64,000 bases of DNA from Harriotta raleighana (Eukaryota): positions 6,565,058-6,629,057 of the forward strand of contig JBNZDD010013718.1 of assembly GCA_050575255.1 (NCBI GenBank). Direction: 5' to 3'. The notes below the pieces were generated by a model. That model saw only the letters and a list, made by a program, of their open reading frames with translations. It was not told the origin of the DNA and ran no database searches. The position numbers and the translations under genes are program-made. This document shows, one piece after another, positions 1-64,000 of this stretch; within the stretch, counting starts at the first letter, position 1; each line of letters starts with the position of its first letter.

Positions 1-134
1 ATTTCCATATTACTGCTATTAATTTGGATTATGGATTCAATATGAATTTGCATAGCACCTTATATAAAAATATCTCAGAGCAGCGGCAGAGTTTTAAGAG
101 TAAATACAGCATCCATGGCTCCAATGAAACGGGT

Positions 135-378
135 ACGAGATGAATGACTAATTAATCTGTGGGGGCCTTGTTGGCCAGGGAAATTCCCCCTCTCTTTCAC
201 AATATTGTCAGTGGATCTTTAATCTAAGTAGAGGAGATGGGTTAAAGGTTTGTTCAAACTTTCCTTCCAGTAGTGCACTTGAATGTATACCTAGATTATG
301 AGCTGAGATCGCAGAATCTGAGCTAAACCTTGACAATGAACTCTCATCTTTCTGGCTCAGAGGTGCAAACTAAGCAGC
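135..378 (-). mobile_element. Old Deu-domain SINE (SacSINE1-like) fragment
   Basis: Reverse-strand Deu motifs (ttgttggccagg...ttcccc...ggatcttt) and a degenerate tRNA-like head (ttctggctcagagg). Confidence 0.55.
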
Positions 379-3300
379 CTCCAGCCACTTCACGACCAAT
401 TCTCAAGAAGCCTAACACAGAATGAGGAGTGGGAATTACCAGATCATCTGAGATCCGAGCAGGAAACATGAAGTTTTCTCAATTAACAATTGTTGCTAGA
501 CCTCGGCAGCACATGATTTGCATTGCAAAGTTTTGAAGTTTATCCTTATCCAGGAGCCAACATTTCCTCTTAAAGCTCAGGAAAATAACTTAATCAGATT
601 TGGTGTACAAATACGGAGCCAAAGCAGTGCAAGCAGCTTCAGCATTGAGCTGCCAGCAAATAAGTATTGAGAGAAATAGCATACATCGTCCCGTATAATT
701 TGGGTTTGAACACGAGAATTCCCAATGACGTTTTGAAAAATTGAAATGGTGTCATCTGCATCTAAACAGAAGAACAAAAGACAACTCAAAAAAATTAAAA
801 ATTCACCCACCAAAGCTCAATCATATTTTATGATAACAGCATCTAACTTCTGTTAAACTGTCTTTATTTTTTTCCCCCCACCAACTACCCTCCATTAGGA
901 AGGGTAAATTGTTTGCAAAAAAAATCACTGGTAAAGTAAAAAAAATTCATCTTAGCACCCATTTAAAAGCATTAAACACTGACATGACTGACAACTAAAT
1001 GGTGCTTTAATATTCTTTTCAGGTCTTTGAAGATGCGAGGACCCTAGAATCCATCTTTCTGTATGAACTCAGTTTGATGAGGAGTGGATAGTCTCTCTTC
1101 TTTGTTTGTATTCACCTTGGCGGTATGCACTCATAATTGGGAAAGTGCATTATTATAAGACCACTCTGCTGGGATCAGTATGGTTTTGAACACCATACAG
1201 TATATGCAACGTGGTGTGTGTCAGCCATTTACAGAACGACCTCCAAAGTCTGACCATAGTCTGACCACAGGCTTCTCATGAATTCTTCTTACGAACTCGC
1301 AAGTCGTTTCCCCCCTGCTTTCTTAATATTGTTATTTTGTGCATAGTTAAAAGGGTTTCAAAACATTCTCACTTCTTTTTTTAGCCCAGACCCATCAGCA
1401 GTTAAACTGTCCACAAGCCACTGGGAACATTTCTATTCCTTGCATCTAGCACACGCCTCTCAGGGCAGAATTTGAATGCCTTTACATTGTTGCTAAATAG
1501 TGTTAGTGCCACAATTTGTTGCACTGATCCTATTTAGTGGCAAAGAAACACAGGATAAGGTTTTAATCCTGCATTAGTGGAAGTGCATGATTTCAATGCT
1601 GCAAAGTGGGAACACAGGAATTAATGCAACATTTAGAAATAAAGTTTATTACTGCTTTGGGAATGAAATGGCTGAATTAGAGAGAGAGAGACTGGTGAAT
1701 TCCATTCAAGTGATATACTCTTATCATACTGAAAGCATTGTAAGTAAATTAATTAAAGCAAAGTGGTATTGCAGATATGAGGCATCATTTTCTTAAATCA
1801 TGTAATTTAGAATTTTGCAATAAGGAGTGAGGACAGTGTACTGTACTGAAACAAAGTGGGACACCCTGAAGTAATGAAGAGATTGATATTCATGTGTTGC
1901 CAGTAATCATCTGAGCTACTTCTACATTACTGAAATTAATTTTAGAGTAGGAGGCGTTAAGACAGGCATCTCATCATCCGTACCAAGGAGACCAATTTCT
2001 AGACTGGTGGATGTCTTGAGATTCCTTTGGTTGATGGGACAAGAAGAGACAGAGGAAGCAGGGTCATCCGTTCATTAAATCGGAACAGCAAAAGACGACA
2101 AAGCGAGGAGGATTTTTTTGTAAAAAAAGGAAATAAACAGCACAAAAATTAAAAGGCGCAGGAGAATGAGAAATCATTGTTAGTATCTTTAAGATTTAAG
2201 GAGAGGAAGAGATGCAATTGGTAGGTGAAATCCAGGAAGGAAGCGAAGTAGGAGGCTGCAACATAGGTCAAGTTGTAATGCCTTATTACAAATTATTCTG
2301 CAGCAATAAAAAAAAAATATTCAAAAACTAGTTGAAGGACTGAAACCCACAGTGCAGCACACTATCGAGCTGAAAAGTGCATCAGGGGAACAAAGTAAGT
2401 CGGCAACAAACAGCCAAGCTTAAGATTGGAAAAGCCAGTCGCACAATGAAATGGCTCTTGTTGCTTTTGTTGAACACAGACCATATCAAAACAGCATTAA
2501 TAAGCAACTTACCTAACCAATGCAGGCATCATCCGTGTAGTAATAATGCACAATGATGTTGATATCTGAAATGAGCACATGCAAGGAGGTTCAGTTTTTA
2601 ATCACCTTTAGTGCCACCGGTGATGAAAGTCAGAATACAAACTGACTAAATCCAAATATTGCACATAAATCAGTGTTAGTAGTTTATTGAATCTAAGCAC
2701 CTCAAGCATTGTCTGGTAACTAAATCACCAATGATGGAATCACAGCAAAGGCCATTGTCTCAATTGCTGCCTGCAAACCAAAGATTCATTATCGCTCTGT
2801 GTTGCCGATATTTATCCAGTTTACTCCACATTCAAACAAGATAGTTGTAATTGCCCAAGGGATTGTGTTGCTCTCAGGATAGGAAAGTGTGAGTTGAGCA
2901 CTTAACACCATTGAAAGGTAATTGGTACCTGAAGCCAAGGGTGAACGAAGGAGTGAATGTGAAAAAGAAATTGAAAGACAAATTCCTGAATTGCAAATAT
3001 TAGTATACAAAAAGGCAAAAAAAAACTGATCTAACTCAAGGGTTATATTTCTTCTACCCACTAGCAGTCTAACCTCTCCATCCTCGCTGTTCCATTGCAC
3101 CACAGTGCCATAACAGGCCATAACAGCTCACCTTCCCCCTCCTCCCTCCCCCTCCTCTGTGACCATCTGGTCTACCTGTTCTATTGAATTTCACCCCCTC
3201 ATTGTTTAACTTTACAGTGCTAACACCTCTTTTCTACCAAAGTCATTGAAAATGGTCCATTTCCCACCAGATCAATGCTTAACAACATAGACCACAGAAT

Positions 3301-3514
3301 ACAGAAATGTCAAAATAAACACTTGCAATTATTTCATTTATTCCTCGAGACAGTTCAAGTGTTTTCCTTTGATTGTCCTACTTCACCTGTGTACAAATAA
3401 ACAATGGCTCTTATATACTGCATACAGTACAGTGATTTTGTTGTAGTATTCCCAAGTTGGTTCCGTTGCAGGATGCTTCAATGTGCAATTTGTATTAAAA
3501 AAAACATTAATTGT

Positions 3515-3780
3515 TGTAATTGATCTTTCACATCAGGAGGAGGTCCCAAAGAGCTTCACTGGATTAAATTGTAGTGACTGCATATTCTGGAAGTGAGTAC
3601 TGCAACTAATTTGAATGTCCCACAAACAACCATGAAATGAATTATGTGTGATCAATTTTATGGGGATGCTGGGGGGGGTGGGAGGGTGGGGGGGGAAATT
3701 GTTGGCCAGGACACAGTGAGAAATTCCCTTCTCTTTTTACAAAGAATGAGGTGGGATTTTTAGAGTCAACCTGAAGAAGC
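3515..3780 (-). mobile_element. Old Deu-domain SINE fragment
   Basis: tcccaaagagcttcac...tcccacaaac...ttgttggccaggacac...gtgggatttttagagtcaacctga. Confidence 0.6.
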
Positions 3781-5575
3781 AATTTGAGATCTCTCAAGAT
3801 GCATCTATGCCCTCTGGGCTCAGGCAAGTGGGGATGGGGAGGGTCGGTCTCCACCAGGGAGAGACTGCACACTACAGCACTGAGAGTTCTTGCCAGCTAG
3901 AACTGGAGACTCTTAACCATGGCAAAGGTTTCCATCCGTGTCAGAGTCCCAGGTGATCCAAAAAAAAGCTCATTGATAGCTACCCAACCCTGTCATATTA
4001 TTGCTGTGATATGTGTGGGAGAAAATATGAAGGTTACAGTGGAGGATACATTGCGTGGCACAGTTTTGTAGGAATGCTTTGGTAATAATTGAGGGCAGAT
4101 GTTCACGAGGATTTGTTTATACTCGGGCTTGGCTGTAAGCAATTGTGGACAATGCTATTGTGTAAATATGCAATTATTTATCCCAATAAAGCAGAAGATG
4201 TTATATCTGGCATTTTGCCAGTCATATATGGTTTTCCATTCTGTGAAATATTTACTAAGCTATTTGTCAGGATCTCTCTTCATTCCTCATTCAGCAGCTG
4301 TAGCCCAATTAGCACTCTAATGAAGATATCTAATTAACACAATTACCGTTTTGCAGATTACATGCATGAAGGGCAAAAAGGAGTAGTATTTTAAGTACTG
4401 TCCAGAAACTAAGAACAAACAATTTTAAAGTAACGGCAAAGTTCAGATATATTGGGAGTACTATGCCAGCACTTACCATAACACATACTATCCATGTGTT
4501 ATGGTAAATGCCTCTACTTGTGGCTCAGGTGGGAATACCACAAATGCTAAAACACAGCATCTTAATTTTCTGCCATACAATCAGACATTTGTTGGAATTA
4601 TTCAAGCTCACAAACTCAGCAAGTAACAGTTGAGCTACATTATACTTCAATCTGACTGAAATCCAGCGTCTTGGGATGGTCTCCCGACACGAAAGGTACT
4701 CTACAAATAATATTTTCTTGTTCTTTTATTGTCAGTGAATGGTCAATAATTGTACCAAACATCACTTTTGGAGATTGCTTTCTTATTTATTTGTCTATTT
4801 CTTTGTTTCTTTTGCTCCATTATTAATGGAGATCACTTCATTGTGCATTTATAATTATAGTTTCTTATTATAATAGGCATTATCTGGCATTCAACTACAA
4901 GAAAATACATCGAACAAACAACCCATTACGTTTAGTTTGTCCAAATGTTCCTGAATTCTGTTTTATCTTTCCCGTACTATTTACCCGTTCACCGTTGCTC
5001 AGTGAGATTTTTTTCATCCAACTCCCATTGTAAATGTTAACTGTAGAATGTGAAATCAGGTTGATGAGGAATAATTTGTACACTGTGAAAATGTGCAATA
5101 CAGTAGGTATTCGGGGAGTTCTCTGCTTGACCTAAATAATGGAAAGCTTCTTCAAAACTAATCATCACTTTGTAAAGTTTCAGATTTTAAAAAATGGTCA
5201 TTCACTTCAGGGCCATTAGTGGCACATTGCTGCGACAAATTTATTGCCTTGTTTACCTTAAAATACATGATCACTATACTTTACAGTAATTATTATGAAG
5301 CACGTTTAGGAGTTTCAATATAAGGCCAAAAAAAAGGATGATTATATTTTTCTTTGAACTGATCTTTTTTAAAAACATTTGATGTAACTAACCAAGTTTG
5401 CATCTAGTTTGTGACATTCCACATAAACATTTAATTGAATAAACTAACTATAACTATATCGAATAAAAGTGCACCATCCAGTACATTGGAATCAAACAGC
5501 TTCTGAAGCTTCTGAGACCTACTAACTATGTTTGCTAAGTCTGTAATGTTGCACATAGGACTCTGAAATCAGATT

Positions 5576-5973
5576 GACTCAGTCAGCAGGACTCTTGCTT
5601 TTGAATCAGAAAATTGTAAGTTCAAGTCCCAATCTCAGTCTCACACTCTGGGCTCACACTCCAATGCAGAGTTGGAAAGAGTCATCCTTTGGGTGAGATG
5701 TTAAACCAGGGTCCATCTGCTTGTTTAGGAGGACATTAAAGATCCCATGGTACAATTTGAAGAGATAAGGGCAGTCATCCCGATGTGCTGGTCAAAAATC
5801 CACCAACTAAAATTGGCCATTCATTTAATGGCTGCTTGTGAGACATTGCAATGAGGAAATCAGCTGCAACATTTGCCTAATATAGCGTGACTTACTTTGC
5901 AGTTCCATCCTATAAAATCCTGCTTCAAGACAGTGCGGCAACATGATAAGGTGCGATGTGACTGCAAGGATAA
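5576..5973 (+). mobile_element. Near-complete old Deu-domain SINE (SacSINE1/AmnSINE1-type core)
   Basis: tRNA-like head (gactcagtc...gttcaagtccc), Deu core gagatgttaaaccagggtcc...aaagatcccatggtac, and tail tgcaaggataa. Confidence 0.75.
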
Positions 5974-6125
5974 TCTATACTAATAAAGATGAAATGTCTG
6001 TGTGTCTGTTTGTGTATAAGCCAATAATGCAATAACCGATTGACATAGAGACATGATTTATACCCCATCAGAAAGGTCTTGTATCAGGGAGTATTATGAG
6101 AATATGTTTGGGTGGGAATTTCCTA
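5974..6125 (+). mobile_element. Possible non-autonomous Helitron 5' fragment
   Basis: A|TCTATACTAATAAA followed by a GTCT/GTTT microsatellite-like run; no 3' hairpin-CTAG end found. Confidence 0.4.
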
Positions 6126-6249
6126 TTGTTATATAAAGTTCAAAAATGCAACATAAAATATAATAATCTGATAAAGTATAATAATATTACCTAAAAAAAA
6201 TCAGATATAAAGTATAAAAATAAAATTTTAAGTAGAATAAAACTGAAAT

Positions 6250-7650
6250 CTACATTTCATATTGAATGCTGTGGCTGCCTGGAAAATCATTGTACAGAAT
6301 AATTTTATAAGGAATTTTAAAATGGACTCTAATCTCAGAGTTTGTGAGGACTTGTTTTAAATGGCTCAATATTTCCTTTAATTAAAAAAAGTAACAAAGT
6401 AATGCTAAATATAAAATACTATATATACACTGGTAAATAAATCCCAAAAGAGGGAAGAAAACTTACGGTGTAAAAATATAGAATTACAGGTCAGTAGATT
6501 CGATTTATTAATTGAGTAAAATAATCAAATAGTTAAAAATTAAATTTAACTACAAGAATCACATCAGATGCTATAATACTGCAAGAGTAATGAGGAAGAA
6601 GGCAAATTGCAAGAAGATCCTTCGAGTTGTCAGCAAAAAAAACCCTAAAACCAATACAAATAAAACTTCTGTTTTACATGTTCCCCTTATTTATTGTACT
6701 TAATGAAATTGATGACAATTTAATCTGATATTGCTCCAGGAATTGGAGGGGGTAAAATAGGCATTTGCTCTTACATCAAAATGTTCACATTCTGGAAATG
6801 AAACCTCTTATTTTTAAAATCCTGTTTGATCCTTATTACAACATTCCCAAAGTGAAGTTTAGACAACAACATAACTGTTTTTTGTGTGCATTTCACCAAG
6901 GAATATGCAACTTGCAGTGATTTATTAATTCTCCATAAATTGATGTGTAATTTCCAATTGTAACAGAGCTTTTCTACTGCTTTTGTTTAACTCTATAACA
7001 ATGTTCCAAATGTATTTTATGCTGCAACATATGTTATTGCGCAGTCAGTGAAAATCTTGAATCATTTACAATTTGGTGCTTAACATACAGAATACAGCAC
7101 ATCTATCACATCAGAATAAGTGCCACTTACAAGGACAAATGCGGTGACAGAGGAGACACTAAAAGTATCTGACATTACAATAGAGCGATTGGACAGCATC
7201 AAAGAATTCTGCAGCACGGGGAAGACACTGAGGGGAATGGTTTGGTGAAACATTTTGTTGCCTCTATCAAGGTCACCCTAATCTCACTATGTTGGTTGGA
7301 GCCAGTGATCAGATAGGTTAATTTTTATATAATGATCTAGCGAAGGCAACAATATCTTTTACACAATTCTTTCAGACTACACTCTATTCCACAGAGTTTT
7401 GATCACAGTATCTTAGTGGATGGGGGTGTTCTCCACCCTGAGAATACAGCTGTGTGCACTGTGCAGCTGCCAGCATGTGATTTATTAACTCGCTGCAAAA
7501 GGGGTCTAGTGGTATCAACAGTAGTAGCCCTATGGGATAGTTTGATAATGGAACGATTGACACACTCCTTGAAAATGAGACAGGACCAGTTTGAGAAGAT
7601 TTGGGCTCTATATTTAGAATACTCTTCACATTTTCAAGATATGCTAATAA
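6250..7650 (+). mobile_element. Decayed L1-clade LINE ORF2 3' relic
   Basis: LIMERLTHSLKMRQDQFEKIWALYLEY resembles fish L1 ORF2 C-termini. Upstream are a degenerate LCW...IG.F.IMI zinc-knuckle remnant and KGIC...DL-like remnants. Confidence 0.5.
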
Positions 7651-9774
7651 ATTCAACAGGATATTATGGAAATGATCATTCCCTTTGCATTAGGATCATT
7701 TGGGCAGAATTTAAACTCTATAAATTTGATACATTTGTTCCCTTCGATAAATAAATCAAAACTCTTTTCAATTGAGAAGTCACTCGTCAGTTCTAACCAA
7801 CTATGAAAAGACACTAATTTGTCAGTTGCAATAAACACAAAGGGGTTTGTTAAATCCATGCAACGCGACCACTGCTGAGAAAGATTGCTGAGCTAACTGT
7901 ACTAGTATCAATATTTGATCTGAAGAAATGAAATTGCCAGAAAGGCAACACTTTAAACATAAAGTAAATATACAACTGAACACCTTCCAAAGAAATAGAC
8001 AACTTACTCAAACTCAAGTTGTTATTATGCAACATTCCATGTGATGGAAAACAACTTACAGAATTTTTGGCATCTGCTCGCAATCCCATCTTCAGACACA
8101 GAGGTAAAAAGCGAAGCAGTAATTTGTCAATAGACACACAGAAATGATAGTCCTGGATTGTGCAAAATCTAAGTGCTGCACTGGGAGAGTGAGGAGAACA
8201 GCTCCGAGTCATTCCTCTGAGGCTAAAAGTATAGCATTAACGTATGTAGGCTCTCAATTTACTCTTGTCCTTAATTCGGCAAAAGTGCTGTGTTTAAATA
8301 TGTGCCATCACTGTATAAAGCACAGAAGCGTTTTATATTTGGTGAATCAAAGGTCAGTATCATTTTGACATGAGTGACATGGAACATTATCTCGGTGGCA
8401 TGAGCTATATAATGTAGGCCATAAGAAAACATATCACTCAACTATGATAACTATTTTGTCAATTGCAAAGTGTTTTTCTGTGCTCTGAAAAATCATAGGT
8501 AACCAGAGTGTATATAAACAGCAGCACATTTCAGGATTCAGATGATTTTGATAAAACTATTGAACTTCACAGCCACAATTTATGATGCCAATCCCAACTT
8601 TTGACATGCTGTTGCCTTATGATGCACCCACAATGCCATGGGTAGATACTGTTTATTTCACTACCTAATCAATGAAGAATGATTTGCAGATAACCAAGGT
8701 ATCAGGATGTGATTTGTGTGCAAAAAATGTGGGATGGATGACTGTTTCTTCCATTATTTCCAACAAACGAAAGTTGTGTCGTATTCTCATGATCAGGCAT
8801 ATGTATTGTTTTTCCCCAAACCTTATTATGTTTAAAAATCTGAAAAGGGTACGTACCCTTCATTCATAGCATGCTCTTAAGATTACATTATGTTTCTGTT
8901 TTTGATAATGTTTCCCATCTTGACACTATTGTGCCATCCCATCTGTGTTTCTTGGCCAATAATGTTGCATGCAAACGCTGGGCAGCACAAAGCGGAACAG
9001 TAAATCAACATTTTCTTTTCTACTTTGAGAGCTGTTATTAATGCATTGCGATGCAACTTGGATACAGGCTGTGAATCTAGTTTTAATATGTTCCAGCTGC
9101 AACATCTTGTACATATACAAGAACTGGAAAGAACTCAAACACAATATAATTTAACAGCAAGAGTCAATTTAAAGAAAAGAATAAAATAACCTAAACTCCA
9201 GTATTGGTAGAGCTCTGTTGCAATTGCAGTACAAAGAATCAAGCTGTACAAAGTATATTGTTTAAATTATACAACAAACCATAAAATGTTTGATGGGGGA
9301 TGAATGTTATGAGGTTGATGTTGCATGGAAATATGGCCAATATCTCACACACACAGATCATGTGGAAGTGACACTTCTTATGTAGCAGAAACTGCTTTAG
9401 ATTCAGAAACTAAAAGTTTTCTTTATCCAGCCAATGCATTCATAAAAACAGCAAATAATCATACAATCAGGATTTGAGCATTGTCATTTCGAACACACTG
9501 CTCTATCAATGCAGTTTTATGAAGAGTAAAAGTGTACATTATGTAATTCTGTTTTTTCTTTAAAAAAAGGAAAATCAAGCTGCACTCAAAGCATTTTCCA
9601 CAATTCTGCATGACCTTGAAATCTAAAGTAAAATGATCTTATTGACTAAGACGTGATGGAATTTCAGTCTCAATTACCATATCAAACATAGAATTTACTC
9701 TCTGCAGTATACTGGTTGGAGAGCTCTGGGGTTCTACTCCAGAACAAATGTATAGATGTAACCAGCAATAGTTC

Positions 9775-10262
9775 AACAACGAATTACATTTGTATAGCGC
9801 TCCTCTCGTCAAAAAGACATCCCAGGGTTTTGGACAATCAGGGGGTTTTGGATCCGAACTGGGAGTTGGGGGGCCTGAAGGCACAGTCAAAGAGATAGAT
9901 CTTCAACAAGAACAACAAAATTATATTTGTATAGCACCTTTCACGTCAGGAGAATGTCCCAAGTCGCTGGACAGACAGTGTTTCAGATGGGACTTGAAGG
10001 AGGCAAGAGAGGGGGTGAGTGATTGCAGGATAGGTAAGGGGCAGTAAGAAGGCGGAGGGATTTTAAAGCAAGAACGAGTGTTTTGTACTTGATGCTCTGA
10101 TGAGTGGGGAGCCAGTGAAACCTGGCAGGAATGGGGGTGATAGGTTCCCAGAACCTGGTGTGGGAGAGGACTCGAGCTACAGAGTTCTGAATAACAAACA
10201 GCTTGTGGAGGGAAGAGTTGGGAAGTCCAGTACGCAGGCAGCTGGTGTAGTCAAGCCACAAC
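9775..10262 (-). mobile_element. L2 LINE 3' fragments (two tails)
   Basis: ORF LDY...GLP..SLHKL..IQNSVARVL...ITPIPARFHWLP; (TTG)n tails near 9775 and 9905. Confidence 0.85.
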
Positions 10263-13029
10263 GTAATAATGTACTATTCAACAATACAGAGATAGACAGA
10301 CAAAAAAAAGTGAGAAAAGTCCAGTAGATCATCAAGTGCACTTTAATCCCTTTACTCCATCAACATATGATTCTCCGCGATGGCCAATCATTGATGGCTA
10401 CTCACTGCAAACTACGCACTTAGGCACGTTACCAACACTCTGGACAACTGGATAGTATTGAGGAATCCACGCTTCATTTCTTTGTTTAAAAAAACGATAT
10501 AACGTTTTTTGAATATGATTTGGGCTGATAAGATCTCATTTGGTATTAATGTAACCAGTCTTCCGTGACTTTACATTAGAGAGCCATTATTACTATGCAT
10601 TTGCCTTTACATTAAGGAAACTGAACGAAAGCGGACTCATTCAGATTGGCTTGTGCTCCTACTTGGCATGATCATTAACCCTAATAGTTGAAGTTAATTG
10701 AGGTAAAAATTCAGGGCTGCACAAGAAATGTCTATTGTTATAAGTCTGCCACTAAACATCAATCTCCAGCAGACACAGACTGTACCTTTGGTAAGACAAG
10801 CTTTAGAAAGAATTACTTTATTAACAGAAAATGCTAACAATTAGAGTTAACTGCATTTAATAGCTTATTGATTCACATGCATGAAAAAATATGTAAATGC
10901 TACAGGAGCACTGCAGAGCGATGCAGTGAGAAGCGACAGTTACTTCCAGACACAGGAAATAATACCTGTGGGTCCATAAATGTCACTTAAAGGTACATGT
11001 CATGTGCACAACTTTTGAGTAAATTCCATGCATGCATTGTTGTCTTCCATTTATTTTAGCAGATGGACCTTATAGTAACAGCAGCACCTGTGAATTACAT
11101 GGAATATATTCAGCTTGTGCTGAAATTACCAGCTTTATCTTTTTCATTATAATGCATTGCCAGTGTTTTGTTTGACCTTTCTAGTCCCTCAATAAAATCC
11201 ACACTTTCACAAATATAGATACTAACCCATGTAGGTCAAACACCAGGTATAAATCATCTTGGCTTCCAGGCGAAGGCAGAAGGCACTTGGCTTGCTCTGC
11301 TCTGCAGGCTGGCTCCAGATACCACAGAGAGCGATGTGGTGAGAGCTCATGGCGTGTGTGCATGCTTATGGTCTACGGATTTGGCCGAGCTTTCCTTTGG
11401 CCTGAGGGCTGATCTCCAGCCTTGTGGCCAGTTGGATACAGATCGCAGTTTCATAATACCCACTTGACAGCTGGGCGACGTCCTTTCGAAGGCCACAGTA
11501 GATTTTATAGCCCTTCTGTGTTTTGAACAGACGCTTATGAGCGAGACGATAGGATCTAAAATGCGAGTATTCTTAATAGGAGTTGCAAATAACACGTCTC
11601 GCTGGTAACTGGAAATGCGTCTTCCCAAACCGCAGAAATTACATAAAGCTGAAGGTTCATCAAGTGCAGGGAAAATTCTCACTATGAGTGATCTAGTTAC
11701 AAATATTAGATTTTAGATGCTTCTTACTTAATATTGCTAAGAAAAAGTAAAAGTAAAGTGAATAATAGATCTGTGGTAGCAAATGAAAACAGAATGTGAT
11801 TGTTAAATTCTATTCATTATTTAATCTGGATAATTTTGATTATTAGTCCTTAATTGAAAATGGAAACACAGTGAGATACTTCATCATTTTATCCACATAC
11901 TGTTCCAGTTTCCTTTATAGAAAATCTAGATCATGAGAAACAATATTTCAGAAACATTATTTTTAGTTTTTTTGATAATCTCTATGAAACTCAAGAGTTA
12001 ATAGACTTTACTGGAATTCAACAGCATATTGTGCTTGATATTCAGCTTGGCTTTTACTGTGTCAAATTTGAAAAGGAAGTGTAATGGGGCAGTGAGAGCC
12101 TATCTTCACGCTTCGGGGGATACAGGTTCAAATCCCACGGTTGCAAAAATTCTGCAGCCTGCAATGAAAAGTATTTCACAATTCCTGTTCAGGCTAGTAA
12201 TTTGGTGAGGGGAGTGGAGAGGGAATCTGACATTTATGCATGACACCCTGCTACAGTCACACTTCCTGCAGTTCAATTGTGGGTAACATCAATAGTGTTG
12301 TGGGCAAATCATTTTCCAATTTCTGAGCCTATACTCTTTTCTAGAGAGTAGTGGAGGAGTGAATGAGATGGTGGGGGTGGTGGGGGGAGAAGAGGGGGGG
12401 AAGAGAACAGCCCACACGTGGGGACCAATTACAGAAGAAATGTCTGAAATTATGCATCTTAACAATGCCCCAAAAATGCTCAAGTAAAAGTAATTTTACT
12501 CCAGAAATGCATCACAAAATCTTACATAATGATTTGCATGCTTCTGGCTTTTTTTTAAATCCACTGATCAAGCATGGCATTGACCAAGGCGCCCGAGGCT
12601 TGCAACTCATCAAGACGTGACATAAATAGGAGAGCCTCAGTTTAATCTATTTTAAAAGCCATCTTGTACAATTGATTAATCATTTAAATAAAGAGGATGG
12701 AAGCAGCGTATATTGGAATAACATCTGGTTGGGGGAAGAATATCTTTTTAAACTAAATCACTCGCATTCTTCAGCAATGAAAAAAAATAATTCCGGCCAT
12801 CCTGTACGTAGATATATGACATGCAGCTGCTGCGGAGCTTTGCATCACACTTCCTGGCTTCACTTCCACAAAACTCTCAGATGAACCCTCCTCACAATTA
12901 TTTTCTCCGTCCATGTACTTATTTTTCTTAAAGTTTGAAACTTAGAACACAGGTTTGGAGTGATTTGCTATAACAACATCAGTGACAACCTACTGAAAGT
13001 GGGGTAAGATTCATCCCTGGTTTCCACCA

Positions 13030-13145
13030 ACATTTCCATTGGTTAATGAGTCAGTATCAGGAGGGCATCAATTTAGGACTGTTCGTAAATGAGCAAATAA
13101 GGAGATTAGATTTTTTTTCACATACACTGTAGTTTGGAAATAGAA
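13030..13145 (+). mobile_element. CR1 LINE 3' fragment
   Basis: gagtcagtatcaggagggcatcaattta...ttttttcaca...tggaa, matching the CR1 ORF2 end motif also seen at about 22910-23010. Confidence 0.55.
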
Positions 13146-16115
13146 TAGCAGGAGCAGTGATTTTGGCAGAACCCACATTGGCCTACAAGAGGTAACTGGA
13201 CAAATACCTTAACAATAGTCAGCTGAAGGACTATGGGAAAGGTCAAATAAATGGGACTGAAAAGGTTGCACTCGAGGGAGCTGGCAGATAAGATGGACCA
13301 GATATTATATTTCAATGTTATACTCAACAGTAGGAGCTCACGAGGGAAGTATTTCTTCCCTGTTCAGTTATACCATTAGATTATGAGTCGGGGCACAAAC
13401 TTTGTTCTTGCAACTCTTTATAGGACCTGAAGAAACTGCTGCCTCCATCTGGTTGATCCCCAAGTAAAAATAAACAAAACTCACTCTGACTCATACTTGT
13501 CAGTGTTTTTTGCAAGATGGATGTCTAATTTCCCCAAGCCAGCAGTGCATAGGATACTGCATATGTAAAATTAAGATAGAAGGCAGAAAAGATAGGGACA
13601 AATATTAATTAACTTAAAAATAATAAATCAACGAATAGGAGAAAGTAGAATGGAGCAAAAATGAAACAAGGTGGGTACAGTACAGATTTTAACATTTTTA
13701 CTTTAATTGCTTTGTGTTATTTTAGGGGTCTGTTGTCTAATATTACAGTAATATCTATTCCTGTGATTTCAGTGCATAAATGCACAAGTTGAAAACAAGC
13801 AGCTTGAAACAGTGGCCTCTAATAGACCTCCGAGTACCCTAGAGGGTTAAAAGTCAGATATATAATTGTTGTGAAATAAGTTTGAAAATGTGCCGATGTT
13901 TACCTTAGGCAGCTAACCCTTTAACTGTAATCCTAAAATGCGTCTCCCTGTACTTGACACTGATCCCTCCCCCAAGGGCATTTAGGAGGTTGTTTACCTC
14001 AATTTTATCACTGCATTAATATAGCCGGGATTCTGATGTGAGAGCTTCCTTGGGCTCTTTGCTCCAGTCTCCTCGGTCTGTGCTCCAGATGAAAGAATAC
14101 TTCACTCACTCAGACAGATGCTGCCTATTTGCGGATCAATTTTTCAAGCTTGCTGGAATGAATATAACAGGTTCCCAGTCAACCAATGCCAACTACCCTT
14201 CACTGTTTCAGGCCTCAACCACACACCGCCCACATGCATGAAGCAGCACTCTTTCCTGTTGGGTTTAATTCAGGAATTTCATTTCAGTCAATGACACAAT
14301 CACAAGACAAGTACAATCACACAGGGTATTCACCAAGAAAAAGTTCAATGTAGTAAATTTGGGCAAAATACTTTCCAAACTGAAGTTGCTCAAAACAGCT
14401 GGACTGCGGAATATTTGAAAATTCTGATGTATGTGGCTGAAGAAAAGTTTCAAACTGGGCTTTTCAAAGTATAGTTTCAGTCACTCATGGCTTGATACAA
14501 TCAAGCAGGAGCCATAATTTTTTGCCATCCTGAGAGAAGGAGACATAGGTTGTTTGTCTATGGCTTGGCTCCCTACTGTACAAAGGTTCAATGAATTCTA
14601 GTATTAGACATTTTGCAGCCTTAAAAAATATCCAGAGAGGATCATGAGCACAGTAGCCATTTGTGTGCTGGGCAAACTGCCCGATGACAATGAGCAATTG
14701 TACCTCACTGAGCACAAATGTTGCACGGTATATGGGAATCACAGAGAATATGAATCTGCAAAATGCAACGATTAATCCCAAACCCCTTTGGGACGTGAGG
14801 AGACTATCTTATATTCACGAGGATCTTGTACCATATTTTGGCACAGCAGCTATGAAGGAAAAAAAAGATTAACTTTGCAAATTATCCTGCAGCTATATCT
14901 AAAAACTACCTTTGATTTCCTATTGAAACTGTTAAGGCACCAACAGTACCGGGTAATCTGGAATTGTTGAACTAGATTTAAGTCTCCCGCTATACAAGAG
15001 TAATGAACAGAACTTGGCTGCAAGAGGACATGCAGTACAATGCGGTGCATTTCAAACATTCCTACTAATGTTCATTACTCGTGAACTATGATTGTGCACA
15101 TCTGCAAAACAATAAAGAACAATGTAGACAAAGGCAATGTAATGGCCTATACCAGTATATGCAATTTGTGCATGCTACCTTTCAGTCTCTACAATGAAGA
15201 ATTTGTGCTTTTTATAGCCTTACATTTCTGTTATGCCTGATTAAATTGTCAAATAGTATGCATAAATTTACAGGGCAGCACGTACATTGATCTGCCTTTG
15301 CATCTGAGCCACGTGAAATCAGGATTTAATTTAATTAATTGTAGCAGAATATTTTTAGTAAAAGGGCAATAGGCATATAGAACAAACTACCAGCACAAGT
15401 GGCGACGGCAAAGAAACTACAAAGTAAAAGTTAAGTAAGTTTCTGTCAGCTGAAAGGTTCAGGGTCATTAGATTTAAACATAGATATAGAGAAAGAATCT
15501 TGCGGGAAATTGGATGGCTAGGCCTCCCTGGATTGTTCACTGGCAATTTGTTGCTGTTAATTGCACATCGTTATATAAACATTAAGAATTGCAAGTCCAC
15601 AGCCACCCCAATTACTGCTACAAATTGCAGTTATGTTGCACCTTTCATGTTAGGAGGATCCCTCCTAAAACACAAAATAATTTTTAAAAAACTATAAAAT
15701 GAACCTAATATTTTTAACTATTGATTTCATGCTTTTTTTTGTCGATTTTCAGGATTTCAACTATTTACTTTCATCTCAATCCGAAGTTATCGTTGGATTT
15801 GATATCACTTGTCATTGCTTGTTAATAAATATGGTGGAATAAGGTTTTTTTAAAAAAAATTCAGTCTGTTAACATCAAACAATTATATTCACCCACATTT
15901 TCACCCAAGTGCTCCTCAGCTACATTTCTGCTTCAGTTCAAAAAAACTAAATTTTAGAAAATTTAAATGAGATGTTAGTTTTTTTTAATGTCACAAGAGT
16001 GACTGAGTGATCATCTCTTAAATAACATTTAAAATATACTTGAAAGTTCTCAGGTCATCCTTTGGACTGTCCCGAGAGCATTCTGCAGAACACAGTGAAG
16101 TGAGCACAGTCCAAT

Positions 16116-16285
16116 TCTCACCCGCTGGGTGTACACTGCAGAGTGAATTGCACTGATCCTGAAACCACCTATTCTACATCGTGCCAGAAGCGCAGCTCCA
16201 ACCCAATTCCCGCTGGCTCAACCCCCATTTATACTGAGAGTTTGGCAATTCGCCAGTAAGAGTGCAGTATAAACACAGCATGAGA
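16116..16285. mobile_element. Imperfect inverted-repeat element, PIF/Harbinger MITE-like
   Basis: Arms tctca..gctgggtgtacactgca..gaattgc and gcaattc..tgcagtataaacacagcatgaga. Confidence 0.4.
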
Positions 16286-19200
16286 GTGTGCACCTGGGTA
16301 TCAGGTGGATTGTTCTATGTAAAGTCATGCATGTTATATGCGTTATATTCACGCTGCCTTGTTCTCCTGTTAATTTCCATGCACCTGTGAGAAGTGCCCA
16401 TGAGAAAGAGGAATCTTCAGTGAAAAGGGCCTTTCAATGATCCTGGGATTCTTAGTGGTACAACTGGGATGCTGTGATGAATGAGCTGGTGCAATTTATA
16501 GCTGCTCAGTTATACAGGACAACAACTTGATTCACAGGGCAACCTTTTTCCTTTTCTTTGATTAATGAACCCTCAAACTTAATCACCAACTTTCATTTTA
16601 GAAGGATAAAACTTTCAGAAATTGTTACGCTTGTACTTGAAATAATCAACAAGAAAGATTATCATCTGTTTAAACTTGAATCAAATCACCATTATGGCTA
16701 AAACATTTAAAAAAAAATCTTCAATATCTATAATTGATACTGGCGCAAAATTGTATTCTACCAATCACTAATCTTTCCATTGGTCAGCTGGTGTCTGATG
16801 CATGCAGAAACCCAGCATCATGCTTAGAAATATCCAAACCAAACTACGAGAGCTCCATATATAAATATATAAATGCCCATATTTCGGAATTTGCATTTGT
16901 CTGGAATGGAATACACACACTGTCCCTAATCTGGAAAAGTATTAGGCATGGGATGGCAAAAGCCAAGACCTGTGAATCCCAGAATGTTCATTGGGCTACG
17001 GCTGGAGTTAACCATATAAAACTGTGCAGCTTGCCCATTGCGAACACTGTCTGGCAAGCTTCCTGCTGCTTGTCCAGCTGAGACCACTCTAACCTTTAGA
17101 GTTTGGGCTAGTACTGTTAAGAGGAGTCCACTGGGAAATTCCCCAGTTCCCAATAACTGGCCTGCTCCTTCAGGTTATGCTGATTGAACCCAGGCTAGCC
17201 TTAATAAATTAAACAGACTCCAAAAAAATTATCCTTGTGGAATTCCCAATACATCCTCAACTAAAGTAAAATAGCTTGGAAGTTGATGTCATTGTTTGCA
17301 TTGTACCGCAAGATGCCCATAGATTCAGCAATGAATGTACATTGTCACACCCCCTAATACTGAACAATCTGAATGCTATAGAGGACTCTCCTTTTTACCT
17401 TGAAGCTTCAGCAGTCTCTGATTGTTTTCAGAAGAGGGTGGAATCAGTGGGAAGTTGAACAGCCCCTTGATAAACTGACATGAAATCATTTCACAAAGTG
17501 TCTGTGTCTCAGTCTGGAACCCAGTGAAATGGGTGCCGGGGAAAAATACCCAATTATAGTATTTTATTTCAATAGTCCTGCAATCTCCCATCCTATGAAA
17601 TTACAAAGGAATATATGTTGCCCCCAAAATGCTTTTTGTACTTAAAGGAGACACAGCTCTAATTTGTCTCTCTGTGATTGTAATTGCCAAGACGGTTCAT
17701 AGTTTTCTACAAAGTAAAGTGTTATGCTCAATATGTACTCAATAATCAACCACATGGCCTCACAAAGCACTTGTAAACACTATGGGTCAGTTGTAGACAT
17801 CTATTGGTCTTAGCTTCAGGTGAATAAAATCAGATCAGATCCTCTTCTAACTCGTCTAAGCTACCAGCCCCCTCACCACCAACTAGATAACACTCAAACA
17901 CATGTCGCTTTTCCTGCTGCTGTGGTGGAAGCAAAATTTGTGTCTGAGCTGTTGGTGGTCAAAANCATCATGTCGCTTTTCCTGCTGCTGTGGTGGAAGC
18001 AAAATTTGTGTCTGAGCTGTTGGTGGTCAAAACCCATATTTACCCCAATTCGTGAGATAACAGCATGCTTATGACATGACATTAACTTTGCTGCACCAAG
18101 TCAAACATTTTGGCCATCGTGTATCTGCCAGGCAGATTGGAATGTCAGCTTGTACACAGATACCCAATCCATGAGCACAGACAGCTCCCTACTGCTTGTC
18201 CATTTTGCTGCTTCAACAGGCCAAAAAGAAGCACAGCCTGCCGCTTTAAAAAAATTATATTTAGTTCCAGCACTGCGGTTGGAATTCTAAGAGTTACTGC
18301 AATAGCCAAGGTACTGCCCAAGGCAGAAAAAGATACAGGTGGAAAAAGTAAGGGGCAGGGTCAAAGAAAAGATTTATATTATCTACTGAGAAGAGGTAGA
18401 AGAATAATGCTTTTGCACTGAAGCAAAAGAAACAGCTGTTCACTTAGTAAAGCAATGGTCAGCATGCACTTGGGCACAAGACAGGTTGGATATAATAATC
18501 AAAGCCATCTGCTGATCCACGTTTGTTTGCCTTTGGGGTGAAAGCTGCCTCTGACCTTCACCAACTTTATACCTTTTCATTTCTACCTACTGCTTCTTTT
18601 GTGCTGTGCTTATTTCGTAGTTGCTTCCAATCGTCAAAAGCGTGCTGATATAAAAGTGTGCCAAATATGTAATATGTAAAACTGAAACACTTGATGCTAA
18701 CCTGACTATGATCATACAAACATATGTATATGCCCAGCAACTGAACCTGGATAAATTGCAGCGATGTTGCCATTGTTGATAATATTGAATGACCTTTAAA
18801 CTACTGTAGCAAGTGAATCATCATTTGATTCAAAGAGTCATCAGTTATTAAGATGAGAGTGATGAGATTAAGCTAGTGGTGTGAAACAGGATGAGATAAA
18901 GTGGAGAAATATATATAGGATACAGCTATTAGTATAGATAATGCTGAAAGCCAATACTCAAATAATGACAAAGGGTGTTAAAAATAATGCCAATTAATAT
19001 TTCAGTTGTCACAAATTACAGTAGAATATTATTGCAGACAATAAAATGTAGTACGATATTACTGTGGATTGTATGGTAAAGCAGGGATAACATATAACTA
19101 TAGGATTCTACCAAAGCAAATTGAATATGACAAAATAATGTGACTGTCGACAATGATGTTGAGCAGTGATATCCACCTGGAGATAAGTGGCTCCGAGGGG

Positions 19201-19599
19201 AAGATATAGCCCAGAAGGTCCAAAAAATTCCAATAAAATTAGAAATACAGACATGTTCAAAAATGTGCAAGCCAAAGTCCCAGTAGTAAGCCGTCTGAGC
19301 AAGTCCATTCTTTAGATTACACTTTTTCTTTTAATGTTGATAAAAGGTGAGAGGGTGACTGGATCTTTACCAGCGTTAAAAATCTTAAGATTGGACCAAT
19401 GGAAAACTCAAAATATGACGCATTCAAAGGTTTGTAAATGTACGTAATTTTAGAGAATTATGATACTGCACTTTAAAGGCTCAAATTGGTTGGCTAATTA
19501 AACAGAGCAAAATGACAGCACGACGTCTATTCCACACAAAACAAAATGATCAAACTCTCTTGATAGATCCCGAATCATACATATGAGAGACTGCACAAG

Positions 19600-19890
19600 T
19601 TCAAAGCCTGGACTGAGGGTGTTGATGTCAGAGTGTCAATCGGATTGCTCAAACTGGCATGAGGATTCCTTGGCGAGGGACAGAGGGGAAAATCAGCCAG
19701 GGAAACAAGAAAAAATCAGCCAGGGTTGCCATTCTATTTTTAGTGATCTATGTGAGATAGACCCCACTGTCTAGACATACTCTTGAAGAATGGCCACTGG
19801 ATAAGATGCTGGAGGCTTGCCAGCACTCAATGAACCATACACAGCAGAAGTCAGCAGCATCAGGAGAAGAGAGAGAGAAAAAATGGGAGA
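19600..19890 (+). mobile_element. AmnSINE2-like ancient SINE relic
   Basis: Motifs ggggaaaatcagccaggg, cactgtctag...tgaagaatggccact, gaaccatac..agca..agtcagc..caggagaag, in the order recalled for that family. Confidence 0.55.
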
Positions 19891-20144
19891 GGGTTAAAAA
19901 GACTATTAATACTTTAAATTGCCACTGTTGGACCCTTGTGGTATTATATGTTTAAAATCTCTCCTGGAATATGTGTTTTTACAACAGATCCTTTGCACCA
20001 GGTTCTGTTCAGAGAATAAAGTTCCCCAGGTTATGCCTTCCACATTTTATAACTAGCGCATACTCACTGACCACTGAAGGAAATAACTAAGCTTGAAAGC
20101 ATCTGTTTTAGTAACTATCGGAATTCTCTATAGAAGTCTTATGG

Positions 20145-20242
20145 ATAATAATAATCCTTCCATTTGATATAGCACCGCAGCACGTTTTCATAGAATATAC
20201 TGTAAAGTGAATTGACTGTATATTTTGTGGGCGAAATGCAAA
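20145..20242 (-). mobile_element. Chimaera-type SINE 3' fragment
   Basis: (TTA)n tail and body gtaaagtgaattgactgtatattttgtgggcgaaa shared with the full copies. Confidence 0.8.
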
Positions 20243-21099
20243 ATATAGAATATATGTTAGCTTTAATTCTGTGGGTAAAAGTCGACTCACTGAACCCGAG
20301 TGTGTAGCCCTTACAATTTTCTAAGTAGAAGTTCAATGAAGGTGATCAGACACATCATTGACACATGGAGCTGCTTAAAAACTTCACCGAGGAGCAATTA
20401 TTTTAGGACATTGTCATTGCCTTTCACACAACTAAGTGATTAAGGTTTTTAAGTGACAGTTCATTTTGTGTTAAATATTTGGGGTCTTTGATTTTCATCC
20501 TTTAGGATGAATAATCTGTGATAATCCACAAAATTAAACAAAGAAAGCAATACCTCTTTAAATACAAAATCAATGGCATTTTTAAATAGGCTGACAATTA
20601 ATTGCCTTTATCAGTCGGGTAATATGGACACCCATCAAAATGCTCAAAAGTATTCAAGCTAAACTACTGAGTTCGACATCTGCATGGAAACTTCTATTTG
20701 ACAGGTTTGGAATTCGCAATTTCTCCTCAATCTTCTGTATTCAGTTACATCTGCCAAGGGAAAAAAATACCTGATGAAAATCCTTCTTCATCCATTCCTG
20801 CCTTTAGGCAGATGTGCAATTTATTCTATCCAGCAAGGGCACAAGTCTCATTTATAGCCTTTGACTTCCCTTTAGTACAGCTTGAAATTTAAAGAAACAA
20901 CTTGATGTTGTAACAGGAAGGTGTTTGAATATACAGTATATAAATATATATGTAATATATATTACATATAAATAAAAATGTAATATATAACATTATAGAT
21001 AGATACACACACTTGTGGTCACAAATAATTAAAAATAACATAAAGTGCAGATTCGAAAACACATTTGTGTCTAGCCATATGAGATTTGGTAAGATTTAT

Positions 21100-21305
21100 T
21101 AAATCTTAGTGGATCTTTTAAAACCATTTCCTTACATTTTCCACATACCGCTCAATGCCTTTGTTTCCCAAGTATTTGCTTATCTCCCCCGCAATCGATA
21201 CACTTCCATCGCTTTCTGGGTCAGTGCATTCCACATTTTCACNCCCCCGCAATCGATACACTTCCATCGCTTTCTGGGTCAGTGCATTCCACAAATTCAC
21301 TCGGC
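21100..21305 (-). mobile_element. CR1 LINE 3' end fragment
   Basis: ORF RVNLWNALTQKAME...ISKYLGNKGIERY, typical of the CR1 ORF2 C-terminus. Confidence 0.7.
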
Positions 21306-21374
21306 TGAGATTGGATTGAGCAACATTCAGATACAGCCCTAACACTGTGCAATTAACCCTATTTGTAATAATGA

Positions 21375-21661
21375 ATAATAATCCCTGCATTTGATATAGA
21401 GCTTTTCATGTCTTCTAGGTGTCTCAAAGTGCTTCATAGAATATACTGGAAAGTGAATTCACTGTACATTTGTGGGCAAAACACTGCAGCCAATTGAGCA
21501 CAGCACTATATCACAAACAGTCGTGGATTCAAATGATCAATTCTTTATTGTTTTTTTCGAGGGATTATCAAGAGGTATGTGGAGTAAGGAAACCTGTCCA
21601 AGATTTTGTCCTGCCTGGAATCAAACCCAGGTCTCTTGTTTGCAATCACTGAGCTACAGGA
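21375..21661 (-). mobile_element. Chimaera-type tRNA-derived SINE
   Basis: Head TCCTGTAGCTCAGTG, Deu-like body and ATT tail. Confidence 0.85.
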
Positions 21662-22279
21662 AGCTAGAAAGTAGGATATATCCCTGTTAGTTACCAACTT
21701 GACCCTCTACTTTTCCCTCTGCCTAATAATAGAAAGTGGACAGTGACCACAGAACAGAACTCTGCATCAAAAGCTCATTGTTTTCAACTGTTGTGGCTTC
21801 ACAGCATCCCTAATATATACTGTTCAGTACTAACAATGGCAACTGCCAACCATCATTGATCAGGTAGTGCAGGTGCTCAGCAAGTCTTTAATCAATGTCT
21901 TTCTGCAAAGAAACAGGGGAAGAAAAAAACAACTTTGAAATAGATACTCAGTGAGGAAGAATTCAATGCTGTCAATGCTATCACAGTTGGTTTTGTCAAG
22001 GGGTATAATTTTGCACGCGTAAATGGAGTGGTTAATGTTTTCATTTGTATTATGTATTAAAGTGCAGAGCTGGTGCTGCAGAATTTCTGTGCGCTTCTTT
22101 CCGAAGGATCTATTTCATCGCACAACTGTTAGCGTTTGTCCGACTAGATTTTGTCAAGGTCAGCCCCAGGTAGTAACCACACTTGTCCCATATTTTCTAA
22201 GATACCAGCGAGGAGAAATAAAAAATGTGGAACCGTACTCGATTTGAGATTTTGTCTCCCAAAAAAAGGAAGAATGTCA

Positions 22280-23140
22280 AGATCATTTATATAAATGATC
22301 TGGTTTCTGGTATAAGAGGCATCATTTCTAAGTTTGCAGGTGACACCAAAATCGGGAGCATAGATAACAGTGAAGAAGACTGCAAGCAACTTACGAGGAC
22401 ATAGACAAATGAGTACTGAGGGCAGAGAAATGGCAGATGACATTTAAGAAAAGTGTGAGGTTATATATTTTGGGAGGAAGAATGAGGAGATGTATATGTT
22501 AAATGGTAAAAATTTTAAAAGGAGTAGAACAGCTGAGTCCCAAGGGATAATATACATAAATCTTTAAAGTTGGGAAGACAGGTGGACAAGCCCGTGAAGA
22601 AAGCTAATGGGTTTTATAAATAGGGCCACTCAATGCAAGCCTAAAGAGGTGATGCTTAACTTGTATAAATCATTAGCTAAACCACAGTTTGAGTATTACG
22701 TTATGGACACCCAACTTTAGGAAGGGTGTCAGTGCCCTAGAAGGAGTACAGAGGAGATTTTCCAGGTTAATATCAGGGATATGTTGTTTGACCTTTGAGC
22801 AGGCAATAGAACAACCTGCCCAATTTTCCCTGAAGTACGGAAGGTTTGGGGGCAGAACTAACAAGAGATCTTTGATATCACGAGGAGATAGTATTTTCAC
22901 TTGTCAGTGAATCAGTGACTAGAGAGCATCAATTTTAAATAATTTTCAAAGGAATACAGGTGAAAATTTTGAAGGTTTACACACCAGAGTTATTGGTGTG
23001 GAATATCCTGCCAAGAACAGTGGTCAGGACAAGATCCATTTTAGGTTTCAAGAGAGAATCAGACATGTGTGTGTGTAGGACCTGAATGGATAGCTCTTTA
23101 CGGAGAAGGTAGTTGAAAACACATTGAAAAGATGAATGAC
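22280..23140 (+). mobile_element. CR1 LINE ORF2 (RT) relic
   Basis: YINDLVSGIRGIISKFAGDTKIG (FADD motif region), W.P..RK..ALEGVQRRFSRLI, with frameshifts. Confidence 0.85.
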
Positions 23141-26100
23141 GGTTGACATAAGCTTCATGAATCAAAGTAAACTGAAATAATAATAGTTGCGTTTGATAAT
23201 AGTAACTTTGCCAGTCTCTGAGACTTCTCAAAGCGCTTCACAAAATATAATGTAAAGTGAATTGACTAAATTTTTGTGGGCGAAAGTGTCACTATTCTCT
23301 TGATGTTGGAAAACAAATAACTGTGCCTCTCCTAGAGATCGCAGGCATGAGCAGCAGAGGACTCAGTCTCGGAAACGTCAAATGTTTCAATCCCAGAATC
23401 CATCTGAGCTTGAATGAGCTTCAATCATTTTCAGATCAGTTTGCAGCCTGTGGAAAGAAGCCACTCCCTCAAGGCCAGGGTTATGGAAGCGGGGGGGGGG
23501 AAGGAGGGCTTGAGGGGGAGTAGATGTTGGCCCATTGAGTGGACAATCGCAAAAATTCAGCAGTGAATTTTCTGACAGTTATGGCCACAGAAAAATGCTT
23601 TACGTGAGATCTATTATTTGCACATTATTCCACCTGTTTTCAATTCCAGATGTTATTTTCTAACCTTTAAAAAAAGCAATCTGTGGTCCGGGTGAGGAAT
23701 TCACGAAAAACATATGTGTGATGAGTTAGTCCAGAATATGCAGAGGTCCAGTACCTACGTGGAACACTGATTAAATCTCTAGGTCAGACCTGCACACGAG
23801 ATAAACAGAGCCCCGTGATTAATTCTTCTTATTCAGGAAAACGCCATATCTATTAAATCTTTGGTATCAAAGCAAGATTGAGGTGACAATGTTAACTGGC
23901 AATGTAGAGGTGTGTCAACCATATTAGGTGTTCAGTGGCCTATTTAAAAATGTTCTGAATAACATGGTATTGGTAAAAGTAGCTATTCAACTGCAAAATG
24001 TGTGGGTGTTGTGCTTCTTTTCGAGAAACGAGAATCCAAATAATTTTAAAAGTTAAAAATTTGAAATTAAAAGGCCACATTAAGTGGCTTGAAATTAAAG
24101 AGGGAATTTATTCAGTGTCCGACCAGCAATCCACTCGCAAAAAGAAAATCTTTACCTTTAAAGTCTTCACCTCAAATACACACTTTGCACAAAATCTCTG
24201 TGAACTGTTTCGAGGTATTGTGATGTCCTAAGGAGCGAAAAGAAATGAAAGCAATCCTTATATCAGAATGTTGACCTCATGCCCACTGCTGTGATTGTAC
24301 AGAATACACACTGCATGAAGCTTTAATTAAGTGATTGACATGATAATTAGTCAACTCTCCGTCAAAAGCTTTTTGACATAAGCACAGTTGATCCAGCAAA
24401 GACAGTAGGAAAACTCATTTTGCTCAACAGTAAGACACAAATTCAGTATGATTATTATGACTAACACTACCACCTTGTGGTGATGAAGAGAAAAAGCTTC
24501 AGAAAAGTACAAATTCCATCAATCAAATGTTCCTCCAGCAAGGTTGTATACGAGGGAAGTATTTCTATTTTTCTGCGTATTTCTTATTTTCCCCTGTGCA
24601 GTTCATTCACCATTTCCGCCTGTTCAGCTTAATTTGTAAAGAAAAATTCATTAGGGCATAAGACATACAATGACAAAAGGGAATAGGCCCATTAAGCCCA
24701 TTCTATTCAAAGATCACACAAAATCCACTGATTTTACCACTACAGCTATTTCACTCAATTTGTGCATACTATCCCATCAGCACAGAACCACGGAATTTGT
24801 TCAATTCAATCAGTGTATATTCTCAGCCCCAGTTCTTGTTATTTTAACTTACTTTTCTTTAACCAACTATTTTAGAAAAAAATCTAAGTCTGATTTTGCC
24901 TCTTTTGTCAATATAACTAAAATTTGATGCCTGAGTGACAAAAACTCAGTATTTGACTAATTAATTTTCTTAAAAATGTAAGTATTTTAATCACGGCATA
25001 AAAGGTAATTTTGGATTGAGAAGGATATGTGTTTGCATATCAGGAATAGTTTCAATTTGTAGCAGTTGTTTGATCTAAACCATATTTGGCATGAGTATTG
25101 GTTGGCTGTAACCTGGGCATTGTTACATAATAATAATCTTTTCATTTGGAATACTACTTTTCATGTCAAAGAAACATAGGACACCTGTATTTAATAAGTT
25201 TGCAAAAGTTCCCAACAGACATTGTTTGTACACAGCAATTATCTTTGTAAATAGTTTTGCTTCAATTGTGCATATAATAAATGCATTTAATTAATGAACA
25301 GCTAACTGCACAGACTGGAATAAAGTTCACTAACCTTTATACAAATGCGTGTTGTTCGCATACTGTTGAACATTTCCTTTAATTAACAGGCAAGGGCAGC
25401 ATCGGGAGAAGGACGTGCTACCCTGAAGCACCTCGCCCCCTTCGAGGATGCATTCGTCCAGTTATTCAGCAGTGAGAGCAAAAAGGGACAGTGACTTCCA
25501 AACTGCTGGAGGCAGCAGTACAGATGGCGCTCAAAACAATTGCACCACAGCAAAATCCAGATATAATTGTGCTTTAGTGTAAGTAATGTGACAAGAATTA
25601 ACATGCACCATTAATTTAATCATCGTTACTCATGTAGTTACTCATGTACTCATTGCTTATAGTAAGTATAAATCGCAGGTACCAACCATATTGTATTAAA
25701 AGGTAGCCTGTCTTTAACATTTAAATCTCCAACATAAAACATGGGACAGATTTTAAAATGTGAGAGGAATGCACATGTACTTAAATCAAACTGCAAAGAA
25801 AAAAAAACATTCTTCTCTTTCAAATAATCCTTCTCCTAAAAATATATTTATACTCTTCTACACATCACTATAAATAATTCTGGCTCTGCTAAATTATTCA
25901 GTTTGCAAATCAGCATTATTTTGCCTTTAGCAATTGGTATGTTTTAATTTTCAGATTCAATAGTCAATATAAAACGCTTTAACTGTAATTGTAAAACTGT
26001 TACTGCTAATAGTTCATTCTAGGACTGAAGTTACAGACAATTTAGAGATATATTATTGATCAAGTTGAGAGAGACTTGAACTATTCATCTTTAGTTCCTG

Positions 26101-27749
26101 GATCAAAATTCTATCTGCAAAGATCTGAATAAGATTTTCTTCATTTAGGTTCACAATGGTAACCTGTTTCCAATGGTAGTTTTTATTCGACCATGGTGCT
26201 TTGTATGACAGGAAATCAATCAGGAAAATTGGAGACATGTTCCAGGTACATTGTGTCATGGTTTTACCCCAACAACAATAACCTGCATTTATATGATGCC
26301 CCTCACGCAGGGTCGTGTACCAGATATTTAAAAAATAAAGGATGGTACTGTATTTCCACTATGCAGACTTTGCATGTAGAAGCATACATTTGAAAATTGG
26401 ATGCAGTCTTATTTTGTACCGCATGCTTTTGTAATTTGTAGGTGAATAACGATCTTGGATTCCTAACCCAACATAAAAATAAATCTGTTTTTATTCATTC
26501 AAATCCTCAACATGATACACATGTTAAAATCTATCGTTGCGACTATTCCACTGTGCATGCAAGTAAAATGAACAACTATATATGTGTGTATCTGTGCTCA
26601 GCTAATTCATCAGCTAAAATGTAACTCATTAGTGGAGACAGTATGTTGTTTTCCCACACCCCTTCAGCCAAATCCTTCTGACAGCGCCCCATTCCATTTT
26701 AACTAATTATATGCATGGATTATTCTCAACAAAAACTGTGGAATAAGGAAAGAAATGCTGGCGCAATTTTAAGTGGCAGAAGCCGGCCCATCCTAGACAC
26801 TGTGTCACTTTGAATCAGTACTAAAATGTAGGTTTTGCAGTCCAAAGCTAATCAGGCAAAACTAAAGGTCCTGTTGAAAGAAGCTTCATGCTGCTCCAAC
26901 CACTCCATTGTAATGAACTACATATTTAGAAGCGATTTAACGGAAGAAAAAGATAAATTGATTAACTTATCCATTTGTAATGGTCTTTTTTTTAATATTG
27001 GTACCATCATCATCACTATTGAGAATTAATAATGAGCCATTCCATACAAAAAAAATGATTGCAGTAGTCCCAGTTTATCTACAATTCCACTCACCCACAA
27101 AATATAGTAAATTCACTTCATAGTATATTCTGTGAAGCACTTTGGGACGACTCTAAGACATGGTAACAGGATTATTATTAATGGGACTTGGTAAGGATTA
27201 TTATTATTTAGAGATCTGTATCTGGACCTTTGGATTCATTCTGTTCCTCGTTTTCTTTTGCAGAGTTTTACCAATTAGGGCCATTTGCATTCAATTATTT
27301 TATTCCCCAAACTTATTACTTCAAATGTATCTGTACTGAACTTAATTGGTCACACCTCTGTCCATCCTTTAGAAAAAATACATTCAACAGAATACATTTT
27401 CAATCGAGACCCCAATTATAGAGAGTCATTTATAGCAACTGTATAAACATAGAAACACAAGAGGGTTTCTTGGGACCAAATACTATTCAAAGACTGTTCA
27501 TGTAAAGAATTCAAATACTTATCCCTATCTATTAAATTTGAAACAGGTCTTGATTAGTTCAAAAAATTGCACTCCAGGTAAACCTTCAATATACATTAAT
27601 CACCAGTCTCATTGCCAAATACCCCCAAGGCTTGATTACATTTACATATGACTACAGTGAAATATTTACTCACACTTTGTTCAGCAGATTACTGGTTGTT
27701 AGGATGTTAAGGCCAAAATAAAGAAGAAATCTAGTAATTCCAGGTTCAT

Positions 27750-27759
27750 TTTATTTATT
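27750..27759 (-). terminator. Polyadenylation signal of full-length VPS13C (overlapping AATAAATAAA)
   Basis: Lies about 310 nt after the stop codon and is followed by a U-rich downstream tract (TTTCTTCTTTATTTTGG). Confidence 0.65.
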
Positions 27760-28064
27760 TGACAGTTGAGTACATTATGTCTGAGATATTTTCCTTAACA
27801 TGTGAATAATGTTTTCAGAGTGCAAAATGAACATTCAAAAATTTGTGACAAACGTTGTCCACATTCAGTCACACATTACATTAAATGAAAATTGAAAATA
27901 CTGGCGTTCATTCCTGAGCTCAGTGTTCTAATCAATTAGATGACTCCAGTACCAAAGATTTCATACTTTTAAAATCAATCATTAGAAAAATATAGTGTAG
28001 TGCAAATGATAGTTTCAAAGAAGAGCCATAACGAGGACCCAGATTTTGTGCAATCAAAACCTTT

Positions 28065-28157
28065 TCAAAAAGGTTTGGAAAATCTCACAGATTTTCTTTT
28101 CACCAGCTGCTGTTGCTTTCTTGTGGACCAAGCTTCTTCAATAGCATTGGCAGCCCT
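28065..28157 (-). CDS. VPS13C: VPS13C last coding exon with stop codon
   Basis: ttgcag|AGG; [30 protein letters not shown] (TGA at 28065-28067). Confidence 0.9.
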   Translation of the reverse strand, partial: RAANAIEEAWSTRKQQQLVKRKSVRFSKPF

Positions 28158-31100
28158 CTGCAACAAATCACCAGCAATTATTTCAGATAAGAGTTATAGT
28201 TCATGTCTTGTTAAGGCGAATTCTATGAGCTCAAGTTATTCAGGCTGAGTAAATTCAGGTTGATTGAATAATTTGTTTACACAATTTAAGGAGCTCAAGT
28301 TTAATGAATGTTGGTGCACCTAATATATTATGTATACATGCTTAAAATGTAGTTGGTGATAAGTAATGCTTGGAAGATTTCTCTCTAATGTAATGTCATT
28401 TTCCAAAACAAATTTATAAATAAAAATGAGTAATGTGGCAGTTTTTTTTTCAAAAAACACACATTATTTCCCCCATCTGTTGGACTCACCAACAAGTGGA
28501 AACAGCCAATTATTGCCCAACCAATCGAATACTTTCATAATTTAAAATATCTTTCGCTCACAATACATAGTCAATTTACGTTACAGTATATTCTGTGAAG
28601 CGCTATGCGACAACTAGAAGATGTGATTAGGCAATGTACCAAATACAGAGATTATTGTTATCTCTATTGAGTCCCCTTTCAATCAAGAGAGAAAAGCTTC
28701 AACATGTCCAATCTTTCTTGATGACTGTATCCACTCATCCCTGGTAACAAACTCTACTCAAACTCTCCGTACTTACCTTGACGTTGTCCCCATCCTGGAG
28801 TTTAACTGTTTTCACCAGGCCATGACTCACATTTTTTGGAATGGAAAACCCTATTAATGATTGATCCTGTAAAGCAAAATAAGAATTGACTTTTTTTTAA
28901 TGTAAATCAACACCTTTATGAGGCTTTATTTGAGTTAATGTTCCAAATGTGCAGATGTTTATTGAAAATCTTCATCATTTATATTTCTTGGAACTTTTCA
29001 AAATTTTACCATGAGAAAGAGGTAAACAAACTTCTTGTAAATTTCCTTGAAGCTTGGCTAGGGAGTAAACAGGTGATATCATTATTTTATCTTCATTTTA
29101 GTTAGGTCAACAAGAACATTCAGGAGTAATTATACAGCATATATGCATGAAAATGACCCTGTGAATCAAATGGTATGATCCATTCAATTCCACATTAATT
29201 ATAACAGTATATTCTGTAAAGTGCATTGAGACACCTCAACAACGTGATGGAAAGATGATTATTATTCATTAGAACGCTTCAGAAACAAAATGTGCTTTAA
29301 AGACAACAATTTGCATTTATATAACACCTTTCCTGTGAGTCGCGTCACAGAGCAAAGAAGATAAAGGTCCATATAGATTGGGATTACTGACATTCATTCT
29401 GGTGGGCAGAGAAGTACCTTCTAAGAAACAACTTGCACTTGCAGAAATGGGGTTTAAATTTTCCAGCACTTTTCATGACAGACCATAAGCAGATACAAAC
29501 ACAACCCACTGCAATAAGATTATTTGTATGGTAAGATCCTTTTTCACATTATCTAAACATGGAGTTAAACCATTGTCATTGTCCAGTACCTTGGGGACAT
29601 CCTCCCCAAGTGAAAGGCACTATATAAATACAATTTGTTGTTATTCACCCAGTCTCCTTATATTCGTCAGCTGGGTATGCATTGTGTACCCCTCTGAAAA
29701 GGTGGCAGACCTATCCACTGTTCTGAAACCAAACCTAGCAGATGTGTAGAAAGACTTGGAGGAAAGGGAATCTCCTCCCTCCCCACAGGAAAGCAACTGG
29801 ACTTCCTGCTTCCCACACAAATTCAGTCATTCCCACATCCTCCAATTAATAATGCAAGTTGTCACTGTCCGATTCCCACCGGAAAATCTGGAGAATGTTC
29901 AGTGTTTAAAACCTCAATGTACAGCTTTCAAAAATCCCTTTTCCCCGTTTATTCAGTATTAGGTACTGACAAAAATTGTGTTCAGATCTCTAAATAGCTT
30001 GATCTATGATTGAACATTGTACTAATTATAACAGATTTGTACAGATCCATGTCATAAACTACTTTTTCCCCAAAACAATATTGCTCAACAATGAGCCTCT
30101 CATTCAAAAGCTGTATCAAACTGGAAAATTAAATTGCACATTGCTTTAGATTCATGGTGGGCTTCAATAAGAATTTACAAACACCAATACATCACATTTC
30201 CTGAATGACATGAGAATAAATTGGGAGTAAAAATATCTAGCTGATGTTTATCCGAGGTGGCAAATAACTTAACAGTACAGCTCCTTTATATTTATTATAA
30301 GATCTTAAACAAAAATGCACCTTTTTAAAATTAAATTGTAATTTTAAAATATGTATTTGCAATGAATGTAGTTTAGCAATGCATGATCACATTTTTTTTT
30401 AAACAATATAATTGTAATGCATACCTTCATCTTATGGCACAAAACAACTATGGATTGTATCCTGTAATATTTTGATATCTACCATGTACTAAAAATCATA
30501 CCTTGATATACAACCTCAACACATTTCCTTCCACAAATGGTGGCTGTGTAAACTCATCGAACGTGTAATTCCAGTCACTTCCAAGATGTCCTAGAATTTC
30601 ATCAGACACACACAGGACTCTCCTGCAATAACCACATAATTTGTAAAAGTGAGTTAGTACAGAGTGCAACTTAAAAATAAGACTTGAAGTTTATTATTTA
30701 CTGCTACAAAGTACCATAAACGTGAAGGGCTACTCCATGCACTGTTTCCTAAAACTAAAGAAAGAATATTTTAATAGACGATTGCTGTGAAATACAGTCA
30801 ATATACTTAACAGTGATTCCTGTGAAGTGCTTAAGACATCCTGCTGATGTGAAACATTATGTCAAATGAAATTATTATTATTAAGCATCGCTATTACTGT
30901 AGACAAATGTTGCACCCAATTTCATCCACAAGATCCCAGAGACAGTCAGGAGATGAATGACCAACTAACAGGGCAATTTAAAAAGTGCTAATCTATTATG
31001 CTATTCTTCAAATAATATTTTTACAGTTGAAGATTAACTGCAATCCTTTATCACTAGTTGGTTTAGAGATGCTTAAATCTTACCTGTTGGTGATGAGCAG

Positions 31101-34100
31101 ATTTGCCTTTCTGCTTCCATATATAGGATAGTGATTACGATACATCTCTCCTTCAAATTTCTGAATATCCAGTTTCTGCAATAAAATTGTACCACAAGTT
31201 ATTTTTCAAAATAGATTGCAATACTTAACCCAAGGATATAGGGGTCAAGCCTCCATTCAATATTGCATACATCACCATTATACTTGTGTATCATCTTTTA
31301 CCTTGTGCCGTGATAGCACGTTAAATGGTGCAAGGATCCCCAGCACAAACTCACTGTCACAAAGCATCGGTTTATTTTCCACTCTGTTCAGTTCCTGATA
31401 CCAGCAATGCCACAGTGAAAGTACAATAAACTATTGATGGGAGAATTATCCAGTTGCTCACGCCAATTGATACAACACAGCATTAGCAACGCTTGGCAAC
31501 AGGTCTTGTTGGGCCCAGTTCAGGCTTGACTTAGAGTAAAAGTGATTTACTGTTAAAATTATTCAGAGCGACTCGCTTGCCAACAATGTACTTTATTGAT
31601 AAAAGGAGCTAAAAGCAGCAATTTTAATCTTGAGCTTTAGATGATGTTTATAAAAATGTGTGCACTGTGATACTGTTAGTCATCCAAAACATGTAAATGC
31701 CGAAGATAAAGTAACCAGTTACAATTACGATATGGCTCATCAGAATTTGGATACATTTTTAATCTTAAATCAAATTCGTATATTTCCATTTCCCAATCAT
31801 TTCTGAACCACAATTTTTTTTTGATAATCCCAATGTCTGATTTATACAAGATTAACTTTTAAAAATCACAATTACATTTCACAGATTATCATCAATCGGT
31901 CTACCATTACTTTGTAGATTGCAGATTACAATGTGTATGAAAGATGCAAAAAGGAGTTATTTTATTCTAATTATTCCAGCTGGACAATTTATCGACAACC
32001 TATCTTTTGTGAACATTTTGCCCACAAAATTATAGTCAATTCACTTTAAAATATATGCTGTGAAACACTTTGAGACTTTTTAACGACTTGATAAAGGGCT
32101 ATATCAAATGCAAGGATTATTATTATTAATAGTATAATTTATTAAATTAACCCTAAAATTTCAAATTAATTGGCTGATCATTTCATTTGTGGAACATCGC
32201 TGGTACAGATTAGCTGCTGTATTTGCCTATTTAGCAAAATTCACTTAATTTCTAATCATTTAATTTTGTGAACCACTTTGAGTTGTTGGATTTCATGTGA
32301 AAATAATGTGTTTTATAAACTCACTATTTTCTCAGATTTGAGGAAAGTACAGATGTTGAGGAAGAAACAGAAAACTAACAGATATGTACATTTTAATCAT
32401 AAAGTGTTTGGCATATAAATGAAACATCTGAATTACAAGTAACAAGAGAAACAGAAGTGAGACAATTATTCACACTAATTGGGACCAGCCCCATTGTGGA
32501 TGAGCAATCAATCCAGATAATTAATTGTGATGATACAAATAGGCTGTTGATGATTTCCCCCTCCCCCAAAAAATCTATCAGAAATTTCTTCTCTTCCTTT
32601 TTCTCTAACTCTTTCTAACTTTTCTCTCTTTTGGACTCTTTTTCCCTGAGCCCAATATGGATGACTTGACTTGTTGATAAAACAGATTTCTACTGTATCT
32701 ATGTAAATGAAATATATACACTAACACTGCAGCCTAATGCATTTTATTCACGTGAACAAACTCAATTGGCAAAAGTTACACTTTTTAAAAAAAAACTCTG
32801 ACGGCAATCTATCATTTTGGTCCCAAATTGTGGCAATCTAAAATTGTGCTCCTCCTCAATCCATTCATAACATTTCATGAACAATAGTCTCACTGATATG
32901 TGTCAAATCTTTTACAATTAATATTGAAATTGAAGGGAGGAAGAATTGGAATGGTGGAGTTCAGGCGAGGAGACAGGCAATAAATATTCAGTGCAAACAC
33001 ACAAGAAATTATACAGTTATACTCACTGAGCACAAAATTAAATTTTAAAGTCCAATCGATTGGACAAGAAAAAGGAGCAAATAGTCAGAATGGTGAAGAC
33101 AATATGCAACAAGATGTCACACAGTCTCAAGTTCATATTATTTTAAAATTATTTCCTTCAAACAGTTAGCACAAAAAGTCACCATAGCTAACATTTAAAA
33201 TTATTAGCAAGATGTATAATTGTATGTATTAAATTAATTGATTAATCAGTTGAACATAATTTATTCACCATGATGTGCATGCCATGTACTATGAGGTCTT
33301 AATTATGAGAAAAGTACATACAATAGTGAGAAAGCTTTAAATACATTTATACAGTGTAGTAAGCTAAAATCAGTAGAATGTTTCAGTAAAAGCACATAGC
33401 ATAGGTAGAAAGATGCAAGATATTCTATTTTCATTCCATTTCTTGCTGCATGTATAGGAGAAAAGAAAAAGGAAAGTTAGAACTTTTGCTTAAAAGGAAG
33501 CCATGCATTCATAGANAAGGAGAAAATAAAAAGGAAAGTTAGAACTTTTGCTTAAAAGGAAGCCATGCATTCATAGAGTAGAAAGTTTTTTTTTGTTTTA
33601 ATTGATCAGTTTTCTAGTTGTATAACTTCTATAACTAATCTTTAGGGCTCATTGTATGCAGAAGTCTACAAAAGGAACACAAAAGGAGAAGGCAAGTTTG
33701 AATTAAAAAAAAGTACACACAACTGCTGTGAACAAAGTGATATTAGGACATAAAAAAGTCTCTGATAACATCTTTAGTTGGCTAAATAACTAACAATATA
33801 TTCAAATAATTGGGCAGAATTAGTGCATATTACTGGTCTTTCCATGGTGGTGCAAATTTATGAAGTGCAAATCAGCAAATTTTTCAATGGCTTTGAACAG
33901 TATCTGAAAACTGAACATAGTTCATTTCAATAATAATTGTACCTGTGTCTGACACTAGTTTTTTTTTAAAAAAAAGTACATTTGCTGTATAGTTAACTTT
34001 GGTACCATATCATCAGGGCTAAAAGATTTCATGTTATGTTAACTTTGGATACCTTATTTCAAATAAGGAAAGTGATATTGCACTGGATACCAAATCACTG

Positions 34101-37100
34101 AGCACAGTTGTCAGTTGGTGAATTGCATGCCCTAAAACTACTCTATAAAATGGTGTGTTTATAAATGAAATATGTTAACCATGAGATACAAGTTACACAT
34201 CTGAAGAGCTGTGGGAAGGCAGCCACTCAAATAAGACTGAGCAAGATTGAGCTTTGTACAGAACACGGGAATTTGTTAACATCGTAATAATATTCCTTGC
34301 ATTTGATTTAGTTATTAGACGTCTCAAAGAGCTTCACTTCTTCTAGATATCTCAAAGTGCTTCACAGAATATTCTATAAAGTGAATTGACTATAGGCGAA
34401 ATGCGGCAGCCAATTATGCACAGAAGGTGTCCCACAAACATTCATGGATTGGAGTGACCAAATCATTATTCTTTTTGGATGGATTATTACTGTATTAGGC
34501 GTGTGGAATAAGGAAACTTGACCAAGATTTCACCCTGCCTGGAACTGAACTCAGGTCTCTCACTTTAAGGTGAGTGCTCTAACCACTGAGCTACAGGACT
34601 TGTGATTAAATCAAATCGATTGAATATTCATTTTGCTTAAATAAAATTTAAAGGGGATTTAAATTATGTCTACTTCCCCCATTTGAAAAAATAGACATTT
34701 ACCTCAAGTAATTCACATCCCTCAGATTCAGATCTGTTGTAAGTTCTGATGATTCCATCTTCATGGATGCAACGTGGAGGACGGAGTTTATTTACATCTT
34801 CAGTCGACTCAGCTACCCTAAGTTAGGCAATGAAATAGTCAGTAATCTTTTTAATGTATCATTTCATCAAACATATAGAATCAGCTAACCATAAAAATAA
34901 TGAGCCACTTGAATATCTTCTTGGTTCTAATGGAAAAGAGTCATTTTCAAACTGTTTTTCAGCTTCAAATAAACCACATTACTCCTGTTGAAAGCAAGGA
35001 AGGAATTTGTTTTTCGGCGCAGTCTAAATTAAAATGATATCCAAAGACAGTGTTTGAACAATCCAATGTCCAGTTTAACTGCCAGAAGCATACTGCAATC
35101 ACTTGAAAAAATGATTATTAAGTTATGAAAGCTTGGGTAGTTTAATCAAATCTATCATTTTGAAATGCTTCTCAAATTTATTTTGTATTCCATACCATCA
35201 AACCACCGCATGTTTAACCTCTGGAACTCCTTGCCTCATTCCCCTCTTTATCTAACTTTAAATTCCACCTCAAGGCCTACATTGCCTCTTCAACCACACC
35301 TATGCTCACCTCCCCCTTCTCCCTTTCTCGGCATGGAACCCGACCACTATTCAGTGTTCTGTGTCTATCCTACGTGAAGTGCACAATGCAAATGCAAGTT
35401 GTCGTCCCTTATTCAAAAACAATTGAAACAGTGGAAACAGAAATGGCACAATAAACTACACTTTAATCTGCAACTAATCCTCGAGTGCCTCACTAGAGCA
35501 CAGTTTTGCTTTAAACAATGGTTACTTTGGTTCCATAACTTACTTTTTAATTCCTTGGAAAGTGCTGCTTGCCATGTCAATGATGCCGCCCGTCGGTCGT
35601 GCAACAACTCCAACCAGCCCTTTGCCAATTCCTTTGAAGAAGCCGGCTGTACCTTCCTTCTTTGCACCTGTTGCAGGAAGTGTAGAGTCAGAAAATGAAA
35701 ATGAGCTCAAACAGAACTTTAGCACTACCCAGTCAGGTTGTTCATTCATCAAATAAACAAGTAATAATAATAATAATCCTTGCAGTTGATATAACGCCTT
35801 GTCACATTGTTCAGATGCCTCAAAGCGCTTCACAGAATATCCTGTAAAATAGAGCGACTGTGTATTTTGTAGGTGAAACACAGCAGCCAATTGCACAAAA
35901 TAATTACATATCAAGTCGTTACATCTTTTTGAAAGTCAATGTTATCCAATCAAAACCAAACATTTTGAAACCAAAACCTATTATATTTTCTAATATTGGA
36001 CTAGAATACAGAAAAGCTGTTAATAAAAGTGGTGATAAGGTCTCACACAATACAATTTGAAATACATCCCACAGCTCCCCTATGGCGAGCAGCCTTTGGC
36101 TCATGTCAACCTGCATCGAATTTTCTGGAATTAGGAAAATAGAATACTCCCCTCTTACAGAAAGAGTGAACATTCACAGGGAAATTTCCACGTGTGGGTG
36201 CATAGAATGATCTATTAATTAACTTCCAAATTAACCCAGACAATACATGTTACAGTATATCCTGTAAAGCGCTTTGAGACACACCCTCCGACATAAAAAG
36301 AATGCTGAATCAAAGGCAAGGATTACTTTAATAAAAGTACATTCAATAGAAGAATATAATGTCATCGATTCATTACAATCTTGTCCCAAAGCATTGATGT
36401 TTGGTGCATTACTGATCCACGTTTTAGTAACATACCTTCAACAGGCTTTGTGACGATTCCTGTAAATCCTCCCACCACACCCTGAAAGAAATTCCAAAAA
36501 AAATATTTCTACATTGTATTTGTTTCACAGTAGATATAAAATCTGCATAGTTGAAGGGGGATTTAGGGAAGGTTTGATGATGTCCTCAATTTGAATATTT
36601 TGGCTTGCTTTTTGTTGATCCAAATCCATCTAAAAAATTATATTGGTCTGATCATTTCTACGGATGTAGCCCTGTGGCACAGCCTTCGACCCCTTAGGAT
36701 GTCCTCCTGACATGAAATGCGCTCTACAAATGTAATTTTGTTGTTGTTTGGCTGTTGAATTCCAATCTTCACCACATCCCTGTGTGGAGATGCAACTGGA
36801 GGCTGTGGAGTCTCATCATTACAGGGCTGTTTTCATACACCTTCCAGCTGTTTGGCTCATGTCAGCTATCCACACTGAACAGAGACAACAATTTGGAACA
36901 AAATTTCAAGACTGTACAAATGCACCCAATAAACACTCAAAAACACGCAACGATTGATAATTTATGAGGTTTCAATTTCAACTATGCTATTACTGTACTA
37001 CTTTCTACAACCGCACACTAACAAACTTGATTTAGGTTTTGAAATTAAATGACAAAGAAAGCTGTATTTTCTAACACACCTACTGGAAATTCCTTTAAGT

Positions 37101-40100
37101 TTCTATGTCAGAAGAACAATTCATTGGTGCTTTTCAAAGCAGTTAAGGCAGGAGATTTTCTTTCTGTGACAAATGTTTCTGCATGATGGAATTAATAAAA
37201 TCTCCAGTAAGTGGAGATATTAAATACGATCATGGGCAAAACTAGATTTTTGATTGGAGAAAGGTTAATGCTGGGAAAAGTTAAGAAACTTACCTTTGTT
37301 TCCAGTCTAATATCTTTAGTCTTTATTGCAGTAGAAAGTAGTATTTTCCAACTAACACTAAACAATGAGCAGTCCACATTCTACAAGTTAAGTTCTTTAT
37401 ACGTGAAGAGAAAATTACCCCCAAAAAACTTTAAAACACATCGGTCACAGAATTTTATGGAGCTATCTATATCTCTATTTTTTAAAATATAGATGCTATC
37501 AGGAAAAAACAATGATTTTGGAGCAACTAGTTATGACTTACTGATCTACCGGAATTCTTTTGAAGGAACTAAATTTGCAGATGCGGATTCCAACCTTCTA
37601 CCTGAGATTCAAGTTTCTATGCAAAACTATTAAAGGGTAAAACTCATGGAATAAATGTCAAGGTTACCTAGATAGAATGTTGACCCAGCAATAGGAAGCA
37701 GGGAGGCGATGATGGAAATGCTCTGGAACAGGGAAGTGATTTGTGACCTCTAAAAGGGACTTTTTAAAAATCCGCTGCTGTTCACATTGTTCATGAGTGA
37801 CTCAGAGTCTTGTAATTTTTTTTTGAAACTCTTCACAGTTTGCTAAGCTATGCTGAGGCAAATAATATGAGGGTAAAGAATATTCAAGGAGATGTGGACC
37901 ACTTAAGCAGATGGGCTAATGAAATAATGGATGGATTAATATAAATAAATGGAAGGTAATGCATATTGGAACAAGGAACAGTAAAAACATGTAAACAATG
38001 AAAGAATGTCCATTAGTGGAAATGGAAAAAAGACATGGGTGTAATTATTGACTACTCACTGACGGTTTCCATTGAAGTCAAAGTTACTGATCAAATATTA
38101 TTGCACCTTGGGAGCATTTGTTTAGAAATGGAAAAACATTATTCGAACCAAGTGCATTTTATTGGTGAAGCCACAGCTCATATATTATGTACATTTTCAG
38201 CAACATATGTTCAAAAGCATATTGAGTTCAGAGAAGAGCAAGAATGTGCCAGGACTTTAGAGCTATAAGTCATAAAGGTTTGTAGAAGTGAAATATTAAA
38301 GATCCAGGTCATTAAAGTGTTGAGAAATGTAAATGTGACTGACGATCAGATCAACATTAAAAGGTATACTTTGCAATTAAACTGAAAAATCTTCAAGTGG
38401 GATCGGAAATAAGATGTTTCTTTTCACTTAAGAGTGGAGATTTGGAACAGACTTTAAAAAATACCAGTTGATATATTAATTTCTTTAAAACTGGATAACT
38501 GCCTGTGAATTGAGAGCAGATGCAGTCTGCGGAGGGAAAAATCCTGGACAGTATTTGCAGGCGCTTTTGGAAACAGGAGACCTAATGGGCCAATTTTTCC
38601 TTTTATATGGTCTAACACGTTCTCTTGATGCCTGGCAGTGATATGTTAACTGCCTAATGTCTGCCTTCCTCTTAAAGCGAAAATATATGGGTTCTCCATT
38701 TTCCCATCAGAATATATGGAACAGCACTGGGTTTCGTCTCCACTTACCCGCAAGAGGCCTATTCCTCCTTTAGCCAAACTGTCCCCAAAGTCCTTGGGTT
38801 GACGGTTCATTTCCTCTCTGCGTTTCTGTTGATATTCCTTGTCCATAGTAATTGCAGCCAGACCTTTTCCAACAGTGCCCGTGATCCTAGACACCACACC
38901 AGCTGCGCCACCTGTGTGTAGAACCAATAAACAATGTTCAGGTTTATCCGCTGACATCAGTACTGTATTAGGTACGAGCACAAACTCGCTGATGCAACGG
39001 AACCAAAGAAAGGTTCATATAGAATTATCTGGTCCAGCAGATTAAGGTTTAACCCAAGCAGCAAGCCTTTTGTAGAAGTTCACTTTTACAGACAACCCTG
39101 TACAAACCATCTACTAAAACTGCTAAGAAATTCTTACCTACTGTGTGTCCAAGGAGGCTCTTCATTCCAATCACAAAGCCCTCTGCAAATTCTTCTGGTC
39201 CCTGAACAGCTCCCTAAGAAAATTCTAAAAGTTATTCTTGTGTAAAACATCCAAAAGAAAGCCAGATAACAAAATAATAACAAAATAACTTCCATCGTGT
39301 TTCTACTTACCTGGAAAGGTTCATAGAAGAATGCTTCTACACCTTCAGAAAGCCCTCGGATCAGTCCGACAGGGTTTCCAAGGACATCAAGCCCCAAAAC
39401 AAGAACGTACATCTGCTTCAGAAACTGGGAGACATGCAAGATGTTTTGGTTAATACAGTATTATCAAGTTAGGTTGGAAAATTTAAACATTCAACTTTTT
39501 TTTGTACTCACTTGTTCAGAATAATGGGTAATGATAGTCCACATCAGCTGATCTCTCTTATAGAACTGACATTTAGTTTCAAAAAATGCAAGTCTGAAAC
39601 ATAAGAACCAGCCAATATAGTCACTCAAAAACACACACTTGAGTTAAAAACCACAGAAGTTTTTAAACTTAAAGAAGCAATTTAGTCTTTTTTTTTTAAA
39701 GGCCACATGTATAATCTACACCATGAATCTTCCAAATAAGATTCTGCAGATTTCTTACTCACTCCCACCAAATAAATCTAGAAAATGCCCAAATACAATT
39801 AAAAACACATTTTAAAAAATATTTTTCAAAATGTTAGTCAATGGAAGATTGGATTTGGTCACTATGGTTGGTTTGCTATTCCTTGAGGTACAATCCTCCC
39901 AAACTAAATATGGTTCATTATGTTTTAATTTAATAATTGTGTTCCTTTTTCTTCTGAAAAGAAATAAAACTCCAGTAAGTGAAAACTCTTGATCATTTAC
40001 CTTATCAATCTTATATGCCTATGAAAACAAGTTCAGTTACAGAAGTCTCACTTTAATACTGTGAATTAGCTCTTTAAAATTATTCCATAATTTATGAAAA

Positions 40101-43100
40101 ACACAGCCATAGAGCAAACTAATCATACCTTTGAAGCCTGAGGCAAAGTCCTATTATACATCTTATATCAATAAACAACAACAATAACAACAAAATTAAA
40201 TTTGTAGAGCACCTTTCAGATTGGGAGGATGTCCCAAGGCTCTGAACAGTAAACAATGCAAATGATTGAATAGTAAATAACAGAACAACTCAACAATAAA
40301 TAACAGTAACAATAAATTCAGCTAGTTATATGCAAAGAAAAATAATGTTCTGCTTACTTGAAGATGAGATCATCCACATCTGTTAAAGTAGCTCCAATGC
40401 TTTTGAGCAAAATATTAATGGACTGGAGTGGTGCTGCTTCCTGCTTTTCTTTGCTGGAATCTTCTCCTCCCGAGTCCAATGACATGCTCAAATGTAGCTT
40501 TTAAGAAGAAAAAAATGCTAAATCAATGATGACTGAAGTAACTTGCCAGGTGTATAGACTCTACATGAGAACAGAAAAATGGTATACAGTACTCTCATAT
40601 GATTCTGAGTGTTTATAGAAAATTTAAGATTTAAAAAAACACCACCGCAATGTATTTTATTTCTTTTACTTCCTAAAGCAACGAGATCATAGAAACACTG
40701 CTTGCTGAACTCCCAGGAGGGAGTAAAACTGCATTTTATTGGCATACACAATGAATACTCATGAGATAAAATTAATATGAATGACTGAAATGACTAATAA
40801 TGGTTATTTTGTGAATCTATGTTAATTTCTTAAGAAACATCAAAAAGTAACATTTCTTGCACATAAAATATTAATAATACTAAATAATTCATCAGAGACA
40901 AAAACAAGATCAACACTGCTTTCAGTTTAAGAATGAAAATCTCACAAATAACAGAATAGAAAATATATCAGCAGGAATGGAGGAGTCAAGCAAAGATTTA
41001 ATTGTAGTTTCTATGAAGTAAACATTTAATATGCTTATGCATTAATAGCTAGTCATTTTAGTCCATCATTCCTGTCCATAACACTTATTCAAACTATATT
41101 TTACCTTCAGTGGAGAAATATGCAAGTATTCAAAGAAGCTTAGACTTGATACATCTGTCATTGAGGTTTCCATCAGCTCTGCCTTTAATGCTTCTACATC
41201 CTGGTGTATCAGATTTGTCTGGAAAAGATAAAAGTATTTAAATCTCACAGGATCATATTTGGACCATCTCTGTTGAGATGAGAAAATAGATAAATATGAT
41301 ATTTCTGAAAATTGTATAGGACTATGATGACAAGTCTCCATGATTTGTTAAAGTGTTACACATGTATACAGTATTTTGAGGGATTGTATGCCACAACTCC
41401 CTCTCTCACACACACACACACATATTCACCCACCCACTCTCATCCCAACATATACAACACTGAAGATAAAAATATATACACAGATTCAGAACTGAAGATA
41501 CCTTTTTAGTTGCTGCTAGAGGATCTGGTGCTGCTGTGAACAGTGCAATGATAGCACTGAGAAACCCCTGGTCAACTTTCACTGCCATTTCCTGGATGAG
41601 AACCATGAAGTATCTAGAAATAAACAATAAAGCAAAGAGTATGGCAAAAGTTTGTTTATTTCCCCCCTTTATTTTATTGCACTTCAGTTGTATCATATGT
41701 GACTTCATCAATAATCGACACTATAGATGCACACTTCAATCAAATTGTAAATGTTCGGAGATAATTTGCATGGGATTTAGGGTCTAAGAAACAGTAGCGA
41801 GTTAGCAATTTTTCAGACTTATACTATACGACGAGTGCAAAGAAATCAAAGTGTGTTTTGGAAGGAAACTGAATGGGACTCAGTTGCATGTTTGACTTTG
41901 GTAATTATATGATTGTAAAGATAAGATTTATGCGAGTGTTACTGTAGCACCTTTCACACAGGAGAGCATCTCTGTGCTTTGTCTGTGCATTGTATGCATT
42001 CATTTATTTCTAAGAATGGTTATATTAGCCTCATGATCATGTTAACTGCTCATTCGTGATGAACATTCCTTTACTCACTTGAACTGTATGACTTGACTGT
42101 GCTCATTAAATCTTGTGATGATGCTTATATCAACAAATGGCTTTGGTTCTGCAAGAACAAGCATAAAACTATGATAAGAAATTCTATTGCTTATTTACAC
42201 CAGCATCTTACATTTATAGAGCACCCTTCACATCCCGGTGCTTATCCACATCATAATAATGAAATAAACCAGTTAAGATGTACCTGAATCCAATGCAATG
42301 GACTTGGGAGGGGCAACAGGGTGAAACGCAATTGGAAATATTGCACCAGATAGCTGGTTGTCAACCTGTAAAACAGAATGATAAAATGCAGATGTGTATG
42401 AAATAGATAAATCATCCTCTTTTGGATACATCATTCAGTCTATGAAATTAGCACCAGTAATTTCCCGAATCACCGCATTTAAGAAAAAACAAAACTCTTT
42501 AATAAACAATCAAACAGTAAGAAATTACCTGCAACCAGTTTAACTGAGCCCGTACACTTCTGTGATGAGGTGATTGTTTATATTCAACATGGATGCCTGA
42601 CAAGAAGTTTCGTCTGATGCTGTGTTGGGCAGGCAAGCGCATTTTCATTGTGTTGAAATTAACCTAGAAAATTAAATGATGCAGTTAACATCATTAAACT
42701 TGGCTAAATCACAAGATTAGACAGGTTAATTTGTACCTGGAAAGAGAAACTTGGCTAGCTGGAGAATTAACAACCCGTTCTTGAAAAGTTCCAAAACGCC
42801 ACAACTAGAATTGTAATGAAATGTTCATTGCAGGAAAGAGGTTTTTGAATGAAGACATTTGTGGTTGATACAATACCTCAAAATTAGACTCCACCGTAAT
42901 CCAGGTATCAGGGAATTTTCCATTCAAGTGCTTTTGATAGGAGGATTCCAAAAGGTTGATGTGTTTTTGATTAAATGGTTTCCAACGTTGCTTCGGTTTC
43001 ATTTCCCACACAACACCAGAACTAGAGTCAGAATGAAATGCTCATTGCAAATAGCTAAATATTTTGATGTATATTTAGATTCAAATCAATCAAATCTTCC

Positions 43101-46100
43101 AAAAGCCACTTAGTCGGATCAACATCCACTGATTTTGGTTTAAACAACATTTGTACAGAGCCTTTAACGTTAGGAGGACCATCTAAACATGATTATTCTT
43201 ATTCTTTAAAAAGATTCATAATTCTTGGTCACCACAAGCACTGTTCCAAACACCTTTCTGATAACAACTACTCAGTTAATAATATGCACAGCACATACTG
43301 TTCATTATTTAACAGAAAAGATGTAAAGTGAAGGCCCTGGGGTATTTTTTTTTACTCTAGTGCCTGGTAGAGACAATAAAGAGCAATATTTATCGTCTCT
43401 ACCAGGCTTTAGAGTAAAAAATAGCAATATTCTTAATGATTCAATTATGGAAACATTTGTTTGACAGAGAGGAGAAACATAAGAGAAAAACAGAAATAGA
43501 AGACGCAACAGAAAGCATAGCTGACAGACCACATTTAGATTGAAAATTAAGATGCAATTCTGCTTCGTTTGGTAAACTTCGTCATTTTGTCAGTCTGTAC
43601 TTATGGACGTCTGAAATGACATTGCAATTAGATCTTTTTTATAAATTAATATTGGTACACAATTAGAAACACTAGAATACCCCTTGAAGAGTGAAGGTGT
43701 AAACATGTCTAATTTGAGACTTTGAAACAGACTTCTTGGATAATATGGATGCAAAATTTAACTACATGCATATCAATCCAAGTAGGAAGCATGCATTAAA
43801 TTGAGAGTGTACATATAACTATGTTTTGATATGGAATCTCATATGTTTTCCAAAAATGATTATTTGTACAGGCAAGCTTCTCTCATTACACAGTTTGACA
43901 CATGCACAGACATAGAAGACAACACAATGGACAAAGGCAGGAAGGCCACAATGAACCAATACAATTTGCTTACTGAAAGAGAGTGAATATCCCCATGACC
44001 ATTTCCCTCTGAAAATATTACTGCACGGAATGCAGATTACAGTGCCCTTGTTTAACCACTAGCATAGGAGACCGATATATACCAATGCCACGTTTAACTT
44101 TGCCACCCCTTCCATATGTGTTGTGGGCTGATTCCTACATGCAAGTACCGTTGCTAACCTGCTTGTGGGCCATCTCTCCAGTAAGTTAGCCAAGTTCATC
44201 GAGCTGAAACTTAATAAGTAGTTACTATACTTCAAAGGTTTTGCCTATGTACACATGTGACAGTATAATTCTTTTCAACAAATTAAACCATGTTATCAAA
44301 ACATCTCCAATAGCTAATAAATAATAATCCTTGCATTCGATATGATGCTTTTCACTTCTTCTAGACATCATACAAGATAATATTGAAAAAAAATTAGATA
44401 TGCATGTAAGATTGGAGAGCTCTCCTCCCTTTTGCTTATGTGTGCATAATTCAAAGTTTGAAAATAATTGACTAAATTAACCCTTTCTTTCATCATACTC
44501 TTCAAGAGTCCCAAGTTCAAAAAGTGTTGCTTTCAAAGGATGACTGGGGTGGGTTAGAGATTCTCTCAAAGGAAGAAAATTAATTACATTTCAAAAAAGA
44601 AAGAAGCTTGAGCAGAAACACTTGGTAGACACGTCATGTTCTGGTTATTATGCTAACATTGGCCATTCATATATGATGGATAATGGGAGCTTATATTTCT
44701 TATTTCTAACGTATCAGTTCCTCAATATAAAAAGTCCTAACTACTCAATCAGTGAGTAGCATTGCACTCTTGGGGGCATTTGTAAATTGTGGTAAAACAA
44801 TTTTACTATGAGTAGAAAGGAAGATTGAGGTAAATGGGCTGGTATCGACTGTGTTTCTGATGATTACCGTACGCAGCAGTTTCTCTTTACATTGGCTTCT
44901 ATGCACAGTGCCAAAAATGAACCAAATTGTGCATTCATTCCCCTTACACTACTGTTAGAAATACCTNAGAATTTTTTTTAAAGAATCAACAACAATTTAA
45001 GTTGAATGTTGGATATATGAAAGGTAAAGACATTAGACAAGTACCTAGTAATTCCAATGTAAGCAATTTCCTGNCGAATTTTTTTTAAAGAATCAATTTA
45101 AGTTGAATGTTGGATATATGAAAGGTAAAGACATTAGACAAGTACCTAGTAATTCCAATGTAAGCAATTTCCTGTTTGCTCTCATTGTTAACAAGTGACA
45201 GTCCTAGGCTGTGAAGTGAAACAGTGATCTCTTTCTCAAACTGTTTCAAGTCCTCAGCCTGTCGTGCTTTTGAAACAACAGCAACATCTTCAGTGAATAA
45301 TAACACCCGTTGTCGTCCATCAAGGAAGGACACCCAGTGAATCTGATTATTCTGGTCACCAATGAACTGGCCAAACTGATCCTGCAAAAAAAAATAATAA
45401 TAATCCTTGCATTTGAAATAGCGCTTTTCACATCTTCTAGATATCTCAAAGTGCTTCACAGAATATACTGTAAATTGAATTGACTGTATATTTGTGGGCG
45501 AAATGCGGAAGCCAATTGCGCACAGCAGTGTCCCACAAACAGTCATGGTTGAAATGATCAATTTTATTATTATCTATTTTTTGAGGGATTATTATTAGGC
45601 GTGTGGAGTAAGGAAACTTGCCCAAGGTTTCGCCCAGACCTGCCTGGATTTGAACACAGATCTCACGTTTGTAAGGCAAGTGCTCTAACCACTGAGCTAC
45701 AGGACTCCACAAGGCAATACACAGAGAGTGCATCTGAGAAACAATCAGATTGCTTTCTTAAATTAACTGTTGCTTCAATTTTTCCCCAATCACAAGAGTG
45801 GATCAAGAAATCTTTTAACTGGCCCCAGAAATATTTTGTGCATTGTTTGCAAATATTGGTCAAAAAATAACATTTTAAACTTTCTAGCTGATAAAAAGCA
45901 TTCCTTCATTTTCTCCAGTAAAAATGAATACATCTGAATACATCCCTTTTGTATTTTTTTAAAATTGTATTGAGCAATGCAAACATTTGGATCCCTGTTT
46001 CAAATGTAGAATACATCTTTTGAAACTTTATTTCAAGAGCTATTTATTGTTTTATTTTCAGAGTTCAGGATAGTGCCTCGCATTACAAATTTATAGTTCA

Positions 46101-49100
46101 ACAGGGAACAGCTATACAGTTGTCACAAGAAAGCCCTTACTCACCTTGAGCAGGTCGAGTTCCCCCGTTTTCCATGAACAGCCCCAATTAAGTTTCCTGT
46201 TGCCAGCAGGGTTAGCCCAAGTAAACAATCGAGCCTTTCCCGGCTCAAGGATCACTTCTTCCTGAACATCACTGCAGGGCAAAAGTATAGGTTAGGATTC
46301 AAGGTTAAATTTAATGAAGTCTCCCAACATTTGTGCAACACTCTTTCCATCATTTGAAATGAAACTATACCTATACAAAAAAAAACTATTCAAGTGCAAC
46401 AGGTTCCTTCCTAAAAACCATAGTCATACAAATACAATACAAAACTACATTTGTGTCCCGCGTTTCACATCAGGAGGAGGATCATGATAAGTTGTCACCA
46501 ATCCATGTTGGATCACAATTCTCAACAGTAAGTGAATTGCATACTGAGAATAAAATGGTGTCAATCCAAATAAACCAAAATATAGATTCCATTTCACAGT
46601 CCAAGATTACACAGCTGATAATTGCAATGGTGAGGGTGCTTTATGGATATCTGATACCTTTGTTTGAACCTAAACATCACTGCAGTGGTGTGATTAATGA
46701 TGAAAGCAGGTGCAGCACCATCATAATAGTTTGTAAAACTGACCACTGTGGAGTGGTCAGCCACATTGACCTCCACGATAACACCATCACACTGAAATCA
46801 AAACATAACAAGGATATTAGATATCAGTAAACATGACATTGGTCTATTAACATTCAAAGAATATACCTGCTAAATAATTCGCTATAGATTACATTGGTTC
46901 CTTTATAAAAACTCATCGAACACAGCTCTCTTATAATTAAAAAGATGGTCATGAAAAATTTGCTCTTCATCTGAAAAATCATTTTCTTCTGGTTTTGCAG
47001 ATTCCCCCCAACCAAGAGAATAATAATAATATTATTAATAATAATCCTTGCATTTGATATAGCGGTTTTCACATCTTCTAGGCATCTCAAAGCGTTTCAC
47101 ATAATATTCACGTAAAGTGAATTCACTGTAAATATGTGGGTGAAACGCGGCAACCAATGGCACACAGCAGGGTCCCACAAACAGTCGTGGATTTGAAATG
47201 ACCATTTTATTTTATTATTTTTCGAGGGAATAACATGTAACAAGGATTTACAATTGTGGAAATTTAGCAGACAGCAAAATAGAACTCACCAAACTGTATT
47301 ATCAGTGTGAGTTATTCAAGAGATTCCAAATCAAAGTTCAACATGTACTATCATTAAGAGGCTAAAGCACATTTCAACTTACCAACTGTTCAAGCCTCAA
47401 TAATGTCCCATTGTCTCGTTTGTTAAGATGGAATGATTTAGATGATTGCTCAGAGCCAACCACTTTGACACAAAGTTTGTTTGATGTTGTTTCAGGCCAG
47501 AAAGGAAGACACTGAGATAAAAACAGTAATATGAGTGTAATCAATATAATTTTTTATTATTTCTTTGTGTTATAATAATCTTTGCATTTCAGATAACGCC
47601 TTATCACAACTTTGCGACATCTCAAAACGTTTAACATGCAACACAAAATTTATTTTTCTCCAGTTCCCATAAAATGAAATAAATAAGATACAACTCTGCC
47701 TATTACCTTAGCAAGTGTTAACCATAACTATAAAGAAGCTGCTTAGCTTTAGCCCCAATAATAAATATGCCATACTTCTAGCATTCCTAATGGTTGTACT
47801 TGTGAGTCCATTGCCTAGTCTCATATTGTGCTGTTTGTAGCGCAGTGAAGATAAGTTCAATGTGGTATCAGTAAATTGTATTTGAAAATCATTGTGAAAG
47901 ATTTCTTCATGTATAATATTTCTGTGGTTGGTTCAGGGTTCCATAAAGGATGCTTGTGGTGCTTTTGAAAAAAAATGCTGAATGTAAAAGCATATTCCAG
48001 AGATAGAAGGGAACACGGTGTCTCTAAATACCGATCTCTATAACATCGCAATCATAGATTGTACCTCTGCTGTTGAAATATACAGCCAATTCCCACATTC
48101 CATTGAACCACTGGGCAAAACTTCTCCGATCTCAAGTTCATATGAAGACTTGTTCACCAGGGTGTAGAAAGGAGTTAATGTAACTACTTTGGTCACATTG
48201 AAACTGCTCATCTTAATGGTTACGCCAATCTGTGATAAAATAAAATATTCTAATAAATTCACAAATTGAGCAATTCCAGGTAAATCAATTGTGCACTTAC
48301 TGGGCACAATACATCCATCACGTACGTCCATGAGTACATGATCTACACAATGTGGAGATATTGTATGCTATTAATTTTGTGCAAATGCCTTCAACTGTCA
48401 CATATGCAGCTAAACTTTTTTACCAGCATCTCAGAATTTGGCCACAAAACCTCACCTTGCATTTGAAACAATGCAAACAAAGAAGCGTGTAAGCATAAAT
48501 GAAAAATTCCACTGCCCAAAATAACAGATTTTGAATGTTAAGTCACATTATTAAGTTGAGAAAAACCCCACAGAATTCTGCCATTTCTAATTGAATGACA
48601 GCTCCTTATCACAACATTGAGATGTCTCAAATCACTTCACAGGATATACTGTAAAGTAGAGTGACTATATTTTGTGGGCAAAACACAGCAGCTAGTTTGC
48701 GCATAGCAATGTCCCACAAACGGCTGTGGAGCCAGTTACCAAATTTGTTGGCCAAGACACCAAGAGAAAATCTTTTTTTGAATAGTGCCATGGGATCTTT
48801 ATCATCGTTCTGAACAGACCCCAGTTTATCACCTCATAGTAAGGATAGATTCATGTGCACTATGTAACTCACATCCTGCATAAGCTGCACTGTCAAGAAA
48901 GATAGACTCACCAAATATTCCATATTTTTGGCAGGACACTTGACACATCCATAACTTCCGACAGTGTCCAGTGAGAAACTAGATGACCAGTTGCTGGTAG
49001 ACACACAAAGCTGGATCTGGAAGATAAATTGCAAAATCAAAGTAAGATGTTTTACAGTGCAATATTTCAGGGCATGGGCTCAAAGTGAACAATGAAAATC

Positions 49101-52100
49101 AATAATAATATTGGGAAAACAAACAGGACTATAATGGATAAACACAATCCTTTTACCTGTGGGACCCAGGTCAAAGGAAGTCAAGAATGATAGACCAAAA
49201 CCTCTCTCTCTCTCTCTCTCAAAAGACTATAAGGATCAAAAGCAAATATAAATGTAGGTAGCCTCAATTCAGCTTTTGTGAATCTGGTGTTGCAGTATAA
49301 AAAAGTGCCACCTCATTACAAAACTACTGCTAATAACAATCCTTGCATTTGATATAGCGCTTTTCTCATCTTGTCGACATCTCAAAGCGCGTTACAGGAT
49401 ATACTGTAATTGACTATATTTGTGGGCGAAATGCGGCAGCCAATTGCACACAGCAGTGTCCCACAAACAGTCGTGGATTGAAATGACCAATTTATTCTAG
49501 ATTTTTTTTGGCGGATTATTGTTAGGAGTGTGGAGTAAGGAAACTTGCCCAAGGTTTCGCAGTGACCTGGCTGGATTCAAAATACAGATCTCATGCTTGT
49601 AAGATAAGTGCTCTAACAACTGAGCTACAGACTCCACAAAACTAAGATGTATCCAAGTGACATTCACAGCTAAGGCAATACAAAGGCAATGTTATTACTA
49701 AAATATTTTTCATTTCACAGTACACAACTTTAATAAATTTCAACGCACAGTGCAAAAAAACAGATTTCAGAACTCAGATTCTCACCTCATGTTACAAAAA
49801 TAAATTTCAATCTTTCTGTCGAGATTTAAGCAGTGATTAAAATGTGGATTATATAAGGACACATATTATTGGTCTTATTTTGAGTGTGAATAAAATGACA
49901 ATACAACTACAGAAAAAAGAGGATGTGTGAATATTAACGTTTGTCGATCTAGGTATTTAGACTACAGTGACTGATGCCACCACCAATAAATTCAATGGCT
50001 AGTTATTTCCAGGATCTAACAATGTTCAAGAAAAATTATACATACCTTATTTTTGCGGAAAATATTTTTCCGTCTGAAGGAAAAAAGGACAACATCCCGG
50101 AAATCATTTGGATGTTTTACGTGTACATCTTCTGCACGATACTGCAAGACTCTCGAGGTTTTGTTAATGATCCAGTATGGGCTGTGAATAGACAGAACCA
50201 GACGCCTGCTGATTTTCCTCACATGAACCAACAAATCAATGGTCATGCGATCCTTCGACTCAGCAGTGAAACACACTGGGAAAAATTCAGGAAGTCCATC
50301 CTCAATTTTAAGATGTCCAACCCAGTTCTTGCCTTGATATTTGATGAGGCCTAATTCCATTATTTCCCCCTTAATTCTTGAATGGAAAACATCCGCTGAA
50401 CACCCTTCTGCCAGCTGTTGAAACTCTGCAGTTCCCTGAATGAAAGAAGCATAATTTGTTGGAAAGTCAGCAAATCACAACCAAGCAAGCACAGTTGACT
50501 TCAAAAGAAAAACGTCATCTGGATTGAGACACAATCACAGAAAAGAGAATTCTTGGAAAAGAGAAATCTTCAATTTTCTGAATTTAAAACTGCCTTTACT
50601 ATAATACACTGCACCACCTCAAACCTCCAAACACCAATCTTGGATATCTGGTTACTCAGTTTAGTCTTAAAGTAACTGAAAAAGTTTAGTGTAATATATA
50701 TTTTAAGTAATCTGTGAATGGGAGCAGCATAAACTCCAAAACACAACTAAAGATTTTCACTGCAGGATTCATTGGACCAGTCCGCGCACACATTAAAAAT
50801 AATCAGCAAGGATACAGTCTACTTCAGTAAAAAGAACCTTCAAAACGAGACAGTAAGGCTTACTCTCATTTCAATGTGCTTACCTCCAGCATGTAATGCA
50901 GGCTGTAAGGCAGAAGATTTCTGATTGTAACTGTGGGGTGGAGATGAATAATATAGGCTGGATCCCATTCATCTTCACCACAACTGCTGATAAAAGTCAG
51001 TTCATCTGGAATAGCAATGGTGTTCACGATGAACGGTAGGAAGCTTTTCTCAGTTGAAGGGCATTGCAGTGTGCACCGGACCTCTGGGCTCCTGTGAAGC
51101 TCCTCTTTCCATGTAATGTACGAAGTTGATTCTTTAAACTTGTTCTCCAGCACTCCTGCTGGCTTGAGGAATAATTGACCTCTTTTTAAAAAATATATAA
51201 AAAAACACAAGAATTTAGCACGTTACAAAACGCAATAATATTCCATTCAATATTGTGACATTTACACTTCACATTACATTGCAGTCTATACAATAAGAGC
51301 ATCAGAAACAAGAGAACAGAGAACTTTCAAAACCATCACAGAAGTACAACTGAACAAAGGATTCCCTGATTTCAGATTTGTATCTCAACTACAATATGAA
51401 GTGTATTGCATTTATATGTGATCTTCCAACTAAAATTCAAAGTGCAATAATTCAAATTAGCATTTGGCTACATTAGATTAGCGAGATGCCCCCAAATGTA
51501 CCACTGACTTGTACATAACTTTCATTAGTGTGTGCATGCATGCATGCAGTGTGTGTGAGCGCAATGTGAGTGTATGTGTGAGAGATGATATCCAACATTA
51601 AAGCAATTAGAACTTTCACCATAACAACCCTTTGATGCAATTGGATTACATTAGCTTCTAAACAGTTAATAGTTTGATTTCCTCCCTCTTCCAAAGTAAA
51701 AAAAGAATTAAATCAACTTCTGACCGATATGAATCTAACGGTACGTGGAACTCCTCCTCAGGATTAGCTACTCCAATAGGCTGGAAACCACCTTCTGGGA
51801 CAAGCTTGTAGATCATAAAGGAAATGGAAAAGTGGTTTTTGATCTGTGGATAAAACAAAAAATGCTACTGTTGCAATTTCTACACATTCCCTCATTTACT
51901 TCAATTTAAGATTTTTGGTTACTTGAGTCACATTTTTAAACAGAAATGCCAACTACAATTTGACTCGTGACTTTTAAAAGCAATGCCTTTTTTGTAAGAT
52001 TAAAAACTGTGATGTGCTGAATCAAGAATATGTTTATTTTAATTCTTGTTGAAACCACTCAATGTATAATAAATTGAAGAGGCTCTGCATTACCTGGAGA

Positions 52101-55100
52101 GGGGACCTGATGATGATTCTTTTATTGCCTTCAACCACATCTATCTGGGCAAGCAGTGACACAGAATAGTCACTGAAAGGGTTGCGGACATTGTACAAAC
52201 GTCGGCCAGGTTTGGTAACAGGAATATTTGCTACTTCTGTATAATCAAGTGGCACTGATGAAAAAAAATTAAACTATTTTAAAATGATTTACAAAGAAAC
52301 ATGGAGATGCACAAAAATTTCAAGAAAACACTTCTATATTTATACAGTTTATGTAAAAGCGGGAAAGCTACTGGGAATTAAATTACATTATTTGGTCTTC
52401 ATTTTATTTTGATGTATTTATCATGATATACTGTACTTAAGTTATTCAAATACAACTGACTCTTTTGTAAAAAGAACAAATTTACATTCCATCTTGAAGT
52501 GTTTTTTTTAGCAGATAGAATAGTACTGAAAATAGCTATTCAATTGATTTCAACATCTCACAAGATAACATCTCATCTGTTAAAATACATTACACCTGCC
52601 AAACAGGACTGGATTGTCTGCCTAAATAATAACTCAAGTGCAGCCCTCAACCCATTGTCTTCAAACCACACCCAGCTGATCCAGAAATGAATGATATTAA
52701 CTAAGTTGTCCCAAAAATTACTTAGCCCTTTCTTTTTATAAAAAGGGGAACTTAGTGAATCGGACAGTCACTGAAATAACATTTTCAAGCCAATTATGTA
52801 TACGTAAATACACTTGTGAAAGACAAATGGCTAAATTAGTCTACTATTAAAACTCTTTTAAATAAACCTGCCTGCTCTATGAAATAAGACTTCAGTCAAA
52901 CTTGAACGTACCTATGGTTAAGGTGAAAAGATTACTTTCTTGTCTTTGTAAGACAGAAAGCTTTCCTTTTTCTCTGGGTTGTACAGCTGAATAATCGAGT
53001 TCCACTGTTTGCCCCACATCTATCTGTTCACTTGAATCGTAAGCAAAGCAACACAGATTGGAAGAATGCTGCATGAACACTGGGATACCCAAGGCATTTT
53101 TTAACGTATATGGAGCTTTGTCCTTCAGGGAATAATCAAATGTTGAGGCAGCTCCTTCAGAAAATGCCTGCAGAAAATAAAATGGACAGGTCACCATCTA
53201 AATGTTTGCTCTCTTTCTGGAAAGTAGAACAACCACTGTAAGTAATATTGAGTAAAGAACAGAAGGTTATTGTGAGTTTGTTATCATGATGCTAGTTACT
53301 GATTTGCAGAATGTTTCCGCAGGGACGGAAGTCATATGTAACATTCTTAAAATTCAATAAATGGGATTCGTATGGACTTGAATGGAGGAGCTGTTAATGA
53401 CAGCATTGTATCTTCAATGATCATTTTTCACAAAAACATTCTAAAAGAAAGTCACTACTGTACTTTTCAAATAATAAATGGATTGCAGGTAGCAGAGTGA
53501 CGCAGCAAGACTGTGCCACACAGTGGTGGGATACAGATTTGCACCCACGTTCCATCTCTCCCATCACAGTGGCATTCAGCTTGACATCCTCGGAGAAGGC
53601 ACAATATCAAAGGCAATATCACCTATGATCCACTGTCTACATCTCCCAATGGTAATAATAAAAATCCTTGCACTTGATATAGCGCAGTATCTATCACGTC
53701 TTTGAATCATCTCAAAGCACTTCATAGAATATAATGTAAACAACAACAACATTTGTATAGCGCCTTTCAAGTCAGGAGGACATCCCAAGGCGCTGTACAG
53801 ATACTGCTTCAGACCCGAGCTGAGGACAGGGGTGGGTGAGGGGGAGGATTTGTTGATGGGTCCATCGAAGAGAAGAGTCTTGAAGCGAGGCTTAAGGAGG
53901 CCAGAGATGGGGCGAGGCGGAGGGTCTTCGGGATGAAGTTCCAGAGGTTGGGGCAGAGTGACTGAAGGCTCACCCTTCCATGGATGGTTGGGTGGGTTGG
54001 GGGACGTGGATCAGCCAGTGAATCGACTATATATTTTGTGGGTGAAATATGCCAGGCAATTGCATACAGCAAATGGTAGGTGTCAGAGTAGCATTTACGA
54101 ATTCAAAGAGTTCAAAAGGTTAAAATTACTACACATATACACACACACACATACACACACACACACATACATACATACATACATACAATGTTACTACATG
54201 AATTCGTGAACATGGTTACCTTGGCAAGAACATTCAGAACATTGAGACAGCATTTGGACACAGTGATATTCATGGTGTCCTTTGAAGAAATGGAAATGGC
54301 AGTTTGTGGGTCAGGAATTTGGAGGATGTCATCTCCCGGAATGAGGCATTGTTCCTGCACCACATTGTTCTTCATCTAAATTAGGTTAAAAAGAAAGTGT
54401 ACATCAATATCTCACATATCATAGAATGTACCTATTATCAGAAATAACAGCAACAACAACTTGCATTTATATAAGTGCCCTGCATGCTGGGTTGCCTCTC
54501 AGAGTGCTTCTCTATAGAAATATTCACTTGAAAGAATTTATAAGCAAGATTTACAAACATTGGAATATTTGTTATTCTCACTGTGCTATGAATCGTAGAA
54601 GCGCAACTGAATCATCGAACCAATGTATGGTGGGCCTTATTGTGGTATTCCAGAACAGTTCAACTACAAAATTACATTTGTATAGCAGGAGGATGTCCTA
54701 AGGCACTGTTTAATATACAGAAATCTCTAGATTTGATGCAGCATACTGGACATGAACTTCAAGATAATTGCAAGACAAAGTTATGCATATGAACCTGAAA
54801 TTTGTCTGACATGTATGGATGAACCCCTCCTAATGTCTTGTTACCTTAAGTTTCAAACGCCACCTTCTTTGTCCTCCATTAACTTGCTCCAGCAGAGGCT
54901 CCCATATTGCAGCCATTTCATTGTAGTAAAGCACCTAAAATCATATAAATTGCCACTGTGAAGTTACTCACAAAACACATTGCTATTTTTTTTTGGAACT
55001 ACCTCATGATGTGTAGATAGGATACAATGAGGACTTGCTGTAATTATCTTTTTAAAGTTAAGTGGTCTATGTCAATATGTACACAGACAAGTGATTTTAT

Positions 55101-58100
55101 TTCCTTCCCCACCCCTCACCCCAACCCTTCTCACAATATTCACCACATATCCTTTCTGTGGAGAGGAACATTTTTTTTACCTCAAGGGTCATGTCCGAAA
55201 AAACACTCGTTAATGATGTCCAATTTTGCACTGTTCCAGAAAACGTCGATTCGACCAGAAGTAAAGGGATTGTGCGATGCCCGAGACCACATTCAAGTGT
55301 TATTTGAATAAATTCCACATCAACTTTGAAGGTCTCCCCAGTTGTTTCAGACTTTTTATCTGTGTTGACTTCTGTCGCTTCGCAGGCCATATCAACACCC
55401 AGGTACCAGTAATTGCAACTAAGGACGTTCTTTTTTGCCCAGAGGTCCGACATGTCATCTGCTTTTTGCTGCACTTCCACTTCCTTTGATTTGGGAGTCA
55501 CTGCCGCCATGATTGTCATCACGGTATTTAGAATAATTGGAGAAACCTTTTTGAAAATTCCAACACAAAATCTTTAAGGTGGCATAAAGGACGACAATTA
55601 CAAACATGTGTTACAAGTTTGGTTGCTCACAAAAGCTTAACTAAGTTGCAGAACCAAAATTTCTTAAATTAAATTGCAGCACAGCTGACTTATCACCTTC
55701 CCCTCCCCAAAAATGATATTACATTGATAGGTTGCCATAACCTTCAGTATCCACACAATTAAAAGCTGAGGGAAGTTTTAATTTCCATTATTCATTATAT
55801 TTTCGATGCCGCTTCCATAAATCAATGTGTAGTGGCCACAGAAGAAATTCCCATTTTACTTTCTCTTGATCAGCCTATAAATTAAATATCCCTTGAAAGT
55901 ATTCCATGAGCACCATCCAAAACTTGAAGGGAATTGGAAAATAATCCAATCGTCAGGTGAAAATGCTAACATGCCTAAGCTTGACATTAATATTGCACCA
56001 CATTTAAAGCCCTTAAACGGGTTGTTGCCTTGTAACCCCATTCCACATATTATTTACTTGTTTTATGACTAAACATTCTTTATTAAGAAAGAAACCTTAC
56101 CTTCACAATGACTTCCTGTATCTTCAAAACAGTATCTTGCGGTCCTGATAGGGGTTGGTTTGAGTTAAGAAATAAGCTGCAGGGCTGCAACACCTGGAAA
56201 TATAATTTAACACTGATTTAGCACAGAGATGAAGGTCTGTGCTATGTGCAGTGGTTATTTTAAATTGCACTGTGGTAGGTGGGTCACAATACAGTTATAA
56301 AATTAAGATATTGTATATGCTAAACCTACGAAAATTTGATTGTGTACAAGTAGAGAGACATTATAAATTCTAAGAGGTACAGACTTACCGTTGTTATATT
56401 GGTACCAGGCTGCTTGTTAAGGAACGGGCATGCCAGAACCTTTAGATCGCTAACTAAAGCAATAATCGTTTGAGACTCTCTATCACGTATTATTGAGATG
56501 TCACACTGGAAAGAAGCTACTAATGCAGGAGCATCAGCTTTTGATAAATTGGCCACAAATACGACTTCTGGATTCATTATCAGTGCTTTCACGGTAATCT
56601 TTGGTTTTGGAGTATCAATGGCTGGAAAAAAAAATCACAACAAAAATTAATGGGGGAATTTGGGGTAACCAGTGGGAAGGTCAAAGAAGGGGTTCTTGAG
56701 GTCGGACTTGAAGGAGGCCAGGGAGGGGGCGAGGCGGAGCGACTGCGGGATGGAGTTCCAGAGGTTGGGGATAGAGTGGCTGAAGGCTTGCCCTCCAACG
56801 GTGGGGCGGTGTGGTCAGGGGACATGAATAACCCCACAAACTTGTCCTTTTTTTTTTCTTTTTAGTAAAAACTTGTATATTAATTACAAATATTATTGGT
56901 TAGTGAGCAAAAATATCAGAATTTTACATATTATTGTATTTCTTGGTTGGTTAAATTCTTACTTTGTTAGATATAAAATTCAAGTAATATATTTGTATAA
57001 GAATCTTGCTTTTCAAAACATGAGATATTTGTAAAAGTTAATATTCCTTGCAAATAAGGTATCCACGAAAAACAGTGTCCTGAATATTTTGGTGATTATT
57101 GATTTCTCTTTCAATATTCATTTGTAGTAACATTTGGACAATCTGTCTGTGTGCATGTCTGAGCGTGTTACTATCCTATGAACTCCCTTCAAAGTTATAT
57201 ACTGAAGGCTTGTTTCAAAGTTAATTTCCTCTAAAATTGCACAAATGAAAAACTGCTCAGCTGTGAGGGAAGTAGATACTTAATTCAGGTTAAGGCATCT
57301 TCTGAAACACGATGAAAACGATAATAAAATATTTTTGTAACAAGAAAATCATACAAACCAGTGTCCTGGGGGGCCTTTCCAGTTTGTTTCAGAAGTAACT
57401 GGGCAGATTTGTCAGCCGGCAGAGCAGAGCTCTCTGGGATGGCTTTGATGAAAAAATCTGCAACTGCAAGCAGGAACTCCACACTCGCACATACATACAG
57501 ATGGTCAAGTACGGTCGTGAGCCACATCTCATCTGAGCTCTGCCTGTAATGGAGCTCAATCATGTCATTTTCTTGCTTTCCTTGTTTCTTCTCAATCATT
57601 CTAATGGGAAGTGGAGAATAACATTTGTATTATCTGTAAATTTGCTAAATTGTGGGTTAAGGAAAAAAAATCACAATTTGGGCAATTGTTTCCGACCATT
57701 CACAATAATCCTTGACTAATAATATTCCTTGCTTTTTTGATATAGCACTTTTCACATCTTCTAGATATCTCAAAGCACTTCACAGAAAATCCTGTAAAAT
57801 GAACTGTCTATTTTTGGGGGAAACGCAGCCAATCGTTCACAGCAGTGTCCCACAAATAGTCGTGGATTGAAATGGCCAATTTTATTATTGTATTTTTGTT
57901 GGAGGAATTATTATTAGGCATGTGGAGTAAGGAAATTTGCCCAAGGTATTATGCTAACCTGACTGGATTTGAACACAGGTCTCATACTTATAAGGCGAGT
58001 GCTCTAACCACTGAGCTACAGGACTCCACAATGGCTACAATTTAACAGTTATTGTTCCAGTTGGTTGAATTCATTCAGGATAACATTTTGAGGAGGCAGA

Positions 58101-61100
58101 AATGAAACTAAGCAAAGGATTATTAGATTGTTATATTGTGATGAGCAGACAATCAGCGAATTTTTAAATAATACATGAAGACTATTTGATTCTGACCTCG
58201 AGGTAACTTTTTCAATCCCCTCTCTTAGGTCATCAAGTGTGCATGTGGTGAGTTTTGTTTCAACTTCGAGTGACCCATCTGTGAACATCTTCCCTGAAGC
58301 TGTAATGAGATGCAGGCTGAATTCCCCTAGGCGCAAACTGTCAACTCGCTGCAGGAGCTCAGCGGGCTACAACATGAAAAATGAAGATATTATAAAATCA
58401 TCTGCCATGATATTTCAAACATTATTCTCAATAAAAACATCAAACACCAAAATATACTTGTTTTTCTCTTAAACTTGACTGTTGAAAGCGACTCAGTCAA
58501 AAGGCGGTGTTTTAGTAGCTAAAGTTGGTATTCTGTGTGAAATACAGCATTATGGACATCCAGATACACAAACGACAGCTCCACAATCAGGCAATGGACC
58601 ACAGATTTATCGCACAAATAAGGTGACCAAAGAACACCTTAGCCTCTGGAGGAATGTTATACGTTGTAGTTTTATACTGAAACAGTATGCAAATGACAGA
58701 TCATTTTCACCTTTCCTTTTCAACAGCAGCACAAAATGACCCAAAGTCATAATGCACAGGAAATAGCATGAACAAATCCATTGAAAGAGATTTCCACCCC
58801 CCCGAGCCATTTAATGGGGAGTTTCACCACTCACTGACTGTGAAGCAGGCACCATGCTGCCAAACAGAATGCTGGAATCGTTCCACCATTGCCTGGTGTT
58901 GAAGGATCATGATGTACAGAATCTACATTCTCTTGAGTCTCATTCTCTATGATTTTCAAATAATTGCAAGTCTGAGCATATAATAAAACAAAAATACTGA
59001 CAGGACATTTGGGCCTGGAAGGTAAAATATTGTTCTTTCAGTTGCAAAGTAGTATAGCATTGGAAGCAATAGTCTCAAGCATTATAACAAATGCGCAGTC
59101 ACTACTGTCATTTTCAGGTCAACAGGTTGCTGTAATATTGCTCAAATTAATCGGTAATGGGACTGATTTATGACTGATACAAATAGAAGTTTGTTCACAA
59201 GTTTGAAAGTCATGTATGTACAGTAACCACCATTTTTTATTCGCTTATCTTTCTAGTGCTGGCAGTTAGGAGATGCTAGCAGGTCCTGAAGAAACAAATG
59301 AGTGAATTGAATTACAAATCTTTCATTGACACTTTTGTTTTTAAATCTAGAGAGGTTTCTCATTTATCCAGAACTACATTTTAAACAAACAGAAGAGGGC
59401 CACAAATTCATTTGCACTTCACCTTATAAGAAAGTTTAGCACATACCTGATTAAGATCTTTCGTGTAGAGGATTAGTGACAGTGATTCAAACTTAAAGTC
59501 AAAGTTCAGTGTCTCAACCAGCTCTGTTTCACTAGATTCCAGAAAGGGTGCACGTTCTACTTTTGGACAGACTGTAAAAAGAAAATGCAATCATTTCACT
59601 CTAATAACTGGGCCAGGAAAATATGCTATTTCAAATAAAAACCTTCGAATAATATCTCAAACAGCTGACAAATAATTTTCAGCAGGTTAGGCACCATCCA
59701 GTTCCTGTAGCTCAGTAGTTAGAGCACTCGCCTTACAAGCATGAGGCCTGTGTTTGAATCCAGGCAGGGCAAAACCTTGGGCAAGTTTCCGTACTCCACA
59801 CGCCTAATGATAATCCATAAAAAAAGTACAATAATAAAAATTGGTCATTTCAATCCACGACTGTTTGTGGGACACTGCTGTGTGCAATTGGCTGCCACAT
59901 TTCGCCCAGAATTATACAGTAAATTCATTTTACAGTATACAGTAAAACCTCTTTTAACCATGACTCGAATAATTGGAAAACCCATTCAACCGCCATCTCA
60001 AAAAAAAGTCCCAATTCGATGAACCGGAAGTTATCCGGCGACACATTTAATGTCTGGGTCTAAACTCGTTCCTGCTTTTAAAAGTCACTTTTTTTATATC
60101 TCATTCTGATGAGTGACTGCCATTGGGAAGTTAAGTTTACAGTACATAATAAATACTGCTGCAGGTCATGGCCAGAGAGAGAGAGGGGGAGAGAAGTAGC
60201 AGGGGGGAATGGAGGAAACAACAAGATTGCATTTATAGAGCGCATTTCACGTCTGGAGGACGTCCCAAGGCGCTGGACAGTTGGTTTAGACCCGAGCAGC
60301 GGGCAATGATCAGGGCGAGGGGAGGGGAGGGAGGGAGCGAGGAGGGGGAGAGAGTTGAGATGGGAGGTGAAGGCACGGTCGAAGAGAAAGGTCTTGAGAC
60401 CAGCCTTGAAGGAGGACAGGGAAGAAGTGAGACGAAGGCACTGGAGGATGGAGTTCCAGAGCCTGGGGGCTGAGCGGCTGAAAGCCTGGCCACCGATGGT
60501 AGGGCTGTTAGGGCAGGGGATGTGGAGCAGACCAGAGCCAGAGGAATGGAGGGTATGGGTAGGTAGATAGGGGGATAGTAGGTCGGAGAGGTAGGAGGGA
60601 GCAAGGCCATAAATAGCCTTGTAGGTAAGGACGAGGATCTTGAATTCGATCCTCTGGGGGATGGGGAGCCAGTGGAGACGGGCGAGGGTGGGAGTGATGT
60701 GGTCACGAAGCCTGGTGCGGGAGAGTACATGAGCTGCAGAGTTCTGGATGACCTGCAGCTTGTGGATGAAGGAGCCGGGAAGGCCGATGAGGAGAGAGTT
60801 CCCATAGTTCAGCCTTGAGGTGATGAAGGTGTGGACTAGTGTTTCAGCAGTGTGAGGGGTGAGGTAGTGTCGTAGTATGGCGATGTTCCGCAGGTGGTGG
60901 AAGGCAGTGCCAGTTGTGGCGCGGATGTGGGAGAGAAAGGACAGCTCAGGGTCAAATAGAACACCGAGGTTCCTGACTGGCTTTGCGAGGTGGAGAGTGC
61001 AGCCTTGGATGCTGATGCTGTCAGCACCCGAGTTGCGGAGGCGCTGACGTGAGCCAATCAGGAGGGCCTCGGTTTTCCGGACATTGAGCTGAAGAAAGTT

Positions 61101-63693
61101 GTCTCTCGTCCAGGACTCAATGTCAGACAGGCAGGCTGTCAGGACATCGGTAGTCATGGAGTTGAGGGTAGAGGAGGAAAGGTAGAGTTGGGTGTCATCC
61201 GCACACATGTGGAAGTTAACCCCATGTCTGCGGATGTCACCAAGGGGGAGCATATAGAGGGTGAAGAGGAGAGGACCGAGGACAGAGCCCTGAGGGACGC
61301 CGCACGAGACAGTGCGGGGGCTGGAGGAAAAGCCATTTGACCCACTTTGACCTTTTTCCATAGATGCTGCCTGAGCTGCTATTTTTGTTTCAGATTTCTG
61401 GCATCTGCAGTATTTTGTGCTTTAGACAAATAATTTTGTTTAACTTATTACATAGAATGTGCAGCTAATGCAAGAGAAATGAGCAACTAAGAAATGACTT
61501 TCATGTAAAGAGTCACCTGCAGAAAGCGTGGTTTCATGGGCAGCACAATTATCTGTTGCTCTATGCAGTTCTTCTCTTGGCTGAAGTGTACTGTTCTGTT
61601 CCTTTGTCACCTCGCCAAGGTTTTCCATCAGGATTTTCATAAGAACAGTCAAATCCTCCTGACTAACAGTAACCTACAATCAACGAGAGGCAAAAATCTA
61701 GCACCGTTACTTTGTTTGTTTGCTGCAGCTTACTACCACCGTGCAATTTCCTCCAAACAGGATGGAAGAAGCCAAGAAGAGTCTTAGAACATCAGTAGCA
61801 TGTAGCGTTTGCTACCCGCAGCACTCACTCACTGAAAAAACCCAAGTGTGAACATCTGGAACAATTTTAAGTTCATTCAAGAGGCATTTGGGGAACTAGT
61901 GACATTCAGACTGAAATGACAAGAGTGCACAATATAGAGTGCAACTATTTAGCTCTTATACTACGAGCACGTGTATATCTTCAGTAATTTACCGGTTGTA
62001 AATTACTGAAGATAATCCTCAAAAATCTTTTAGTTCAAAACACCTCGACTACAATGACTCACAAACTGTAAATTACATAATAACAAATTCTAACCAGGAT
62101 TTTAATTAAATAATTAGGCTTTCTGTATTATTATCTATCAAATATGTAGGTACAGATCATACGTGTGCACTTTATAGATGGCAGAACTAATTACTTTTCA
62201 AGTCAGGGGAACATTTGGGATTCACTGTGTTCACTGTCTTAAGCAGGAACAAAAAGGTAACAAGGAAGGATTGATTTGCATACATTAGCTCAGGCTATGT
62301 GTCATCATCTGTTCATATATAAACAAATACAGCATTATTTGTCAAGGATGTTTGACTAATGAGAAGGGATATCAAACCTCTGAATAGAGCAGATTGCTGT
62401 TGCCCAAGTCTGGGCTATGTTGACACTCGTCAATATGAATTTGTGATAAGCTGCATTTTTGAGCAGCTATGTTGGAGATTGCTCGTTTGAAGTCTATGAG
62501 CTTAGTGCTGCTCTTCGTCTCTCCTGGCATAGTGTTCACTGTTTAATGGAGACTGAAGAAGGCTATGAACTAGCGATAGTGATAGAGGAGCTGTAGATTT
62601 TATTTCTTGGTCTACTGGGCATCAGAAAAAAAAATAGTCCGTCCCCTGAAGCAACCTTCAGTTCTTCTGGCTAATTTATGGCAAAACACATGCAACAATA
62701 TCAGAGTGCAGGTGGTTAATTGACATCATCTGCCCACAAATGATCTAAGCAATATTTTACCACTATAAACTTATTGATGGAGTGACATGACGTCAGTGCA
62801 GTTAGTATTGAAAAGAACAGTATCTCCACTACTCTCCATATAAAATTTGTTTGCATTGAAATACCCATCTCCCCTCTCATTTCCAAGAATCAGCATTAAT
62901 AATAAAAATAATCCTTGTATTTGATCCAGCAGCCTACCATGTTGTTTAGGCGTCTTAAAGTGCCATCATAGGATATATTAAAAAGTGGATCAACTGTGTA
63001 ATTTGTGAGCAAAATAGAATTTACAAGTTGCATTTTGTCTAGATCACCTCAAGAATTATGAAGTATGTTCTGATTATAATTTAATCACAATTAGAATTTA
63101 AAATCAATTCACTTTACAGTATATTCTGTGTAGTGCTTTGAGACATCTAGAAGAAGTGATACTGTGCTATATCAAATGAAAGGATTATTATTATTAATCC
63201 ATCAATTCAGATACATTGTACAACTTCCATTTCCAATTCAGTATACCATACACATTAACTGCTTTTTTTTCATTAAACAATATTATTATTTTGACCAGCC
63301 AATCAGCCAGCACTTTTTCCAAAGTAAGAATTTGTAATAAAAAAGAATTTCTGTACTGTTTCACCTGAGAGCTATTGCAAAGCAAAGCATGATCAACAGT
63401 CAATGTCCTCAATTTGTAAAAAGTGACCCACAACTAAAAATGGAGGTAAAACTGATCTTTCAAATCAATCAAAACATCTTTTAATCTGCATGCAGTTGAA
63501 AGCCACCTTGCATCTGTAAAACAGCTCTTCAAATAATATACTTACCTTCATTGCCTTCAGATTGCCATTTATTTCCAAGCCAGATATTTTGTGGTACCAA
63601 GCTGCAGCTAAATTTCGCTTTACTTTCAACAGCAAGTTCACAGGCTGCAAAATTTGAATGTCAGGGTGTACCAGGTCATTGTTTAGAATGGTT
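28065..63693 (-). CDS. VPS13C: VPS13C (bridge-like lipid transfer protein), 3' half of gene: 39 coding exons, about 1937 aa, 5' part lies outside the window
   Basis: All 39 exons have GT-AG boundaries and join with consistent phases. The peptides match VPS13 family hallmarks ([53 protein letters not shown]). [19 protein letters not shown] and the C-terminus [20 protein letters not shown] fit VPS13C better than VPS13A, by recalled comparison with the human proteins. Confidence 0.95.
28777..28866 (-). CDS. VPS13C: VPS13C penultimate exon
   Basis: ttacag|GAT...AAG|gtaag; [30 protein letters not shown]. Confidence 0.85.
30502..30622 (-). CDS. VPS13C: VPS13C exon (PH-like C-terminal region)
   Basis: ttgcag|G...AAG|gtatg; [40 protein letters not shown]. 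Confidence 0.9.
31084..31175 (-). CDS. VPS13C: VPS13C exon (PH-like C-terminal region)
   Basis: ttgcag|AAA...AG|gtaag; [31 protein letters not shown]. Confidence 0.9.
32020..32130 (+). mobile_element. Chimaera-type SINE 3' fragment
   Basis: gcccacaaaa...gtcaattcacttt...tatatcaaatgcaaggattattatta. Confidence 0.8.
33431..33445 (-). CDS. VPS13C: VPS13C alternative terminal exon, coding part (QEME*), short isoform
   Basis: CTAAC branch point, long pyrimidine tract and CAG, followed by CAA GAA ATG GAA TGA in phase 0 after ...CELLE. Resembles the recalled C-terminus of the human short isoform (QELEIQE). Confidence 0.65.
   Translation of the reverse strand, partial: QEME
34285..34600 (-). mobile_element. 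Chimaera-type tRNA-derived SINE, full length
   Basis: Head AGTCCTGTAGCTCAGTGGTTAGAGCAC, body and tail. Confidence 0.88.
34703..34817 (-). CDS. VPS13C: VPS13C exon
   Basis: acttag|G...GAG|gtaaa; [38 protein letters not shown]. Confidence 0.93.
35544..35667 (-). CDS. VPS13C: VPS13C exon (ATG2_C-like region)
   Basis: caacag|GT...AA|gtaag; [41 protein letters not shown]. Confidence 0.95.
36436..36481 (-). CDS. VPS13C: VPS13C exon (ATG2_C-like region)
   Basis: tttcag|GGT...G|gtatg; [15 protein letters not shown]. Confidence 0.93.
37600..38600 (+). mobile_element. Highly decayed CR1 LINE relic
   Basis: Remnants of CR1 RT (ccgctgctgttcacattgttcatgagtgac, W...W....N..K.KVMHIG) and 3' end ttcactta..gtgg...tggaacagact. 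Confidence 0.65.
38748..38911 (-). CDS. VPS13C: VPS13C exon
   Basis: acacag|GT...CGG|gtaag; [33 protein letters not shown]... Confidence 0.95.
39138..39213 (-). CDS. VPS13C: VPS13C exon
   Basis: tcttag|GGA...G|gtaag; [25 protein letters not shown]. Confidence 0.95.
39311..39424 (-). CDS. VPS13C: VPS13C exon
   Basis: tcccag|TTT...CAG|gtaag; [38 protein letters not shown]. Confidence 0.95.
39512..39593 (-). CDS. VPS13C: VPS13C exon
   Basis: tttcag|A...CAA|gtgag; [27 protein letters not shown]. Confidence 0.93.
40358..40497 (-). CDS. VPS13C: VPS13C exon
   Basis: ttaaaag|CTA...AA|gtaag; LHLSMSL...[20 protein letters not shown]. Confidence 0.93.
41105..41218 (-). CDS. VPS13C: VPS13C exon
   Basis: ttccag|ACA...AAG|gtaaa; [11 protein letters not shown]...[12 protein letters not shown]. 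Confidence 0.93.
41502..41613 (-). CDS. VPS13C: VPS13C exon
   Basis: ttctag|A...AAG|gtatc; [25 protein letters not shown]... Confidence 0.93.
42079..42148 (-). CDS. VPS13C: VPS13C exon
   Basis: ttgcag|AA...AA|gtgag; [24 protein letters not shown]. Confidence 0.93.
42284..42365 (-). CDS. VPS13C: VPS13C exon
   Basis: ttacag|GTT...G|gtaca; [27 protein letters not shown]. Confidence 0.93.
42529..42663 (-). CDS. VPS13C: VPS13C exon
   Basis: ttctag|GTT...CAG|gtaat; [11 protein letters not shown]...[17 protein letters not shown]. Confidence 0.92.
42877..43021 (-). CDS. VPS13C: VPS13C exon
   Basis: ctctag|T...GAG|gtatt; [19 protein letters not shown]... Confidence 0.92.
45146..45381 (-). CDS. VPS13C: VPS13C exon
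   Basis: ttttgcag|GAT...AG|gtact; [20 protein letters not shown]...[19 protein letters not shown]. Confidence 0.93.
45393..45708 (-). mobile_element. Chimaera-type tRNA-derived SINE, full length, abutting an exon acceptor
   Basis: A box TAGCTCAGTGG, B box GTTCAAATCC, Deu-like body, tail GCAAGGATTATTATTATT. Confidence 0.9.
46145..46271 (-). CDS. VPS13C: VPS13C exon
   Basis: ctgcag|T...AAG|gtgag; [29 protein letters not shown]...DLLK. Confidence 0.92.
46658..46791 (-). CDS. VPS13C: VPS13C exon
   Basis: tttcag|TGT...AG|gtatc; [35 protein letters not shown]... Confidence 0.92.
47020..47232 (-). mobile_element. Chimaera-type SINE, 5'-truncated
   Basis: (TTA)n tail and body matching the other copies. 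Confidence 0.85.
47383..47511 (-). CDS. VPS13C: VPS13C exon
   Basis: ctcag|TGT...TTG|gtaag; [19 protein letters not shown]...[11 protein letters not shown]. Confidence 0.92.
48065..48229 (-). CDS. VPS13C: VPS13C exon
   Basis: tcacag|ATT...GAG|gtaca; [28 protein letters not shown]... Confidence 0.92.
48912..49016 (-). CDS. VPS13C: VPS13C exon
   Basis: ttccag|ATC...TTG|gtgag; [35 protein letters not shown]. Confidence 0.92.
49331..49635 (-). mobile_element. Chimaera-type tRNA-derived SINE, full length
   Basis: Head, body and tail match the 45393-45708 copy. Confidence 0.88.
50046..50435 (-). CDS. VPS13C: VPS13C exon
   Basis: ttcag|GGA...AAG|gtatg; [11 protein letters not shown]...[15 protein letters not shown]...NIFRKNK. 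Confidence 0.92.
50884..51181 (-). CDS. VPS13C: VPS13C exon
   Basis: aaaaag|A...GAG|gtaag; GQLFLKPAG...[23 protein letters not shown]. Confidence 0.9.
51725..51843 (-). CDS. VPS13C: VPS13C exon
   Basis: ccacag|ATC...CG|gtcag; [13 protein letters not shown]...[10 protein letters not shown]. Confidence 0.92.
52094..52254 (-). CDS. VPS13C: VPS13C exon (VAB/SHR-BD region)
   Basis: catcag|TG...CAG|gtaat; [23 protein letters not shown]...IIIRSPLQ. Confidence 0.92.
52912..53167 (-). CDS. VPS13C: VPS13C exon
   Basis: ctgcag|GCA...ATAG|gtacg; [29 protein letters not shown]... Confidence 0.92.
53652..54072 (-). mobile_element. SINE fragment interrupted by an L2 3' fragment (L2 about 53739-54015)
   Basis: SINE ...gaatataatgtaa | acaacaac...L2... 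| agtgaatcgactatat... where the SINE resumes in register. Confidence 0.75.
54133..54186. repeat. (CA)n/(CATA)n microsatellite
   Basis: Directly visible in the sequence. Confidence 0.9.
54220..54375 (-). CDS. VPS13C: VPS13C exon
   Basis: tttag|ATG...AAG|gtaac; MKNNVVQ...[23 protein letters not shown]. Confidence 0.92.
54845..54934 (-). CDS. VPS13C: VPS13C exon
   Basis: ttttag|GTG...AAG|gtaac; [30 protein letters not shown], containing the conserved WEPLLE motif. Confidence 0.92.
55181..55546 (-). CDS. VPS13C: VPS13C exon
   Basis: aaaaag|GTT...GAG|gtaaa; [15 protein letters not shown]...[17 protein letters not shown]... Confidence 0.92.
56101..56193 (-). CDS. VPS13C: VPS13C exon
   Basis: ttccag|GTG...AAG|gtaag; [31 protein letters not shown]. 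Confidence 0.9.
56389..56621 (-). CDS. VPS13C: VPS13C exon
   Basis: ttccag|CC...ACG|gtaag; [24 protein letters not shown]...LKVLACPF. Confidence 0.92.
56665..56828 (-). mobile_element. L2 LINE 3' fragment
   Basis: GC-rich segment matching about 60370-60520 (ttgaaggaggccagggag...gagttccagaggttgggg). Confidence 0.8.
57359..57600 (-). CDS. VPS13C: VPS13C exon
   Basis: cattag|A ATG...ACTG|gtttg; MIEKK...[17 protein letters not shown]... Confidence 0.88.
57717..58027 (-). mobile_element. Chimaera-type tRNA-derived SINE, full length
   Basis: GGAGTCCTGTAGCTCAGTGGTTAGAGCACTCG head, body and tail. Confidence 0.9.
58197..58366 (-). CDS. VPS13C: VPS13C exon
   Basis: gttgtag|CCC...AG|gtcag; [20 protein letters not shown]...[15 protein letters not shown]. 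Confidence 0.9.
59447..59571 (-). CDS. VPS13C: VPS13C exon
   Basis: tttacag|TC...CAG|gtatg; [41 protein letters not shown]. Confidence 0.88.
59701..59939 (+). mobile_element. Chimaera-type tRNA-derived SINE, 3' part cut off
   Basis: Head and body end at cagtaTA. Confidence 0.88.
59940..60170 (+). mobile_element. pogo/Tigger-like DNA transposon end
   Basis: TA|CAGTAAAACCTC...TTAACC terminal motif; no matching right TIR found. Confidence 0.45.
60215..61340 (-). mobile_element. Young 5'-truncated L2 LINE (ORF2 RT C-terminal half plus 3' tail)
   Basis: Open frame [13 protein letters not shown]...CADDTQLY...LQLN..KTE...IQNSAA..L...HITP.L..LHWLP; (TTG)n-type tail. Confidence 0.93.
61352..61420 (+). 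mobile_element. V-SINE-like fragment
   Basis: tccatagatgctgcctgagctgct...tttcagatttctggcatctgcagtattttg, typical of the V-domain. Confidence 0.6.
61517..61673 (-). CDS. VPS13C: VPS13C exon
   Basis: ttgtag|GTT...GCAG|gtgac; [21 protein letters not shown]... Confidence 0.9.
62898..63196. mobile_element. Two oppositely oriented SINE 3' fragments (62898-63015 minus; 63100-63196 plus)
   Basis: Tails point outward on both sides and the bodies match the other copies. Confidence 0.75.
63546..63693 (-). CDS. VPS13C: VPS13C exon (1st in window)
   Basis: ttttcag|A...ATGAAG|gtaag; [49 protein letters not shown]. Confidence 0.92.
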
Positions 63694-64000
63694 CTGAAAA
63701 GGAATTTTTAATTTTCTTTTGAATATAAATATATAAATGAGGCATTAAAATTTTCTAAAGAACAATAAAAGAGATGAAAATATGAAGTAAGCATAAACAG
63801 CTTGCATTTATATAGGGCCCTTCACGAGGAGTAGCAACAAGATAGGAAGTAATCAGAAGCACATCAATATAATTTTGAAATAAAAAGGGTTGAAATTTGA
63901 AAAACACAAAATATGTTAGTTTGTGCAGCAGTAAAACACATTGCGGCTTGTTGTAATTCTTTCATACCACCTCATTCACAGAAAACAAAACTGAAATATA

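Follow-up and report, generated by a model that had tools for sequence, protein, structure and literature searches.

A conserved four-codon probable alternative last exon in the VPS13C gene of Harriotta raleighana, predicted to encode an isoform without the PH domain

The VPS13C gene of Harriotta raleighana carries, in the phase-0 intron ahead of its PH-domain exons, a four-codon cassette followed by a stop, CAA GAA ATG GAA TGA (QEME*). On the comparison of gene sequences, this cassette is very probably a real and deeply conserved alternative last exon, of the same kind as those annotated in other vertebrates. The preferred reading, to which we assign a probability of roughly three in four, is that the exon is functional, and that its product would contain the lipid bridge together with VAB, WWE and ATG2_C, lack the PH domain and be gated differently at the lysosome. 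VPS13C, also known as PARK23, is a lipid-transport gene linked to Parkinson's disease. Isoforms of this type are already in databases; the novelty lies in the depth of their conservation and in what is likely the first holocephalan case.

The window, meaning the whole 64-kb stretch of DNA that was analysed, contains the 3′ half of VPS13C on the minus strand, to which all features below belong unless stated otherwise. A tblastn chain over the upstream loci and the window shows exons that are colinear from the chorein N-terminus (locus L009) through an internal duplication into the window. Among the proteins retrieved, the window exons are closest to VPS13C of Callorhinchus milii, with 80% identity over matched exons, and share 65–71% identity with VPS13C of sharks and rays. 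The last shared coding exon (34703–34817, ending in EGCELLE) matches residues 3585–3621 of the human chain 9yqp with an E value of 6.9e-12, compared with 0.0014 for VPS13A, which identifies the host gene as VPS13C; VPS13A itself occupies a separate locus of the same genome (contig C13653). The shared exon ends in a phase-0 GT donor at 34702, the junction falls at 3621/3622 of the human long chain, and the intron that extends from here to the exon at 31175, in which the switch is located, measures 3527 nt. On its far side, four exons of 92, 121, 90 and 93 nt supply 131 more residues and a stop. The first PH-domain exon (31084–31175), which has the competing phase-0 acceptor, matches human residues 3624–3651 (E 0.021), and the second (30502–30622) matches positions 60–98 of Pfam VPS13_C with an E value of 0.02, under the curated cut-off. 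The third (28777–28866) is bounded by GT-AG, in frame and by eye similar to shark long isoforms. The last coding exon of the long isoform (28065–28157; human 3721–3749, E 0.0012) encodes the C-terminal helix and retains a serine matching human S3743.

All elements of the cassette, from CTAAC to both AATAAA motifs, are found on the minus strand where the initial annotation had placed them. The alternative 3′ splice site (33446–33480) consists of CTAAC at 33480–33476, with its putative branch-point A 32 nt 5′ of the exon, a pyrimidine tract at 33475–33456 and CAG at 33448–33446. It is followed by the coding part (33445–33431) and by a predicted 3′ UTR (33430–33260) that closes with the proximal candidate poly(A) signal, AATAAA at 33265–33260, downstream of TGTA-rich sequence; a second candidate AATAAA is present at 32748–32743. 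The QEME* exon is in phase with the shared exon, which ends at the residue matching human 3621. The donor at 34702 consequently has two in-phase partners, namely 33445, leading to QEME*, and 31175, leading to the 131 further residues. Both the position of the cassette, inside the phase-0 intron immediately 3′ of this residue, and its ending, which falls within the pattern of a three- to seven-residue acidic tail followed by a stop, are those of short VPS13C isoforms.

The strength of the splice site was evaluated with a matrix derived from 38 real acceptors of the VPS13C gene of this genome. The QEME* acceptor reaches 7.4 bits, which lies within the 3.1–15.6 range of the real acceptors and above 15 of them, and it ranks second among the 179 AGs of its own intron; 37 of 1943 AGs, the site itself counted, score equally well or better. 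Its earlier description as a textbook acceptor is overstated, as the site is of moderate strength and weaker than the PH-exon acceptor with which it would compete (10.0 bits). As regards polyadenylation, chance alone would place an AATAAA at a distance of up to 170 nt in 15% of cases and of up to 690 nt in 49%. The motif at 33265 is accompanied by four TGTA in the 100 nt upstream, the highest number among 63 minus-strand AATAAA, and its downstream GU element is weak. UGUA has a role in 3′ end processing. By themselves, acceptor and AATAAA are no more than suggestive, and the site stands above chance because of the peptide. On a profile of 17 non-mammalian tails, each from a different outside genus and with the identical tail of the coelacanth among them, QEME* obtains 19.1 bits and is first of the 1943 AGs, with the runner-up at 5.5; the best values elsewhere are 10.5 among 4082 AGs of the plus strand and 2.0 among 510 AGs of the VPS13A intron.

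These scores bear directly on whether the cassette could be an intronic motif that arose by chance or a product of faulty assembly. Such a reading could point to the roughly 2% of AGs that reach an equal acceptor score, to the abundance of AATAAA and to an N, probably marking a join, 70 nt upstream of the exon. However, the gap between 19.1 bits and the best of 6534 other AGs (10.5), together with the identity to the coelacanth tail, largely refutes such an origin, which is extremely improbable, and the cassette is situated entirely on one side of the join. The N in question (33516) separates two 61-nt copies, at 33577–33517 and 33515–33455, that differ by two mismatches. Since all five Ns of the window (17965, 21243, 33516, 44967 and 45074) sit between near-identical local copies, the one at 33516 is likely an assembly join of overlapping contig ends, and a true tandem repeat at 33577–33455 was set aside on the same grounds. 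The branch point, tract, AG and exon are all 3′ of this N. In this assembly, local duplications should not be taken at face value.

Other acceptors in the same intron were also considered. A stronger in-phase acceptor at 33665 scores 9.4 bits; it precedes the QEME* exon by 220 nt and opens onto TSAYNEP* (33665–33642), whose S-A-Y-x-E pattern recurs in a candidate of the VPS13A intron. This acceptor was weighed as that of the actual last exon, or of a paralogue of VPS13A exon 69, but none of 59 short VPS13C tails is similar, and it is retained as a lead. The AG at 33441 was discarded as well, being out of frame and scoring −3.3 bits. By eye, the portion of the switch intron at about 34600–34300 resembles stretches in other introns and represents a recurring element whose 5′ end resembles a tRNA, probably a SINE. 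Elsewhere in the window, an intronic open frame of 447 codons (61421–60081) reads like what we take to be the 3′ part of a non-LTR retroelement protein.

A separate observation concerns the internal duplication of VPS13C, just upstream of the window on contig C13718. The two copies of a 306-nt exon (L006:630-935 and L005:362-667) are identical at 286 of 306 nt and at 96 of 102 amino acids, and their flanks are unrelated beyond the first 30 nt upstream. Within species, the identity of the copies amounts to 94% here and in Callorhinchus, 97% in sturgeon, 86–89% in two sharks, gar and zebrafish, 81% in coelacanth, 76% in skate and 62–75% in tetrapods, and it mostly exceeds the identity to the copies of this genome. 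In terms of sequence, this pattern suggests repeated gene conversion within VPS13C in fishes.

The comparative survey covered 459 proteins, composed of the best 120 of 1393 matches, a second set of the best 120 of 807 and, from each of 30 clusters, a maximum of 15 members. The junction is present in 436 of them and absent in 23, and 59 of the 436 stop no more than 30 residues past it. Of these short tails, 49, from 33 genera ranging from sharks to mammals, form an acidic family by our own classification, with genera taken from source names and the isoforms being public gene models whose underlying read support is not visible. The coelacanth tail, QEME, is identical to the one encoded here. Sharks and rays have QDME (Chiloscyllium), QDKE (Stegostoma), QDMD (Pristis), QDVD (two skates), PDTD or DME. 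HEME occurs in sturgeon and gar, HDME in bowfin, and PEEM or PDEE in teleosts (PEEM in zebrafish); frogs, turtles, crocodilians and birds exhibit QELE or QELD, and axolotl HDLE. Mammalian tails comprise seven residues (QELEIQE, QELEIQD, QELEVQE, QELETQE and QELEIEE), the first of which is found in camels and a bat; the human short 'B' variants presumably also end in QELEIQE. The ten tails outside the family are five that start with V, consistent with read-through of the GT donor, the single residues R and T, LEFFGI, and two nine-residue shark tails. Of 14 pairs of a short and a long form, 13 match over 3593 or more residues upstream, and the sturgeon pair over 2142. Some tetrapod short models could be projected from a mammalian protein, an origin by which divergent tails such as PEEM and QDVD would be hard to explain.

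The proposal of an alternative terminal exon of a PH-less VPS13C, as made in the initial annotation, thus finds its counterpart in public models that share both the junction and the tail family. Because this combination extends from sharks to mammals (sharks and rays, coelacanth, sturgeon, gar, bowfin, teleosts, amphibians, turtles, crocodilians, birds and mammals), the exon predates the chondrichthyan-osteichthyan split, as had been surmised. The term 'cryptic' does not apply, since a model of this type already exists in 8 of the 19 chondrichthyan species retrieved; two have a nine-residue tail and nine are without a short model. In Carcharodon (P0409) and Mustelus (P0414), a related nine-residue tail replaces the four-residue acidic tail at the junction, and 3498 peptide windows of the switch intron contained no convincing match to it. 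Additional searches gave little: a 42-residue homologue search in the junction frame returned two candidates and no match among proteins of 75–2000 residues, 52 exon pieces aligned poorly with one sturgeon protein, and a metagenome scan found two vertebrate-like contigs, which end 93 and 253 nt past the shared exon.

Callorhinchus milii, the closest species retrieved, has no short model among its three proteins, and this absence is one point in favour of an ancestral exon that is dead or unused in holocephalans. The moderate acceptor and the stronger in-phase one at 33665 (9.4 bits) would fit such a loss. Nevertheless, the cassette is intact throughout, from the pyrimidine tract and AG to all four codons and the stop, and the peptide is that of the coelacanth, an identity that neutral drift over such a time would be unlikely to leave; a relic is therefore improbable.

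A further possibility is that the exon is conserved but acts at the RNA level, diverting transcription products to a short, unstable or barely translated transcript, or serving as a poison exon, so as to set the dose of full-length VPS13C, with its residues kept solely because the codons double as splicing signals. The exon has only four codons, and these are GAA-rich. GAA-rich sequence can act as a splicing enhancer, and the conservation of the QEME* codons may reflect this activity instead of peptide function. Moreover, the tail drifts between groups (QEME, QDVD, PEEM, PDTD) and extends to seven residues in mammals, a donor-like TCA|GTGAGT at 33026 could turn the exon into an internal one, and the literature searched provided no protein-level evidence of short VPS13C. 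On the other hand, the stop follows codon four from sharks to birds and the tail remains acidic, the cut coincides with a clean domain boundary, and the proximal AATAAA with its four TGTA precedes the donor-like site. In addition, the PH-less form of the paralogue VPS13A has been produced in cells from a construct and its localisation determined, as described in the accessible part of PMC9436381. On balance, an action confined to RNA seems unlikely, and the functional last exon remains preferred; that a stable short protein is made appears probable.

The structural consequence of the short ending can be followed in the C-terminal fragment of a frog protein (P0288) as modelled by AlphaFold, with a mean pLDDT of 68.7 and with the blocks from residue 91 onwards mostly above 80. 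Helix 106–116 ends at the junction residue, 116, and is followed by seven strands and helix 214–249, and the cut removes the whole PH fold together with the helix that touches the VAB domain. The top Foldseek matches of this fragment are PH, FERM and PTB-type folds, all weak (best E 6.8e-4). According to the available text of PMC13430412, helix 3731–3745 in the cryo-EM structure of human VPS13C contacts VAB repeat 1 in an autoinhibited state and bears reported phosphosites, and Rab7 binding persists after removal of the PH domain. VAB access to Rab7 is reported, in the accessible part of PMC12081312, to be braked by ATG2C and/or PH. The earlier view that the switch removes the C-terminal membrane-targeting module is not supported, as the isolated human VPS13C PH is cytosolic and targeting is carried out by VAB and ATG2_C, both kept in the short form (PMC12081312 and PMC13430412, in the parts available).

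In mechanistic terms, donor 34702 would be offered a choice between the weaker proximal acceptor, coupled to cleavage after the AATAAA at 33265, and the stronger distal PH acceptor. In this species, the competition between the two would presumably result in an isoform ratio that depends on tissue or state. The resulting short protein would have the entire lipid bridge along with VAB and ATG2_C, and would be devoid of PH and of the helix that touches VAB. Such a form would likely serve as a bridge at lipid droplets and at contacts that are routine or driven by tension, and would not be retained on damaged lysosomes, a role suggested because the final helix of the human protein touches VAB repeat 1 and because of the behaviour of engineered PH-less VPS13C. 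The latter reaches bead-stretched lysosomes and leaves after LLOMe damage, according to the accessible text of PMC13328759, with data in supplementary figures. By our own arithmetic, the deletion in the engineered human construct probably begins some 37 residues ahead of the natural cut, and its phenotype may for this reason not transfer to the natural short form. A specific role of the latter in lysosome gating, extrapolated from the human work, is proposed tentatively.

In the available main text of PMC13328759 and PMC13430412, 'isoform' and 'splic' give zero matches, and the short VPS13C C-terminus is absent from the accessible parts of PMC6168267, PMC7881566, PMC4830523, PMC9303930, PMC5005967, PMC10227119 and PMC2654914. 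As far as the accessible texts indicate, cell and structure studies of VPS13C used the long form (variant 1A or 2A, or the 3753-residue isoform) or left the form unnamed. The literature within reach, which included few subscription papers and did not extend to the 2004 human VPS13 family paper, yielded nothing on a VPS13C isoform that lacks PH, on how far such a form is conserved or on the QELEIQE tail.

The retention of a four-codon last exon from cartilaginous fish to mammals argues that PH-less VPS13C is selected and is not annotation noise. The PH domain of VPS13C has no reported ligand, makes contact with the autoinhibitory VAB and is required for retention on damaged lysosomes, and the natural isoform offers a direct test of its role. 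Furthermore, variants in the last four exons would be expected to spare one isoform.

The relationship with VPS13A raises the question of how the switch arose. In variant B of human VPS13A, a short acidic tail is encoded by an alternative exon 69 and the PH domain is lost (PMC9436381, in its accessible part). In the present genome, a phase-0 intron interrupts VPS13A at the aligned position, so that intron position and phase are shared by the two paralogues, and the VPS13C tail profile finds no match in that intron (best 2.0 bits over 510 AGs). A cichlid VPS13A-type model, P0033, displays an acidic 19-residue tail past the aligned junction; this 112-residue protein bears the source name 'mannose receptor, C type', matches the VPS13A-type C-terminal end and is likely mis-named. 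The VPS13A intron also contains in-phase acceptor candidates at L003 9237 and 9165 (minus strand), 141 and 213 nt past the donor, with 8.9 and 6.0 bits. A short GAT-GAT-stop stretch follows the 9165 acceptor out of frame. These candidates may correspond to VPS13A exon 69, although the rank of the 9165 candidate, 6 in 510 against the single VPS13A-type tail available, is not significant. The single lamprey protein represents the long form and is alone in its cluster. The duplication that separated VPS13A and VPS13C took place at least 300 Myr ago, as stated in the accessible text of PMC7613979. A single origin of the PH-less forms in both genes is plausible. A broader scenario, which we regard as rather doubtful, would place a PH-on/PH-off switch in the single VPS13A/C ancestor, with the same intron kept by both paralogues through all jawed vertebrates and two bridge types per gene and species; the short form of VPS13C/PARK23 would then be a natural damage-insensitive bridge, and its tissue ratio would set the capacity for lysosome repair.

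Compared with known systems, the QEME* exon is most similar to the annotated short VPS13C isoforms in RefSeq, Ensembl and UniRef, such as those of Latimeria (XP_064421924.1), Chiloscyllium punctatum (XP_072409241.1), Danio (XP_021327613.2) and Camelus (XP_031308814.2), with which it shares junction, phase, short acidic tail, stop and loss of the PH domain. It differs from the mammalian short forms in having four residues instead of seven. Among the holocephalan proteins retrieved, there is no short model, and the transcript of the present exon is a predicted one. The engineered human VPS13C-deltaPH (PMC13328759 and PMC13430412, in the parts available) resembles the short form in that it keeps the bridge, VAB and ATG2_C and is without PH and the final helix, whereas it is artificial and has no acidic tail. 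Human VPS13A variant B, from the closest paralogue, is analogous in its alternative last exon, short acidic tail and removal of PH, although its tail is longer than that of VPS13C; in the accessible text of PMC9436381, the VPS13A PH domain binds XK and mitochondria, in contrast to that of VPS13C, which binds neither.
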